A stretch of DNA of 49,074 bases, taken from contig SDNL01000002.1 of the NCBI GenBank assembly GCA_004524365.1, forward strand, positions 1-49,074. The letters run 5' to 3'. Below are positions 1-49,074 of the stretch, one piece after another (positions within the stretch are counted from its first letter, which is position 1; each line of letters opens with the position of its first letter). Made by a program: the position numbers and the translations under genes. The stretch comes from Promethearchaeota archaeon. Lineage in GTDB: Archaea; Asgardarchaeota; Lokiarchaeia; Sigyniarchaeales; SOKP01. The notes below the pieces were generated by a model, which was not told the origin of the DNA, did no database searches, and saw only the letters and a program-made list of their open reading frames with translations.

Positions 1-1496
1 CACCCAAGACTTGTAAGCATTCCTTCCCATAATGGAAAATATTTGTGGAAATAGAGGGAACGTGGTATACCCACCTTCAATCTTTTCGTCTTTTTCTTAT
101 AATTCGTCTTTTCTATCTTTTTCTTATAATTCGTCTTTTCGTACAATTCTCGAAATAAGTTTTTGGGATCCGTTCGTTCTTTCACTTTATCATATAATTC
201 CTTGTTATATACCTTCCAGAACAAGTCTTCCTCATAATAATTGTGAGTTATCAGAGTTTTCATTCCTCTGAGCTCATAAACCTTTTCTTCTAGCGCTTTA
301 TAGTAGTTAAATCCCTTTCTTTTTTGCTCAAACCCGTAGATTGCAAAATCTATGAAGAGCTCATCCTCGATAGGACTGACCATTTCTTGATTAAGCCACG
401 GGTAGAACTTGTACCCCTCTAACTTTTCTTTTTGCAGGCGGTATGGGACGATCCAAACTGGGAAGTAATCAAATAACTCCAAGTACCAATTGAAAAATTC
501 TTCTGCGTTTTTGATTGGTATAAAAACATCAACAATCACGTCCGGTTCTCCTCCCTTCTTAGTTAAGAAGGGAAATCGTTCGCTGGCCTTGAGAACGTTT
601 GTCGATCCAAGAATAAAGGGCCCTACTAACCATCTGACTAACTTATTCTCAAAAATTCCTCCAGCAAAATTACGTATCGACCAGTGGCAATCTGCATCAT
701 ACCTGAAAAAGTAATCTGTGGTGGAGAGGAAGTCTTGCTTTCTTTTCATTGCACTTTTGTAATAAATATCTAAGAAATATTTATTCTTGTAAGGAGCTTC
801 CTCCTCATCAACGAAGCTTGCAATGCAGAGTACGTTCTTATTTTCGGAGAAGATAAGCCCGTCCATCATTTCAATGTCTTGCTTTTCGTAATGTTGCTTG
901 ATGGCGTCCAAATATTCACTAAAAGTATCGTAACGGATATAATCGATGCGGACGCACTTTTTTGCTGGAACAAGTTTGAACTTCAAGAGCGTGATGATTG
1001 CGATCGTGCCGAAACTCCCATGCAGCATCTCAAATATTTCAGGGTTATCACTTTTCGAGCATACCATTATGTCACCCGTTCCTGTCACAATCTCTATTTC
1101 TTCACATGAATCGAAAAATCCACCATACTTGAAAGACATGGATTCAACTGAACATCCTGCTACTGCCCCGCCTATCGTAATTCCCTTGAGCTCGGAAACA
1201 CATTGCGGTACGAGCCCATACTTTAAGGTTTCTCTTGCAAGGCTTACAAAAGTAACCCCTGCTTCTGCAATACACGTTCTTGTATCTGGGTCTATCTCAA
1301 TAATGTCCGTAAGTGATCTTACGTCTATCGGCTTGTCACTATATTTCGGATTATCAGGCTGTGGGGCCATGTGGGAAACGCTTGCCTTTTTGAGAGAAAA
1401 ATATTCACCCGGCTTCGCGTTATCATATGCACTTCTAACCATTTCAGAGATCGTTTCTACTTTTCTTTTATGTATTGCTAGTTTTTCTTTGTTCAT
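1..1496 (-). CDS. FAD-binding (PCMH-type) oxidoreductase, DHCR24/DIMINUTO-like; 3' end runs off the window
   Basis: Absent from the ORF track because there is no stop in the window. My minus-strand translation from the ATG at 1496 is open to position 1. It reads MNKEKLAIHKRK...LKGITIGGAVAGCSVESMSFKYGGFFDSCEEIEIVTGTGDIMVCSKSDNPEIFEMLHGSFGTIAIITLLKFKLVPAKK...EEDLFWKVYNKELYDKVKERTDPKNLFRELYEK. This parallels the FAD domain and the C-terminal (R)EEFW..F....Y..LR......F..VY.K pattern of delta24-sterol-reductase-like enzymes. The four plus-strand ORFs listed here are shadows. Confidence 0.75.
   Translation of the reverse strand, partial: MNKEKLAIHKRKVETISEMVRSAYDNAKPGEYFSLKKASVSHMAPQPDNPKYSDKPIDVRSLTDIIEIDPDTRTCIAEAGVTFVSLARETLKYGLVPQCVSELKGITIGGAVAGCSVESMSFKYGGFFDSCEEIEIVTGTGDIMVCSKSDNPEIFEMLHGSFGTIAIITLLKFKLVPAKKCVRIDYIRYDTFSEYLDAIKQHYEKQDIEMMDGLIFSENKNVLCIASFVDEEEAPYKNKYFLDIYYKSAMKRKQDFLSTTDYFFRYDADCHWSIRNFAGGIFENKLVRWLVGPFILGSTNVLKASERFPFLTKKGGEPDVIVDVFIPIKNAEEFFNWYLELFDYFPVWIVPYRLQKEKLEGYKFYPWLNQEMVSPIEDELFIDFAIYGFEQKRKGFNYYKALEEKVYELRGMKTLITHNYYEEDLFWKVYNKELYDKVKERTDPKNLFRELYEKTNYKKKIEKTNYKKKTKRLKVGIPRSLYFHKYFPLWEGMLTSLG
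87..140. repeat. 2 x 27-nt direct repeat inside the tail of the FAD-oxidase ORF
   Basis: cttttt cttataattcgtcttttc occurs at 90-113 and again at 117-140 (period 27 nt). On the minus strand it encodes EKTNYKKKI / EKTNYKKKT. Confidence 0.7.
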
Positions 1497-1702
1497 ATCA
1501 AACACAGTCTTGGATTATAATACGAAACGATACTTTCTAGAATATGGTATTTAAAATGTTTAATTTATGTTAATCTAATATATTAATCTAATGGTTTTTA
1601 AAATCTTTCTTTAAACTTAAAAATTTCTAAATGAACAAAAAATTATATTTTTGGACTTTTTTTTAAAACTTTACTTATATTATATTTTGGAAAATCACAA
1701 AA

Positions 1703-2086
1703 TCACGATTTCTCAAAATTTAAAGATAGAGAATTAATGCAGTAGCGGCATCCCGTTGGTTTCGGCCCGTCATTGAATTTATGACCCAAATGTCCACCGC
1801 AATTCTTGCAAACCACTTCCGTACGCGTCATTCCGAAACTTCTGTCTTCTCTCTCCTCTATTTTCTCTGGGTCCAGAGCCTCATAGAAGCTCGGCCATCC
1901 CGTTCCCGATTTAAATTTCGCATCAGATTTGAATAAGGGGGTGCCACACCCAGCACAGCGATATATTCCCTTTTCTTTACTATTCCAATATTTTCCTGAA
2001 AATGGGGGTTCTGTACCCTTTTCTCGTAGCACGTGATATTCTTTCTTTGTGAGCTCTTCTTTCCATTCTTTATCTGATTTTTCCAT
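1703..2086 (-). CDS. msrB: peptide-methionine (R)-S-oxide reductase
   Basis: 127 aa with two CxxC zinc pairs (CAGCG, CKNCG), GTGWPSF, HLGHKFNDGP and the catalytic RYCINS motif. Confidence 0.9.
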   Translation of the reverse strand: MEKSDKEWKEELTKKEYHVLREKGTEPPFSGKYWNSKEKGIYRCAGCGTPLFKSDAKFKSGTGWPSFYEALDPEKIEEREDRSFGMTRTEVVCKNCGGHLGHKFNDGPKPTGCRYCINSLSLNFEKS

Positions 2087-2300
2087 ATTTCCTCAAATCA
2101 CCTCTGAATTATATGATATTTCATACCATTTTAAACTATTTTTAATGATTTCTTAATTATTTTTTGATTATTAGCTATTTAGATAAGAAATTTCTAATAA
2201 AATCTTATAAAATATAAAAAAAACAATATATTCGTATTAAATAATTAAATGAAAAATGAGAAACCTAAATAAAAGAGAAAAAGGCAATTATAAGAAAGAT

Positions 2301-2732
2301 TTATTCTGGATCATCATAAACGTCTTCTGGATCAAAAATTTTCTTACCAATAAATAACATATTTCCATCCTCGGCGTATTCATTATAAAAACATGAATAA
2401 TATCCTTTATGACATGCACCACCTTTTTGTTCAACTTTTAATAAAATTGAATCATTATCACAGTCAATAATAATATGTTTAATTATCTGAACATGCCCAC
2501 TTGATTCCCCTTTCTTCCATAGTGTTTGTCGTGAGCGGGAATAATAATGTGCATAACCTGTTTTAAGGCTTTTTCGAACTGCCTCCTCATTAGCAAATGC
2601 CAACATTAATATCTCATTTGTTTCAAAATCTTGAGCTACAACAGGGACTAATCCACTTCCAATTTTGGAAAAATCCATAATTTCAATAAAATTATCAATT
2701 TCTTTTTGACTAAATTGTTTCATAATACTCAT
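2301..2732 (-). CDS. hisI: phosphoribosyl-AMP cyclohydrolase
   Basis: LVPVVAQD...YYSRSRQTLWKKGESSGH...IDCDNDSILLKVEQKGGACHKGYYSCFY is the HisI signature. No HisE part is fused. Confidence 0.85.
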   Translation of the reverse strand: MSIMKQFSQKEIDNFIEIMDFSKIGSGLVPVVAQDFETNEILMLAFANEEAVRKSLKTGYAHYYSRSRQTLWKKGESSGHVQIIKHIIIDCDNDSILLKVEQKGGACHKGYYSCFYNEYAEDGNMLFIGKKIFDPEDVYDDPE

Positions 2733-2926
2733 AATCCATTCTTTTGTAAATATTTTTTTATAGATGTATTAAATTATGCAAGATAATTCTTAAAAGTCTT
2801 AAATTAACTGATTAAAAAGTAATCTATTACGAGTAAATAGTTAGATAAGGGGGTTTACTAAAATTTTTATGAAATCGCCTACTCCTCTTATTAATATAAG
2901 AATGATTTTGTAGACATTGAATTAAT

Positions 2927-4057
2927 ATGGCAGAAAAAAACTATTCAATTGACCCTTGGTCCAGTTCGAACATTTTGGAAGAGGATTATGATAGATTGAT
3001 CAATAAGTTTGGAATAGAAAGGATTAATGATATTATGAGAGAACGTTTCAAGGATCATCGATTTATTAGGAGGAAAGTTATATTTGGAAATCGAGATTTA
3101 GACGAAATTTACAAGGCGATAGATAAAGATAAAAAATGGGCTGTAATGTCGGGGATTAAACCTTCTGGTCCTTTTCATTTAGGGACTATGACTACGGCAT
3201 TAGAAATAGTTGAATTCCAGTCTCTTGGTGCCAAAGCGTATTATTGTATTGCAGATATTGAAAGTTATGAAGACAATGGAATCCCCTACGAAGAAGCTGA
3301 AAGCACTGCTGTTGATAACTTAGCAGATATCTTAGCTTTAGGCTTAGATCCCGAAAATGCATATATATATCGACAAAGTGAAGAACCAATTGTAAAAGAC
3401 GTATGTTTTAAAGTTTCAAGACTTGTTACAAATAATATGCTTAAAGCAATTTATGGAAAAAAAACATTCGGTTTATATTTGGCCGCATTAGTTCAATGTG
3501 GAGATATCATCCTTCCACAGATTATGGATGGGGTGCAACCTACTGTTGTTCCCGTGGGAATTGATCAAGACCCTCACATAAGATTAACGAGAGACCTCAC
3601 TCGACGATATTATAAAGAGAAAAAAGTGAACGGAAAAATCATACAAGAGGATTTTTTCTTACCAGGAGCAACATACCATAAACTTCTACCGGGACTAGAT
3701 GGTTCTGAGAAAATGTCAAAGAGAAATCCTAACAGTTATTTTACATTTAATGAACCCCTTGAATCTATAGAGAAAAAAGTACGAAGTGCATTTACTGGAG
3801 GACGAAAAAATATGAAAATGCAAAAAGAGTTAGGGGGCGAACCTCAAAAATGTATGATTTATAAGATATTGACCTATTTTTTCGAAGATGATGATCAACA
3901 ACTTGCAGAAGAATTTGAACAGTGTATTCACGGAGAATTAATGTGTGGTGAACATAAACGTGCTTGTGTTGAAAAGATTATTGAATATGTGAAGGAACAC
4001 CGAAAGAAGAAAGAAAAGAATATAGATAAAGCAAGAGAGATATTAAATATTAATTAA
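2927..4057 (+). CDS. trpS: tryptophan--tRNA ligase (archaeal/eukaryal type)
   Basis: Class I aaRS with a HIGH-like PSGPFHLGT, GIDQDPHIRLTRDL and KMSKS as KMSKR. 376 aa. Confidence 0.8.
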   Translation: MAEKNYSIDPWSSSNILEEDYDRLINKFGIERINDIMRERFKDHRFIRRKVIFGNRDLDEIYKAIDKDKKWAVMSGIKPSGPFHLGTMTTALEIVEFQSLGAKAYYCIADIESYEDNGIPYEEAESTAVDNLADILALGLDPENAYIYRQSEEPIVKDVCFKVSRLVTNNMLKAIYGKKTFGLYLAALVQCGDIILPQIMDGVQPTVVPVGIDQDPHIRLTRDLTRRYYKEKKVNGKIIQEDFFLPGATYHKLLPGLDGSEKMSKRNPNSYFTFNEPLESIEKKVRSAFTGGRKNMKMQKELGGEPQKCMIYKILTYFFEDDDQQLAEEFEQCIHGELMCGEHKRACVEKIIEYVKEHRKKKEKNIDKAREILNIN

Positions 4058-5013
4058 AGCGTGTCTAATTCTTGACCTTGGGTATAAAATGAAGCATCCA
4101 GCGATTTTAAAATTTTTTTAAGTTTTTCAACAAACGGTGAAAAATTCTCCATAAATTCCTTTTTTTCTTGGTCGCTAAGTACAATTGATACATAATAAAC
4201 ACGTTCTTGGACTTCAATTCTGTGTAAATAAGAAAGAAATCCTTTATCAATAGTGAAAAAGTTCTGCTCTTGTTCCTCTTCATCCATTCTCTTCAATAAA
4301 TAAATGTGCTCTTTTATCTTATCCAGAAAATCAAAATATAGCTCTGGTTTGAGGGTATCGGCATAATATTCTGAGATAATTATCCCGTTTTTATCAAATA
4401 AGATAAGCGACGAACAACTAAATTTATCCAAGGAAGTTTCCATGTAAAGAGAAAGCTCAAAGAATTTTCCATCAAATACAGAAAGTCCATATGAAATTAA
4501 CTGTACAATTGAAATTATATCATAAATAGAGGTTTGTTGGAAAAGGATATTAAATGATGTAAACATCTCTTTGATCTTTTCCCTAAGCATTTCAATATCT
4601 TCATTTATTTGGTCATAATTACGAAGTTTTGGATCATATTTATGAAAAGTAACGATTAAGGGAATATTTATTTCATTTTCTATAAAAAAGTCCAATATAG
4701 TGGCCAAATATTCTAATGATTCATCGAATTTTTCCCTATCTTGGATATCTATAGTATATATTAAAAGATTTGTCCCAGCAAAATACACTCCAGGTCGACT
4801 TAAATAAAGTCTCCTATATTTTTCCTGACCACCCATATCCCAGAACACTGTTTCTCGACCGAGAAAGCTTGTCCTCCGATATTCCACTTTGATTGTAGGT
4901 TTAAGTTGGTGAACTTCATCGACAAAATCATATTTTTTATCTAGAGCTGTAAGAATAGATGTCTTACCGGCGTTGTGAAGTCCTGCGATAACTATCTTTA
5001 AAGGATCAACCAT
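4054..5013 (-). CDS. Arf/Rag(Gtr)-family small GTPase with C-terminal roadblock-like domain
   Basis: G1 GLHNAGKTS, switch I KPTIKVE, G3 WDMGGQE, and G4 as HKYD (His as in Rag/Gtr HKxD, not NKxD). The roughly 150-aa C-terminal alpha/beta domain ends FLSYLHRIEVQERVYYVSIVLSDQ...FVEKLKKIL. This parallels the RagA roadblock domain ([21 protein letters not shown]...HFEKLE). At 319 aa it is similar in size to RagA/Gtr1. Confidence 0.6.
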   Translation of the reverse strand: MVDPLKIVIAGLHNAGKTSILTALDKKYDFVDEVHQLKPTIKVEYRRTSFLGRETVFWDMGGQEKYRRLYLSRPGVYFAGTNLLIYTIDIQDREKFDESLEYLATILDFFIENEINIPLIVTFHKYDPKLRNYDQINEDIEMLREKIKEMFTSFNILFQQTSIYDIISIVQLISYGLSVFDGKFFELSLYMETSLDKFSCSSLILFDKNGIIISEYYADTLKPELYFDFLDKIKEHIYLLKRMDEEEQEQNFFTIDKGFLSYLHRIEVQERVYYVSIVLSDQEKKEFMENFSPFVEKLKKILKSLDASFYTQGQELDTL

Positions 5014-5326
5014 TTAATCACTTTTCGTTTGTTAAATAATAAAGTTAAATAATAAAAACTTTTTGAGTTCTATTTTTTATTAATATTTAACTTTATTTAT
5101 ACTATTTAATATTTTTAATGTTTCTTATGAATTATGTATATTTCCATATTTATTTAAACTTATTCCCCAATTCAAAAAATAATATTGATAGATTCTTAAA
5201 AATATTTGCATAAAGGTCTTAATCTTCAGAAAATCTAAGTCTAAAATCTCTCTTATGCTTAAGTTAACATAATAACTTTAAAGCGTTTTTTTCTTATTTA
5301 TATCTTAATTAAAGAAATAATAAGGA

Positions 5327-5749
5327 TTATTCTCCTATAATCGTACAATAGATTTTTCTTGTTCTACTCTTCTCATCAAATTCTAAGTAAATTATTTGTT
5401 GCCACGTGCCATGGACGACTTTTCCATTTTGAACTGGAAAAGTTTCGGAAGTACCGATGAGAAAGGAGCGCAAATGTCCTGCTCCGTTATGATCCCCCCA
5501 TGTTTGATGGTGTGCATAATCTTTATTATAGGGGATTATTTTTTCGAGAAATTCTTCTATATCCGTTTTCATTAATCCTGGCTCATTCTCCGTAGTTGAG
5601 ATTCCCCCCGTAGAGCCCGCTACATGAACATTCACTAATCCGTCGCGTATACCACTTTCATTTACGGCTTGCTGAACTTGAGAGGTAATATCATGAATAT
5701 CACATTTGGGTTGGGTTTGAATATTAAATGTTTTTATTTTTACTGTCAT
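5327..5749 (-). CDS. YjbQ/UPF0047 family protein (secondary thiamine-phosphate synthase family)
   Basis: HVAGSTGGISTTENEPGL...DHNGAGHLRSFLIGTSETFPV..GK...GTWQQI.YLEFD is the typical YjbQ pattern. 140 aa. Confidence 0.8.
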   Translation of the reverse strand: MTVKIKTFNIQTQPKCDIHDITSQVQQAVNESGIRDGLVNVHVAGSTGGISTTENEPGLMKTDIEEFLEKIIPYNKDYAHHQTWGDHNGAGHLRSFLIGTSETFPVQNGKVVHGTWQQIIYLEFDEKSRTRKIYCTIIGE

Positions 5750-5879
5750 TTTTTAGTCTCTATTGAATAAATTAAATTTAAATGTAATTAAATAAGGATA
5801 ATGGTAATAATTAATGCATTTTTTTAAATTTAAGTTAGAAAAACTATTATTAATTTAATAAATTTATTTCATCTTTTCA

Positions 5880-6917
5880 TTAATCTTTTTCTTTAATACA
5901 TGATTCTAAACTCTTTATTTGCTTTAGGATGGCTTTTGGAAGGCTTTCCTCTTCGGCGTCATTTAAAATCAGAATTTTGGACAAAACAAGAAGCTCTTTT
6001 TGGTATATTCCTTCTATATTGCTCCATCCCTTACTTTTGGCTTCAATACAGATAAAATTATTTATCCTCTTTTTTCTCATACAAGTATAATTCTTACAAT
6101 TTAAGCAATTTTTAGGAGTAAAATAAGCATCTCCATTCCTGAGAAAAATTGAGAACTCCCCCAAATTTTTATTATCTAATATTATCCAATCAGAATCTAC
6201 GACTCTGAAGGGTATTTTTAATTGATATAGGTATTTCTTTAACATTTTTGTATTAAGTCTTCTATTCAATTCAGAAGATGACTGTTCTGGTTCGAAATAG
6301 TCCTCACATGTATATTTAATATTATTTTTATTATTCACTATATTCATAAGAGGGATGAAATTTATAACAAAATGATCATTAAGTTTACCTTCCTTCATAT
6401 TCTTTCTAAAAAGTGAGCTAATTTGAGAAAAGACACTTTTTTCATCAAAAATTTTATTGAATTCAAATTTATGTGTGCTTAGTAAACTAAGAAATTTACT
6501 TGTGGAAAAATAAGCATTTTTAATATCTTGAACGGTTTTATCTTTTAAAATAATGCAAAAAAGGATGGTGATAACAGGTAGTCTAATGATAATCTCTTTA
6601 TAATAATCAAGCATTTGCTCCACATTATCTTCTGAAATAAATACAATTACTGCTTCAGCACCGGTATAATACATTGTTCTTACAAAAACCCGTTCCAATT
6701 TACAAGAAATATTCCAAAGATAAAAATCATAAATTTTATTATAAGGAACTTTAGAAATATTTACTCCAATAGTATTCTTATTTTTAAGAGAGAATCCTGT
6801 TTTACTAACTATTTCTTGAAATCTATCCTTTATTTGCTCCACTCCTCCTAAAAGTAAGATTTTTTTCTTATAATATTTCCTTGCAGAGCTTCTACTTTTT
6901 TGCGAAGAAGTCACCAT
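5880..6917 (-). CDS. Rab/Ras-fold pseudo-GTPase with Cys-containing C-terminal domain
   Basis: The G-domain scaffold is retained: KILLLG, switch-I-like TIGVNISKV, YYTGAEAVIVF. The nucleotide motifs are lost. The P-loop is GGVEQIKDRF, DxxGQ is NISCKLE, and NKxD is ILKD. The C-terminal roughly 170 aa contains CLNCKNYTC...FIC. The ATG at 6917 is preferred; the ORF track starts at an upstream GTG (6932). Confidence 0.55.
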   Translation of the reverse strand: MVTSSQKSRSSARKYYKKKILLLGGVEQIKDRFQEIVSKTGFSLKNKNTIGVNISKVPYNKIYDFYLWNISCKLERVFVRTMYYTGAEAVIVFISEDNVEQMLDYYKEIIIRLPVITILFCIILKDKTVQDIKNAYFSTSKFLSLLSTHKFEFNKIFDEKSVFSQISSLFRKNMKEGKLNDHFVINFIPLMNIVNNKNNIKYTCEDYFEPEQSSSELNRRLNTKMLKKYLYQLKIPFRVVDSDWIILDNKNLGEFSIFLRNGDAYFTPKNCLNCKNYTCMRKKRINNFICIEAKSKGWSNIEGIYQKELLVLSKILILNDAEEESLPKAILKQIKSLESCIKEKD

Positions 6918-7153
6918 AGCTTCATTCCCCACAGAATATATTAATATTTACAAGTTTTTTATTATGAGCAATTATCAATAAATGTAAAGCATAGATAATA
7001 AATATGGAACTTTTTTCAATTTTTTCTTAAGATCTTGTTCGTTTGATTATCTTTTTTTTAATTATTAACTAGCAAAAAATTACTATTTTTTTGGGCTTTA
7101 ATAATAAAGAATAAGTATTTTCAATAATTTAGTTTAGTAGGAGCTGATTAAAT

Positions 7154-7597
7154 ATGGGACCCAAAGTTGGCTACGATAAATACAAGGAGTTTATAGATAA
7201 GATTCATGATAAGAAAAATGATATCCCGGAATACATTTCTATAATCATTCGAGAAGGAAAGAAAAAGGATATTATTGATGTTAAAATAAGAAAACTTGAA
7301 TCTAATATTTTAAAAATAATGGCACACGAACAAGAAAAGAAAGGATGGTACACTCATTCTTATCATATCCCTTTAAAAAACCTCGGATTGGATGATGATG
7401 CAAAAAATAAAAACATTTTACCATATCTAAATCATCCCGCCAAAATAATGAGTGATAAGACAACACAAGAAACCGTGAAGGAACTAATAGAAAAATATGT
7501 AGAAGTTATAAGTGAGAGAAAAAAACATTTCTTCCATACTGCGCGCTATAAAGCTAAAAAAGACTATAGTGGCGGGCGTAAAATGAAAGGATTTTAA
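7154..7597 (+). CDS. hypothetical protein (charged, helical)
   Basis: 147-aa ORF with an ATG start and GGAG 11 nt upstream. I recognise no family motif. Confidence 0.5.
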   Translation: MGPKVGYDKYKEFIDKIHDKKNDIPEYISIIIREGKKKDIIDVKIRKLESNILKIMAHEQEKKGWYTHSYHIPLKNLGLDDDAKNKNILPYLNHPAKIMSDKTTQETVKELIEKYVEVISERKKHFFHTARYKAKKDYSGGRKMKGF

Positions 7598-7624
7598 GGA
7601 ATATTTAATAAAATAAAGGATGGG

Positions 7625-8296
7625 TTAAGAATCTTTTAGAGTTAGAAAAACAGTTTCTCCACTCATTACATATTCTAACACAATGTTAAATTTCTTTTCC
7701 ATATATTCCGATATAGCATTAATTATTCCTTGAGCAATACCTATTATGAATTGAGGGGATATTGTATCTTTAATTACGATAGTTTTATCTTCAGACTTAA
7801 TATCTTCTATATCTGAAATATTTTTAAAAATAGGGGCAATTTCATTTTTTAAAACTAATTTTGGATCTATTTTAAAAGAGGCACCTAACTTGATTACTGG
7901 TTCCCTTCTTTTATTCCATAAATAATGACCAATTTTTTTTCCTGCTATAAATAAATTTTCAGGTTCTTGAATTTCTGATAATAATAGAGATAAAAATGCT
8001 AAAAATTCCTTTGAAGGGTCTTTTTTTGCTTTAATTTTTTCAACTTTTTTTATTATTTCTGCTTGTGGCATTTTTGTTTTTACAACCACAGAGGATTCAT
8101 TATCTTTCACGAGAATAATTCTTTCAATACCCCTGACGTTATAATTCTTATCTACATAAACCGTTACAAAATGATCGTTATGAGAAACAAGTATTGGTAC
8201 TATTGATGATAAATTTAATTCAGTTTCTATGGATTTCGGGTCTATTTCATAGGTTATGATTTCACCACAAGTACATTCGAATCTAATTGATGTCAT
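7625..8296 (-). CDS. hypothetical protein: N-terminal Cys-pair module plus possible V4R-like C-terminal domain
   Basis: 223 aa. The N-terminus (FECTCGE...HNDHFVTVYVDKNYNVRG) shares a pattern with ORF 37341-38195. The C-terminal half (FIAGKKIGHYLW...VIKDTISPQFIIGIAQGIINAISEYM...VFLTLK) loosely fits a V4R/Bet3-like layout. Confidence 0.5.
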   Translation of the reverse strand: MTSIRFECTCGEIITYEIDPKSIETELNLSSIVPILVSHNDHFVTVYVDKNYNVRGIERIILVKDNESSVVVKTKMPQAEIIKKVEKIKAKKDPSKEFLAFLSLLLSEIQEPENLFIAGKKIGHYLWNKRREPVIKLGASFKIDPKLVLKNEIAPIFKNISDIEDIKSEDKTIVIKDTISPQFIIGIAQGIINAISEYMEKKFNIVLEYVMSGETVFLTLKDS

Positions 8297-8379
8297 TTTT
8301 TGAGTTGTTTCTATTATTTCATATATATTAGTATATCCTTATAATTCTTAAAAGGTTTTTTTTAATTAAAAAAAAAGAA

Positions 8380-9642
8380 TTAGAAGAATTGAATAATATT
8401 TAAGTAAAACAAGAAAATTGAAAGGAGGATTGCCAATGGGAACACAATGTAATAAAATTTTGTTTTGAACGGTCTTTCTAGGATAGGCATTTTTATTCTT
8501 AAATAAAGCGCTATTATCCCAGCGGGTAACATTGCAGATATTAAAACAATTCCAATCCCTGTAGCTGCGAAAATATCAACAATTAATCCTTCTGTTAAGG
8601 GGATCAACAGAGTCATTATACTCCCAATTATTACTACAAGAATAATAGTAACTCCAATATTAGCAATATGATAGCCCTTTTTAGTTTTATTGAATATTTT
8701 TGGTAGACTATCGTCTCGAGCCATTACTCTTAGTTGATGAATACAAGTGGCTAAAACTGCAAAACAAGTCCCTGCTGCTGAAAAGGCCGCAAAGAATGAA
8801 AGGATAGGGGTTGGGATCCCTGTATTTGAAGCAATAATAACAAAAGGATTGGAAGTTCCCAGATCATTAATTCCTACTAGACTTGATGCTCCTAAGGTGA
8901 CTAAAATATAAACACCTAAAATTGAGAGCAAAGCTATTAAAATTCCTATTGACATTTTAAGATTTCCTTTAATCAATGAATCCTTTTTATTTAATTCTTC
9001 AGTAAAAATCAACATTACTTCAAACCCTAATAAAGCCCAAATAGAAAGGTTTATAGTTTCTTGGAAACCAGAGAAAGTCAATTCATTTACAGAATAATTA
9101 GCTACATCTGCATTCAAAAGCATCAAAATAGATACAATTATTAAAAAGACTATCTTTATTAAAACCCATCCAAGCGCCAAAAAACCAAAAAGACGAGGCG
9201 AAACGATTCCTGATAATAATCCGAAGAGAATTAAAAAGAGCAGAGTAAAAACGACCAACATTAAATTATCTTGAACACCAAAAATCCCTAATGTAAAATT
9301 TGCAGTTAAAAAAGCTAAAAGAGAAGAGATAAATAAATAACCGATATAATATAAAATTCCAACTAAGGTTCCCCACTTTTTATTAACTGCGCCTCCTACA
9401 TAAGAATATGGGCCACCACTCTTGGGAAACATACTAACACATTCAGCATACGACAACCCTGCAGTTAGAAATAATAGCCAACTTATTACAACGGCCAATA
9501 TTGAAAAAATACCAGAACTATTTGCCCACTTGAGAGGATCTCTCCAAATTCCTGATCCAATAACTGTAGTCATACCGATTGCGATGATTCCTAAAAAATT
9601 AATCTTATTTTTATTTTGTTTTTGAGATTCGTTATTAGACAT
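8380..9642 (-). CDS. APC-superfamily amino-acid permease
   Basis: 420 aa with about 12 hydrophobic segments and the N-terminal GIIAIGMTTVIGSGIW motif typical of APC transporters. Confidence 0.75.
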   Translation of the reverse strand: MSNNESQKQNKNKINFLGIIAIGMTTVIGSGIWRDPLKWANSSGIFSILAVVISWLLFLTAGLSYAECVSMFPKSGGPYSYVGGAVNKKWGTLVGILYYIGYLFISSLLAFLTANFTLGIFGVQDNLMLVVFTLLFLILFGLLSGIVSPRLFGFLALGWVLIKIVFLIIVSILMLLNADVANYSVNELTFSGFQETINLSIWALLGFEVMLIFTEELNKKDSLIKGNLKMSIGILIALLSILGVYILVTLGASSLVGINDLGTSNPFVIIASNTGIPTPILSFFAAFSAAGTCFAVLATCIHQLRVMARDDSLPKIFNKTKKGYHIANIGVTIILVVIIGSIMTLLIPLTEGLIVDIFAATGIGIVLISAMLPAGIIALYLRIKMPILERPFKTKFYYIVFPLAILLSIFLFYLNIIQFF

Positions 9643-9822
9643 AGAATAATATATGTTTCTTTATTATTTAAAGCTTTCTTTGAAATATTTGTTTGAAATA
9701 AATATGAATAATAACGATTCAAGGAATTTACTTATGATTCATCCAATTATAATAAGTAGAATAGAAATTAGAATTTAAATAAAAAAATATAATAAAAATG
9801 TGTTAATTATTTTTGGAGATTT

Positions 9823-10491
9823 TCATATTTTCTTGTTTTTCTTTTCTTCTCGAATATATTCGGGTTTTATTTTCGTAACTCTTGTCATGATCTTTGCTTG
9901 TAATTTGAGTATGATTTTCTCAATCTCTTCAGAAGGGACGGTAATGTTAAAATTATATATGGGTTCTTTATCTTCATCTGGTTCTGGTTCAGCATTAATG
10001 AATTTTACGTCCTTAGTCTGTTTAAAACTTATAACTAAGTTAATTACACTACTAAGTTTATTCTCTATTGTGATTTTTCTAGTTATTTCATCATATCGAG
10101 TTCGCACTTCTACATGTTCTTTCGGTTTTATAGCATCTTCAAATGAAATTTTGGGGTTTCCTTCTTTTATTTCAATAATATCATCATTTATTTCAATATC
10201 AGCATCAATAATTTCTTCGGAAAGAATTTTATTACCTATGGTCGCCGAGGTGGAAAGAAATAGAAAAGGTAATCCCCCCTTATAGAGAGTGAGGGGTGAA
10301 CCGCTTGGGAGTTCTTTAGGCTCTCCCTTCTTATTCAAAACATATTTTATTTTACAATCATGGATATGTTTATTATTTGAAACGGATGTTGCATTGTATT
10401 GTATATCCGCTTTACGGTCAATTTTAAAATCCGCATCAGTTTTAAACCATTCTAATTTTATTTTCTTACGAGACGGAATGTTTGCTTTCAT
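9823..10491 (-). CDS. DUF4139-like C-terminal-part protein
   Basis: LTLYKGGLPFLFLSTSATIGNKILSEEIIDADIEI resembles the distal part of DUF4139 proteins. The ATG at 10491 is preceded by GAGGTG with a 6-nt spacer. The ORF track uses the GTG at 10500. Confidence 0.5.
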   Translation of the reverse strand: MKANIPSRKKIKLEWFKTDADFKIDRKADIQYNATSVSNNKHIHDCKIKYVLNKKGEPKELPSGSPLTLYKGGLPFLFLSTSATIGNKILSEEIIDADIEINDDIIEIKEGNPKISFEDAIKPKEHVEVRTRYDEITRKITIENKLSSVINLVISFKQTKDVKFINAEPEPDEDKEPIYNFNITVPSEEIEKIILKLQAKIMTRVTKIKPEYIREEKKNKKI

Positions 10492-10496
10492 TTTTT

Positions 10497-10503
10497 TCAC
10501 CTC
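10497..10503 (-). promoter_or_regulatory. Shine-Dalgarno motif GAGGTGA for the downstream gene
   Basis: The reverse complement of tcacctc (10497-10503) is GAGGTGA. It overlaps the TGA stop (10502-10504) of the upstream gene, and an ATG lies at 10491. Confidence 0.55.
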
Positions 10504-11251
10504 ATAATGTTAAATTTTTCATTCTTTGTGTTTTTTTCATTCGATTTAATTCGCTCATCATTTCATTTCTTAGGCCAGATAATTGTTCTTGGTTTATAGA
10601 TGTGGGTTCCATTGGAGGGCTCCCAGGAGCTCTAGTACCGATTGATTGTCTTGTAGGAAGTTCAAAAATCGCGAATCCAAGTTCCACATTTTCATATGAA
10701 AAACTTGTTTGATTATTAACTACGAGATAGGCTTCAAGTTCAGCCGAGTTTCCATCATCCCTAACATTTACATTTAATGTTGTCTCCCATCTAATACGTA
10801 AATCGGTGATAAAATATTGAATCTGTACAATTACTTCACCCTCTTTCTTCGCATTGATTATAAAATCAAATGCCCCCTTCATATCATCGTAGGTTCTGTA
10901 TTTACTAGCTTCACAAAGACGATTTATATCCTCTCTAATTTCTCTTGTAAAATCAATTGATTGCGAAATAATGGTATTTGCTGCACTTTTCTCTCTATTG
11001 ATAATTTGACGAGTGGTTTCTGGATCGGGTAAGGAAACAACAGTTTGTTGAAGGTTAAACAAATCTTTATCTTGTTCTGGGTTTAAATAATTTAATTTAA
11101 CACTTGCGGAGTTGGGATCAAATGAAGCGGGAATGTTTTGAATTTGAAATTCGTTTGTGCCCCTTTGAAGGCTTACTTTTATTTCTCGTTCGACAATACC
11201 GCCACCGTGGTTAAAAATTATTAACTTTTTCACTTTTGGGTCGATTAACAT
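10502..11251 (-). CDS. DUF4140/DUF4139-like N-terminal-part protein
   Basis: The N-terminus (KLIIFNHGGGIVEREIKVSLQRGTNEFQIQNIPASFDPNSASVKL) fits the DUF4140 pattern. IRWETTLNVNV......LEAYLVVNNQTSFSYENVELGF fits the start of DUF4139. Confidence 0.5.
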   Translation of the reverse strand: MLIDPKVKKLIIFNHGGGIVEREIKVSLQRGTNEFQIQNIPASFDPNSASVKLNYLNPEQDKDLFNLQQTVVSLPDPETTRQIINREKSAANTIISQSIDFTREIREDINRLCEASKYRTYDDMKGAFDFIINAKKEGEVIVQIQYFITDLRIRWETTLNVNVRDDGNSAELEAYLVVNNQTSFSYENVELGFAIFELPTRQSIGTRAPGSPPMEPTSINQEQLSGLRNEMMSELNRMKKTQRMKNLTL

Positions 11252-11363
11252 AGCTTTTATCTAATTACACTTTTTTATGATTAATCAATAAATAGAATGA
11301 ATAATTTAAAAATGTATTATATAAAAACACCAAAAGTTAATATTTCAAACAAGAATTTAGCAA

Positions 11364-12233
11364 TCAATCCTTTCTTAAAGGCATACCTTCCATAGAAATA
11401 AATTCTTCTTTTTCTGGTTTGATGCAGCGGTAAGGATTTTCCTCTTCCCTTATTTTACGCCCAAAAGTTAGATATCCTGAATGACCAATCATTCTACTCT
11501 TAGGTCTAGTGGCGTTTTCCTTGATTTGCATTTCTCTCATTAATAATTCAACAGTTTTTATTTCTATAAATTCATTATCTCTAAGAGCTTGAGTGGTCTT
11601 TTTAGCTTGCTCAATAGTGGGTGAAAAGGATACTAAAGAGCCACTTAACTTTAAAAAGGGTCTAATTTTTTCAATGGTTGCCCATGGAGTTGGCATATCT
11701 AACACTACTGCATCTATATTTTTATGGTTAATATCGCCTTTAAAGATATTTCCATATTTAACGGAAACTATTTCTTCCAGACCTGCTTTTTTTATGTTAT
11801 TTTTTGCTTGTCGCAGGGACTTTTCTCTAATATCATAGGAAAAAACCCTTCCGTTCGGCTTTACATAATTTCCTAAGATACATGTTAGAGCTCCTGAACC
11901 AGCTCCTATTTCAATTATATTCCAACCGGGCCCAATACCAGTATACATTAAAATTAGTCCTGCATCCTTGGGATAAATAATTTGAGTCTTTCGGTGCATA
12001 TGAACTACAAATTCAGAAGGAAGGGGTTCGAGCACTCGAAATTTATATCCTTGTTCATCATGAGGTCTCGAAAATACGCATGATCCATAGGGTTTACCAA
12101 TAATATCATCGAATTCAATGATTCCTTTATGTGTATGAAATGATTCCCCTTCTCTAGCTTGAACGACCCATCTCCGTCTCTCATCAAGAATTAAAAAGAG
12201 AAAATCATTGTTTTTAATAGTTTTTGATTCCAT
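11364..12233 (-). CDS. trmI: tRNA (adenine-N1)-methyltransferase (TrmI/Trm61 family)
   Basis: HTHKGIIEFDDIIGKPYG, IIYPKDAG, SAM motif EIGAGSGALT, and VVLDMPTPW. Start moved to the ATG at 12233. The longer ORF (to 12401) adds 56 low-complexity residues and overlaps the divergent gene at 12363. Confidence 0.8.
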   Translation of the reverse strand: MESKTIKNNDFLFLILDERRRWVVQAREGESFHTHKGIIEFDDIIGKPYGSCVFSRPHDEQGYKFRVLEPLPSEFVVHMHRKTQIIYPKDAGLILMYTGIGPGWNIIEIGAGSGALTCILGNYVKPNGRVFSYDIREKSLRQAKNNIKKAGLEEIVSVKYGNIFKGDINHKNIDAVVLDMPTPWATIEKIRPFLKLSGSLVSFSPTIEQAKKTTQALRDNEFIEIKTVELLMREMQIKENATRPKSRMIGHSGYLTFGRKIREEENPYRCIKPEKEEFISMEGMPLRKD

Positions 12234-12362
12234 ATTTAATTGAGAAGAACTACTTTTATATATATTTAAATAATTCAAAAAGAAAAAATTTAGTCCTTTT
12301 TGATCGATAAAATTTAAGTTTAATTGTAAATTTTCACCCTTAAGAATATTTGATGACTCTTT

Positions 12363-13223
12363 ATGAATCAACAAAATAACCTTCAATCTCAGATTAGTCA
12401 AGCTAAAAATAAAAGAGATGAACTAAATCAAAAAACGAAAGATTATATCAAATCTCTTCAAGAGGTTGAGACAGAGATTCAAGAAGCTCTCGATCAAGCT
12501 AAGCAATTGAAGGAGAAGAGAAATCGGTGGAATGAACGTGTTGCGAAGTTAAAGGATAAAAAAATCGAATATAAAAACTTATTAAGTGACTTAATCAGTG
12601 AAAATAAGCAATTAGGCGGAAATAGAAGGCAGAGAGAAGCGGATTATATATCCGGAAAAAAGATTGATAAAAAAATCGAAAACCTAGAACGACAAATTGA
12701 AACAGAAAATCTCACAATTGCCGAAGAAAATGATATTGTAAATCAAATCCAAGAATTAGCACAAAAGAAAAAAGAATTATTAGAAGTTGACACCAATCAA
12801 GAAGTTTTAAAAAATGAGAAAAAAATAGAGATTGTAAAGATTAATTTAGATAAGATTTACGAGCAATTGAATAAATGGAGCAATAAGAGCCAGAAATATC
12901 ATAAAAGAATGCTGGAGCAATATGATAAAGTCGATGAATTAAAAGAGAAAAAAAATAATATCGAAGAAGGTCTTATAGAAAACAAGAAGAAAGCTGATGA
13001 TTATCATGAGAAATTTATCCAATTGCGCAGAAAACAGAAGAAAACTTCTGGTGGACGTCCATCCTCTCGTAGAAAATCGAGAAGACGATATCATAAGAAA
13101 AGGGATAAGGAATTAGAGAAAATTAAGCAAGACAAATTAGAAACCGCCTTGAAAAAACAAAAAGAAGGAAAAAAGCTCAATATTTACGAAGCTCGCCTCA
13201 TTTTAGAAAAAAATAAGCAATAA
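12363..13223 (+). CDS. archaeal coiled-coil protein (COG1340-like), basic C-terminal tail
   Basis: 286 aa, K/E/Q-rich heptad-type sequence throughout, with an RRKSRRRYHKKR tail. Confidence 0.55.
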   Translation: MNQQNNLQSQISQAKNKRDELNQKTKDYIKSLQEVETEIQEALDQAKQLKEKRNRWNERVAKLKDKKIEYKNLLSDLISENKQLGGNRRQREADYISGKKIDKKIENLERQIETENLTIAEENDIVNQIQELAQKKKELLEVDTNQEVLKNEKKIEIVKINLDKIYEQLNKWSNKSQKYHKRMLEQYDKVDELKEKKNNIEEGLIENKKKADDYHEKFIQLRRKQKKTSGGRPSSRRKSRRRYHKKRDKELEKIKQDKLETALKKQKEGKKLNIYEARLILEKNKQ

Positions 13224-13422
13224 GACTTACCAGTTCATTTCTTTTTAGTTAAATCTTTTTATTGTTTTTATTTAATCTTAAAGCGATTAAATAGTATTAA
13301 TGAATATACTTACAATACTATCTAGGGTTTGTTAAAAAAATTTTATTTAATATCCTACGCTAATTAAAGTATCATTTTTATAACGTATATTAAGAAAAAG
13401 AATATAAAATAAATTGAAACAT

Positions 13423-14748
13423 ATGACTAATCGAATTCGCTCAATTTTAGAAAAGCACACTGAGATGATACAAAATGCCATACCTCTCATAGCTTCTGAA
13501 AATATTACGAGTCCAGCGGTTGATGAGGCATGTAATTCCGATTTCAGCCATAGGTATGCCGAAGGCTGGACGGGGAACAGGGTCTATGCAGGCTGTAAAT
13601 ATATCGACGAAGTAGAGGCATTATGCATGGATCTTACAAAAGATTATTTTGAATGTATCCACGCAGATGTCAGACCAGTGTCTGGTGTGATGGCAAATTT
13701 AGTTCTCTATAATGCATTCACTTCAAGAAATAATGGTAAATTATGCTGTATGTCCATACCTAAAGGAGGACATATTTCTCATGGGCCCTATAGAGCCACA
13801 TCTGGTAGAAAAGTTTATGGAACAGCAGGAACCGTGAGAGGGTTAGAGATCCAATATTTGGCATTTGATGAGGAAAATATGAATATAGATCCTGATGAAT
13901 CGGCAAAAATCATAAGAGAATTTGAACCAGAAATGGTTATGTTTGGAGCATCCGTATTTCTTTTTCCACATCCCGTTAAGGAATTAAGTGATGTAGCAAA
14001 AGAAGTAGGAGCATATGTGGGATATGATGCGGCTCATGTAGCTGGTTTAATTGGTTCTGGATATTTTCAAGATCCTTTGAGAGAAGGGGCTGATGCGATG
14101 TCATTAAGTACCCATAAAACCCTCCCAGGACCTCAACATGGAGCAGTACTCTCTAATCGAGAAGATTTAGTTAAGAAATTACGACATGCGGCATTTCCTG
14201 CACTCTTTTCAAATCATCATCTTCATAATGTAGCAGGGCTAGCCGTAGCAATAGAAGAAATGCTTGAATATGGTAAAACATATCATAAACAGGTAATAGA
14301 AAATGCTCAAGCATTTGCACAAGCTCTTTATGAGAGGGGGTTTAATGTATTATGCGAACATAAGGGTTTTACTGAATCTCATCAAATTGTAGTAGATATA
14401 ACTGGATTTAAAGATACAGTGGGTCTTGGAGGAGATATAGAAAGTATTTTGGAAGAAGCAAATATCATTATAAACCGTAATTTATTACCATGGGATATCC
14501 GAGAGGGGAGGCACTATATGAATCCGGGGGGATTAAGGTTGGGAACAAGTGAAGTTACGAGGTTAGGAATGGGAAAGAATGAAATGGTAGATATAGCGGA
14601 ATTTTTCAAACAAATAATAATTGATGGAAAAGATCCAAAAGAAGTTAAAAAGGATGTGAAAGCTTTCCGAGACGATTTTCAAGAAATCAATTATTGCTTT
14701 CAAGAATCACCTAAACCAAAAGCTTATGAATATATTAAATTTTATTAA
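13423..14748 (+). CDS. glyA: serine hydroxymethyltransferase
   Basis: LIASENITSPAV and the PLP-lysine motif STHKTLPGPQHG. ATG at 13423; the ORF track starts at a TTG three codons upstream. Confidence 0.9.
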   Translation: MTNRIRSILEKHTEMIQNAIPLIASENITSPAVDEACNSDFSHRYAEGWTGNRVYAGCKYIDEVEALCMDLTKDYFECIHADVRPVSGVMANLVLYNAFTSRNNGKLCCMSIPKGGHISHGPYRATSGRKVYGTAGTVRGLEIQYLAFDEENMNIDPDESAKIIREFEPEMVMFGASVFLFPHPVKELSDVAKEVGAYVGYDAAHVAGLIGSGYFQDPLREGADAMSLSTHKTLPGPQHGAVLSNREDLVKKLRHAAFPALFSNHHLHNVAGLAVAIEEMLEYGKTYHKQVIENAQAFAQALYERGFNVLCEHKGFTESHQIVVDITGFKDTVGLGGDIESILEEANIIINRNLLPWDIREGRHYMNPGGLRLGTSEVTRLGMGKNEMVDIAEFFKQIIIDGKDPKEVKKDVKAFRDDFQEINYCFQESPKPKAYEYIKFY

Positions 14749-14776
14749 ACTATTAGATCATTAAAAAAGTGAGAAA

Positions 14777-15187
14777 ATGGAATTCAATATTGAACATGTC
14801 GGCCCCATAACTGGAGCAATTATTAGTTTTATAGGCACCATTCTTATTTTTATAGCCACAATCGGGTTATTCTTAGATTGGACCGCAATTAACACTTTAG
14901 ATGCTTTTATTTTTCGAATTTTATCCATAGGAATTTCATTAACAATCGTATTCTTCAGTTCACTTGGGTTCTATTTTCAACTTGATAATATTGGCGATAA
15001 ATTCACCGGTAGCCTTAATTTAGTGTTCGGTTTTATCGCAATTTTTTTATCATTTATTGGCTCTGTGTTTAATATTGATTTGGTTTCTTATTCATTTGGA
15101 ATTATTGTCCCCACCACCTCAATGAATCTAATTTTTTCATTGGACGGTATTTTTATTATGGTTGGAGGCGCGGTGGGACTTTTATAA
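14777..15187 (+). CDS. small integral membrane protein (about 4 TM)
   Basis: 136-aa hydrophobic ORF 28 nt after glyA on the same strand. No family recognised. Confidence 0.5.
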   Translation: MEFNIEHVGPITGAIISFIGTILIFIATIGLFLDWTAINTLDAFIFRILSIGISLTIVFFSSLGFYFQLDNIGDKFTGSLNLVFGFIAIFLSFIGSVFNIDLVSYSFGIIVPTTSMNLIFSLDGIFIMVGGAVGLL

Positions 15188-15307
15188 ATTCATCTGATCT
15201 AAAAGGAATATTGAATTATTTTTAGCAACAAAATTTATCTTGTATGGTTCTTTTATTAAAATAACTATATTTTTTAATTAATTTATTATGAAGTTATAGT
15301 GCAAATT

Positions 15308-16138
15308 ATGGAACTTAAAATTCTAGAAAAAAATGAGTTTAATTTAACTTTCCAAATTTCAGATATCTCAATTGAGATGATCAATGCGTTAAGGAGAATT
15401 ATGATGAGTTGGATTCCTTGTTTTGCTGTTGATGAGGTTATAATTCTTAAAAATGATTCCACTTTATATGATGATATTTTAGCCCATAGAATTGGATTAA
15501 TTCCCCTTAAAACGGATTTGGAAGCATATAATTTACCGGAGGATTGCGAATGTGGAGGGACAGGTTGCCCTCAATGTCAAGTATCTCTTACGTGTGAAAT
15601 TCAAAATGATTCCAATGACATACTTACAATTTATTCTGGTGATTTAGAAACTAATGATCCCAATATAGTTCCTACTAGTCCGAACATTCCTATTGCTGAA
15701 ATCGGAAAAGATTCAGGTCTTACTTTTGAGGCTTATGCAATATTAGGACGAGCAAAGGATCATGTCAAATGGCAAAGTGTATCAAACGTTTTTTACAGAA
15801 AGAAACCTATAATCGAATTTGATGATTCTAAATGTAAGGGATGCCCTGATAAGTGTATTGTTTCGAGAATGTGTCCCGAAAAGCTTTTTGAGTATTCAGA
15901 TAATTCTTCCCCAACGCTGAAGAAAGATGCCTGGCAAAAATGTACTCTATGCAAATCTTGTGAAGATAATTGTCCCAATGATGCCGTTACAATAGGGAGC
16001 GAAGATAATGCCTATATTTTTTATATCGAAAGCGATGGAGTTCTGACATTTAAAACCATTATTGAAAAAACTTTCGAAATTCTTGATGACAATATAGTTG
16101 AATTTTCCGAGAAACTGGAAACCGTGGAAATAGAATAG
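15308..16138 (+). CDS. rpoD: DNA-directed RNA polymerase subunit D (Rpo3) with ferredoxin-like Fe-S domain
   Basis: INALRRIMMSWIPCFAVDEVII...ILAHRIGLIPL is the RBP3/alpha-like dimerisation domain. The inserted Cys clusters are CKGCPDKCIVSRMCP and CTLCKSCEDNCP. Confidence 0.85.
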   Translation: MELKILEKNEFNLTFQISDISIEMINALRRIMMSWIPCFAVDEVIILKNDSTLYDDILAHRIGLIPLKTDLEAYNLPEDCECGGTGCPQCQVSLTCEIQNDSNDILTIYSGDLETNDPNIVPTSPNIPIAEIGKDSGLTFEAYAILGRAKDHVKWQSVSNVFYRKKPIIEFDDSKCKGCPDKCIVSRMCPEKLFEYSDNSSPTLKKDAWQKCTLCKSCEDNCPNDAVTIGSEDNAYIFYIESDGVLTFKTIIEKTFEILDDNIVEFSEKLETVEIE

Positions 16139-16218
16139 TAAATTATAAAATTTTATTAAATTTGAATGACTAATAAATATAAACCTATCTTAATAGAAAT
16201 AAACGAGTTGACGTTTAA

Positions 16219-16575
16219 GTGAGTCATAGAATAACAGGTCCTTCTAACTATTACATACGCAAATTGATACGAGATCTATGGAAATCGAAGATCTCTATTT
16301 GGAGAGTCATATCCAAAAAGTTATCAGGTTCAAGAAAAGACCGAGTCGAAGCGAATCTAAAAAGGATAAATAACAAGACAAACGAAAATGATATAATAAT
16401 AGTTCCTGGAAAAATATTAGGCGTGGGGGAATTAGACCATTCATTAACAATTGGCTGTTTAGATTGTTCAAAATCAGCTAGGAATAAGATAAAAGACTCA
16501 GGAAGCACACTATTATCAATCAGAGAGCTATTTGAAAAATACCCAAATGGGAGTAATGTGAAAATATTCTATTAA
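16219..16575 (+). CDS. rpl18e: 50S ribosomal protein L18e
   Basis: TGPSNYYIRKLIRDLWK...VPGKILGVGELDH. The GTG start follows an in-frame TAA directly. Canonical position after rpoD. Confidence 0.8.
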   Translation: MSHRITGPSNYYIRKLIRDLWKSKISIWRVISKKLSGSRKDRVEANLKRINNKTNENDIIIVPGKILGVGELDHSLTIGCLDCSKSARNKIKDSGSTLLSIRELFEKYPNGSNVKIFY

Positions 16576-16607
16576 AAGGATTTAATAAACAATTAAATGT
16601 GAGATTA

Positions 16608-17078
16608 ATGCCAGATTTTTATTATATAATCGATGCAACAAATAAGATTATGGGTCGAATGTGCACACAAGTTGCGAAGCAAGCGTTATTAGGATATCAT
16701 ATTGTTATCATAAATGCAAAGGATACTATAATTAGTGGGACCAAGAGAGAAATATTTGAACATTATTTAGACAAGCTTAACATTTCTACATCTACAAATC
16801 CTCGTCGAGGGCCATTTCATAAAAGACGTCCTGATACCTTTTTAAAACGAGTTATTACTCAAATGCTTCCTAAGAAGACAATCAGAGGAAAAGAAGCGGC
16901 TAAAAGAGTTCATGTCTATATTAGCGAAATTCCGGAGCGATTTAAAAAGAGATATCCTAATCTTAAGGAGTTAAAATTACAAAATTGTGAAAAAGAACGA
17001 CTTAAATATTACAATAAAATAATATCATTAGAAAATCTCTGCGATCGAATTGGATCGTGGAAAAAAGCTGAGGTATAA
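16608..17078 (+). CDS. rpl13: 50S ribosomal protein uL13
   Basis: IIDATNKIMGRMCTQVAKQAL.G..IVIINA and PRRGPFHKRRPD. ATG at 16608. Confidence 0.85.
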   Translation: MPDFYYIIDATNKIMGRMCTQVAKQALLGYHIVIINAKDTIISGTKREIFEHYLDKLNISTSTNPRRGPFHKRRPDTFLKRVITQMLPKKTIRGKEAAKRVHVYISEIPERFKKRYPNLKELKLQNCEKERLKYYNKIISLENLCDRIGSWKKAEV

Positions 17079-17083
17079 TATAA

Positions 17084-17494
17084 ATGTCATCTGTTGTTAT
17101 TCAATCATCGGGAAAAAGAAAAGAAGCAATTGCCAGAGCAGTATTAAAGTATCCCGCGAAAGGAGAAATTTTAATAAACAACGTCCCTCTTGAAATATTT
17201 CAACCTGAAATGTCTAAACTACGAATTATGGAAGTGTTAGAGATAATCAATGATGAAAAAGTTGATAAATGTAATATCAACGTTAAAGTCAAAGGTGGAG
17301 GAATTGGTGGGCAAACAGATGCTGTTCGGTTTGCTATCGCCCGAGTAATCAATGAGTTTTTGGGATCAAAAAAAGTGGAGAATTTATTACGAGAATACGA
17401 TGATGCTTTATTGAGCGGGGATTTCCGCCGAACAGAACCAAAAAAATTTGGTGGAAAGAAAGCAAGAGCACGAAGACAAAAGTCTTTCCGTTAA
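17084..17494 (+). CDS. rps9: 30S ribosomal protein uS9
   Basis: GKRKEAIARA, GGGIGGQTDAVRFAIARV, and C-terminal KARARRQKSFR. GAGGT lies 9 nt upstream (17070-17074). Confidence 0.9.
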   Translation: MSSVVIQSSGKRKEAIARAVLKYPAKGEILINNVPLEIFQPEMSKLRIMEVLEIINDEKVDKCNINVKVKGGGIGGQTDAVRFAIARVINEFLGSKKVENLLREYDDALLSGDFRRTEPKKFGGKKARARRQKSFR

Positions 17495-17506
17495 AAAAAT
17501 CTGTGC

Positions 17507-18835
17507 TTATTTTAATTTAAGTGTCGATGCCCCTAATTTTTTTAAATCAATTATGAAATTAGGATATGAATCTTTTACAATATCTATATTTTCTATTAGT
17601 GATTTTGAATTAGCAAAAAGCGCCGCGATACTACAAGCCATCGCTATTCGGTGATCCCCATTGTGTTCAAATTTTGCTCCTTTAATCTCATTAGCATGAA
17701 ACACAATTAATTTATCAGTTGATTCTTCGACATTAATTCCCATTTTAGTAAGTTCCCGTGCCATTATCTTAATACGGTCACTTTCTTTTAATCTAAGATT
17801 TCCAGCATTATACAACACGGTTTTCCCACTCGCAAATGCACCGACTACTGATAAAATAGGGAATAAATCCGGAATATTTTTACAATCTATTTCGATTCCA
17901 TTTAAAGAATTTTTTTGCAAATTGCCATAACATACTACTTTTTTATTTTCCATATCTTTTTGGATATAGGCCCCCATTTTTTTCAAAATCTCTATTATTC
18001 GCTTATCTCCTTGCGGATCTTCAAAATCAAGATTCTTTACTATCACTTTTGAATCATAAGGTGTAAGAGTCGCCGCAGCTATGATAAAAGCTGCCGAAGA
18101 GAAATCGGATGGAACAGGATATTTTATTGCTTTTGGTTTTTGTCCTGTTTTAACTTTATATTCCAAAAATCTTGAATTATCCTTTTCTTCTTGAATTTTT
18201 ATTCCATATTCTTTTAGAATATTTTGAGTAATCTTAACATATGGATAAGATACTATTGGAGTAGTTATTTGTAAAGATAAAAAATCTTTATTTTTGCATT
18301 TAATAATCGAGCATAAGATGAGAAGGGAAGTAATAAATTGTGAGCTTATATTACCCCTAATTTTGATATCTCCACATTTTTCTTCTTTTCTTTGGATGAT
18401 TAATTTTTTTTCTGATAGCGAATAGACTGCTCCTAATTCTTCTAGAGCCTTTAATAAGGGTTTTAGAGGTCTATTTCTTCTAAGAAATTCACCCTTTAAT
18501 CGTAATCCTCCATCAATTATTAAACTTAAAGCGCTAAAAATTCTTATACTTGTTCCAGAATTGCCACAATCTATTATATCTTCAGAAATGTTTCTTATTC
18601 TTTTCCCCCCATATATCTCATAATTCCTATCCTTTCTTTCTTCAATTTTAATCCCTAATTTGCTTAATATATCTATCGTGATCTTTACATCACCCGAAGT
18701 TAATGGATTTTTAAGAATGGTTTTTCCATTGGCAAAAGCAGCTAAAATAAATGCCCTATGGGAATAGCTCTTGGATCCAGGTGGGATAATTGTACCCGAT
18801 AATCGTAAAATGCTTGGGGAAATTGATAAATCCAT
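17507..18835 (-). CDS. aroA: 3-phosphoshikimate 1-carboxyvinyltransferase (EPSP synthase)
   Basis: PPGSKSYSHRA, CGNSGTSIR, LRLKESDRI, and DHRIAMA near the C-terminus. 442 aa. Confidence 0.9.
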   Translation of the reverse strand: MDLSISPSILRLSGTIIPPGSKSYSHRAFILAAFANGKTILKNPLTSGDVKITIDILSKLGIKIEERKDRNYEIYGGKRIRNISEDIIDCGNSGTSIRIFSALSLIIDGGLRLKGEFLRRNRPLKPLLKALEELGAVYSLSEKKLIIQRKEEKCGDIKIRGNISSQFITSLLILCSIIKCKNKDFLSLQITTPIVSYPYVKITQNILKEYGIKIQEEKDNSRFLEYKVKTGQKPKAIKYPVPSDFSSAAFIIAAATLTPYDSKVIVKNLDFEDPQGDKRIIEILKKMGAYIQKDMENKKVVCYGNLQKNSLNGIEIDCKNIPDLFPILSVVGAFASGKTVLYNAGNLRLKESDRIKIMARELTKMGINVEESTDKLIVFHANEIKGAKFEHNGDHRIAMACSIAALFANSKSLIENIDIVKDSYPNFIIDLKKLGASTLKLK

Positions 18836-18917
18836 ATTCTTTAAACTTATAAATTGTTATTATGATTAATATTAATTATAACAAATTTGGAATTTATTTA
18901 AAATTGAGTTATATATA

Positions 18918-20030
18918 ATGGCAGATAATAATTTTGGCAGAAAATTGAGGATCACTTCATTTGGAGAGAGTCATGGGGCGCTCGTTGGAATTATCATTGA
19001 TGGGTTTCCCGCAGGTATTACTATTAAAACCGAGTTTATCCAAACTGAGCTAGACAAACGAAAACCCGGGCAATCAAAAATAACTACTTCGAGAAAGGAA
19101 GCAGATAAAGTCGAAATACTTTCGGGAATTTTTAATGAGAGAAGTACTGGGGCACCGATTTGTATGATTATTAAAAATAAAGATGTAGATTCATCTAAGT
19201 ATGAAAAATACAAAAATATTTTGCGACCATCACACGTTGATTTTTCTAGTATAAAAAGATATGATGGATTCGCAGATTATCGAGGTTCTGGACGATTCTC
19301 TGGGAGAATCACGGCGGGATTTGTAATGGCAGGAGCTCTGGCAAAGCATGCCTTGAAGAAAATGAATATTAATATTTTTGCATATACAAAAGCCATAGGT
19401 GAGATCTCTGATGAAAGAAAATATGAAGAGAAAAGTTTTGAAAATTTGAGAACTCAAAGAGAAAATTCAATTGTTCGTTGTCTTGATCCCGAAAAATCGA
19501 ATGAGATGGTTGCTTTAATTGAAAAAGTGCAAGAGGAAGAGGATTCAATTGGCGGAATTGTTAAATGTATCATTAAAAATTTTCCGGCAGGAATTGGTGG
19601 GCCGGTTTTTTATAGTCTCGAATCAACTCTAAGTCATGGTGTTTTTTCCATTCCTGCTATAAAAGGAATTGAATTTGGGGTCGGTTTTGAAGCTGCTACA
19701 ATGAAAGGCTCGGAACATAACGATCCATGGATTATTGAAAATGAAAGAATTCAAACTTCTAAAAATGACGCCGGAGGTATCATCGGGGGTATTTCTACTG
19801 GGATGCCAATCATTTTTCAAATAGCGGTGAAACCCACCGCCTCGATTGGAAAAACCCAACATACTGTTAATATTAGTGATATGAAAGAGACTCAATTGAA
19901 ATTGGAGGGGCGGCATGATCCATGTATAGTCCCCCGAATCATTATCGTGTTGGAAGCAATTACGGCTATTGTATTATTAGATCATATATTGTATCAAGGT
20001 GAATTCAAGCTTGAGGGAAAAAACAATTAA
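18918..20030 (+). CDS. aroC: chorismate synthase
   Basis: FGESHG, KRKPGQSKITTSRKE.D, RPSHVDF, GRHDPCIVPR. Divergent from aroA across 82 bp. Confidence 0.9.
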   Translation: MADNNFGRKLRITSFGESHGALVGIIIDGFPAGITIKTEFIQTELDKRKPGQSKITTSRKEADKVEILSGIFNERSTGAPICMIIKNKDVDSSKYEKYKNILRPSHVDFSSIKRYDGFADYRGSGRFSGRITAGFVMAGALAKHALKKMNINIFAYTKAIGEISDERKYEEKSFENLRTQRENSIVRCLDPEKSNEMVALIEKVQEEEDSIGGIVKCIIKNFPAGIGGPVFYSLESTLSHGVFSIPAIKGIEFGVGFEAATMKGSEHNDPWIIENERIQTSKNDAGGIIGGISTGMPIIFQIAVKPTASIGKTQHTVNISDMKETQLKLEGRHDPCIVPRIIIVLEAITAIVLLDHILYQGEFKLEGKNN

Positions 20031-20154
20031 TTTGAGCAATTTTTCTAATCTTTAATCAGTAATAAAAACTCTAATAATTAATTTTAATATTTAAATTATC
20101 TAAATAATATATAACTAACAATTAATACAATTAAGTGAAAAAAGTAAAAAAAGT

Positions 20155-20385
20155 ATGAGTCAAGAAGATACATCAGGACAATGGATTGAATTCTATAAGA
20201 AAAAAGGCGATAATTTGATGGAACTCTCCCAAAACCACATCTCAAATAAGGAATATAGAAAAGCGCTTGAATTAATAAAAGAAGCACATACAATGTATAA
20301 AAAAGGAAATTGCATAGAGGATGCTGAGAAAGCAAAAGCTAAGTTTACAGAGATAAAGAATACTCATTTTAAAAAGAAGAAGTAA
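20155..20385 (+). CDS. small helical protein (TPR/MIT-like helix-hairpin pattern, tentative)
   Basis: 76 aa. NKEYRKALELIKEAHTMYKKGNCIEDAEKAKAKF looks like a helical-repeat motif. The competing antisense ORF 20096-20335 is hydrophobic and low-complexity. Confidence 0.35.
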   Translation: MSQEDTSGQWIEFYKKKGDNLMELSQNHISNKEYRKALELIKEAHTMYKKGNCIEDAEKAKAKFTEIKNTHFKKKK

Positions 20386-20453
20386 TCACTTTTTTATTTT
20401 AGTCTTTTTATTTTTATCATATAATTGTTCTTGATTTAAACATATAAAATCAA

Positions 20454-20975
20454 TTAATCTATGTATTTATTCAATTTTTCCTTAATATCCTTAATATGGG
20501 GGCCATTCCAAAAGATTTTTTGACACTCTGGATTGGTGCATTGAAAAAATGTGTCATAATGAGCATATGTTGAGTTTTTCAATTTATTTTTGATACTTTC
20601 TTTATTAGAAACCTTCTTTATCGGAGAATTACAATTTGAACATAATGCTTTTTCCATTTCAAATTCATATTTTAATTCAAACTTCTCTTTAAGCTGTCTT
20701 AAATAATTATATACCCCTTTTCCTTCTAAAAAAAAGCTCTGATCTTTACTCCGTCTATAAAAAGGGAGATCTTTTGTAAGGATTATCCTTTCAGTAAGAT
20801 TCGCATATTGGAATAATATATCATCTGGTATTGGATTGGGTAGATGTATTGGAAAGTTTTCTAGATGAGAAACATCCAGCTCATATAAATCATTTGCATA
20901 GACGGTATTGTATCCAAATATCCGTAAAAGAACCGTTAGTTTTCCGAGCATCGCATCTGTTAAGAATTTTATCAT
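20454..20975 (-). CDS. Mut7-C RNase domain (DUF82, PIN-like plus Zn-ribbon) protein
   Basis: The N-terminus is IKFLTDAMLGKLTVLLRIFGY. The C-terminal Zn ribbon is CSNCNSP...CTNPECQKIFWNGPH. ATG at 20975. Confidence 0.7.
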   Translation of the reverse strand: MIKFLTDAMLGKLTVLLRIFGYNTVYANDLYELDVSHLENFPIHLPNPIPDDILFQYANLTERIILTKDLPFYRRSKDQSFFLEGKGVYNYLRQLKEKFELKYEFEMEKALCSNCNSPIKKVSNKESIKNKLKNSTYAHYDTFFQCTNPECQKIFWNGPHIKDIKEKLNKYID

Positions 20976-21201
20976 TATTACCACTTATTCTCAGAATATG
21001 AGAAAAATATATATTATATTATATTGCAGTATTATTAATTATAATTAATTAGGAAATTTTTTCGAAAGTGTTGAGAAATTTTTATAAATATTTATAAGGT
21101 TTTATAAAATTTTAAAGGTAACATAAATACTTACGATCTTTTTTTATCAACGATAGAAAAGTTAAGAAAAGTTAAATAAAGCTAAGAGGTTAACCATTTT
21201 A

Positions 21202-21645
21202 ATGATAATTCGAGAATTTACCGAGAGAGATATAGATGAAATAACCCAACTGATGAAAAAACTATGTTCATTAAAAGACCAAGATTTCGATGAAACACGA
21301 TGGAGAATGAGTTTAGAGAAACATATGCGAGAAGACACTAACACCGAAGTCCTTGTTGCCTTTGATAAGGATACTAATACAGTTGCCGGAATGGCCTTCG
21401 CATCAATAAAGAATTCGGAAAAGGGCTTTCGATTTGGTTATCTATCAAACTTAATAGTCAAAGAAGAGGCTCGACGCTCTGGAATTGGCGAAACAATCCT
21501 CGCTCATACAATCGATTATTTTAAAAGGCATCATGTTGATTCAATACGATTGTCTTTAGCTCCGCAAATTACTAATGGAGCTAAAAAGCTCTTAGCGAAG
21601 TTCGGATTTGAGGAAATATTTAAAATATATGAATTAAGAATCTGA
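21202..21645 (+). CDS. GNAT-family N-acetyltransferase
   Basis: Motif A is VKEEARRSGIGETILAHTIDYFK. 147 aa, with AAGAGGT 11 nt upstream. Confidence 0.8.
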   Translation: MIIREFTERDIDEITQLMKKLCSLKDQDFDETRWRMSLEKHMREDTNTEVLVAFDKDTNTVAGMAFASIKNSEKGFRFGYLSNLIVKEEARRSGIGETILAHTIDYFKRHHVDSIRLSLAPQITNGAKKLLAKFGFEEIFKIYELRI

Positions 21646-21880
21646 ATTATCTATCATATGATAAAAATAATCTAGTAAATATTGTCAATTAATGAAAAGA
21701 GATTAAATCTGACTATTAAAACTTCTAATAAAAATTACATATTTTTTTAGTAATTCTTAATTATATGTATTATATAATTTTTGATTAAGGATTAGACATA
21801 GAAATATCTAATTTTTATCAAATAGAGTTAATTATGTTTAGTATATTGGAAAATGAGTTAAAAAAGAGTTAAGAAACATT

Positions 21881-23107
21881 ATGGAAAAAGAGTTAGAGAA
21901 GGGAAAAACACTTTTGGTGAAAGGACCTAGTAGAATTGAACTAGTGGATGGTAAAGTTGAAGTTTTTGGAAGACTGATGGATAGTCAAAAAGGAGGAGGA
22001 TCCAATGAGGATGAAGGGGAAAATGAACTAATAATTCAAAGTGCTTATCAATATCCTCTCTATGCAGTAGAAGACTCCGTATTGGATATTTATACTAGTA
22101 ATCCAGAGGAAAATGTATCAGAACTTAGCGAAAATTCAATTCCGAATGAATGGATTGAGATTAAAGATGCTATCCTAAAGCAATTAAAGAAAAGAAAGCA
22201 TGAACAACCTATTAAAATTATGCCTCTCGGATTAAGTCGAGGAAAAACATCCCTCTGTAAATATCTTGCAAATAATTTTCTGAGAGAAGATCTGCAAGGA
22301 GGGTATCTAGATTCCGATCTTGGACAACAGATAATGTTTGTACCGACAACATTAAATATTGGAGAAATTAAAAAGCCCTTTATCTCAGGAAAAGATATTG
22401 AACCTGAATTTACGAAATTTATTGGAGCTACCTTTCCTAAAGAAACACTTAAATTTACCGTTTCCCACGAATGTAATAATTTAATTCAAAATTACATTGA
22501 AGATCATCCAGAAAGTGACTTTATTATAATTGATACAGATGGATGGATCAAATCAGAAGCAGGATTAATATATAAATTATTCTTTATTAAAACTGTAGAC
22601 CCCGATATTGTCATCGTATTTCATGATGAAGAAATAGAAGAATTAAAAGAAATTGAAAATAAAATTAAAGAAACTAAAAAACGAAAATTATTCCAAATGG
22701 AAAAAGGGAATGAAAATTATTATGATAAAGATAAAGAAGATAGGCGTTTTCTTAGACAGAGTCGATTTTCAAATATATTAGAAACATTTCAAAAAACTTC
22801 CATTCCATTGGACGATATTAAATTTATTAAAAAAGAATACGATAAGGAAAATAATGAAGTTATTGAAAAAGAATTAAATATTCAAGAATTAATACAATTA
22901 CCTTACCATTATGTTCTTATCGCTCTTTTGGATGGGGAATCTAAAATTATTAAATTGGGACTATTATTTTCTATTAACTTAGAGAAGAATTATTTTCTTT
23001 CATTTACCAGTTTAACATATAAAGAACAGATTCAAGTAGAAAAAGTGCTAGTTGGGAGTTTACGCTTAAGTACTAAGGGAAATCATCAAGGATACCTCTA
23101 TTTATAA
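21881..23107 (+). CDS. Clp1/Grc3-like polynucleotide 5'-kinase family protein
   Basis: The N-terminal beta domain is LLVKGPSRIELVDGKVEVFG. The P-loop region is MPLGLSRGKTSLCKYL followed by YLDSDLGQQ and IIIDTDGW. The Walker A appears one residue short of GxxxxGK[ST]. Confidence 0.6.
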   Translation: MEKELEKGKTLLVKGPSRIELVDGKVEVFGRLMDSQKGGGSNEDEGENELIIQSAYQYPLYAVEDSVLDIYTSNPEENVSELSENSIPNEWIEIKDAILKQLKKRKHEQPIKIMPLGLSRGKTSLCKYLANNFLREDLQGGYLDSDLGQQIMFVPTTLNIGEIKKPFISGKDIEPEFTKFIGATFPKETLKFTVSHECNNLIQNYIEDHPESDFIIIDTDGWIKSEAGLIYKLFFIKTVDPDIVIVFHDEEIEELKEIENKIKETKKRKLFQMEKGNENYYDKDKEDRRFLRQSRFSNILETFQKTSIPLDDIKFIKKEYDKENNEVIEKELNIQELIQLPYHYVLIALLDGESKIIKLGLLFSINLEKNYFLSFTSLTYKEQIQVEKVLVGSLRLSTKGNHQGYLYL

Positions 23108-23373
23108 TTAATAGATTAATTAGGATTTTTTTTACATCACTTTTTATAATTTTTATCTTCCTATTTATGAAAAGCTCCTTGATTTAGGAAGATATTTATT
23201 TCAATAATTTCCACTATATAACTTAAAGGGGGGTTACAGAAATATTTATATATAATGCCAATTTTATTTTTTTCGTTAAAAATTTCAAAATACCGATGAT
23301 AGATAATTCAATTATAACTATTATCAATAATGAAATAAGAGATTTTTAATATCTTTTACAAAAAAAATCGAAA

Positions 23374-25203
23374 ATGGTGAAAAAAATGGCAAATGAAATG
23401 ATGATAGTTGGATTGGTTTTTGGTTTGGCGTTCTTGATTATAGTGTTGTTATTTATTATCCCTTTAGCGATAATGATATTTGGAATAATAAAATTCGGAA
23501 TGGGGAAAACACTTTTTAAGCCACCTAATTTAACAGAACCCTTTAATCCTAAAGATTTTGGGAGAATGATGAAAATTGTCGAGTATTTGGATTATCTTTT
23601 GATTGCCCTAATATTCATTTTTGGTTTTCCCATATCATTAAGTTCTTTATTCGATTTAGACGCTTCCCCATTATTATTAGGAATGCCTTATGTTCTTCTG
23701 GCTTTTTATATAATTGTATGTTTAGAAGTAATTTTGGTTTTATTAGAACATTATAGAAGAGGAACCAACATCTTCAAGGACCTTTACTATGATTATGAAA
23801 ATGTTTACAAGGCAAACAATATTCCAGTTATTGGTCAATGCAAAATATGCGGGAGAGCAATCCCTCAATATTATGGACTGAAGGTAGGATTAAATTCTGA
23901 TAAACTTTTAGAAGTTCCGATTTGCTTTCAAGCTGATGGTCAACATGTAGTTACATTACAAAACCAAGAAGATAAAAAGTTCTTTAATGAATATCAAAAA
24001 ATATTCGATGAGCTTAATAATATCAGAAATTATTGGGTGTATGGAAAGATAATAATTTTAATTTACTATATTGTAATTAGTGTTATCTTTACTGAATTAC
24101 TTGCGAGTAATATACCGATAATGATTGGATATGGACCTACTAATTCTAATTATTATACAATATACACAATAGCATACGGAGTTTTATCAATGGTTCCCTT
24201 ATCAATCTTATTTAGCATTCAATTTATAGATAACAAGATAACCCATATTTTCTTGATTAAACGGCTATATTTCGATAATATGTATGAGGAAATTAAAGAA
24301 GCTATAGATAACGGAAAGAAGATTGATATTTCATATATTCAACCTCCAGATTACACAAAACAAGGAGATCAATTACCCAGCTTTATTGAGACTATAAAGA
24401 TGGCACGGACTATGGCAAATAATATCAGAAGTGCTACAAAGGGTGTTGCAGCGGTTAAAGATGTAAAAAACATAATGGAATTAGCAAGTACAGTAAAAGG
24501 AGTGGGATCGGACATTGTGGATACTAAAAAAGATGTCGATGATTTTTTGGGAGAGCATACAAGCGGAAAAGGTACATCTGTACCTATTAATTCTTCTCAA
24601 CTCAGAAAACCAGTCGTTAGTAAACTTCAAAAGGAGAAGTGTCCCAATTGTGGAAAAGAGATTGAAGAAGAGTGGAAAAAATGTCCATTTTGTTCTAAGA
24701 TCTTGAAAAAAGATTGTCCTAATTGCGGTAAAACTTTGAAAGTGAATTGGTTGAGTTGTCCTTTCTGTGGATTTGATTTTAATAAATCTAAAAAAACGAA
24801 AAAATCTCAAATTAAACAACAAAGAGCTGAGGATAAACAAGAAGAACCCATTATCGAAGAACAAGAAATTGAACAGAAACCAAAACAATCTGAAAAACTT
24901 CAAGAAGAAACAGATGAAATTGAACCAAAAAAGATTGAGGAAAAAGAAAAAGAAGTTGAGAGTACCAAAAAGAAAGAAGAACCCATTATCGAAGAACAAG
25001 AAATTGAACAGAAACCAAAACAACTAGAAAAATCTCAAGAAGAAACAGATGAAATTGAACCAAAAAAGATTGAGGAAAAAGAAAAAGAAGTTGAGAGTAC
25101 CAAAGAGAAAAAGGAACCATCCTTTAGAATATGCCCAAATTGTGGTAATACTTTAAAACCTAATCAAAAATTTTGTACTCAATGTGGTGCGAAATTTTAT
25201 TAA
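23374..25203 (+). CDS. polytopic membrane protein with three C-terminal zinc ribbons and an acidic tandem repeat
   Basis: Multiple TM segments lie in the first 290 aa. The Zn ribbons are CPNCGKEIEEEWKKCPFC, CPNCGKTLKVNWLSCPFCG and CPNCGNTLKPNQKFCTQCG. A 2 x 45-aa E/K-rich repeat sits between the second and third ribbon. Confidence 0.65.
   Translation: MVKKMANEMMIVGLVFGLAFLIIVLLFIIPLAIMIFGIIKFGMGKTLFKPPNLTEPFNPKDFGRMMKIVEYLDYLLIALIFIFGFPISLSSLFDLDASPLLLGMPYVLLAFYIIVCLEVILVLLEHYRRGTNIFKDLYYDYENVYKANNIPVIGQCKICGRAIPQYYGLKVGLNSDKLLEVPICFQADGQHVVTLQNQEDKKFFNEYQKIFDELNNIRNYWVYGKIIILIYYIVISVIFTELLASNIPIMIGYGPTNSNYYTIYTIAYGVLSMVPLSILFSIQFIDNKITHIFLIKRLYFDNMYEEIKEAIDNGKKIDISYIQPPDYTKQGDQLPSFIETIKMARTMANNIRSATKGVAAVKDVKNIMELASTVKGVGSDIVDTKKDVDDFLGEHTSGKGTSVPINSSQLRKPVVSKLQKEKCPNCGKEIEEEWKKCPFCSKILKKDCPNCGKTLKVNWLSCPFCGFDFNKSKKTKKSQIKQQRAEDKQEEPIIEEQEIEQKPKQSEKLQEETDEIEPKKIEEKEKEVESTKKKEEPIIEEQEIEQKPKQLEKSQEETDEIEPKKIEEKEKEVESTKEKKEPSFRICPNCGNTLKPNQKFCTQCGAKFY
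24841..25110 (+). repeat. near-perfect 2 x 135 bp tandem direct repeat, in frame
   Basis: Copy 1 starts gaagaacccattatcgaag at 24841 and copy 2 at 24976. The only differences seen are caatctgaaaaacttcaa versus caactagaaaaatctcaa and a few bases at the 3' end. It encodes EEPIIEEQEIEQKPKQ(S/L)EK(L/S)QEETDEIEPKKIEEKEKEVESTK. Confidence 0.9.
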
Positions 25204-25218
25204 AAGTATACCATATTA

Positions 25219-25228
25219 TTTTTTTTTT
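25219..25228. terminator. T10/A10 tract between convergent genes (candidate bidirectional archaeal oligo-T terminator)
   Basis: A run of 10 T at 25219-25228 lies in the 45-bp gap between the 23374-25203 (+) and 25249-26040 (-) genes. Confidence 0.4.
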
Positions 25229-25248
25229 AATGTTTCACTACTTTTTGA

Positions 25249-26040
25249 TTATACAACAATATTTCCGTTTCGGACTGCTCGAAATCGCTTAACTCGTTTT
25301 TGCATACTATAAATTATGACAAGTATGAAAGAAAAGGATAGAAATATAGCAATCCATTCAAATATCGGGATAGTTACAAAGAATCGGAAAAACACATTAA
25401 AGGCACAAACAAGAAAACCAAATTTTGCTGTATTTCGGGTAAATTTAAACTTGTATAATGCTACACTGGGAAAAAATGAAACGAAGGAAGAGACAGTAAA
25501 AAAGATTAAAGCCCAAAACATATGCGACTTAAAATAATTTATGGGTGAAAATCCAATCATCATTAAAGAGAGAGCAGAGATAAAACCAGCAAATTGAGTT
25601 AAAATAGTGAGTATCTTATTCCGGATTCCTCCTATATACCATTCATATAATCCTATAAAGAAGAAAAAAAGGCAAATACCTGAAATTATGCATCCAAGAT
25701 TAAAAAAATAAGCCCCATTAGGGTTTTTTACTAAATTACCTAGATCGGACATCCAATTTTCAAGCGGATTGAATCCCCCCGGATAAAGGGCAAACGCAAA
25801 GAGTATGAAACTCCAGAAAATAACGATAGCGGCTATCCCTGAAACTACACTAATAGGATGCTTTTTTGGAATGGGTTGTTCTTTTACGATTTTTTTAGCC
25901 CCTTCTATCCCATTTGCCCCTCGTTCTATTCCATTTCTTACATCCCTCTTAATTCCATTTATTCCATTATTGACTCCATTTTTAAGATCTCTATAATGTA
26001 TATTTAATCTTGTTTTTATCTTTTCCAAAGTTTTCTTCAT
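25249..26040 (-). CDS. DUF998-family membrane protein
   Basis: ALYPGGFNPLENWMSDLG followed by about 6 TM segments is the characteristic DUF998 pattern. Confidence 0.6.
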   Translation of the reverse strand: MKKTLEKIKTRLNIHYRDLKNGVNNGINGIKRDVRNGIERGANGIEGAKKIVKEQPIPKKHPISVVSGIAAIVIFWSFILFAFALYPGGFNPLENWMSDLGNLVKNPNGAYFFNLGCIISGICLFFFFIGLYEWYIGGIRNKILTILTQFAGFISALSLMMIGFSPINYFKSHMFWALIFFTVSSFVSFFPSVALYKFKFTRNTAKFGFLVCAFNVFFRFFVTIPIFEWIAIFLSFSFILVIIYSMQKRVKRFRAVRNGNIVV

Positions 26041-26245
26041 TGCCTTAATTCTTATATTAGTTTAATTTTTCGATAATTTTTAATGGATTAGTTTGATTTT
26101 AAAAGATATAGAAAGGAGTTGTATCGTTTAATAAAAGTATTAAAATAATTTAAAGCTAAAATTTTATCATTAATTCAAGAAGATTATAAAAATCCATTTA
26201 TTTAATGTTATGCCTTTAAGAATATAAAAATCTCAATTTTTAATA

Positions 26246-27364
26246 TTAAGATTTTAAATTCTTAGCCATCAATTTTGTTTTTCTCTCTAAGATTTTATCG
26301 AATAATTCATCCATGGTAGGAAATGGTGTAAATTGACGATCTTTCTTTTTCAAAATAATTGCATCTGAAGGACATTTCGCAACACAATTCCCACATCCAA
26401 TACATCGTCTTTTTTTTATTTGAGCTTTATCGTTTTTTAACTTAATAGCATCCATAGGACATATTTCAACGCAACTACCACATCCAATACATAATTCATC
26501 GTCTATATTAGCATAATGATTTGTAACTGTATAATCTCCTGGACGAGGGAATAATTTCATTTTTGTAAGGTTTTCGCAACAACAACCACAACAACAGCAT
26601 ATAAAACTCAAATGTTGAGAATTATCAGGTTCTAATACTAATCCCTCTTCTTGACTCTTTCGAAGTATTTCAAGAACTTCATTTTTCGTTATTTCCCGTC
26701 CCTTCCCTTGTTCTATATATAATTTTGCAGCATAACCAAATTGAAGACACACTTCTCTTCGGTCTGTTGCCTTACAAGGCTCTCCAAGCATATCTTTCAT
26801 TTGTCTACATACACAATTGGCAACTGAATACGGGCCATCAGTGGTCTCTAATAATGATTCAAGATCATCATATATGCTCACATTCATTTCGGGTTCAATA
26901 CTTTCTTCTACTGGTATGGTTCGTAGTTGGGAAGCTTTTAGCTTCAAAGCTTCGGGAAGCCACCCCTCCATAAAATATTTGTCGAATTCTTTTATAAAAT
27001 CCTCATTTAGTTCATTTACTTGGAATTCGAACATTCCGACCATTAACAAAGCATTACCATAGAATTTTTTATCATTTTCTCTTTTAAACATTACCAACCC
27101 TTTCTTCATCATTTGATCTAAAATTGTCTCTAATTCTTCTAGAGATATACCTGTTTCCTTTGCACGCTGATAAATTTTGTCTAAAGATTCAAGGTCCCTC
27201 TCCCATCCAAATCGTAAAAACTTTGCTATTTTGGCTTCTTGGGGGGTAAATAAAGTTTTTAATAAGCGAAGGCCTGAACCAGATTTTACCGAAGGGATAC
27301 CAATTGGCATCTTATTAAGATGTTCTTGGAGCTCCTTATATACAACCTCTTCTTCATTTGACAT
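26246..27364 (-). CDS. 4Fe-4S dicluster domain protein with poly-Cys motif
   Basis: The C-terminus has CIGCGSCVEICPMDAI and CIGCGNCVAKCPSDAI. Upstream lie CVCRQM...C...C and the run ICCCCGCCCENL. 372 aa. Confidence 0.7.
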   Translation of the reverse strand: MSNEEEVVYKELQEHLNKMPIGIPSVKSGSGLRLLKTLFTPQEAKIAKFLRFGWERDLESLDKIYQRAKETGISLEELETILDQMMKKGLVMFKRENDKKFYGNALLMVGMFEFQVNELNEDFIKEFDKYFMEGWLPEALKLKASQLRTIPVEESIEPEMNVSIYDDLESLLETTDGPYSVANCVCRQMKDMLGEPCKATDRREVCLQFGYAAKLYIEQGKGREITKNEVLEILRKSQEEGLVLEPDNSQHLSFICCCCGCCCENLTKMKLFPRPGDYTVTNHYANIDDELCIGCGSCVEICPMDAIKLKNDKAQIKKRRCIGCGNCVAKCPSDAIILKKKDRQFTPFPTMDELFDKILERKTKLMAKNLKS

Positions 27365-27470
27365 TTCTATTTTTCTCCATGTTTAATGGTTAATAAAATC
27401 TTTTTAAATTTTAAATTTTTTCGAAATTTAATATTTTCAAATTTCCGTTAATTATTAACATGATAACCCT

Positions 27471-28472
27471 TTATTGATTTATGAAAAAAAGGATTCCTCC
27501 CACTATGGCTAATTCGTTTTTTTTCATTGTATGTCCGCCTCGTTTAAAAATTAATTGATGGTTCCCAGATAAATCTAATATCGATTTATTTTCTTGAAAG
27601 TTTCTAAATTTGATCACACTATCATTTTTACTATGAATTAAATAAATTTTATTAGTTAACTTCTTAAATTCATTTTCAGAACATGTAGATTTATTTCTTT
27701 TAAATATAAAATAAGGAGATAATTTTTTATTTTGAATCTCGTTAGGAAAGAGCGGAATACCACGAAGTATATATCCAATCAAAATAATTGGATTAAATCG
27801 TAAAACATTCTGCTTATAGCGAGAGATGCAAGAAATAGCAATAATTTTTTTTATTCTTGGATCAGTAAATCCTGCTGAAATAGCAATTACAGCGCCCATA
27901 CTAAAGCCTATTGAAAAAATTTCGAATTTTTTTAACTCTTCATCATTTTGAATCCAATCAATAATTTTTCTATAATCCTCAATTCTTTTAAGAAATTGAT
28001 TTCTTTTACCTAATTTTTTTGAACCTCCCGAGCCTCGGGAATCATAGGATAAAATTGTATATCCTTGGAGTGCTAAAGGATAATAAAGATATTGAAGAGT
28101 TTCCTTCGTATCGGAATATCCATGGCTTATGATAATAATTTTATTTTTTAACTCTGACTTAATTTCCATTGAGGGTTTTACCAAATTTGCTACGATATAA
28201 CCAAATTTTTGTTGATTGTTAATCGGGATTTTAACGCTTATTGTCTTTAATTTATCTGAAGATATATTTTCCCATCTATCATACCAAATAGTTCTTATTG
28301 AAAAATAAATCTCAAATGGAACATACACTAATAAGAAGGTAGTGGTTGAGAGAATAAGACAAGTTCTAATTATATTCCCAAATATATTTCTATTTATATG
28401 CCAAATAAATGCACTGACGGTTATTCCAATAATTGAAACAATTAAACGCTTTATAAATTTTGATAGGGGCAT
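27471..28472 (-). CDS. membrane-anchored alpha/beta hydrolase
   Basis: Two N-terminal TM segments, ISHGYSD, nucleophile elbow GFSMGA, and a C-terminal GGH. Confidence 0.7.
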   Translation of the reverse strand: MPLSKFIKRLIVSIIGITVSAFIWHINRNIFGNIIRTCLILSTTTFLLVYVPFEIYFSIRTIWYDRWENISSDKLKTISVKIPINNQQKFGYIVANLVKPSMEIKSELKNKIIIISHGYSDTKETLQYLYYPLALQGYTILSYDSRGSGGSKKLGKRNQFLKRIEDYRKIIDWIQNDEELKKFEIFSIGFSMGAVIAISAGFTDPRIKKIIAISCISRYKQNVLRFNPIILIGYILRGIPLFPNEIQNKKLSPYFIFKRNKSTCSENEFKKLTNKIYLIHSKNDSVIKFRNFQENKSILDLSGNHQLIFKRGGHTMKKNELAIVGGILFFINQ

Positions 28473-28527
28473 TTACTTAAACCTATAATCTTTGATCAAT
28501 AAAAATAATTCCTAAGTATTAAAAAAC

Positions 28528-29631
28528 TTAAGAAATTAAAAAATATTCACGAATAAGCGTCTCTAAATCCTTAAATGTAGTAATCTCTCCTTGAAAATGT
28601 TCTAATTCCTCCTTATATTCCTTTTCTAAATTTGCATGAAACATTTCCAATCTATATCTGAATTCTTTTGAAGATCCTGTAGAAATAAGGATACTGATTG
28701 TATATTCTCCATGGACAAAATTGATTTTTTTATTAGCATGATCAATTTCTTGAATATGCCCTGAATCTACTAAAATTTCCCCCAAAAGCATATCGATCCC
28801 ACCAATTGCACTTCCAGCGAGATCTGAATCAACTTGTTCTTTTGATGTTTCTTCATCTGATTTAAAATTATATTTAAATATTAGAGATGAAGTATCCCGA
28901 TAAATTACAAGAAGCTGAACCATTTTTTGCAACCAATTAAGTTCAGTTAATGGCGGCATAGATTCCCAAGATCTTACCATCAAAATTGCACCAATTATAA
29001 TTAAAATTGATTTTATGATTAGAATAATATTTCCATACATAAAATAAAACCCAATCAATGAATTTGAGAGCCCCGCGATGGCTAAACCTGAATAAAACCA
29101 ATTGAATTGTTGTTTTTTTACGATCTCTAAATTAGAAAAGTTTTTCAAAATTTCCTGAGAGGCAATTACATAAGGGATGACTATTATAACAACGGTAATA
29201 TATACATCATAAATTCCGAATATTCCTAATAAAATATAAATTAAAAAATCAATAATAGCAATTATCGATAATAAGAATGGAAAGGGTTTTTTACTCTCTA
29301 TTTTTGAGTGATAATAAAGATCAAGTTCTGATAAAAGAATAAAGATTATAATTCCAATGAAGTAAACCGTCATTATGATAAAATGGTAGAAGAGAAATTC
29401 ATTACCCCTAAATTTAACAGAATAGATAAAAGGTAAGCCCACAGTATAGATAAAGATTCCATAACAAATTAGATAGAAGGTAAATCCTGTAGTTGTCGAA
29501 ATTAAGTTATCCTCCCTTATCTTCTTTCCTACTTGAATTGATAAGTATAAAACAAAGAAGAATGAGAAATAATTAAATAAATGAAGCATAGCCATATCTA
29601 AAGGGGGACTTTGAAAAATTAAATAAATCAT
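28528..29631 (-). CDS. polytopic membrane protein with cytoplasmic roadblock/longin-like C-terminal domain (tentative)
   Basis: About 8 TM segments. The following 130-aa domain is LLVIYRDTSSLIFKYNF...DSDLAGSAIGGIDMLLGEIL...IQEIDHANKKINFVHGEYTISILIS...FRYRLEMFHANLEKEY. This has the beta-beta-alpha-beta-beta-beta-alpha spacing of roadblock/longin folds. Confidence 0.45.
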   Translation of the reverse strand: MIYLIFQSPPLDMAMLHLFNYFSFFFVLYLSIQVGKKIREDNLISTTTGFTFYLICYGIFIYTVGLPFIYSVKFRGNEFLFYHFIIMTVYFIGIIIFILLSELDLYYHSKIESKKPFPFLLSIIAIIDFLIYILLGIFGIYDVYITVVIIVIPYVIASQEILKNFSNLEIVKKQQFNWFYSGLAIAGLSNSLIGFYFMYGNIILIIKSILIIIGAILMVRSWESMPPLTELNWLQKMVQLLVIYRDTSSLIFKYNFKSDEETSKEQVDSDLAGSAIGGIDMLLGEILVDSGHIQEIDHANKKINFVHGEYTISILISTGSSKEFRYRLEMFHANLEKEYKEELEHFQGEITTFKDLETLIREYFLIS

Positions 29632-29813
29632 TATTTGGGATTATTAAAGAATATTGAAATTATAGAATTATTAAAAATAATCTTTTTATCTTTTTTATAT
29701 TTTAGTTTAAAATATGGTAAAAAACAGAACAAAAAAGGAAAATTGTTTTATAGAGAATCTAAATTGAACTACGATTATAATTAGGAATCTAGATTACTAA
29801 AAGTTATATAGTT

Positions 29814-30110
29814 TTATTTGTTTGCCTTGTCTGGGGGGCATCCAAAATCATCTCGTACCTTACAATTCTTCCGAGTAGAACTACCTTCGCATTTTGCACA
29901 TTCAACATCCCTTAACATAATTTCTACTTCACTTCTGCTACGCCCAAAGTCATCTTCATCTGCAGGCTCTGCTAGCATTTCATCTTCAATCTCATAAATA
30001 TCTTCATCAATGATATCATCCTCCTCATCCTCCCCTAGTTCTATTATTTCGTCTCCATCTTCATCAACAATGCCTTCAGGAATCTCATCCTTTTCAGTTT
30101 TTTTTGGCAT
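29814..30110 (-). CDS. small protein: highly acidic N-terminal part plus four-Cys C-terminal knuckle
   Basis: 98 aa. A D/E-rich stretch (DEDGDEIIELGEDEEDDIIDEDIYEIEDE) is followed by CAKCEGSSTRKNCKVRDDFGCP. Confidence 0.5.
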   Translation of the reverse strand: MPKKTEKDEIPEGIVDEDGDEIIELGEDEEDDIIDEDIYEIEDEMLAEPADEDDFGRSRSEVEIMLRDVECAKCEGSSTRKNCKVRDDFGCPPDKANK

Positions 30111-30266
30111 ATATTATTCTCCTTATGCAAATTTAATTAAAATTGATCATTAAAATGTAAAAAATCTATATATTAAGAATGAAAAGTCAAATTAAGATTT
30201 TTCTAAAATGAAATAGTTGAAGAAAAACAGCTAAATACACTGAAAAAGGGAAAATAAAATATTAGC

Positions 30267-31562
30267 TCATGAATCTTCCAAATGAATAGTATTTTTAAGT
30301 TTTTCGTAGGCTCTACATCGTTGTCGAGTGTTCTCAGAACATCTTTTTACTTTCCAGCAACGATATTCGTGATTTAAATATGCATCACATTCCTTATGAT
30401 TTGGACAATCTTTAATTTGCCAACATTGATATTGATATTGATTGTAGAATTTATGGAACTCTTTGGGTAATTTTTGGAAATTAAACTTGGTTTCTTTTAA
30501 AAATTGATCAAGATTATTGGAATTGTAAGTGTTCCAAAAGAGAATTGTTTTCATCTTATTACTTTCCTTTTGTATATAATCTAACATAGCCGCCATAGCT
30601 TTTCCCGTATATGTAGTTTCCAATTTAAAGCCCTTCTCTTGACCTTCTAATTCCATTACTATGTCAATTGCTTTTTGACCCCTTTTTGTTTTCGCTCCAT
30701 ATTCTGAACCTAAATAACCTTTTATGAGTTCAAAATCTTCAGATTTAACTTCTACAGAAGGAAACGACTTATCTAACTTTTGTAGATGTTTTAAAGCTTT
30801 ATTACTATTTTTGATAATTGAAGATTTGCTAGCGAAAAGATCGGTGCTTACCGCAACAGCATGAACTTTTGTCTTTAATTCCAAAAGTTTGCAACCTGCT
30901 ATTAACCCCGCAGCGGTCCCTGCTGAACCACAAGGTACATAAATTATATCTGGCTCAGGAATAACGCCTTTTTCAATTTGAGCTTTTAATTCAAATACTG
31001 CATTAATAAATCCTAATGTCCCACTTGGAGAACCAAACCCCAATAAAGTGGACCCTCCCGGTAACATCATATAATATTTTGAATGAGTAAGCCGAAACCA
31101 TAATCCCTTTAACACTAATCCTCCATATGATTTCGCATAATGAAGATTGGCATCAAAATAATCATATAAAAGTAATGAGCGTTGCACATGCCATGTAATG
31201 GGTTGATGAGCAAGGAATAAATCGCAGTTCAATCCCAATTCCTTTGCTATTATAGCACAAGCCAATCCATGATTAGTGCCCACGCCCCCAAATGTCATTA
31301 CACCTTTCTTATCTTCTTCTAAAATTTTTGCGAAAATAAATTCAAATTTTCTAAGTTTATTTCCCCCATAAATATGATGATCTTTATCATCTCTCTTGAT
31401 GTAAAGTCCACCAGGAGACTGAATTTCAAATCTTTTTTCCAATTCCCGTAATTCGTTAATAGAGGTAGGAAGATTCGTTAAGAGTGGTATCCAAGGAATA
31501 TTGTTTTTTAAACTTGGAAAATTTTTGAATAAAAGAGGTTGTTTCCGGTCTTTATTTTCCAT
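30267..31562 (-). CDS. PLP-dependent ACC deaminase / D-cysteine desulfhydrase family enzyme with Cys/Trp-rich C-terminal extension
   Basis: YIKRDDKDHHIYGGNKLRKFEF (PLP lysine region), GGVGTNHGLA, CGSAGTAAG. The extra roughly 54-aa tail is QCWQIKDCPNHKECDAY...RCWKVKRCSENTRQRCRAY. Confidence 0.75.
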   Translation of the reverse strand: MENKDRKQPLLFKNFPSLKNNIPWIPLLTNLPTSINELRELEKRFEIQSPGGLYIKRDDKDHHIYGGNKLRKFEFIFAKILEEDKKGVMTFGGVGTNHGLACAIIAKELGLNCDLFLAHQPITWHVQRSLLLYDYFDANLHYAKSYGGLVLKGLWFRLTHSKYYMMLPGGSTLLGFGSPSGTLGFINAVFELKAQIEKGVIPEPDIIYVPCGSAGTAAGLIAGCKLLELKTKVHAVAVSTDLFASKSSIIKNSNKALKHLQKLDKSFPSVEVKSEDFELIKGYLGSEYGAKTKRGQKAIDIVMELEGQEKGFKLETTYTGKAMAAMLDYIQKESNKMKTILFWNTYNSNNLDQFLKETKFNFQKLPKEFHKFYNQYQYQCWQIKDCPNHKECDAYLNHEYRCWKVKRCSENTRQRCRAYEKLKNTIHLEDS

Positions 31563-31630
31563 AAATAATTAAAAATATCCTTTTTTAAAAAGTATTTTAA
31601 TTAAAGAACGATTAATGAAAATGAATATTT

Positions 31631-32599
31631 TTAGGAAATTCCAACCTCGGATTCTATCATTCTAGTTATCGCGATATCAAAGAACACAGAGAATCCTCTT
31701 AGATAATACTTGATAACATTTCTAATATGACAAATTTCTTGATCTGAAGAGAATTCTTTTTCCTTTAAATCTTCTTCTAATTCAATTAAATAATCTTGGA
31801 ATTCAGAGATGGTTTCGAGATTAATATTATGATAGTTTTTAATCAGTTCCTCTAATAATTCAGGAATCTTGAGCAAAAGTCCTGAATATTTTTTTATTAC
31901 ATTATGAGGAATATCTTTAAAATTCATTAATGCTTCATTAATAAAATCTCGTATATATAAAAGCACAACTCTATCCCCAAGAAATCTAATAGTAGGAAGC
32001 TCTGAGCTAGAGATAGGATACTTTGAGAGGCCTGTGATAAGAATCCGTGTACCTAAGGAATATTTTCGCTCTATTTCATCTAATAATAGATCACTTGTCT
32101 CATTAACGTTTCCTTCTACAATATTTTTAATAATTACATGAAATACAGATACTAAATCCTCTACAACATCATAAAATGCCGTTTTTGAAGCATCTAAAAG
32201 GAAATTGATATAGAATTGATCAGAATCTGGCATATCCTTAAAATCTATGCCAATAATTTCTCGTCTTAAATTTATGAGAAGTTCATAAAGGTGTTGTTTT
32301 TTTTGGGAATTATATTTCAAATAAATGTCATCTATATTTAATTTAAAAGCAGATAAAATAGCTTGACGGACTAATTTTATAGGCATTTTTATGCCGTCCA
32401 TTCGATATATTCTATGTTCCTTTCCTTTCTCAAGAGAACGGATCACAAGAGTCTTATCATCAATTGGATAAAGGGTAATTTCAGATTTTTCTTTTAATTC
32501 CGCTATTTTAGTCCATTCTTGAGGAAAAGTGATCGCTTTTGAATTACCAAGCCTTATAATTGAACGTTTATATTTAGATTTCAAATTTTTTGTTTTCAT
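31631..32599 (-). CDS. AbrB/SpoVT-domain protein with helical PhoU-like remainder (archaeal PhoU-type regulator layout)
   Basis: The N-terminus (IIRLGNSKAITFPQEWTKIAELKEKSEITLYPIDDKTLVIR) fits the swapped-hairpin AbrB pattern. The rest is predicted helical, with acidic motifs LLLDEIERKY and FFDIAITRMIE. Confidence 0.45.
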   Translation of the reverse strand: MKTKNLKSKYKRSIIRLGNSKAITFPQEWTKIAELKEKSEITLYPIDDKTLVIRSLEKGKEHRIYRMDGIKMPIKLVRQAILSAFKLNIDDIYLKYNSQKKQHLYELLINLRREIIGIDFKDMPDSDQFYINFLLDASKTAFYDVVEDLVSVFHVIIKNIVEGNVNETSDLLLDEIERKYSLGTRILITGLSKYPISSSELPTIRFLGDRVVLLYIRDFINEALMNFKDIPHNVIKKYSGLLLKIPELLEELIKNYHNINLETISEFQDYLIELEEDLKEKEFSSDQEICHIRNVIKYYLRGFSVFFDIAITRMIESEVGIS

Positions 32600-32751
32600 T
32601 ATATTAATTATAGATTTGTTATATTAATATAATTTTTTCTTCTTAATATAATTTTGAATAAAAATTTAAAATAGTGAAGTAGGATATATCTATTAATTTT
32701 GAATATTATTCCTTTTTGAATTCATTATGAGAATCTAATACTTAGAAAAAG

Positions 32752-34797
32752 TTAAATGAGATATTTTAATTCTCTTATTTCCTTCATTAGTTTTTTATTG
32801 TTATTTAATTCATTAATTAAAGAATTTATTTGGGAGATTATTAAAGAAACTTGATCATAATTGAATGCTTGAAATTTAGAGGCAGAAAAATAGGGATACG
32901 TATATTTATATTCCTTAAATAAGAGAAGTTTTGTAGAATATAAAAGATGAATAAGTTCTTGAAAGTTATTTCTAATTTCTTTTTTAATCACAGATAAATA
33001 TAAGACATTTATCAATGATTCGGAGAGATCATTGAGGAGATTTAGATTTTTATGAATATTTTGTACATTCAAATCATTATAATACTCTTTGTTTTGTTTT
33101 AAATCATAATTCAATTGAGCAAGAAATTGCAAAACCATCCCGAGGTGCCCAATCGATTTGGGGATTCCCTCAGAGGGAATTGGTAATGTTTTGATGAAGC
33201 TTCCATTAAATCTAAGGTAGTGACCTTGCATATGAAGAGTTCCATATAAGCTCTTAAAAATATGATCTATGAAAGAGGAGTTTAAAACAGTCATAAGAGC
33301 AAATAATTGTGTAGAAGAAAGAGAGGGAATTATAAGAAAATAGAGACCTGTAACATTTGTGAAAATACCAGAGTAATCATACACGCAAGTAAGATTCTTA
33401 GCTATCTCTCTTACCATTATCTTCGGAGAGATTATCATATCTTTTTTCGATTGATCAGGTGGGAAGATAAAATATGAGACTTTCAAATCTCTTTTAGCTA
33501 TCTTAATTCGCTTATTAAACTTAATATGATACATACCAACATTGCCCGTTCCAATTATGAGAGGTAAATTTACTATTGGATCTTTCTCATCATGAGTTTT
33601 ATCAAAAAACTTGGCGTAATTAGTGAATCCATACGGTCGGTAGCCAATAGTTAAATCCTCAAACATTTTTTTCATTGATTCATGTTTAGAAAAAAGTTCA
33701 ATAATCAATCCAACATTACCCTTTATAGGTATAACATGTTTAGGAAGTAATCGGAGATTATCTTGTTTAACTTTTATTTTAGAGTGATGTTGCTTAGAAA
33801 CTAGATCATTTTCATGATTATACTTCTTTATTTCAATATGATTGGTTTTTCCAGGAATTTGTTTATTTATTGTAATAATAACAGGATACGTGGATCTGTT
33901 TTTGAAGATAGGAAGCGAAGAAACATTAATTACTTCCACTATTTGGGTTTTGTTTATTAATAAATCTCTTATTTTTATTCCATAATCCGCAGATAAGAAT
34001 TTATTTGTAATGATAAAACAGAGAAAACCCAAATCTTCTTTTAATAACTTTAAGGCACTTTCAATAAATAAGATGGAGAGATCAAATAACTTATATGCTG
34101 ATTCATAGGAGCGATACAGTTCTTTTTTATATTTCTTATCTCTTATTTTCTTATTCTCAACATAAGGCGGATTTCCAATAATAATATCAAATTTTTTACT
34201 GGATCTGTATTTCAATAAAGTTTCAGTGTGATAAATATTAAAATCCGTTTGGGATAACAATTTTAATTTATTAATATCTTGAAGGTCAATTTTTTTTTCC
34301 CTTTTAAATTTCTCAGGTATCTTATCAGAATATAACCATAATATTAAGCGAAGTTTAGAGATAAGGCAAGCCTTTTTTTCTATGTCTATTCCATGAATAT
34401 TTCGTTCTATTATTCTTTTTTTTAAGAGAAACTCATCCTTTGAAGGATAAATGTTTCTAAATATAATAAACAATTGTTCTGCTAAAGCAATTAAAAATCT
34501 TCCAGAACCACAAGAAGGATCTAGTAATTTGATACTTTTTAAGCATTCGCTTATTTTCTGCTTTATTAGAGGTTTGCTTGAAAATATTTTGTCGAGTTTA
34601 GCGAGATCCAGTTGACTTTTATCTATATCATATCGTAGTAGTAAATATTTTTCAAGATAGAACGTAAGAGTTTTTTTACACATATAATCAACGATTTTTT
34701 TAGGAGTATATGTGGTTCCAAATTTCTTGCTACTGATTGGATTATCATATTTTTTTTGCTCAAAGTTCTTGATTAGCGCTTTTATTTGGCTTTCCAT
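32752..34797 (-). CDS. gamma-class N6-adenine DNA methyltransferase (Eco57I/TaqI-like) with TaqI-type C-terminal specificity domain; no nuclease domain
   Basis: TYTPKKIVDYM near the N-terminus, motif I LLDPSCGSGRFL, motif IV IIGNPPYV. The downstream target-recognition-like region ends FIKTLPIP and is followed by a helical tail. 681 aa. Confidence 0.75.
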   Translation of the reverse strand: MESQIKALIKNFEQKKYDNPISSKKFGTTYTPKKIVDYMCKKTLTFYLEKYLLLRYDIDKSQLDLAKLDKIFSSKPLIKQKISECLKSIKLLDPSCGSGRFLIALAEQLFIIFRNIYPSKDEFLLKKRIIERNIHGIDIEKKACLISKLRLILWLYSDKIPEKFKREKKIDLQDINKLKLLSQTDFNIYHTETLLKYRSSKKFDIIIGNPPYVENKKIRDKKYKKELYRSYESAYKLFDLSILFIESALKLLKEDLGFLCFIITNKFLSADYGIKIRDLLINKTQIVEVINVSSLPIFKNRSTYPVIITINKQIPGKTNHIEIKKYNHENDLVSKQHHSKIKVKQDNLRLLPKHVIPIKGNVGLIIELFSKHESMKKMFEDLTIGYRPYGFTNYAKFFDKTHDEKDPIVNLPLIIGTGNVGMYHIKFNKRIKIAKRDLKVSYFIFPPDQSKKDMIISPKIMVREIAKNLTCVYDYSGIFTNVTGLYFLIIPSLSSTQLFALMTVLNSSFIDHIFKSLYGTLHMQGHYLRFNGSFIKTLPIPSEGIPKSIGHLGMVLQFLAQLNYDLKQNKEYYNDLNVQNIHKNLNLLNDLSESLINVLYLSVIKKEIRNNFQELIHLLYSTKLLLFKEYKYTYPYFSASKFQAFNYDQVSLIISQINSLINELNNNKKLMKEIRELKYLI

Positions 34798-34949
34798 CCT
34801 TTTTTGATCTTTATTTATTTTTAAACCGATTGAAAAATCTAATAATTATGATTATTTATAAGTAAAAACATTTTTCTTATAAAATATTTACAAAAATATA
34901 AAGAAATTTAATAAATTAGGCAAATAAAATATTAATCAAGTGTATTTAG

Positions 34950-35846
34950 ATGAGTGATAATTCATTTTTACAAACTCTAATTAAAAATCCCGAAAAAATA
35001 GCTGATTTAGGTTTTGATAAGCTTAGAGAAATTATTAATGAAGCAAAGTCAATTTTTAAAGAGGAAAAGCTACTTTTAGAGTTAAATATTGAAGAGAATC
35101 AAGAAGCTTATATTATAGGAGATATACACGGAAATTTAAACTCATTAAAAAGAATTCTAAATATTATTAAAAAGGAAAACCCCCAATTTATTTTATTTCT
35201 CGGAGATATTGTGGATCGTGGTCAATTTCAATTGGAATGTCTTCTAATAGTACTCGCTTTAAAAATTCTCTATCCAAATAGATATTATTTATTACGGGGA
35301 AACCATGAAACAGTCGAGATGAATAAATCTTATGGTTTTTATACTATATTTAATCAAAAATATGCACGATCAGACAGATTTTCCATAATCAGAGATTTAT
35401 ACAAAACAATTCCAATTTCCGCTATATTAAATGATTTTGCTTTATGTCTCCATGGAGGAATTCCAGAAAATTTTGAATTTCTAACTGAAATACGAGAATT
35501 ACAATTGAAAGAAGTAAAGAAAAATATTCCCGACTCTATAAAAGAAGGAATTTATCAAATTATGTGGAATGATCCGAAACAAGGATTAACTGGTTTTACA
35601 GGGAGTTTTCGAGGCCCAGGAATAAAATTTTATGGTCAAGATGTTTTTGAAGATTTTATGGAACAAAATGATCTACTATATCTTGTTCGCTCCCACGAAT
35701 GTTTTCCTGAGGGATATAGATGGTTTTTCAAAGGAAAATTATTATCTATTTTCTCTTCCAAAAATTACAGGGGAGAATCTATGCCGAATCCAGCCTCAAT
35801 TGCTATCATTAATGATAACACAGTTAGAGGCAAAAATATATTTTGA
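34950..35846 (+). CDS. PPP-family Ser/Thr protein phosphatase (metallophosphoesterase)
   Basis: GDIHGN, GDIVDRG, LRGNHE, LHGGIP, VRSHEC. Confidence 0.85.
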   Translation: MSDNSFLQTLIKNPEKIADLGFDKLREIINEAKSIFKEEKLLLELNIEENQEAYIIGDIHGNLNSLKRILNIIKKENPQFILFLGDIVDRGQFQLECLLIVLALKILYPNRYYLLRGNHETVEMNKSYGFYTIFNQKYARSDRFSIIRDLYKTIPISAILNDFALCLHGGIPENFEFLTEIRELQLKEVKKNIPDSIKEGIYQIMWNDPKQGLTGFTGSFRGPGIKFYGQDVFEDFMEQNDLLYLVRSHECFPEGYRWFFKGKLLSIFSSKNYRGESMPNPASIAIINDNTVRGKNIF

Positions 35847-36008
35847 ACTAATAGATAATCTCTAAGAAACTTAAAAATATAATTAGCTTATTATTTAAAA
35901 TAATATGATGATGAACTAAAGAAAAATTACTTCTATAAGACCTTTAAAATTCCGAGATCCTCTACTGCTCTATACTTTCTCTTGGTAATGAAGCCAAAAG
36001 GAAGAAGC

Positions 36009-36242
36009 TTAGAGAATTTCGGAAGCATCGGGTTTTATAAAGAGGAGATTATTGCCTCGAATAAAAATTTCACTATATTTTGCTGCCGGACTTCCATCCA
36101 AAATTTCCGTCGCATCTTCGAGAATCATATTCATATAGGCATCAATTTCTTTTAATCTTCCACGGTATTCTGTTCCATCCTTCAGTCTTAAGAGAATCTC
36201 AGAGCTCTGGGCATCTTGAAGGATTTTAAGTGGGTTTTTCAT
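36009..36242 (-). CDS. Sm-like (LSm) archaeal protein
   Basis: Sm1 is ILLRLKDGTEYRGRLKEIDAYMNMILEDA and Sm2 is IFIRGNNLLFI. 77 aa. Confidence 0.85.
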   Translation of the reverse strand: MKNPLKILQDAQSSEILLRLKDGTEYRGRLKEIDAYMNMILEDATEILDGSPAAKYSEIFIRGNNLLFIKPDASEIL

Positions 36243-36597
36243 TTTTTGCTTAAACCTTATTAAAATAAATTTATTAATATGTAGTTATTAATACAAGTGA
36301 ACTAAGAAATATTAATTTTATATATTTGTAAAAGATTAAGAGTTTAAAGAATTAAAACCTTTTGTATTAATTTTGTTTAAGGATCTCTTTTAATTAATTA
36401 GAGATATTAGATATCCTTCTAAAATTTCATAATCATGTTAAAATACTATTTTTTTAAGCAAAAAACGCCTAATGATAAAAATTAATGAAGGATTATTGAA
36501 AAAGAGTTTTTGATACTGGTTAATTTAAAAAAAGATTTAAATTAATTATATTTCTTATATAATGTAATAAAGATTTTTGAATTTTGATGAATAAAAA

Positions 36598-37281
36598 ATG
36601 AGCGAATCTATATTATTTCCAATCGCATTTATTTATTATTTTGTTTTAATCATAGTTAAGTTTTCAGCTGCAGCCATATTCTATAAAACTTACTATGATT
36701 CTAAAGTGAATAAATTGGTCTTAGGAGCTTCCTTATTATTCTTGTTTTCCGCAATATCTCGAATAATTATGGTTATTTTTGATTTTCCTTTAACCAAATT
36801 TGATTCAAGCTTATATCAAAATTATGCTATTATTTGGAAAATCGGTTATTTTATAAATAATATGGGGTATGTGTGTCTTATTTTTATTTCAGAAATAGCA
36901 ATACTCAAGAAAAAATCAAGATTTTTAATATCAATCTTTTATTTTATATCCCTTATCATCTCAATTGTCCCAATAGATATTAAAACAGTTCAGGTGATTT
37001 CAATTATCCCTTCAACTCTTGCAATGATTTTCATCCCATTAACTTATTTGTTTTTAGCAAAATATAAAACGATTCGTACACGTGCCTTAGCAATATTTGG
37101 TGGATATATACTCTTTTTTACAGGATCATTAATATTTATTGAAGAAATCGTTCAAGTATTTATTTCACTTAATCCAAGTCAAGCTCTAAATATACGAAGC
37201 TTAATTCATATAATCTCAATTAGCGTGAAAATAGTGGGAATTGGTATTATGATTTATGGATATCGAAAAAAGTTAGTATGA
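36598..37281 (+). CDS. integral membrane protein (about 7 TM)
   Basis: 227-aa hydrophobic ORF. No family motif recognised. Confidence 0.5.
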   Translation: MSESILFPIAFIYYFVLIIVKFSAAAIFYKTYYDSKVNKLVLGASLLFLFSAISRIIMVIFDFPLTKFDSSLYQNYAIIWKIGYFINNMGYVCLIFISEIAILKKKSRFLISIFYFISLIISIVPIDIKTVQVISIIPSTLAMIFIPLTYLFLAKYKTIRTRALAIFGGYILFFTGSLIFIEEIVQVFISLNPSQALNIRSLIHIISISVKIVGIGIMIYGYRKKLV

Positions 37282-37340
37282 TAAAGCTTAGATTTTTGTT
37301 TTGCTACATAAATGTTTATTGAATTTCACTAATAATAGAC

Positions 37341-38195
37341 TTAAAGTCCAAGATTGGGAAAATAATAATCAGACAAACCTGAGAGATTATATCCATGATA
37401 ATTTTTTACGATTTCTAATAAAAATTCTAAATATTCTGATTGTATATTAATTTCAAATTTTTCACTAAGTATATCGACTAATTTTTTTTTACTTAATTTT
37501 TGATTTCCATTATTATTTTGAAGGATGTTTATGATTTCATTAGACATTCGGAAAGCTTTATTTATCTCGTTTCTAAAAAGGAGTAATCCATAAGAAGGAT
37601 CTTCTTCAAAAAGAAATTTTTTAACAATTGCGCTTTCAATTTTAATTCTTCTTTTCTTCATATCTTTTTTCTTATTTTTTAATATATTGTCCATATAAAT
37701 GACTTCATGTTTTTTATAACTTTTTTTGTCTTTTCTATATTCATATTGATTTAGAATTGAGAAATCATAATGGAAATTATCATGAAATATAAACTCAATC
37801 ATATTATATAGGGGGTTATATATAACGTCATTATCATGTATGAACAGAATCTTTTTTTTCATAAGAATGCCATTTAGGATATAGACAATTTCTAGAGCTT
37901 TAATATTCAATACTATCAAATCGACTTTGATATCATCAACTTTTTTATTTGCTTCTGAGGTTTTAACATAATCTTGTTTAATTTCTGGAAGTTCGATTTT
38001 AAAATCACAAACAAAACTATCTCGAATATTTAAATTTTTATCTATATATGCTACAAATGAATGTTCACAAATAATATTTTCCTTAATATTTATCGCTGCA
38101 AGCCCGCTACTACTTTTTTTTAATATATCAACCTTTTTTAATTCAACTTTTCCATATTTATTACACAACGGGCAATTTATTTGAACTTTAACCAT
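37341..38195 (-). CDS. hypothetical protein with N-terminal Cys-pair module paralogous to 7625-8296
   Basis: The N-terminus is INCPLCNKYGKVEL...CEHSFVAYIDKNLNIRDSF, compared with ECTCGEIITYEI...HNDHFVTVYVDKNYNVRGIE in the other ORF. The rest is K/N-rich and helical. Confidence 0.5.
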   Translation of the reverse strand: MVKVQINCPLCNKYGKVELKKVDILKKSSSGLAAINIKENIICEHSFVAYIDKNLNIRDSFVCDFKIELPEIKQDYVKTSEANKKVDDIKVDLIVLNIKALEIVYILNGILMKKKILFIHDNDVIYNPLYNMIEFIFHDNFHYDFSILNQYEYRKDKKSYKKHEVIYMDNILKNKKKDMKKRRIKIESAIVKKFLFEEDPSYGLLLFRNEINKAFRMSNEIINILQNNNGNQKLSKKKLVDILSEKFEINIQSEYLEFLLEIVKNYHGYNLSGLSDYYFPNLGL

Positions 38196-38405
38196 ATAAA
38201 TTATAGAAAGTAGATCGGTTATTTTAATGTATTGATTTTAATTTAATAATTATAATATTAATTATAAAAGAGTTTTTTTTATGAAAAACTCATATTTACT
38301 TTTAAAATTCAGCCATTTAATCAATTTAATTAATTTTTTCAGAAAATATTCAAAATATTTTAAAAATTATATAAAATTCTATTAATTAAATAAAATAGAT
38401 TCTAA

Positions 38406-38996
38406 ATGAATTTTGATAAAAAGAAGGGAAAAAAGATAATAAAAAAGTATAATTCTTCAGCCCCTTTTTATGAAAGTCGATATAAAAGTATACAATTTAA
38501 CAAATATTTACAAATCTTTTCTAATTTTGAACTAGAAGGAAAAAAAATTATAGATGCAGGTTGCGGAACTGGATTAATCTTCGATTTTTTGAATAAAAAT
38601 TATAATTCAATTAGAACTACATACTTTTCTTTAGTAGGAGTGGATATGTCAAATAAGATGTTAGAGATATTTAAGGAAAAATTAAGCCAATTTTCTATAT
38701 TAAATCATAAAGTAAATTTGATTCGAGCAGACTTGGAATACCTTCCTTTCAGATCAGAAAGATTTAATACATTATTTTCATTTACATCTTATCAAAATCT
38801 TTCAAATATAGAAAAGGGGTTTTCTGAATCATTGAGAGTTTTAAAAAATAAAGCAGAAACCTATATTTCAGTTCTCAAAAAAAGCATTAATCAACAAGAT
38901 TTTATAAATCTTATAAAACCCAGATTAATAAATATGAAAATTATAGATAATCAAAAAATTGAAGATTTAATCATTGAAGGTATACTTAATAAATAA
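38406..38996 (+). CDS. class I SAM-dependent methyltransferase
   Basis: Motif I IIDAGCGTGLIFDFL, GVDMSNKML, and post-II LEYLPFRSERFNTLFS. Confidence 0.7.
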   Translation: MNFDKKKGKKIIKKYNSSAPFYESRYKSIQFNKYLQIFSNFELEGKKIIDAGCGTGLIFDFLNKNYNSIRTTYFSLVGVDMSNKMLEIFKEKLSQFSILNHKVNLIRADLEYLPFRSERFNTLFSFTSYQNLSNIEKGFSESLRVLKNKAETYISVLKKSINQQDFINLIKPRLINMKIIDNQKIEDLIIEGILNK

Positions 38997-39050
38997 TTTT
39001 TCATAAAGGGCTTAATCACTTACTTTAAAATTGCATTTGGATAATATTAA

Positions 39051-39932
39051 TTATTCTTCTTGCAAAAATTCTTTTAAAATCTTACCAGAATCAGATTCTA
39101 GGTTAAATTTTCTCCCAAAATAATTACATATATTGTCAATATCTCTTTTCAAAAACATTAAAGCGTTAGGATGATCGGCAGAAACGGCTTGGAGCCAGTC
39201 GATTAAAAGAACATTTCCTTCCTCGTCGCAAACAACGTTAAATTCGCCCATATCTCCATGAATAAGACGAGCTTTTCGATAAATTAGTTTCATTTGGTCT
39301 ATTATTTCTTCGAATATATAAGTTGGATAGTTGATATCCTTAAAGTAGGCTAATTCCTTACCTCGAAGATATTCCATCACAATCATATGCCTATTTTGTG
39401 CTATAGGTGTAGGAGTTTTTACATTATAATTGGAAAGTATTTCCAAATTTTCATATTCTTTCTTTGCAGCAAGACGATTGACATGCAACCAATTAAAATG
39501 AGCCCTTTTCCCTATAAGATTTCGATATAATTTAACATTCTTAAAAGAGACACGACCAATTCTGTAAACTTTCAATGCATAAATATTTTCTTCATCATCT
39601 ATACAGCTATAAACATCACTTTCTTTCCCTTTTCCAATAGCGGGGCCTAATTGACTTATAATATCTCTTTTTACTATATTTTTAAGTGCTAAGACATCAT
39701 AACCGAAGGAATTCAACTTATAGGCCATTTGGGTCTTAGTTGTATTCCTCATAGTGAGTCCGAACTTATGTATTCGGTCTAATCGATATTGTGTTTCTTC
39801 CATTTTATACCGAGCATAAAATCTTATATCGCTTAATTTTACGAATTTTGATTTTTTCATTCCGAATTCTATTGCTTTAAGCACTTTAAAATCTTCCTTT
39901 TCTAATTTCGGTAATAGCTTAGCGACTTTCAC
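39051..39932 (-). CDS. rio2: RIO2-type serine/threonine protein kinase
   Basis: N-terminal winged helix (EDFKVLKAIEFGMKK), IGKGKESDVY, ALKVYRIG, catalytic LIHGDMGEFNV, and LIDW. GTG start with GAGGGTGG 8 nt upstream (39941-39948). Confidence 0.85.
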   Translation of the reverse strand: MKVAKLLPKLEKEDFKVLKAIEFGMKKSKFVKLSDIRFYARYKMEETQYRLDRIHKFGLTMRNTTKTQMAYKLNSFGYDVLALKNIVKRDIISQLGPAIGKGKESDVYSCIDDEENIYALKVYRIGRVSFKNVKLYRNLIGKRAHFNWLHVNRLAAKKEYENLEILSNYNVKTPTPIAQNRHMIVMEYLRGKELAYFKDINYPTYIFEEIIDQMKLIYRKARLIHGDMGEFNVVCDEEGNVLLIDWLQAVSADHPNALMFLKRDIDNICNYFGRKFNLESDSGKILKEFLQEE

Positions 39933-40740
39933 TTTCTATTCCACCCTCAGCTGAAAGATATATGAATTTCCAATATACTTTACCAAAGCTATATAATTTG
40001 TAAATATGAGGGATTAAAGCAATCATTAAGGCAATAAGATTTAATAAAGAGAAAACGGTTATTTCAAGTATTGAAATATAGTAAATAGAAGATGTAGAAC
40101 CCGGTTGATGCAAAAATAAAAAAATTCCTTTCTGTAAGTAGAGAATAATGCCTATACTAATAATAATTCCCATTAGAGAAAAGATGATTAAATCGAGATC
40201 CCTTTCATATATCCCCAAAAGTATGTTAATAATGCATAATATCAAAGAAATGATTACAAAGGATTGGTATGAAATAATCCAATAATCGTAAAATGTCGCT
40301 GTTATTATATAAGATCCCCACAATCTTGGACTAAATAACGGAATTAATATCGAAATAAGAGATAAGACTAGAAAAATAACTATTCCGATCAAAATAAGGA
40401 AGCATAAACGAATAGTAAAGAAATGGTTAAATTTAAGAATATCTTCTTTTTTTCTCTCTTTAGTAGGTTTTAACATCTCATTTAATAGTTTATGAACCTC
40501 ATTGGGGAATGTTTCTTTTTTCTCATTAATTATCCATTCATCTTCAGAATAAGTGGAAATGAGTTCTTTTAACCGTTCTTTACCTTGTATTAAAATGCTT
40601 TCTTTTATTTCGGGGCCTTTCCAGAGAAATATTTTATTAGATTTTTCATCAAATATAGCTAATATATCGTGAAATAGAAGAATTTCAGTTTCTTCTATCC
40701 ATTTATCTTTTTCTTTATTATAAATAAAAGTTTTGAGCAT
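39919..40740 (-). CDS. gelsolin-like domain protein with C-terminal 4-5 TM membrane anchor (tentative)
   Basis: The N-terminal roughly 95 aa is TFIYNKEKDKWIEETEILLFHDILAIFDEKSNKIFLWKGPEIKESILIQGKERLKELIS...EWIINEKKETFPNEVHKLL. This follows the gelsolin-repeat pattern (F..gD.yil......iy.W.G......E...a...a..l.......e..E). Four to five hydrophobic helices follow. The 3' end overlaps rio2 by 14 nt. Confidence 0.45.
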   Translation of the reverse strand: MLKTFIYNKEKDKWIEETEILLFHDILAIFDEKSNKIFLWKGPEIKESILIQGKERLKELISTYSEDEWIINEKKETFPNEVHKLLNEMLKPTKERKKEDILKFNHFFTIRLCFLILIGIVIFLVLSLISILIPLFSPRLWGSYIITATFYDYWIISYQSFVIISLILCIINILLGIYERDLDLIIFSLMGIIISIGIILYLQKGIFLFLHQPGSTSSIYYISILEITVFSLLNLIALMIALIPHIYKLYSFGKVYWKFIYLSAEGGIESESR

Positions 40741-40832
40741 TAGTATTAAATATTAAGAATATAATTTAATAATAGTTTTTGATTTTAATTCTAAATAGTA
40801 TTATAAAAATAGAAGGGAAGTAAAGAAAAAGA

Positions 40833-41717
40833 TCACTCTTCTATTCTCTTTTCTATATTCTTCCAAAGATTATCAATATATTCATTATAGGCTTTTATTA
40901 TATTCTCCCCAAGATCTCTAAATCTTTTTTGAGATCCGAGATAATCTTGAATAGGTTTACGGTTTTCGCGATTCAAAAGTTTTTTACTTTTTTTGGATAA
41001 ATAAAAAATTCCATCCACAACTTCATATAGGGGCCAGAATCCAGTCTCATTAGCTAATCTTCCTATTTTAATGGTGTCTTTTGGATCAAACCCCCATCCC
41101 GGCGGACATGGTGCTAAAATGTGAATATATTTTGGACCTTTTATTTTTCTAGCTTTTTGGAATTTTTCATACAAATCAAGGGGATAAGCGGCATTAGCTG
41201 TTGCGACATAAGGAATACCGTGTGCTTCCATTATTTTAGGCATATCTTTTTTATGGGTAGTTTTTCCTCCCGGTGTGGTAGTACTATAGGCACCTAAAGG
41301 TGTAGAACCACTCCGCTGTACGCCTGTGTTCATATAAGCTTCATTATCATAACATGCATAAACGAAATTCGTCCCTCGTTCTACAGCTCCACTTAGAGCT
41401 TGAATTCCTATATCCGTTGTCCCCCCATCACCAGCAAAAGCCAATACACAAATTTCATCATCTAAACCTTTTGCTTCTAAGGACCCAAGAATGCCAGAAG
41501 CAGCAGCACCCGTAGTTGCAAAGGGTGTGTGCAGAACAGAAATTTTAGTGGAACAAAAGCCTTGCATCCCATGTAAAACGGTTAAACAACTGGCTGGAAC
41601 TGTACCGATAGTTTTTGGTCCTAACGCTTTGAGGGCCATTCGATATATTAATGCCATACCACAGCCAGCACATGCCCTCGTTCCTGGATAAATAAACTCT
41701 TCCTCCCTGAGATCCAT
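40833..41717 (-). CDS. porB: 2-oxoacid:ferredoxin oxidoreductase beta subunit (TPP-binding)
   Basis: PGTRACAGCG and the TPP motif FAGDGGTTDIGIQAL. The start is uncertain: ATG 41717, TTG 41729 or GTG 41741. POR versus VOR cannot be told from sequence alone. Confidence 0.8.
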   Translation of the reverse strand: MDLREEEFIYPGTRACAGCGMALIYRMALKALGPKTIGTVPASCLTVLHGMQGFCSTKISVLHTPFATTGAAASGILGSLEAKGLDDEICVLAFAGDGGTTDIGIQALSGAVERGTNFVYACYDNEAYMNTGVQRSGSTPLGAYSTTTPGGKTTHKKDMPKIMEAHGIPYVATANAAYPLDLYEKFQKARKIKGPKYIHILAPCPPGWGFDPKDTIKIGRLANETGFWPLYEVVDGIFYLSKKSKKLLNRENRKPIQDYLGSQKRFRDLGENIIKAYNEYIDNLWKNIEKRIEE

Positions 41718-41730
41718 TACATTTACCAAT

Positions 41731-43005
41731 CTACTTCTCACCTCTATTTAAAAAATCTAATTCATCTAATTTTAAACCAATAAATTCTGTTTTGTTTGAA
41801 AATTCTCCTTTTTCTGCATAATCAAGTCCTTTTTCGACCCCTTCGATAATTTGATCATCTGAAACATCCCTTCCACCAAGCCCTACAATGAAACCCTTTA
41901 TAAAAGGAGGATTATTCAGTCCGTATAGTGCTGATTTCAATTCATAAGATAAAACCCCTTCATAACCATATCCAATATCTCTATCAAACACAATAATATT
42001 TTTAAATTGTGCCATTAAATTTCGTAAATCTTCTGCTGGAAAGGGTCTAAATAACCGTAAACTCACTAATCCTATATTTAATCCTGAATTTCTTAGCGTT
42101 TCTAAAGCATTTCGGGCTTGTGATGCTATAGATCCCATTGCAAAAATTACTGAATCAGCATCTTTAGTAAGATAGGTTTTATAAATTCCATTTCCGTAGC
42201 TTCTTCCAAATTCTTCGGCAAATTCATCATGTGCTTGTTTTACTACATCTATTGAACTTTCAAGGGCTTTTTGTAGAGAGTATCTATATTCATAATAACC
42301 TGGTGCGGTACCTTCTTTTCTTTTAACAATGTGAGGCGTAGTTACTGGATCCACGCCTTTTACTTTACTAATATCAGATAAATTTATATGATGATTTATA
42401 GGGGGTAAAAAATTATCTATTTCCTTTTGATCTTCAAGTATCACAGGCATCATTGTATGTGAAAGAATATATCCATCATAACCTACAATAGTAGGTAAAA
42501 ACACGCGGGGATCTTCTGCGATCTTAAATGCTTGCAAATTTGTATCATAAATTTCTTGGTTATTTTCACAAAATAATTGAATCCAGCCTACATCTCTAAC
42601 AGTAATAAAATCTTGATGATCAGTCCATACACTCCAAGGAGCGCCTAAAGCTCTTGTAGCTAAATTAATTATTATTGGTAATCTATTTCCAGATGCCCAG
42701 GGAAGCATTTCATACATTAATTCTAAACCGTGAGCGGAAGTAGCTGTACCTACTCTTGAGCCCGTTGCCGAGGCAGCACAGCATACAGCTAGAGCGGAAT
42801 GTTCAGACTCAACTCTTACGAATCGAGCATTTAATTTTCCTTTAGCAATAAAGTCTGAAATTTTCTCAACAACAGGACTCTGAGGGGTTATTGGATAGGC
42901 AGAGACAACTTCTACTTTTGCTTGCCGAAATGCGTGAGCAGCAGCATGATTTCCTGTTAAAATCTTTCTATTTTCTTCCTTATTTACTTTAATTGCTTGA
43001 GTCAT
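41731..43005 (-). CDS. porA: 2-oxoacid:ferredoxin oxidoreductase alpha subunit
   Basis: LTGNHAAAHAFRQAKVEVVSAYPITPQS is the typical alpha N-terminus. The ATG at 43005 overlaps the delta-subunit stop (ATGA) and has GAGGTGA upstream. The ORF-track start at 43077 would lie inside the delta gene. Confidence 0.85.
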   Translation of the reverse strand: MTQAIKVNKEENRKILTGNHAAAHAFRQAKVEVVSAYPITPQSPVVEKISDFIAKGKLNARFVRVESEHSALAVCCAASATGSRVGTATSAHGLELMYEMLPWASGNRLPIIINLATRALGAPWSVWTDHQDFITVRDVGWIQLFCENNQEIYDTNLQAFKIAEDPRVFLPTIVGYDGYILSHTMMPVILEDQKEIDNFLPPINHHINLSDISKVKGVDPVTTPHIVKRKEGTAPGYYEYRYSLQKALESSIDVVKQAHDEFAEEFGRSYGNGIYKTYLTKDADSVIFAMGSIASQARNALETLRNSGLNIGLVSLRLFRPFPAEDLRNLMAQFKNIIVFDRDIGYGYEGVLSYELKSALYGLNNPPFIKGFIVGLGGRDVSDDQIIEGVEKGLDYAEKGEFSNKTEFIGLKLDELDFLNRGEK

Positions 43006-43301
43006 TTGATCTTCACCTCTTTCATGGTTATCGCTTGTACAGGACACTCTTCCATACAAATACCACAACCTTTGCAATATCTATTATCTACTTCAGGAGG
43101 AATAGTTCTAGAAATTACTCCTTCAGGACAATACAACCAACAATTAAAACATACATATTTACCAGACTTAACTGGAATACATTTATCTAGATCAATAATT
43201 GGTTTTAAACTACTCCATGTTCCTGTTTCTCCAGCCTCTCCCTCCACAGGCGTTTGAATTGACCCCAAAATTTTTTGATAATCTTTTTTCGAATTCGTCA
43301 T
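43002..43301 (-). CDS. porD: 2-oxoacid:ferredoxin oxidoreductase delta subunit (2 x 4Fe-4S)
   Basis: CFNCWLYCPEG and CKGCGICMEECP. 99 aa. Confidence 0.85.
   Translation of the reverse strand: MTNSKKDYQKILGSIQTPVEGEAGETGTWSSLKPIIDLDKCIPVKSGKYVCFNCWLYCPEGVISRTIPPEVDNRYCKGCGICMEECPVQAITMKEVKIK
43013..43019 (-). promoter_or_regulatory. Shine-Dalgarno motif GAGGTGA for the alpha subunit
   Basis: The reverse complement of tcacctc at 43013-43019, 7 nt upstream of the ATG at 43005. Confidence 0.55.
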
Positions 43302-43422
43302 TTATATCAACATTCACTAATCATTTTTGTTATATAATTTTTTTACTTACGAAAAATAAGAACACATATATTTTATCTTAATTTTTATTGTTTATACTCC
43401 TTTTAAAGTTCTAAAGACTCAA

Positions 43423-44013
43423 TTATAATGTTTTAGCTAAGTTATATCCTTGTTCAATAAGTTTGTTATTTAATTTGCTTAACTCCTTATTCATCCGTTT
43501 ATTTATTATTTTCTTCAAATTATCGAGAGTTAAAATCGGTAAGGCTTTAGCTAATAACCCTAATATGGGCGTATTTACAATGGGATTACCATCAATCGTT
43601 AAACTATTTTCTATTGCGAGTTTTGTTATATCAGCAACAATAATTTTAGTTTGTTTTGACAAATCATATGTTTCTTTAAAATAGGTGGGGTTTTTATCAG
43701 AATTTACAATAAATGTTCCGTCCTTTTTTAATGAGCTAACTATCTCTTGGTTTAAAACACTTTCATCAAAAACAAGTAAGATATCTGGATTTGTGATAAA
43801 AGATCGATCCCAAATCTTTTCCTCAGTCGATAATTTAGCATATGCTTGAATGGGGGCGCCTCTTCTCTCAGCACCAAAAGAGGGATAAGCATGTACATCA
43901 ATTAATTGACCACTTAAAAATGCCGCCTCTGCGATAAATTGGGATGCTGTAACAGCCCCTTGACCCCCTCGGGCATGAATAATAATATTTACAATGATAT
44001 TTTTTCCCGTCAT
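43423..44013 (-). CDS. porG: 2-oxoacid:ferredoxin oxidoreductase gamma subunit
   Basis: IIIHARGGQGAVTASQFIAEAA...YPSFGAERRGAP is the typical gamma subunit pattern. Confidence 0.85.
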   Translation of the reverse strand: MTGKNIIVNIIIHARGGQGAVTASQFIAEAAFLSGQLIDVHAYPSFGAERRGAPIQAYAKLSTEEKIWDRSFITNPDILLVFDESVLNQEIVSSLKKDGTFIVNSDKNPTYFKETYDLSKQTKIIVADITKLAIENSLTIDGNPIVNTPILGLLAKALPILTLDNLKKIINKRMNKELSKLNNKLIEQGYNLAKTL

Positions 44014-44245
44014 CTACATCATTTAGTAAGTTTTTAAAATTATATACTCTAATAGGAAATTATCAAAAAAATAAATATTTAATGGGAAAATAGTTGGAAT
44101 ACGAATGATTACCCCTTCAGAACCATTTTCTTTTCAATTTTCATTTTTATGATTATATTTATTGGGAAAAGTAATTATTTCTTAGACTTTTTATTTTATT
44201 AAGTTTTTATAGAATAAAATTTGATTGAGGTTGAATAATTAATAT

Positions 44246-44551
44246 ATGAATTATTGCCCTGAATGTGGTTCAGAATTAATGGAGATTTTTAACATCTGTC
44301 CATATTGCGGTTTTTCACTCTCCCAATTTTCAAAAAAGATCGAAAAAAATATAGAGAATAAAGCAGATGTACTTTCACAAAAAAATAAAAAAATACAAGA
44401 ATTAGAAGCTAAAATCAATAAATTAGAAAAAAAATCTCAATCGTTAGGTTTTGGAGCTGCGGAGAGTTGGCCATTTTTTATCGTTTTTTTCTTTATTGCT
44501 GGTTTTTTTCTCATATTCTTTTTCATAATGTTCTTTATCTTGAGACATTAG
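44246..44551 (+). CDS. small zinc-ribbon / coiled-coil / single-TM protein
   Basis: CPECGSEL...CPYCG, then KKIQELEAKINKLEKK, then a hydrophobic C-terminus FFIVFFFIAGFFLIFFFIMFFIL. Confidence 0.55.
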   Translation: MNYCPECGSELMEIFNICPYCGFSLSQFSKKIEKNIENKADVLSQKNKKIQELEAKINKLEKKSQSLGFGAAESWPFFIVFFFIAGFFLIFFFIMFFILRH

Positions 44552-44595
44552 ACTTTAAATATTTACTCTTTCTTTTCCTCCTAAAGATTTTGAGT

Positions 44596-45384
44596 TTAAG
44601 GATATTTATCGTATAAATCTTTGATAATTTCATCTAATTCCCTTTGTGAATAACTCTCATAGGCAAGTTCTCCACATTTATCTTCTAGATCATACCATCG
44701 TTCAATAGTTTTATTATTCATTATGGTTAAGGAGGATTTAATGAGATGCATAAACGATTCCTTACGTTTACTAAAAGTTCGCATAAATTTTTTAGTTTCA
44801 ATTTCTAATCTATCAAGAGGGAATACCCGCGTTGGGAAATTTAAATTTTTCAATTTTTCCAAACCAATTTTATCGGAAGTTAAAAGAAGATTCTTGGCAT
44901 AGCTTAAACCAAAAGCTAATAATGGTAAAATGGTAGCTCCAGTTTGAGGGTAAATTCCTATCGCAATTTCAGGCATTCGGAAAAACATTTCATCTCTTGG
45001 TCTATCAGCAAATATTCGAAGATCACTTGCCATTACAATTTCAAAACCAAACCCTATGGCGGTCCCTTGGACTTGCACAACGATAGGTTTCTTCATTAAA
45101 AGCATTATTTTTGTTACTTTACGACCAAGGTCTCTCATTTTCATTAAATATTCCGTATCATCTGCAGAAGCAGCTCTTATATCGATACCAGAACTAAAAG
45201 CATTCTCTCCAGTGCTTTTTAACAAGATACATTTTATAGAGCCATTATTATGGGCTTTTATAAGCGCATCATAGAGCCCTTTCATTAAATTCCAATTGAA
45301 TGCATGAGCCATTTTTGGTCTATTAAGAGTTATTATAGCAATACTTCTCCTTTTTTTATACAAAATTATTTCTTCTTCACTCAT
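44596..45384 (-). CDS. enoyl-CoA hydratase/isomerase (crotonase) family protein
   Basis: ITLNRPKMAHAFN, FSSGIDI, GTAIGFGFEIVMASDLRIF. ATG at 45384; the ORF track uses an upstream TTG at 45396. Confidence 0.8.
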   Translation of the reverse strand: MSEEEIILYKKRRSIAIITLNRPKMAHAFNWNLMKGLYDALIKAHNNGSIKCILLKSTGENAFSSGIDIRAASADDTEYLMKMRDLGRKVTKIMLLMKKPIVVQVQGTAIGFGFEIVMASDLRIFADRPRDEMFFRMPEIAIGIYPQTGATILPLLAFGLSYAKNLLLTSDKIGLEKLKNLNFPTRVFPLDRLEIETKKFMRTFSKRKESFMHLIKSSLTIMNNKTIERWYDLEDKCGELAYESYSQRELDEIIKDLYDKYP

Positions 45385-45583
45385 TTTACTATTCAATGCT
45401 AAAAGTACTAAATTTTAATTATTTTACAAAAAGAAAAGGAATATAAAAATTTTCTTTATATATAACAAGAAATTCAAGGAATAACATATCCCAGCTTAAA
45501 TTTCTTAAGAAAGAAAAATAAAAATGATATGGATACATTTGTTAAATAAGTTCTATTAAACTATTTTAGTATTTGAATTTAAA

Positions 45584-46615
45584 ATGGAAGACAAATTATC
45601 CTATGAGATCTCTGAGATTGAAGATGTAATACAGATTAAAATTGATGTACCTTTCGACGTAAAGTTTGTATATGTATACCTTTTAAAGATAAAAGAGGAA
45701 TATATTTTATTTGATGCTGGTTTAAATATGGGTAATTGGCCAAAAAGTTTTTTCGCTGCACTTAAAAGAATTGGGGTATCCCCCAAAAATTTGAGTCATT
45801 GCATAATTTCTCATAATCATATGGACCACATTGGATTAATTGGAAAGCTTCGTCGTAAAAATCCTTCGATCCAGATAGCGATGCATGATATCACTAATAA
45901 AAAGATGAAGTGGGAAACTAATCCTGAAAATTTTTCCAAAGTGAAAGAAGAGACCAAAAAATTAACATCTCAATTGATAAGATATGGATTAAATGAAGAG
46001 CAAGGCAAAAGGATTATCCGTTATTTTCTCACTTGGCCCAAAATGAAAAAATATTATAAGCCTGACATTATTCTTGAAAATAATGACTGCCTTTTAATAA
46101 GAAATGATAAGTTAAATGTTATATGGACCCCAGGACATGCTCTGGGCCACATTTGTATTTATGAAGAGAAGAGAGGATATTTATTTTCTGGGGATCATAT
46201 TCTTTCTCGCATCACACCCCATATTGGTATTTTTATAATTAATGATTCAATTCGAGAAAAATATAAAGATTTTGATTTCGAAAATATATTAAAATTTTAT
46301 TTAAATTCCTTAGAAGAGATCCGAAAATTAAATCCTAAAATAATTTTCCCCGCACATCAAGAAGTTATTTATGATCCTATTGAGCGGATTAATGCAATAA
46401 AAAAACATCACGAAAAAAGATTGCATGAAATTTCAGATGTAATAAAAGGAAATCCAATGACGCCATATGAAATATCTAAAATACATTTTGGAGAATTGGA
46501 TGAAATTAATTCCTTTTTAGCCCTAAGTGAAGTATTAGCCCATTTAATTTATTTAGAAAGCCAAGGAAAGGTTCAGAGAAAGGAAAAGAATCAAAAAATT
46601 TTCTTTATAACTTAG
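45584..46615 (+). CDS. MBL-fold metallo-hydrolase
   Basis: The HxHxDH motif appears as SHNHMDHIG, followed by TPGHALGH and FSGDH. 343 aa. Confidence 0.8.
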   Translation: MEDKLSYEISEIEDVIQIKIDVPFDVKFVYVYLLKIKEEYILFDAGLNMGNWPKSFFAALKRIGVSPKNLSHCIISHNHMDHIGLIGKLRRKNPSIQIAMHDITNKKMKWETNPENFSKVKEETKKLTSQLIRYGLNEEQGKRIIRYFLTWPKMKKYYKPDIILENNDCLLIRNDKLNVIWTPGHALGHICIYEEKRGYLFSGDHILSRITPHIGIFIINDSIREKYKDFDFENILKFYLNSLEEIRKLNPKIIFPAHQEVIYDPIERINAIKKHHEKRLHEISDVIKGNPMTPYEISKIHFGELDEINSFLALSEVLAHLIYLESQGKVQRKEKNQKIFFIT

Positions 46616-46655
46616 ATATTTTATTCATATTAAGAGAAGATAAAATAATAGATAA

Positions 46656-48209
46656 TTAATTTGAGATTTTCTCTGCTATACTCGGTATAATCTGTTCTTC
46701 GATCTTAAACTTTTCGCCGGTTTTTACTTTAAACCTTTCGGATTTTTCGATCATCTTTTTTAATTCTTCTGAAACCCTAGATTGAGAAATTCCTTGTGAG
46801 CGTAACATATTTAAACCCCCTTTCATCGCTTGTTTTATAAAATTGGGGATCATATACGACATCCAATTAAATTTACCGAAAGGATTTAAATATCTCTTTA
46901 TCACCATTTTTAACCATCGTCCACTGAGGTAATATGATGCGTATGCTTCCATAACGAGTTCATACATTTCCATTGCTGATAATTCATCTGTATTCATCAT
47001 AGTTTGAAATAAATTGTAGCGGCGATAATTATCAGTCACAACTTTTCCTTCAGCTTTCATCTCGTCGTAGAATTGAGTTCCAGGGAATGCCGTAATGGGT
47101 GTAAATTGGACACAAGTTAAATCAAGCGATTTGGTAAATTGTATTGTTTGGCGTACCATTTTCTTTGTCTCTCCAGGATAACCAATAATTACTCCTCCAA
47201 AGATAGAAATTCCCCTGTCTTGGAGGGCGTTTACCACCTCTCGCGTCATTTTTGGTGTAGTATTTTGTTTATTCATTGCATTAAGACTCTGTTGATGTAC
47301 AGACTCAATACCGAGAAATACTTGCCTCATACCTGCTTTATGCATAAGATCAATTAGCCATGGGTTTCGATCAAGGGTATCTATTCGAGATTGACAACTA
47401 AATAACATCTTATTTGGAATTCCAGCTTTAATAATAGTGTCAAGAATCTTTTTAGTTCTCCTTACATTAATCGTAAAATTATCCTCGCAGAAGAAAATAA
47501 AATCATTTTTCCAGTTAATATCATAGATTTCTTGCATTATTCTTTTTACACTTTTCGTTCTATAGGAAAGCTTAGGATCTTGCCACATTTTATGAATACA
47601 ACAGAATTTACATGAATACGGGCATCCTCGGGAGCTTTCTAATGTCCCCAATCTAGCTCCTAAATAGAGATAATCTTTATAATCTATCAAATCACGGTTA
47701 GGGATAGGGAAATTATCCAAGTTAGGTTCTAAAGGTCTATCCTCAGTATGAATAATTCTTCCATTTGCATTTTTATATGATATACCTTTGATTTCTTTTT
47801 TAGAAATTCCTGTTGGATTACCATCAAGAAAGGTAATTAATTCTTTAAATGTATGTTCTCCCTCTCCACGTACTATAAAATCAACATAATCTTTTTGCGC
47901 AGAAAAATCAGGAGATAAAGTCGGATGATAACCTCCAATAATTGTTTTACATCCTTGGTTTTTAGCAATTTCAGCAATATTTAGGGCACTATAAATTTGG
48001 GGTGTCATACTTGTTAATGCTACAATATCATGGCGGTTTAGTTCACTTTTTAATGCTTTTTCATTATAATCTTGAACTTTATAATCGATCAAAGATGCTT
48101 CATGCTCAGGTACCATTCCAGCCAGAGTTAGTAAATTTAAGGGTTGTCCTTGAATCACATAATCTAGTCCCGCTCGAATTCTGCCGGGATTTATATATAA
48201 TATTTTCAT
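46656..48209 (-). CDS. B12-binding-domain radical SAM protein (class B)
   Basis: N-terminal Rossmann-like B12 domain (ALTSMTPQIYSALNIAEIAK..GCKTIIGGYHPT) and the radical SAM cluster motif GCPYSCKFC. 517 aa. Confidence 0.8.
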   Translation of the reverse strand: MKILYINPGRIRAGLDYVIQGQPLNLLTLAGMVPEHEASLIDYKVQDYNEKALKSELNRHDIVALTSMTPQIYSALNIAEIAKNQGCKTIIGGYHPTLSPDFSAQKDYVDFIVRGEGEHTFKELITFLDGNPTGISKKEIKGISYKNANGRIIHTEDRPLEPNLDNFPIPNRDLIDYKDYLYLGARLGTLESSRGCPYSCKFCCIHKMWQDPKLSYRTKSVKRIMQEIYDINWKNDFIFFCEDNFTINVRRTKKILDTIIKAGIPNKMLFSCQSRIDTLDRNPWLIDLMHKAGMRQVFLGIESVHQQSLNAMNKQNTTPKMTREVVNALQDRGISIFGGVIIGYPGETKKMVRQTIQFTKSLDLTCVQFTPITAFPGTQFYDEMKAEGKVVTDNYRRYNLFQTMMNTDELSAMEMYELVMEAYASYYLSGRWLKMVIKRYLNPFGKFNWMSYMIPNFIKQAMKGGLNMLRSQGISQSRVSEELKKMIEKSERFKVKTGEKFKIEEQIIPSIAEKISN

Positions 48210-48632
48210 AATTGATTTAACTCTTTTTTTATAGTTTTTTCACAAAAAGCAGTTAATTATTAGGATTCAGAAGTAATTAGTAATTTATTCAAGAATAGAA
48301 ATAATTATATGCTATTAAGTTTTAAAAACGATTTCTATATATTTGGATAAAAGAAAAATGAATAATTAAATTTTACTTTCTTATTTCTTAAATTTATTCC
48401 TAGAATGAGAAGAGTTCAGAAATTCATTTAAAAAAATTTGAGTATATTTTTTTAATAATATAGAATATAAAAATTATATCTATCATAACAAATTTTCTTA
48501 TAAACCTAATTAATACTCATCCAAACCAATAATATAAAATTTATTTTTAAAGAGTACAATACATAAAGATTTAAAATCGATAAGAATAAAAAGAATATAA
48601 AAAACTTAATTTATATTATATCTACAATATTA

Positions 48633-49074
48633 TTAAGACGATTTCTTAGCTCTAAGAGCAAGGATTTGATTTTCAATTTTGAATGTTTCCCCAGTTTCTT
48701 CCTTAACTCTCTCAGAAATATCAACCATATTTTTTAATTCGTCTGAGATCATAGATCGAGATATACCTTGAGTGTGGAGCATTTCTAAACCACCCTTCAT
48801 CGCTTGTCTAATAAATTTAGGGATTATCCAAAACATCCAATTAAATTTACCGAAAGGATTCGCGTAGCGTTTGGCAACAGTCTTTAACCATTTGCCACTT
48901 AAATAATAGGACGCATATGCTTCCATGACTAATTTATACATTTCTTCTGCAGATAACTCGTTTGTTCTCATCATGGAATGAAATAGATTGTATCGTCTAT
49001 AGTTTTCAGTCACCACTCTTCCTTTAGACTTCATCTCATCATAAAATTGAGTTCCTGGAAAGGCGGTAATAGGA
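48633..49074 (-). CDS. B12-binding radical SAM protein paralog, 5' part beyond the window
   Basis: The reading frame stays open upstream of the listed Met. The window end translates to PITAFPGTQFYDEMKSKGR, matching TPITAFPGTQFYDEMKAEGK of the neighbour. The C-terminal 133 aa are clearly paralogous (FGKFNWM, AMKGGL.ML..QGIS). Confidence 0.8.
   Translation of the reverse strand, partial: PITAFPGTQFYDEMKSKGRVVTENYRRYNLFHSMMRTNELSAEEMYKLVMEAYASYYLSGKWLKTVAKRYANPFGKFNWMFWIIPKFIRQAMKGGLEMLHTQGISRSMISDELKNMVDISERVKEETGETFKIENQILALRAKKSS

Follow-up and report, generated by a model that had tools for sequence, protein, structure and literature searches.

Does the minus-strand gene at positions 4054 to 5013 encode a relative of the eukaryotic Rag and Gtr GTPases, with a roadblock-type domain behind its G domain, or an Arf-like GTPase with an unrelated extension, and what might it work with? 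Rag GTPases are the amino-acid switch of eukaryotes upstream of TORC1. We conclude, with a probability of about 0.85, that the gene lies on the chromosome of a Loki-lineage Asgard archaeon, was inherited vertically, and encodes a GTPase of the RagGtr family composed of a G domain and a roadblock-fold C-terminal domain (CTD). This family contains the eukaryotic RagA-D and Gtr1/2 proteins nested among Asgard relatives. The window referred to below is the whole stretch of DNA analysed, 49,074 nucleotides (49 kb) in length.

The gene and its setting

The features on which the description of the locus depends are the following.

2927..4057, plus strand: tryptophan-tRNA ligase (TrpRS) gene, convergent with the GTPase gene (NCBIfam and Pfam)
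4054..5013, minus strand: complete gene assigned to the RagGtr-family GTPases, G domain plus roadblock-fold CTD (ORF, Pfam, PDB sequence matches, Foldseek, tree)
4054..4095, minus strand: low-confidence C-terminal tail, residues 307-319 plus stop codon (pLDDT below 50)
5014..5326, minus strand: upstream intergenic region, AT-rich; a TATA-like TTTTTATTATTT lies about 30-45 nt upstream of the start codon (sequence reading)

Direct reading gives an ORF of 960 nt with an ATG start that encodes 319 aa, exactly as the initial annotation had it, and in the surrounding DNA of 29% G+C an ORF of this length is far beyond chance. The archaeal context proposed there can be specified as Asgard, given the Promethearchaeota record names of the homologs and the archaeal housekeeping genes that neighbour the gene. 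The upstream region, which is free of ORFs of 60 aa or longer, presumably holds the gene's own promoter.

Homologs number 720 at E<=1e-5, and the best match among species representatives has 64% identity. Most orthologs are 307-313 aa long, and the C-terminal tail of about 12 aa is common only to the closest relatives of the 319-aa GTPase. Across at least 80 species-level genomes, orthologs occupy a single conserved locus. Most eukaryotic-signature genes are patchily distributed, whereas this ortholog group belongs to the syntenic core genes of the Loki lineage.

Signatures of the G domain

The motifs G1 to G5 are all intact, and 64 orthologs show no variation at their key residues.

4483..5013, minus strand: G domain, residues 1-177 (AF2 secondary structure; Pfam Gtr1_RagA match at residues 6-171)
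4960..4983, minus strand: G1/P-loop GLHNAGKT, residues 11-18 (G11, G16, K17 and T18 invariant in the 64 orthologs)
4891..4899, minus strand: switch I PTI, residues 39-41 (P39 and T40 invariant)
4825..4842, minus strand: G3 WDMGGQ, residues 58-63 (W58, D59, G61, G62 and Q63 invariant)
4633..4644, minus strand: G4 HKYD, residues 124-127, of the Rag-type HKxD (H124, K125 and D127 invariant)
4519..4533, minus strand: G5 TSIYD, residues 161-165, of the Rag-type TSI[WYF]D (TSIWD in RagA; HMMER alignment and motif table)

The WDxGGQ and PTI motifs noted in the initial annotation are thus present, and its interpretation of HKYD as the HKxD variant of Rag/Gtr proteins is upheld by the motif table. HKxD is found in RagA, SpGtr1, most labelled Asgard RagGtr references (HKLD in KKK46455.1) and two Loki proteins of solved structure, LokiRagO (8yl2) and LokiRagM (8zla/9m28), versus NKxD in Arf, ArfL, Ras, Rab and MglA. 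At G5, HMMER alignments pair TSIYD with the TSIWD of RagA/Gtr1, and the two Loki proteins share the form T[ST]IY[DN]. The spacing between G3 and G4 is 60 residues, identical to that of RagA and Gtr1 and within the range of RagGtr proteins (about 57-61, vs 54 in Arf). Together, these features suggest that the protein would switch between GTP- and GDP-bound states, Gln63 being the putative catalytic residue.

Only 10 residues precede G1, vs 19-31 in Arf/Arl/Sar proteins, and both Gly2 and a C-terminal Cys are absent from the sequence. The protein therefore appears to have neither a lipid anchor nor an amphipathic helix, the latter judged from its 10-residue N-terminus, and any recruitment to membranes or complexes would consequently go through protein partners.

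Predicted structure and the C-terminal domain

The AF2 model of the protein is only moderately confident (pTM 0.71, pLDDT 73.5, residues 14-45 below 50). Behind the G domain it contains an alpha/beta domain of about 142 aa, in agreement with the segment of roughly 150 aa described in the initial annotation.

4096..4482, minus strand: predicted roadblock-fold CTD, residues 178-306, order a1-b1-b2-a2-b3-b4-b5-a3 (AF2, Foldseek, marginal match to the LokiRagO CTD)

The predicted helices span residues 182-198, 223-246 and 281-305, and the strands residues 200-207, 210-216, 252-256, 259-268 and 271-280; pLDDT is mostly 66-93 across the domain. An AlphaFold model searched with Foldseek had been proposed as a check; the CTD of the model has a roadblock topology, and the search returned Rag-type full-length chains first. 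PDB ranks 1-40 are all such chains (LokiRagO, human RagA/RagC, yeast Gtr1/Gtr2 and LokiRagM), aligned over about 300-330 columns at TMq 0.55-0.66, with a whole-chain rmsd of 6-7 Å between model and Rag chains. The match to LokiRagO reaches E=1e-19 and TMq 0.66, and those to RagA, RagC, Gtr1 and Gtr2 range from E=7e-16 to 2e-8. Matches to Arf start at rank 41 and involve the G domain only (TMq about 0.38).

Sequence comparison of the CTD gives a different picture. Pfam Robl_LC7 (PF03259) was not matched by the whole protein at E<=1 or by 23 CTD sequences at E<=10, and the Pfam scan of these 23 domains produced scattered chance matches only. In hhalign, the probability was below 1% against the RagA CTD and 0.2% against LAMTOR2, and no sequence similarity is detectable between this CTD and those of RagA/B-RagC/D and Gtr1-Gtr2. 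The sole PDB match of a profile built from the CTD alone was the LokiRagO CTD, at a marginal E=0.021. The resemblance to roadblock domains therefore stands at the level of the predicted fold, and does not extend to the Robl_LC7 sequence family. The initial annotation had paired three CTD segments with RagA by eye (FLSYLHRIEV, VYYVSIVLS and FVEKLKKIL). In the predicted roadblock fold these segments fall on beta4-beta5-alpha3, which makes the pairing topologically sensible, but the similarity is statistically undetectable by sequence and is not proven by it.

Assignment to the RagGtr family

Of the Pfam profiles that the initial annotation had suggested comparing, Arf (2.7e-18, 66.5 bits) and Gtr1_RagA (1.3e-17, 64.4 bits) match in a near tie, and only the roadblock profile failed to appear. 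Eukaryotic Arf and Rag proteins also lie at equal raw distances (1.81 vs 1.82). Given the tied scores and equal distances, the placement is based on the topology of the tree, on signature motifs and on architecture, and not on overall similarity. In a neighbor-joining (NJ) tree of G domains (172 columns, 200 bootstraps, limited sampling, several eukaryotic references entered by hand), the 319-aa GTPase, Asgard RagGtr proteins and eukaryotic Rag/Gtr proteins form a clade with 98% bootstrap, and Arf/Arl/Sar, ArfL, Ras/Rab and MglA all fall elsewhere. Tree distance is 1.03 to Asgard RagGtr vs 2.09 to ArfL. Sequence matches in the PDB are led by LokiRagO (phmmer 4e-35), ahead of RagA (1e-11) and Gtr1 (6e-11); profile matches extend over the full length of LokiRagO (8e-45) and reach into the CTD of RagA (5e-17) and Gtr1 (4e-16). 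KKK46455.1 from Lokiarchaeum is an ortholog, with 53% identity over the full length, and it is labelled RagGtr on the basis of trees in Table S3 of Vargova et al. (bioRxiv 10.1101/2024.02.28.582541), where TKJ20992.1 carries the RagGtr label too.

The same data bear on whether the protein could be an ordinary Arf-family or Arf-like (ArfR/ArfL) archaeal GTPase with an unrelated C-terminal extension. Arf is nominally the top Pfam match, the WDxGGQ and PTI motifs and the GLDxAGKT-like P-loop (GLDNAGKT is the consensus across orthologs) are common to Arf and ArfL proteins, and databases name such proteins "Small Arf-related GTPase" or "ADP-ribosylation factor-like protein". However, Arf family members are single domains of about 180 aa with an N-terminal amphipathic helix, NKxD and [C/S]AxxG, in place of which the 319-aa GTPase has its short N-terminus, HKYD, TSIYD, a longer switch II spacing and an additional roadblock domain of about 140 aa. 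Proteins labelled ArfL differ as well, being about 155-175 aa long (around 170 aa) with a GxxGVGKS P-loop, NKQD and no CTD. Bootstrap support for grouping with Arf is 0%, Foldseek places Arf behind 40 Rag chains, and the ortholog has been curated as RagGtr. We consider the Arf interpretation already effectively refuted.

The assignment as a Rag/Gtr-like GTPase with a roadblock CTD is thus supported by structure matches, tree, motifs and a RagGtr-labelled ortholog. Two outcomes named beforehand as counting against it were not observed: the full-length model matches Rag chains first, and in the phylogeny, which had also been proposed, the G domain never joins Arf. The protein is not specifically RagA-like. 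Eukaryotic RagA and RagC types cluster together (93%) and apart from it, so that it cannot be assigned to the A or the C type.

Partners and oligomeric state

Eukaryotic Rags are obligate A-type/C-type heterodimers joined through their roadblock CTDs; they dock on Ragulator/EGO, recruit TORC1, and are regulated by the longin GAPs GATOR1/FLCN. The Rag-family HMM found no second Rag-like gene in the 49-kb window, and no RagGtr paralog occurs at the conserved locus of 87 relatives. Pfam scans of the window, and the related loci, revealed no recognisable roadblock, longin or DENN gene, and no Ragulator-like gene lies beside the GTPase gene in either.

A neighbouring gene (5880-6932), present in 39 of the 87 loci, encodes a 350-aa protein that was considered as a RagC-like partner and rejected, as it is without a roadblock domain. 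Its N-terminus has a degenerate small-GTPase fold that lacks a GK[S/T] P-loop and carries WNISCK in place of DxxGQ. Foldseek matches MglA, Ran and Rab, MglA-like structures best, and no roadblock, and the Rag-family HMM does not match it. This is a pseudo-GTPase-like protein.

By analogy with Rag/Gtr dimers, the roadblock CTD of the 319-aa GTPase may serve as a platform for oligomerisation and partner docking. The protein probably forms a homo-oligomer, because the PDB title of its closest solved relative, LokiRagO, describes a homotetrameric RagA-like GTPase with GTP, and because no paralog is encoded adjacent to it. The titles of the structures of LokiRagM, the other solved Loki paralog, call that protein monomeric, an observation that points away from a homo-oligomer. 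Our literature search found no paper describing 8yl2/8zla.

A different arrangement would be that the protein is one half of an obligate heterodimer, as in RagA/C or Gtr1/Gtr2, its partner being another RagGtr paralog whose gene lies at a different place in the genome. The obligate pairing of eukaryotic Rags through their CTDs, as in 6s6a and 3r7w, both among the Foldseek matches, is consistent with this. Loki genomes also encode several RagGtr paralogs (Vargova et al. bioRxiv 10.1101/2024.02.28.582541, Table S3), and an operon pair of Rag-like genes in MK-D1 is predicted by AF2 to form a Gtr1/Gtr2-like heterodimer (Tran et al. 2024, PMC10933270). Nevertheless, neither the window nor the conserved locus supplies a paralog, the one adjacent GTPase-like protein has no roadblock domain, and LokiRagO, the nearest relative of known structure, bears the title of a homotetramer. 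We regard obligate heterodimerisation as unlikely, and favour the homo-oligomer.

A conserved TrpRS neighbour

The TrpRS and GTPase genes overlap by 4 bp at their 3' ends. A complete TrpRS ORF adjoins the GTPase ortholog on its downstream side in 83 of 87 loci, and in the remaining four the contigs end too soon to contain one. The adjacency spans two TrpRS subtypes with just 30% identity to each other, as well as both orientations; type B TrpRS appears at no fewer than 5 separate positions on the ortholog tree, and the 3' ends of the two genes often abut or overlap. In sister RagGtr groups the TrpRS adjacency is absent, and a PGK, 3HCDH or GNAT gene lies downstream instead. We found no paper reporting this adjacency in a literature search, and it is the sole fresh lead from the locus; the family itself is already catalogued. 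A comparison of orf147 with the PDB gave no match.

Links between aaRS and Rag proteins in nutrient sensing have been proposed in eukaryotes. An analogous coupling here, in which the GTPase reports Trp or tRNA-Trp charging as an archaeal, TOR-independent counterpart, would accord with an adjacency that, over about 80 Loki-lineage species, has outlasted at least 5 changes of configuration and is missing from the sister groups. Several features of the locus speak against it. The two genes are convergent in 75 of the 83 loci and hence not co-transcribed. The whole block SHMT-DUF7121-TrmI-YjbQ-Rag-TrpRS is syntenic throughout the ortholog clade, so that the two genes may be neighbours through inheritance of the gene order, and the switches of TrpRS type could be explained by in-situ replacement via recombination. 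Furthermore, 8 loci tolerate 1.2-1.8 kb of unrelated genes between the GTPase gene and TrpRS (in the two examined, a Cys-rich ORF and a thiolase-like gene). It is accordingly quite improbable, in our estimation, that the near-invariant placement reflects functional coupling in which a Rag-family GTPase reads Trp or tRNA charging via an aaRS.

Relation to known systems and significance

The 319-aa GTPase shares length, motifs, GTPase-roadblock architecture and clade with the Asgard RagGtr protein KKK46455.1; there is no categorical difference, although the C-terminal tail is confined to it and its closest relatives. LokiRagO and LokiRagM, which match it best in the PDB by both sequence and structure, are paralogs rather than orthologs; the structural alignment shows 27% identity, and their branches in the tree are separate from its own. 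RagA/B-RagC/D and Gtr1-Gtr2 have the same two-domain architecture (313 and 310 aa, vs 319), the motifs HKxD and TSI[WY]D and a long switch II spacing, and likewise lack a lipid anchor; they differ in CTD sequence, and no heterodimer partner is encoded near the gene described here. Bacterial MglA/MglB likewise combine a Ras-superfamily GTPase with a roadblock fold, but there the roadblock dimer is a separate regulator, whereas here a single chain carries both parts, and G domains of the MglA type are distant in the NJ tree.

The novelty implied in the initial annotation does not hold, as the architecture, orthologs and crystal structures of paralogs are already on record. According to the summary in Dey et al. 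2016 (PMC4917890), a Rag-like GTPase-roadblock fusion was reported for Lokiarchaeum by Klinger et al. 2016, and this architecture was analysed in Asgard archaea by Tran et al. 2024 (PMC10933270). Earlier publications (Dey 2016; Liu 2020; Tran 2024; Vargova 2024) already cover the family, its architecture and the question of its function. The protein is one more well-conserved, single-locus member of a known family and leaves the existing picture unchanged.

Asgard relatives of Rag proteins bear on the origins of nutrient signalling and of membrane-associated GTPase systems, and with its core, syntenic status in the Loki lineage this gene lends itself well to functional studies in cultured strains. 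The fixed association with TrpRS offers a concrete and cheap hypothesis to test; if true, it would represent a pre-TOR ancestor of the aaRS-Rag connection in nutrient sensing.

Identity of the GTPase gene

The open reading frame proposed in the initial annotation was recovered at exactly the predicted position and length, on the minus strand and with an ATG start, and the WDxGGQ, PTI and HKYD motifs reported there were all read directly in its product. Because the mean G+C content of the window is only ~30%, a 960-nt ORF is not expected by chance.

The Rag-like gene and its motifs
4054-5013, minus strand: Rag-like GTPase, ATG start, 319 aa
residues 11-18: G1, GLHNAGKT
residues 39-41: PTI
residues 58-63: WDMGGQ
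residues 124-127: HKYD
residues 161-165: TSIYD

Searches returned 720 homologs at E<=1e-5 in a 90%-clustered database and 1621 cluster representatives at E<=1e-3 in a 50%-clustered library, and nearly all named homologs are from Promethearchaeota/Lokiarchaeota (Asgard). Its surroundings consist of archaeal housekeeping genes: tryptophanyl-tRNA synthetase (TrpRS), YjbQ, TrmI, SHMT, RpoD carrying an Fe-S insert, L18e/L13/S9, EPSP and chorismate synthases, Clp1 and Rio2. Elsewhere in the window are genes for a 609-aa protein with several C-terminal zinc-ribbon modules (23374-25203, plus strand) and a 681-aa Eco57I/MmeI-like type IIG restriction-modification enzyme (32752-34797, minus strand).

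Pfam profiles gave a near tie between Arf (2.7e-18, residues 5-142) and Gtr1_RagA (1.3e-17, residues 6-171), and no match to Robl_LC7. The tie is explained by raw distances from the protein to Arf (1.81) and Rag (1.82) that are equal. The top PDB sequence matches were two Loki Rag-like paralogs, LokiRagO (8yl2, 4e-35) and LokiRagM (8zla, 1e-20), both with chains labelled only "GTP-binding protein". These were followed by human RagA (1e-11) and S. pombe Gtr1 (6e-11), in alignments that extend beyond the G domain, whereas Arl3 and Arf matches were restricted to it. A 64-ortholog profile matched 8yl2 over its full length (8e-45), RagA (5e-17) and Gtr1 (4e-16).

Asgard small GTPases have been divided into RagGtr, ArfL, ArfR, RasL and MglA groups, with RagGtr enclosing the eukaryotic Rags and ArfL being Asgard-only (Vargova et al., bioRxiv 10.1101/2024.02.28.582541). 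Table S3 of that study labels KKK46455.1 (Lokiarchaeum GC14_75) and TKJ20992.1 (Loki_b32) "RagGtr" on the basis of a tree. Both carry signature peptides of the ortholog group studied here, and the window protein shares 53% identity with KKK46455.1 over its full length. Proteins labelled ArfL in the same table differ in being ~155-175 aa long, with NKQD and without a C-terminal domain (CTD).

We built a neighbor-joining G-domain tree of 44 sequences (172 columns, 200 bootstraps) from labelled Table S3 sequences, PDB-derived RagA, SpGtr1, LokiRagO and LokiRagM, representatives of the family taken from the deep search, and textbook reference sequences (RagC, ScGtr1/2, ARF1/6, ARL1/2/3/8B, SAR1A, HRAS, RAB7A and MglA). 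The split uniting the window protein, its family, Asgard RagGtr and eukaryotic Rags received 98% bootstrap support, and grouping with Arf received 0%. Eukaryotic Rags were monophyletic (93%) and nested within the Asgard radiation. Diagnostic motifs support the same Rag call.

Diagnostic features of Rag-type and Arf-type G domains and of the window protein
Residues before G1: Rag-type 6-15; Arf-type 19-31; window protein 10
G3-G4 spacing: Rag-type 57-61; Arf-type 54; window protein 60
G4: Rag-type HKxD; Arf-type NKxD; window protein HKYD
G5: Rag-type TSI[WYF]D; Arf-type [CS]AxxG; window protein TSIYD

Thus the Rag/Gtr-like identity first suggested holds, and the protein has an intact, Rag-type nucleotide-binding G domain.

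Predicted structure of the C-terminal domain

An AF2 model made from a 64-sequence alignment (pLDDT 73.5, pTM 0.71) was of low confidence at residues 14-45 and 307-319. The first of these segments, comprising the end of the P-loop, helix alpha1 and switch I, has pLDDT <50 although it is highly conserved; nucleotide-free prediction or a shallow alignment are possible reasons. After the G domain the model contains H182-198, E200-207, E210-216, H223-246, E252-256, E259-268, E271-280 and H281-305, a topology that agrees with the roadblock description of Tran et al. 2024 (PMC10933270). Invariant residues are concentrated in the alpha2 helix and in beta1-beta2.

Foldseek matches to the PDB
Ranks 1-3: 8yl2; E=1e-19, TMq 0.66
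Ranks 4-40: full-length RagA, RagC, Gtr1, Gtr2 and LokiRagM (8zla/9m28); 300-330 aligned columns, TMq 0.40-0.61
Rank 41: GerdArfR1, the first Arf match; G domain only, TMq 0.39

A CTD-only profile matched solely the LokiRagO CTD, marginally (E=0.021), no Pfam family was matched consistently by the CTD, and hhalign against the RagA CTD or LAMTOR2 gave probabilities <1%. With CTD-only sequence searches near-empty, the roadblock assignment therefore rests on structure, and the CTD is predicted to have a roadblock fold. This bears out at fold level the domain proposed initially; the by-eye alignment to RagA paired the correct elements (beta4-beta5-alpha3), without statistical support.

Conserved locus and linkage to TrpRS

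Scanning the GTDB species representatives yielded 146 confirmed stretches that encode relatives. Orthologs in the 80 stretches that were kept are 52-64% identical, and almost all bear a Promethearchaeota or Promethearchaeia label. Synteny at the locus is strong, in the order SHMT, DUF7121, TrmI, orf147, an optional 350-aa gene, YjbQ, Rag-like gene, TrpRS.

Other features of the locus
2927-4057, plus strand: TrpRS gene, convergent with the Rag-like gene
5880-6932, minus strand: 350-aa neighbor, upstream of YjbQ in 39 of 87 related loci
7154-7597, plus strand: orf147, 147 aa
7625-11251: lineage-specific block with an unannotated 223-aa ORF, an amino-acid permease (8380-9642), a 225-aa ORF and a DUF4140 protein

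The orf147 product (46-72% identity) keeps its position and orientation in 71 of the 87 loci, and has no Pfam, NCBIfam or PDB match. The 7625-11251 block interrupts otherwise conserved synteny: counterparts of its genes are absent from 86-87 of the 87 loci, the 225-aa ORF and DUF4140 protein being common only to locus L001. For one MAG series (JBHL... assemblies) the NCBI organism labels look unreliable. Both Thorarchaeota and Heimdallarchaeota occur as labels within a single 90%-identity cluster (P0036/P0274 clusters), and loci L018, L026, L042 and L060 carry Thor, Hod, Hermod or Odin labels, yet have Loki-type synteny and 53-59% identity to the window protein.

In 83 of the 87 loci a complete TrpRS ORF lies downstream of the Rag-like gene; the other four are on truncated contigs. 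The window-type enzyme is convergent in 72 loci, with gaps of -4 to about 150 bp, but 1.2-1.8 kb in seven. A different subtype (type B), only 30% identical to the window TrpRS and scoring 507 bits on NCBIfam NF008927 (over the model cutoff), is convergent in three loci and co-directional in eight, 91-1287 bp downstream. On the tree of Rag-like orthologs, type B turns up at five or more separate positions. In the nearest sister RagGtr groups the downstream gene is PGK, 3HCDH or GNAT, not TrpRS. No report of an Asgard Rag-TrpRS link was found in the literature searched, and the adjacency is a new observation.

Persistence of this adjacency might suggest that the GTPase is functionally coupled to TrpRS, but we consider this improbable. 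In the dominant arrangement the two genes converge and are therefore not co-transcribed. Moreover, the entire SHMT-to-TrpRS block is syntenic across the clade, unrelated genes between the pair are tolerated in loci with insertions, and recombinational in-situ replacement could keep the position of TrpRS without a functional link.

Proposed mechanism and oligomeric state

The gene has an AT-rich upstream region of its own (313 bp). The window protein, which has no lipid anchor, may act as a GTP/GDP switch, its putative catalytic residue being Gln63, and the CTD would mediate oligomerization and partner docking. A homo-oligomer is favored, since the PDB title of the closest solved paralog names a homotetramer and no gene for a partner lies next to this one. 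Heterodimerization with a distal paralog is a live but less likely alternative; the window contains no second Rag-like gene.

The 350-aa neighbor was considered as a RagC-like partner and rejected, given its degenerate G domain, the lack of a roadblock match in structure searches and the fact that only 39 of 87 loci contain it. Its family (56 members, Promethearchaeota only) is annotated "hypothetical". The protein lacks a GK[S/T] P-loop and has WNISCK in place of DxxGQ; its confident AF2 model (pLDDT 87.9) has an N-terminal small-GTPase fold, and this half matches MglA, Ran and Rab. Invariant Cys276/279/284/295 lie in a C-terminal domain resembling a Zn-binding module. The protein as a whole is pseudo-GTPase-like.

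Relation to known Asgard Rag proteins

Roadblock domains fused to Rag-like GTPases were reported in Lokiarchaeum in 2016, when the use of Rag homologs as a handle on nutrient sensing in archaea was already listed as an open question (Dey et al. 2016, PMC4917890). [quoted passage not shown] 2024 (PMC10933270), who note that what Asgard Rag proteins do is not yet known, an ortholog was placed in RagGtr by Vargova et al. (bioRxiv 10.1101/2024.02.28.582541), and the LokiRagO and LokiRagM structures were released in 2025-2026. Neither family nor architecture is new, and the window gene adds one member to the already-described RagGtr family.

Follow-up and report, generated by a model that had tools for sequence, protein, structure and literature searches.

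A family of Asgard archaeal Rab-like pseudo-GTPases with a Cys4 C-terminal domain

Can a Rab-derived protein keep its fold after giving up the motifs by which it binds the nucleotide, and what would such a protein do? This question is raised by an open reading frame on the minus strand (5880-6932) of the window, the 49,074-nucleotide stretch of contig SDNL01000002.1 from a Promethearchaeota archaeon that was analyzed here. Asgard small GTPases are studied as forerunners of the eukaryotic membrane-trafficking switches, and the original prediction read this frame as a Rab-derived pseudo-GTPase. The frame is present, its translation matches the one quoted earlier, and it encodes 350 aa from a GTG at 6932, comprising a Rab-like pseudo-GTPase domain followed by a Cys4 C-terminal domain (C-domain). 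The true start is probably the ATG at 6917, giving a product of 345 aa, because an identical database protein (P0001, 100%) has that length. A second copy of the family was not found within the window.

Residues 21-182 (6387-6872, minus strand) have the Ras-superfamily, Rab-like G-domain fold, as indicated by profile searches, Pfam, AF2 and Foldseek. Pfam Roc matches the window protein weakly and below the cut-off (E=0.004), and matches 53 of the 55 family members, the best at 3e-8. The family profile matches Rab23, Rab11, Rab22, Rab35 and Ypt31/32 along the full length of the G domain (best E=2.3e-8, Rab23), and the top ~30 matches of the PDB profile search are all Rab/Ypt proteins. The AF2 model (pLDDT 87.9, pTM 0.84) shows the canonical order b1-a1-b2-b3-a2-b4-a3-b5-a4-b6-a5, and Foldseek finds MglA, Ran and Rab8/23 at probability 1.0 for the G domain. 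Both the order of strands and helices and the similarity in profile and fold are those of a Ras-superfamily small G domain. The N-terminal half resembles the Rab G domain far more than chance would allow, and the Rab-derived G fold of the original prediction is thereby borne out. The RabF motifs of Pereira-Leal and Seabra are said to be IGVDF (RabF1), KLQIW (RabF2), RFRSIT (RabF3), YYRGA (RabF4) and LVYDIT (RabF5). RabF1 (as IGVNI) and RabF4 (as [FY]-Y-x-G-A) are recognizable in the family, RabF2 is reduced to L-W, and RabF3 and RabF5 are not recognizable. No C-terminal prenylatable Cys motif (CC, CXC or CAAX) was found; the protein ends in ...SCIKEKD, and C345 lies within the folded C-domain, at least five residues before the C-terminus.

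The motifs that contact the nucleotide have been replaced on this fold in a uniform way. At the P-loop, the string GGVEQIKD (6825-6848, minus strand) represents the family motif G-G-x-E-x-[YILF]-K-[DN], in which G29, E32 and K35 are invariant (55/55 orthologues). The second Gly (position 34) is lost in all 55, with Y, I, L or F in its place in 53 of them, while position 36 never holds Ser or Thr and is always Asp or Asn, so that the Walker A sequence GxxxxGK[ST] of functional small GTPases is missing from every orthologue. In the switch I, RabF1-like segment K52-x-[NT]-I-G-V-N-I-S-K (6750-6779, minus strand), the family alignment shows K52, G56, V57 and S60 to be invariant and the Thr position to be mostly Asn. 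The G3 motif DxxG makes the Mg and gamma-phosphate contacts. At the former G3 (WNISC, 6702-6716, minus strand), W-D-x-x-G of functional GTPases is replaced by W73-N74-I-x-C77, with W73, N74 and C77 invariant in 55/55. At the former G4 (FCIILK, 6543-6560, minus strand), profile and family alignment place F-C-I-I-L-[EKND] in the position of x-G-N-K-x-D; I-I-L-[E/N/K/D] stands where [NT]KxD is expected, and the guanine-specificity residues are lost. A SAK-like G5 motif is not evident in the family. The original prediction that all nucleotide-binding motifs are lost stands for the G1, G3 and G4 determinants in the 55 orthologues but not for the whole P-loop, whose first Gly (G29) and Lys (K35) never vary.

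Conservation is highest in the switch half of the G domain: column entropy averages 1.1-1.4 over residues 21-133 against 2.24 over residues 134-182, and of the 16 invariant G-domain residues about 11 fall within or next to the G1-G3 and switch segments. To judge from the alignment, the nucleotide site is remodelled and not left to decay, since the substitute residues are also invariant. A retained G fold, the loss of at least one G motif and a conserved, selected protein together characterize a pseudo-GTPase, and all three are found here. The motif loss had earlier been taken as the signature of a pseudo-GTPase and not of random divergence, and the same loss in all 55 aligned orthologues agrees with this.

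Missing motifs, taken alone, would also speak for an artefact of sequencing or assembly or for a pseudogene that is decaying. However, no fewer than 55 orthologues of full length belong to the family, and the gene occupies the same locus in 56 species-level genomes of Asgard archaea, most of them Promethearchaeota. The 55 orthologues have a constant length, share 35-64% identity, and carry identical replacements with invariant substitute residues; close orthologues with intact P-loops, which the original prediction had asked about, do not occur among them. Together with the confident AF2 fold prediction and the database matches, this refutes the artefact and the pseudogene, to which we give practically no credence.

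The protein is, with fair probability, a Rab-like pseudo-GTPase that serves as a nucleotide-independent adaptor, carries a Cys4 domain and is most likely co-transcribed with a YjbQ gene. The bulky residue in place of the second Gly, together with the invariant Glu of the loop, would probably occupy the phosphate site or close it off. A nucleotide-free state is suggested by these two features and by the loss of NKxD, and from them we infer a loss of nucleotide binding. The protein would have abandoned GTP/GDP cycling and, as a consequence, would act as a constitutive, nucleotide-independent adaptor. The conserved face formed by the P-loop, switch I and switch II, which is the usual effector face of Rabs, would bind one partner, while the basic Cys4 domain, probably with zinc, would provide a second contact to a protein, a membrane or a nucleic acid. 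Alternatively, this conserved face may pack within the molecule, against the linker or the C-domain.

The same pocket residues bear on another explanation, in which the P-loop is deviant yet competent for a ligand and the protein binds a nucleotide or a phosphorylated small molecule without normal cycling, as a locked or sensor-type pseudo-GTPase. The P-loop Lys, the Asp or Asn at the Mg-ligand position and Asn74 could support some binding of a phosphate ligand: the Lys and the first Gly are invariant, metal contact is possible for both position 36 and position 74 (always Asn), and the pocket residues are more constrained than the remaining G domain. In addition, the loop of the close outgroups P0184 and P0187 still ends in K-T or K-S, and the annotation of the adjoining YjbQ family, which is its sole tie to phosphorylated metabolites, would fit such a ligand. 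On the other hand, the second Gly of a Walker A loop normally leaves room for the beta-phosphate through its missing side chain, and here this Gly is replaced by Y, I, L or F in 53/55, with an acidic Glu inside the loop in 55/55. The absence of NKxD, the lack of an evident SAK-like G5 and the mostly Asn-occupied switch I Thr position also count against a bound nucleotide, and we regard this explanation as unlikely, though as the strongest of the rivals.

The adaptor reading assigns a second contact to the C-terminal half of the protein. The G domain is followed by an extra strand (residues 187-194) and a linker with the conserved C209-x-D-Y212-x-E-P, which were defined from models and the alignment (6252-6386, minus strand). 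This segment probably packs on the G domain, because it is predicted with confidence in the full-length model only. The C-domain core (residues 228-350; 5883-6251, minus strand) consists of one helix, four strands, a Cys loop and two helices. When modelled alone, residues 228-345 are predicted with pLDDT 88-94, and the C-domain is, according to this model, independently folding. The Cys loop CLNCKNYTCMRKKRINNFIC (6048-6107, minus strand) contains C276-x2-C279-x4-C284-x10-C295. Neither the family nor 13 divergent members of the superfamily show any change in these four Cys, whose spacing follows the zinc Cys4 pattern (CxxC...C...C); a zinc site is presumed here. The loop is also Lys-rich, with the family consensus C-x-x-C-K-x-K-K-C-x-K-x-K-K. 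C77, C126 and C209 are unlikely to form a joint metal site in the former nucleotide pocket, as the nearest outgroups keep C77 only.

The C-domain had been described before as a Cys-bearing domain of unrecognized fold, and it has kept that status. It belongs to no Pfam or NCBIfam family, has no PDB match by sequence profile, and gave no fold match with Foldseek against PDB (best E=0.95) or the viral BFVD. Similarity to a known Zn-domain fold such as the zinc ribbon or treble clef was likewise not found in PDB or BFVD. The PDB profile search and both Foldseek searches gave no sign of a roadblock, longin or other known fold.

A search with the C-domain profile identified 134 cluster representatives at E<1e-3; in the 90%-clustered database, the same profile gave 4 matches only, which added nothing. 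Every named member is from Asgard archaea, and at least six named Asgard lineages are represented. The C-domain is an Asgard-wide superfamily, in which the present family is one branch of a pseudo-GTPase group. It is sometimes found as a stand-alone protein; when fused, it is nearly always joined to a Rab-like domain with a degenerate P-loop. Intact G domains are rare in these fusions. The canonical P-loop GxxxxGK[ST] is kept in 2 of the 63 superfamily members with an alignable G domain; in P0296, G1, DxxG and NKxD are all intact, and P0225 keeps the G motifs in part. The ancestor of the pseudo-GTPase group was probably a Rab-like GTPase, still live, that had the C-domain fused to it. Naturally occurring pairs of a live and a dead form, such as P0296 and the clade studied here, would make it possible to test directly how a G domain is put to new use.

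Immediately downstream lies a YjbQ/UPF0047 gene (5327-5749, minus strand). Among the conserved genomic links of the pseudo-GTPase gene, the one to YjbQ is the closest. In 45 of 52 species genomes, the YjbQ frame opens at most 12 nt from the stop of the pseudo-GTPase gene or overlaps this stop, and at two loci (L003 and L005) the called genes overlap by 4 bp. The adjacency is also retained in distant relatives, whose loci L006 and L069 contain a similar gene next to YjbQ. This arrangement suggests an operon, and the two genes are most likely co-transcribed. A pathway link to YjbQ is more likely than one to the Rag-like GTPase further downstream, because YjbQ abuts the gene and most likely shares its transcript. 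Part of the adjacency may be inherited gene order, since two genomes without the pseudo-GTPase gene (L007 and L008) have YjbQ in the same position. On the other side, a conserved basic protein of ~140 aa (7154-7597, plus strand) is divergently transcribed from the pseudo-GTPase gene in 49/52 genomes. At other loci, YjbQ and the Rag-like gene are separated by a small gene in the opposite orientation, of which the window has no copy; as a ubiquitin-like link this small gene was rejected, its product being helical and not ThiS-like.

The conserved block runs from TrmI to TrpRS and includes TrmI/GCD14, a tRNA_bind protein and TrpRS. These neighbours raise the idea of an RNA- or tRNA-linked zinc-finger factor, in which the basic Cys4 domain would sit on nucleic acid and act with TrmI, tRNA_bind and TrpRS. 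The Lys-rich Cys loop would suit this role, and one stand-alone C-domain gene adjoins the gene of a CCA-adding enzyme. Against this, the block persists in genomes without the pseudo-GTPase gene, and the C-domain matches no known nucleic-acid-binding fold in PDB or BFVD. The paralogues also occupy unrelated contexts; P0296, P0225 and P0258 have no neighbours in common. A role of this kind is very improbable.

The same block bears on the partnership proposed in the original prediction, in which the protein would be the catalytically dead heterodimer partner of the Rag-like GTPase (4054-5013, minus strand), comparable to RagA-RagC or Gtr1-Gtr2. Rag/Gtr dimerization runs through C-terminal roadblock domains. 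The Rag-like gene is real; as had been stated, it shares the strand of the pseudo-GTPase gene and lies at a distance of two genes. Its product has intact G motifs and a C-terminal domain and is truly Rag/Gtr-like, with matches to RagA and Gtr1 over both domains; on the literature on its closest structures (PDB 8yl2, 8zla and 9m28), nothing relevant was found. The two genes lie on the same strand, ~1 kb apart, in 51/52 species genomes, and passages of a survey of Asgard GTPases report that Rag-like pairs from one operon are predicted to heterodimerize (PMC10933270), which would favour a partnership.

The domain content, however, does not fit. The C-domain of the pseudo-GTPase has no roadblock or longin match in PDB, and hhalign gives a probability of 0.2% for its alignment with the C-terminal domain of the neighbour. 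The G domain is of the Rab and not the Arf/Rag type: in Pfam, the family members match Roc and Ras only, and the neighbour matches Arf and Gtr1_RagA. Comparative synteny also stands against pairing. The whole TrmI-TrpRS block is as conserved as the proximity of the two genes (51/52), L007 and L008 keep the block with its Rag-like gene but without the pseudo-GTPase gene, and the outgroup loci L006 and L069 have a similar gene with YjbQ and no Rag-like gene nearby. Furthermore, the Rag-like family is ~12 times larger (701 vs 56 matches), and at other loci the small opposite-strand gene parts the two transcription units. Domain content, the type of G domain and synteny across genomes all led to the rejection of a dead Rag partner, and the chance that this idea holds is very small; the neighbour is a syntenic one and not a demonstrated partner.

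A wider reading, plausible while falling short of probable, is that a large group of Rab-derived pseudo-GTPases built on a new Cys4 domain occurs lineage-wide in Asgard archaea, that scaffolding by dead GTPases was already well developed in these relatives of eukaryotes, and that the old pocket has perhaps become a new site for a ligand or partner, working with YjbQ/UPF0047. If true, Rab-like switches had already turned nucleotide-independent on the archaeal side of eukaryogenesis; dead small GTPases serving as scaffolds have so far been documented in eukaryotes. The Cys4 domain itself is new, Asgard-specific and previously undescribed, and the poorly understood YjbQ/UPF0047 family gains a conserved genomic companion.

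Several known systems can be compared with this protein. In Plasmodium, the tail of MyoF reportedly contains a Rab-like pseudo-GTPase module inside a larger protein; it resembles the present family in its Rab-like fold, degenerate nucleotide motifs and built-in interaction domain, but the protein context and the lineage are unrelated. Rag/Gtr heterodimers and the Asgard Rag-like GTPases also have two domains, ~310-350 aa and an N-terminal G domain; the protein described here is encoded near a Rag-like gene, yet it differs from them in its Rab-like G domain and non-roadblock C-domain and shows no sign of pairing. The Asgard Rab-like GTPases, such as the Thorarchaeota Rab (PDB 7ezb; E=1.4e-4 with the family profile), come from the same lineage; the present family has its best sequence and fold matches among Rabs and keeps RabF1-like (IGVNI) and RabF4-like ([FY]YxGA) motifs. 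Unlike this family, Asgard Rabs described so far carry intact G motifs and consist of a single domain or are fused to roadblock or longin domains. In a survey of 74 MK-D1 GTPases, the available passages contain neither the term pseudo-GTPase nor degenerate G motifs (PMC10933270), and a full-text literature search did not find a description of an archaeal Ras-superfamily pseudo-GTPase. The closest parallels are eukaryotic: the pseudo-GTPases CENP-M and p190RhoGAP pG1/pG2 also kept the small-GTPase fold while losing the G1, G3 and G4 determinants, and are presumed or shown to be nucleotide-free scaffolds or interaction modules (PMC4080450; reviewed in PMC10211241). The family described here, known from sequence and models, differs from these in being archaeal, in having a new invariant P-loop motif with a Lys where their loops are deleted or randomized, and in being fused to a new Cys4 domain.

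The gene at 5880-6932 (-) comprises 350 codons when read from a GTG at 6932, in a window with a G+C content of about 30%. An in-frame ATG at 6917 is the likelier start, since its 345-aa product agrees in length with the orthologues and with an identical database protein (P0001). A database search returned 56 relatives at E<1e-54 (36-64% identity), of about 341-361 aa apart from one fragment of 229 aa, and all named ones are from Promethearchaeota. Including those of the neighboring genes, the named relatives all belong to the Asgard archaea and most of them to the Promethearchaeota (also known as Lokiarchaeia), with some uncertain MAG labels. The family occurs in 56 genomes when a single genome is scanned for each species, and in the alignment of 55 orthologues 28 columns are invariant and 37 nearly so. 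An artefact or a pseudogene in decay is therefore excluded. The strings quoted for this gene in the original prediction are all found where expected in the window.

The predicted G fold has been confirmed by profile searches and structure prediction. Pfam Roc matches the single protein weakly (E=0.004, below cut-off), while 53 of the 55 family members match Roc (best 3e-8) and 8 match Pfam Ras. A family profile matches Rab23 (E=2.3e-8), Rab11, Rab22, Rab35, Ypt31/32 and a Thorarchaeota Rab over profile positions 10-183, and its best ~30 matches are Rab/Ypt proteins without exception. In the AlphaFold2 model (pLDDT 87.9, pTM 0.84), residues 21-181 follow the canonical strand and helix order, and Foldseek retrieves MglA, Ran, Rab8 and Rab23 at probability 1.0. 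Five Rab family motifs, RabF1-RabF5, were reportedly described by Pereira-Leal and Seabra. RabF1 (IGVNI) and RabF4 ([FY]YxGA) are recognizable in the family and RabF2 is partial; RabF3 and RabF5 are not recognizable in the Rab23-profile alignment of the 55 orthologues. Based on the profile matches, the fold model, the Foldseek results and these partial motifs, the label Rab-like is warranted, but placement within the eukaryotic Rab family proper is not.

Motif positions were mapped by HMMER alignment to Rab23 and counted over the 55 orthologues. The G1 motif GxxxxGK[ST] is replaced by G29-G30-x-E32-x-[Y/I/L/F]-K35-[D/N], in which G29, E32 and K35 are invariant (55/55), and no orthologue has Gly at position 34 or Ser/Thr at position 36. 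The switch-I Thr is mostly Asn (38 Asn, 9 Thr, 4 Ser), the G3 motif W-D-x-x-G has become W73-N74-x-x-C77 (W, N and C in 55/55), and the G4 motif G-N-K-x-D has become C-I-I-L-[E/N/K/D]. The nucleotide motifs are therefore replaced rather than eroded, as the substitutes are themselves invariant. The claimed motif loss holds family-wide, except that GK[ST] is not lost as a whole, since the Lys (K35) is invariant. Of the 16 G-domain residues that never vary, about 11 map to the G1-G3 and switch segments or flank them, and residues 21-133 have a column entropy of 1.1-1.4, versus 2.24 for residues 134-182. Because of this clustering and low entropy, the former nucleotide/switch face is the most constrained surface of the protein, and it seems to have taken on a new, fixed role, either in binding a partner or ligand or as an internal interface. 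In Walker A loops, a bulky side chain at the second Gly, an acidic loop residue and loss of NKxD disfavor ordinary GTP binding. As all three are seen here, such binding is unlikely. The invariant Lys, Asp/Asn36 and Asn74 speak for the main rival explanation, a remodeled pocket that still binds a phosphate-bearing ligand, which is considered rather improbable.

After helix a5, an additional strand (residues 187-194) leads into a linker with a conserved C209-x-D-Y212-x-E-P. Both probably pack on the G domain, because they are modeled confidently only in the full-length protein (pLDDT ~80-93, versus 44-60 without the G domain). Residues 228-350, modeled alone, form a confident domain (pLDDT 88-94) of one helix, four strands, a Cys-rich loop and two helices. 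Across the family and 13 divergent relatives, C276, C279, C284 and C295 never vary and C345 is nearly invariant; the Cys loop is Lys-rich. The obvious reading of the four Cys is a putative Zn-binding site. For this C-domain, searches returned no Pfam or NCBIfam family, no PDB sequence match and no similar fold, either in the PDB (best E=0.95) or among viral models, in agreement with the predicted Cys-bearing domain without recognized fold. The C-terminal half represents a novel domain.

Among 1.84 billion cluster representatives, the C-domain profile matches 134 proteins at E<1e-3, of which 75 reach E<1e-10. Many are 300-450 aa long with an N-terminal Ras-family domain before the C-domain; P0190 (74 bits), P0191 (97 bits) and P0225 (104 bits) clearly pass the Pfam Ras threshold. 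Other members consist of the C-domain alone with Pro-rich tails. Among 63 representatives with an alignable G-domain start, GxxxxGK[ST] is retained in two: P0296, which also keeps DxxG and NKxD, and P0225, which has DxxA and lacks NKxD. Degenerate P-loops include the type "LG.xE..K" of the protein studied here (~20), a Thorarchaeota type "G.D..LQAGF" (~22) and "GD..ID.W". All named members are Asgard (Prometh-/Loki-, Hel-, Hermod-, Hod-, Thor- or Freyarchaeota), with some uncertain MAG labels. By these motifs, the C-domain appears to reveal a far larger family of dead Rab-like proteins than the present clade. In the simplest history, a live Rab-like GTPase would have been fused to the C-domain, and its descendants would then have lost nucleotide motifs, early or repeatedly, and diversified. 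P0190, P0191, P0203 and P0218 carry additional conserved tails C-terminal of the C-domain. One paralogue tail type reads ...EA.TLLRNY.IQF..G.LPYSLY..LKERYEKI; the other, ...LRD.MLRELRRLK..MRG, also occurs with Pro-rich segments at both ends of stand-alone C-domain proteins. At two unrelated loci (L067 3604-5798 and L069 5619-7041), small ThiS/ubiquitin-like genes ending in Gly-Gly adjoin C-domain family genes; at L067, a pseudo-Rab plus C-domain gene (330 aa) is followed first by the ThiS-like gene and then by a stand-alone C-domain gene. This arrangement is a hint that the family may be linked to ubiquitin-like modification.

Across 52 complete loci, each from a different species, genes are arranged as TrmI/GCD14, (tRNA_bind), a basic protein of ~140 aa on the opposite strand, the Rab-like gene, YjbQ/UPF0047, a gap of ~550 nt, a Rag-like GTPase and, on the opposite strand, TrpRS. 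The YjbQ frame opens within 12 nt of the Rab-like stop codon or overlaps it in 45/52 loci. In the window, the divergent 140-aa gene is a conserved ORF at 7154-7597 (+) with no Pfam match; its product has 43 invariant positions over four distant loci, and the gene holds the same place in 49/52 genomes. Between it and TrmI (11364-12401), four genes at 7625-11251 (-) encode a 223-aa protein without assignment, an amino-acid permease, a 225-aa protein without assignment and one of 249 aa that weakly matches DUF4140; in other genomes tRNA_bind alone stands there, and it is absent at that position in the window. In the window, YjbQ and the Rag-like gene are separated by an AT-rich spacer (5014-5326) with no ORF of at least 32 aa, whereas other genomes encode a conserved helical protein of 66-83 aa there on the opposite strand (L001 12308-12508, L003 9489-9719 and others). 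The block tolerates insertions. A 918-aa leucine-rich-repeat protein separates YjbQ from the Rag-like gene at L003 10613-13369, ~2.8 kb separates the Rab-like gene from YjbQ at L001, L010, L011, L012 and L022 (two sulfotransferase genes at L001 9403-11683), and L006 4706-6327 holds a live Rab-like GTPase, then a zinc-ribbon and LRR protein.

The gene at 4054-5013 (-), with intact G motifs, is a genuine Rag/Gtr relative: its PDB matches include 8yl2 (8yl2_A; E=4e-35), and RagA and Gtr1 (~1e-11) over both the G domain and the C-terminal domain. The closest structures, 8yl2_A and 8zla_A, are deposited merely as 'GTP-binding protein', and no literature citing these PDB codes was found. The original prediction cast the Rab-like protein as its catalytically dead partner, and the Rag-like gene indeed lies downstream on the same strand in 51/52 loci. 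However, this synteny is weakened as specific evidence because the entire TrmI-to-TrpRS block is conserved. Two genomes (L007, GCA_048881805.1; L008, GCA_048887225.1) have the full block, including the 140-aa gene, YjbQ and the Rag-like gene, with no Rab-like gene between the 140-aa gene and YjbQ, which suggests clean loss from the locus or relocation; a gap of ~130-160 nt takes its place (L007 6928-7084, L008 6952-7084). In the distant homologs P0184 and P0185 (at most 30% identity; L006, L069), YjbQ directly follows, and no Rag-like gene is nearby. The Rag-like family is also far larger (701 matches at E<1e-20) and very conserved (55-60% identity over 700 matches). Rag-type dimers are assembled through roadblock domains; the fold search of the C-domain against the PDB found none, and the C-terminal domains of the two proteins are unrelated (hhalign probability 0.2%). 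Given this synteny, family size and domain evidence, the dead Rag partner is very unlikely, and an operon of the Rab-like gene with YjbQ is the better-supported association. To our knowledge, the biochemical role of YjbQ is unsettled.

The protein has a Rab-like fold under selection that lacks canonical G1, G3 and G4 motifs; its switch face is fixed anew, its Cys4 domain is independent, and it is tightly coupled to YjbQ. Judged by conservation and context, its most likely mechanism is that of a constitutive adaptor that would not cycle nucleotide: the switch face would bind one partner, and the basic, probably Zn-stabilized C-domain a second, which may be a protein, membrane or nucleic acid.

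In its accessible portions, the survey of MK-D1 GTPases sorts 74 GTPases into Rab-, Rag- and MglA-like classes and mentions neither the term pseudo-GTPase nor degenerate G motifs (PMC10933270). A full-text literature search found no earlier description of an Asgard or archaeal pseudoGTPase. The pseudo-GTPase principle is already known and is common to the known examples and this family, whereas the archaeal setting, the invariant new loop, the new C-domain and the family size were not previously known.

Follow-up and report, generated by a model that had tools for sequence, protein, structure and literature searches.

The 49,074-nucleotide window analysed here carries on its minus strand, at 39919..40740, a complete open reading frame for a membrane-anchored gelsolin-like protein, referred to as GelTM. 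An earlier note had described a gelsolin-like domain followed by transmembrane (TM) helices at this position, an observation that is confirmed. The start codon is supported by the 30 close homologues (259-275 aa), all of which share the same initial Met, and the opposite (plus) strand holds no competing reading frame of at least 50 aa. The features of the locus are as follows:

39051..39932, minus strand: Rio2 atypical protein kinase gene (Pfam RIO1 4.7e-51, Rio2_N 1e-18)
39919..40740, minus strand: complete open reading frame of GelTM (273 aa, ATG start, TAA stop)
39919..40005, minus strand: basic C-tail, predicted cytoplasmic, residues 246-273 and the stop codon (K+R, direct sequence reading)
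40006..40077, minus strand: TM4, residues 222-245 (hydropathy, AF2)
40078..40131, minus strand: conserved stretch QKGIFLFLHQPGSTSSIY, residues 204-221, predicted to lie on the outer face (conservation, AF2)
40132..40191, minus strand: TM3, residues 184-203 (hydropathy, AF2)
40210..40278, minus strand: TM2, residues 155-177 (hydropathy, AF2)
40333..40407, minus strand: TM1, residues 112-136 (hydropathy, AF2 helix)
40408..40476, minus strand: basic juxtamembrane linker KPTKERKKEDILKFNHFFTIR, residues 89-111, from the end of the C-terminal helix of the head to TM1 (K+R, AF2)
40438..40740, minus strand: gelsolin-fold domain, residues 1-101 (AF2, Foldseek, HMM against PDB, hhalign)
40615..40623, minus strand: WxG signature motif, W40-K41-G42 (conservation among 50 diverse members)

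The last 14 nt of the C-tail coding end overlap the start of the Rio2 gene, and a Shine-Dalgarno-like GAGGGTGG is located inside the C-tail region. Rio2 lies directly downstream in 63 of the 65 loci of the GelTM sub-family, and the two genes are probably co-transcribed. It is not found beside the homologue in Lokiarchaeum ossiferum, MK-D1 and their relatives. Because the adjacency is missing in the cultured strains and the whole block is syntenic, a functional link between GelTM and Rio2 was set aside; Rio2 is a conserved neighbour and not a shown functional partner. The neighbouring genes are metabolic or housekeeping genes and provide no cytoskeletal link.

A gelsolin fold at the N terminus

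The assignment of residues 1 to approximately 95 to a gelsolin/villin-like repeat, made in the earlier note on the basis of three peptides, is borne out by profile, AF2/Foldseek and hhalign matches. In the AF2 model, generated without templates (pLDDT 86.9 for the full protein; 88.3, with a pTM of 0.76, for the head alone), the head is built from strands 2-8, 13-16, 26-31 and 36-41, a long helix (47-64), strand 70-72 and helix 80-101. The three peptides (LLFHDILAIFDEKSNKIFLWKGPEIKES, residues 21-48; ILIQGKERLKELIS, residues 49-62; EWIINEKKETFPNEV, residues 68-82) match strands 26-31 and 36-41, the long helix, strand 70-72 and helix 80-101. AF2 and Foldseek also show the three layers that define the fold, with a mixed beta-sheet flanked by a long helix on one side and a shorter C-terminal helix on the other. 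Moreover, all of the 50 top Foldseek matches of the head in the PDB are gelsolin-family domains, and the best of these is the Thorarchaeota ProGel in complex with actin (7c2f_B; E=1.7e-5, TM 0.63/0.72, rmsd 2.9 Å).

Sequence profiles point to the same family. Searching 177,635 PDB sequences with the head profile (hmmsearch) gave nearly exclusively gelsolin-family matches, with gelsolin at 3.4e-7 and villin at 4.5e-7; weaker matches include a single-domain adseverin A3 chain (2e-4) and ProGel 7c2f_B (2.6e-3), and CapG is also among the profile matches of the head. Alignment of the head with the eukaryotic gelsolin-repeat profile using hhalign gave 87% (P=4e-6), and the full-length family profile recovered eukaryotic villin/gelsolin-type proteins (P0124, P0128) from 1.84 billion sequences at E ~1e-4. 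The WxG motif has been used as a gelsolin signature [PMC9433394]; in the GelTM family, G42 is invariant (50/50 diverse members), position 40 is aromatic in 49 of the 50, and a "P..I/F" motif at the C-terminal end of the domain is conserved. The resemblance of the head to gelsolin is well beyond chance. Neither a non-gelsolin fold nor a lack of profile matches, either of which would have refuted the assignment, was obtained; the fold as well as the profile matches are those of gelsolin.

Only family profiles, and not single-sequence searches, revealed this similarity. A search with the single GelTM sequence gave no Pfam gelsolin match, even at E<=10, and phmmer of GelTM against the PDB gave no match. 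Likewise, none of the 50 family members reaches the curated gathering score of PF00626, with 13 of them giving sub-threshold matches (best E 0.001). Hence, Asgard gelsolin-domain proteins include an entire branch that escapes the curated PF00626 model.

Membership in two other groups was rejected. In ADF/cofilin proteins the motif is WP instead of WxG, and additional helices surround the core [PMC7444086]; in GelTM the WxG is present, and no cofilin/ADF-H chain is among the top 50 Foldseek matches. The same matches include no Sec23/24, and Pfam detected none of the trunk, zinc-finger, beta-barrel and helical architecture of Sec23/Sec24.

The membrane module and its orientation

The remainder of the protein had been described in the earlier note as four to five TM helices. 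The TM region is present, and both hydropathy and AF2 give four hydrophobic helices rather than five (approximate boundaries as listed above). In the AF2 model, the linker region comprises the end of helix 80-101 followed by helix 107-136, which includes TM1. A short acidic loop, YERDLD, in which E179 is invariant across the family, directly follows TM2. The most conserved part of the module is the stretch between TM3 and TM4 (residues 204-221): G205, I206, L208 and F209 are invariant, and Q212 and G214 are present in at least 90% of the members. AF2 places strands at 143-147 (in loop 1) and 219-223, and the 204-221 region is predicted to pair with strand 143-147. Kinship of the four-TM module to known membrane-protein families was rejected: residues 100-273 gave only a weak sub-threshold match to Asp4 in Pfam, the module gave nothing near the cut-off in NCBIfam, and the best PDB match of its profile was an unrelated enzyme (E 1.4).

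The family means for K+R are 4.7 in the linker preceding TM1 and 3.6 in the C-tail, compared with 0.5 and 0.2 for the loops presumed to lie outside; the overall bias is ~8.7 inside vs 0.7 outside. GelTM has no signal peptide, and related sub-groups carry long, K/E-rich C-tails. Based on the positive-inside charge rule, without a dedicated predictor or experiment, both termini and the gelsolin head are inferred to be cytoplasmic. An extracellular head, where the earlier proposal of a link to actin would have failed, is not what the K+R bias and the lack of a signal peptide predict. It can still be argued that the head faces outward, given that the topology rests on charge distribution only, or that the gelsolin similarity is an artefact of modelling or chance, given that no member meets the Pfam Gelsolin threshold. 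An outward orientation is opposed by the charge bias, and without a signal peptide the translocation of a folded N-terminal domain of ~100 aa is unlikely. As to an artefact, four independent lines agree (HMM against the PDB, template-free AF2 with Foldseek, hhalign, and the recovery of eukaryotic villin among 1.84 billion proteins). This explanation is already largely refuted and is given hardly any weight.

Family distribution and the surface of the head

The GelTM family comprises 105 cluster representatives, which are unannotated and in which both modules are kept together. One copy per genome is detectable, with conserved synteny, in ~70 species-level Promethearchaeota genomes. Divergent orthologues are present in L. 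ossiferum (UYP46179.1, NEF87_002464) and Promethearchaeum syntrophicum (QEE14692.1, DSAG12_00505), both annotated "hypothetical protein". The known occurrence of the family is so far limited to Promethearchaeota-type genomes, in which lokiactin is present; the two remotest sub-groups, c (P0077/88/94) and d (P0095-P0123), are without taxonomy. Genome scans with P0121 and the A7 alignment found no relatives, and a word-indexed search with the A5 alignment returned three proteins. Soluble single-domain relatives exist separately (P0109, P0126, P0130).

In gelsolin, the Type II Ca2+ site involves an Asp in strand C and a Glu that opens the long helix, and GelTM lacks the complete site. I49 occupies the Glu position (W+9), where no acidic residue is found in any of the 30 sub-family members; the Asp of strand C is conserved as D25, in a register one residue off from that of gelsolin. 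Since the Glu position is never acidic, as in ProGel, which is without Ca sites [PMC7444086], the head of the GelTM sub-family is predicted from sequence to be probably Ca2+-independent. In the sub-group of the cultured Lokiarchaea, 9 of 14 members have an acidic residue at this position.

On the long helix, the side facing the solvent varies among members (mainly K/E/D/S) and shows no conserved hydrophobic plug like that of gelsolin G1. Among the exposed residues of the head, conservation is highest at W14, E16, E17, H24 and D25, in the region from strand 2 to strand 3. Some gelsolin-fold domains are not known to bind actin, e.g., Sec23 [PMC7444086], and this surface raises the possibility that the head uses its fold for another contact at the membrane, with protein or lipid (cf. 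Sec23/24). The function would then reside in the orphan TM module, for example in transport, membrane organisation or the assembly of surface structures. The poorly conserved helix face and the concentration of conservation in the W14-E16-E17/H24-D25 region and the TM module fit such a scenario, as do the lack of a cytoskeletal gene context and the absence of the homologue from the listed Lokiactin Co-IP matches of L. ossiferum [10.1101/2025.11.30.690169]. The authors of the Co-IP study state that membrane proteins are under-represented [10.1101/2025.11.30.690169]. Against it, the top 50 Foldseek matches are all actin-binding gelsolin-family proteins with no Sec23/24 or cofilin among them, the closest structure is that of an Asgard protein in complex with actin, and the family is so far confined to Promethearchaeota-type, lokiactin-bearing genomes. 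A head that does not bind actin is considered unlikely.

Possible coupling of actin to the membrane

Cultured Asgard archaea have long protrusions that are shaped and moved by an actin cytoskeleton; in L. ossiferum and P. syntrophicum these are actin-filled and dynamic [10.1101/2025.11.30.690169]. Profilins and soluble gelsolins, the regulators known so far, leave the connection between filament and membrane unexplained. That the characterised Asgard gelsolins are soluble, as stated in the earlier note, agrees with the published catalogues, which contain soluble forms only [PMC7444086; PMC9433394; 10.1101/2025.11.30.690169]. The GelTM family, being conserved, apparently single-copy and predicted to hold its gelsolin head in the cytoplasm, is a concrete candidate for the missing link, and the first candidate for a direct fastening of the Asgard actin skeleton to the membrane.

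The gene and its fold, the four TM helices and the homology with gelsolin repeats are established, as are the conservation of the family and its lack of annotation. These findings suggest an integral four-TM protein with both termini in the cytoplasm, in which a basic helix connects TM1 to a gelsolin/ProGel-type head of ~100 residues that would lie directly against the inner membrane face. The binding of ProGel to actin is weak, and very high concentrations are needed before it bundles filaments [PMC7444086]; anchoring in the membrane would potentiate an interaction of this type. With its head fixed to the membrane, a weakly binding protein may become an effective tether in two dimensions, or a local cap, that acts on actin without calcium control, and actin filaments would in this way be coupled to the membrane, e.g., in protrusions. 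We assign a probability of roughly 0.55 to this reading, i.e., that a ProGel-like, probably Ca2+-independent head at the inner membrane face tethers or locally regulates lokiactin filaments; the actin binding, the tethering role and the orientation are all inferred. The direct actin-to-membrane link proposed in the earlier note remains an inference, as there are no actin-binding data. More tentative, and somewhat doubtful at present, is the suggestion that GelTM is the first integral-membrane archaeal actin-binding protein, coupling lokiactin to the membrane and required to build or move the protrusions of Lokiarchaeia. If true, actin-membrane coupling in archaea would be older than, and different from, that provided by the peripheral linkers of eukaryotes.

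If the head binds actin, GelTM could also regulate actin actively at the membrane instead of tethering it passively. It might then act on filament ends, by capping or severing them, or on monomers, by seeding or sequestering them, and the outer loop (GIFLF...QxGST) could sense something on the outside and relay it. Within the TM module, conservation is highest in this loop, and the acidic Type II position in the 9 members of the cultured-strain sub-group hints at regulation there. However, a single ProGel-like domain showed only slight activity in severing or capping in vitro [PMC7444086], no WH2-like LKKV/LRRV motif is evident by eye after the domain, and there is no evidence of signalling across the four-helix bundle. 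An active regulator of this kind therefore appears improbable.

Like ProGel (Thorarchaeota, 7c2f chain B), the tether proposed here has a single gelsolin-fold domain of ~90-100 aa with a WxG-type signature, is of Asgard origin and lacks the Ca2+-binding glutamate. ProGel is free, soluble and ~90 aa long, whereas GelTM has 273 aa, with its head joined via the basic helix to a conserved four-TM module. The identity between the two is only ~18% (HMM E 2.6e-3), and actin binding has been shown for ProGel but not for GelTM. The best sequence-profile matches are to the repeats of eukaryotic gelsolin, villin, adseverin and CapG (PF00626), especially repeat 3 (gelsolin G3, villin V3), with E=3e-7 for the whole chain and 2e-4 for the isolated adseverin A3 domain. 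These share with GelTM the order strand-strand-long helix-strand-helix, the "D..ILD...IY.W.G" core and the "(E)P..F/I" end. Eukaryotic members have three or six repeats; GelTM has one, is an integral membrane protein and belongs to a sub-family without the Type II Ca2+ glutamate. We know of no eukaryotic gelsolin-family member that is an integral membrane protein.

Asgard 1DGelX, 2DGel and B35_Gel also combine a gelsolin domain with a C-terminal extension, an evolutionary theme proposed previously [PMC7444086]. Their extensions are soluble (coiled-coil, disordered, Zn-binding or a second gelsolin domain), while that of GelTM is a four-TM anchor. The published list of L. ossiferum gelsolins does not include the protein. 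GelTM presents a known domain in a new architecture, the fourth beside ProGel, 1DGelX and 2DGel, a series used to reconstruct the evolution of gelsolin and cofilin. ERM proteins and talin perform the job proposed for GelTM, coupling of cortical actin to the membrane; this analogy is inferred and implies no homology, since their folds are unrelated (FERM and others) and they are peripheral, in contrast to the integral GelTM.

Because homologues are present in both cultured species, the tethering idea is testable now. For L. ossiferum, the Prokka tag of the homologue was interpolated from accession anchors, and the mapping is uncertain. GNAMCCOK_02486 (54.8 kDa) fits the RtcB neighbour, which makes the homologue probably 02484 and possibly 02483. 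With this uncertainty in mind, 02484 is not among the proteome rows listed, and 02483 was detected at a low level.

A gelsolin fold in the head of GelTM

GelTM, a protein with an N-terminal gelsolin-like head followed by transmembrane (TM) helices, is encoded by:

39919-40740, minus strand: GelTM ORF, ATG to TAA, 273 aa

No ORF of at least 50 aa is present on the opposite strand. The first homology search returned a close family of 30 clusters, with lengths of 259-275 aa, and the start codon is considered reliable because the same Met starts 30/30 close homologues. An earlier note, made from the sequence alone, proposed a membrane-anchored gelsolin domain; the peptide stretches it quoted are located at residues 21-48, 49-62 and 68-82.

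The single sequence reveals no kinship to gelsolin: Pfam gave only a weak, irrelevant Asp4 match over TM1, and phmmer against PDB sequences returned zero matches. With a full-length family profile, villin, gelsolin, adseverin, CapG and an Asgard gelsolin-like chain come out on top in the PDB (E about 1e-3 to 1e-2). The N-domain-only profile performs better [gelsolin 3.4e-7, villin 4.5e-7] and also matches isolated single domains, i.e., adseverin A3 (2e-4) and the Thorarchaeota single-domain gelsolin ProGel (7c2f_B, 2.6e-3). The core aligned to PDB gelsolins, "D..ILD...IY.W.G..s......A", is the canonical strand-strand-helix segment, and P79, invariant in the family, lines up with the proline in gelsolin's "(E)P..F" end motif. 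Moreover, hhalign of the N-domain profile against a crude profile from ten eukaryotic gelsolin repeats gave 87% probability (P=4e-6, residues 22-74). Conversely, when 1.84 billion representative proteins were searched exhaustively with the full-length profile (hmmsearch), P0124 and P0128, multi-repeat eukaryotic proteins of the villin/gelsolin type, were retrieved at about 1e-4.

AlphaFold2 without templates gave confident models of full-length GelTM (pLDDT 86.9) and of the head alone (pLDDT 88.3, pTM 0.76), the latter ordered as four strands, a long helix, a strand and a helix. All 50 best Foldseek matches in the PDB are gelsolin-family domains, the best being ProGel in complex with rabbit actin [E=1.7e-5; TM-score 0.63 (query)/0.72 (target); rmsd 2.9 Å], while cofilin and Sec23/24 chains are absent from this top 50. 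On the basis of these models and matches, assignment of the head to the gelsolin fold is secure, and the proposal of a membrane protein with a gelsolin-like N-domain is borne out at the level of both profile (PDB profile matches, hhalign) and fold. None of 50 diverse members, however, passes the PF00626 threshold, and the window protein is unmatched altogether; PF00626 is nevertheless their commonest Pfam family (13/50, each sub-threshold). This failure accounts for the label "hypothetical protein" on public copies, e.g., the cultured-strain homologues UYP46179.1 (NEF87_002464) and QEE14692.1 (DSAG12_00505).

The WxG motif serves as a gelsolin signature (Akil et al. 2022, PMC9433394), in contrast to the WP motif of cofilins (Akil et al. 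2020, PMC7444086). Its G42 is invariant in 50/50 diverse members; position 40 is aromatic in 49/50, and D25 is likewise kept in 49/50. The Type II Ca2+ site glutamate, nine residues past the tryptophan, is replaced by I49 in the window protein. ProGel is without Ca2+ sites (Akil et al. 2020, PMC7444086), and in missing this glutamate the window protein resembles it. The position is acidic in 0/30 members of the window's sub-family versus 9/14 members of sub-group b, cultured strains included, and calcium regulation may differ between these lineages. Sub-group b (P0060-P0086; L068, L069), found in cultured Lokiarchaeia, also carries a conserved C-terminal motif, "S(K/R)PTILRDK".

The membrane module and a possible actin tether

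Hydropathy identifies four hydrophobic segments (~112-136, 155-177, 184-203 and 222-245), in keeping with the lower of the four to five TM helices counted in the earlier note; a fifth was not supported. The N-terminus has no signal peptide, and the family mean of K+R is 4.7 in the pre-TM1 linker and 3.6 in the C-tail versus 0.5 in loop 1 and 0.2 in loop 3. Given four TM helices, the head and both termini are thus predicted to be cytoplasmic, as an actin link would need; the orientation is inferred from the positive-inside rule, with no dedicated predictor or experiment behind it. That GelTM is an artefact, or that its head faces outward, is still very improbable.

In the model, the head's C-terminal helix (80-101) continues almost straight into TM1 (107-136), which places the head at the membrane surface. 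For residues 100-273, neither PDB sequences (best E=1.4) nor NCBIfam models yielded a relative. The best-conserved element of this module is loop 3, QQGIFLFLFQxGST, predicted to face outward and pair with a loop 1 strand. Related sub-groups have long K/E-rich C-terminal tails. In the metagenomic members P0070, P0106, P0123 and P0036, long low-complexity tails at the cytoplasmic end consist, for example, of KKSTKKS or TKPSTTKKPA repeats or K/E-rich segments and could be extra interaction or spacer regions.

The known Asgard architectures, ProGel, 1DGelX and 2DGel, are all soluble (Akil et al. 2020, PMC7444086), in line with the earlier note; C-terminally extended 2DGels were added later without mention of transmembrane forms (Akil et al. 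2022, PMC9433394). In GelTM, by contrast, the head is joined to an orphan anchor of four TM helices, so a known domain appears here in a new architecture. No transmembrane or membrane-anchored Asgard gelsolin was found described in the full-text literature, although not every journal is covered and an earlier description cannot be excluded absolutely. UYP46179.1 is not among the five gelsolin-homology proteins that a 2025 preprint on crawling motility gives for L. ossiferum (10.1101/2025.11.30.690169). According to its authors, membrane proteins are under-represented in the L. ossiferum Co-IP (10.1101/2025.11.30.690169).

ProGel binds actin weakly, at a site overlapping the gelsolin G1 and cofilin sites, and needs very high concentrations to bundle filaments (Akil et al. 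2020, PMC7444086). The best-supported reading is that a ProGel-like actin-binding head would be held permanently on the membrane's cytoplasmic side. Anchoring such a weak binder would increase its effective concentration, and the head could plausibly act as a filament-to-membrane tether or local cap. We put the probability that GelTM is an actin tethering protein at roughly 0.55, actin binding being inferred and function untested; the direct actin-to-membrane link envisaged in the earlier note accordingly remains plausible but untested. An active regulatory role at the membrane is considered unlikely. Several observations call for caution over actin tethering. On its exposed face, the long helix is unconserved and lacks a hydrophobic plug, surface conservation is strongest around W14-E16-E17/H24-D25, actin binding is not known for every gelsolin-fold domain (PMC7444086), and no expression or interaction data are securely assignable to the L. 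ossiferum homologue. These points leave room for a function unrelated to actin, which is doubtful against the match to actin-bound ProGel.

Gene neighborhood and distribution

In the window, a four-gene 2-oxoacid:ferredoxin oxidoreductase (POR) cluster lies 92 nt upstream of GelTM, and the atypical protein kinase gene Rio2 follows it. The features concerned are:

39919-39932, minus strand: 14-nt overlap of the GelTM stop region with the GTG start of Rio2
32752-34797, minus strand: Eco57I/MmeI-type N6 DNA methylase-like gene, a constant member of the synteny block (L068, 4842-7844; L069, 4845-7343)

A Shine-Dalgarno-like GAGGGTGG within the last codons of GelTM precedes the Rio2 start. This junction suggests that a membrane protein may be translationally coupled with a ribosome-biogenesis kinase. 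Elsewhere, the genes overlap by 14 nt (L001) or 4 nt (L004) or are separated by 62-87 nt (L003, L005). Within the window's sub-family, Rio2 is directly 3′ of GelTM in 63/65 loci and POR-beta 5′ in 61/65. In cultured strains and relatives, TFIIB is upstream and the large N6-methyltransferase-like gene downstream; in L. ossiferum and MK-D1 the latter abuts or overlaps the GelTM homologue directly, five intervening genes (Rio2, methyltransferase, LSM, GGACT and metallophosphoesterase) being missing. Because this gene lies ~3.5 kb downstream in the window's sub-family, the arrangement has the look of vertically conserved synteny, not of a functional operon. Cytoskeletal genes are absent from the vicinity of GelTM.

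Two window ORFs without a Pfam match, 36598-37281 (plus strand, 227 aa) and 37341-38195 (minus strand, 284 aa), occupy the place of the small LSM and GGACT genes in L001 and L003-L005 and may represent a lineage-specific insertion or replacement. At 23374-25203 (plus strand), a 609-aa protein has several C-terminal zinc-ribbon/double-zinc-ribbon modules and no other recognised domain.

The exhaustive search yielded 105 representative clusters at E<=1e-3, with further tiers of 250-320 aa proteins matching over both modules. The gelsolin head and TM bundle are retained in each of several sub-groups, which differ in their C-terminal tails. P0109, P0126 and P0130, three short matches of 92-118 aa, look like relatives that are complete, soluble and made of a single domain. 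The window's sub-family has 60 loci in GTDB species-representative genomes, and almost all of those with a named lineage carry the label Promethearchaeota or Promethearchaeia. A divergent sub-group adds 10 genomes, including Candidatus Lokiarchaeum ossiferum B35, Promethearchaeum syntrophicum MK-D1 and Ca. Harpocratesius repetitus. No assembly is on both lists, and hence only one copy per genome is detected. GelTM is a fairly large Asgard-associated family that lacks annotation and is represented in cultured model organisms; its most distant sub-groups are without assigned taxonomy.

Four loci labelled Hermodarchaeota, Hodarchaeota or Odinarchaeota (L013, L017, L036, L045) have the same gene and synteny as Promethearchaeota records, with 39-44% identity to the window protein; either the sub-family reaches past Lokiarchaeia or these MAG labels are unreliable. 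Finally, a contig titled "Candidatus Nanopelagicaceae bacterium" in GTDB (L037; DATKTW010000096.1, 2962-8684) has the complete Loki-type order of POR-beta, GelTM, Rio2, methyltransferase, metallophosphoesterase and N6-methylase, at 37-74% identity to the window proteins; most probably, an Asgard contig was wrongly binned into a bacterial MAG.
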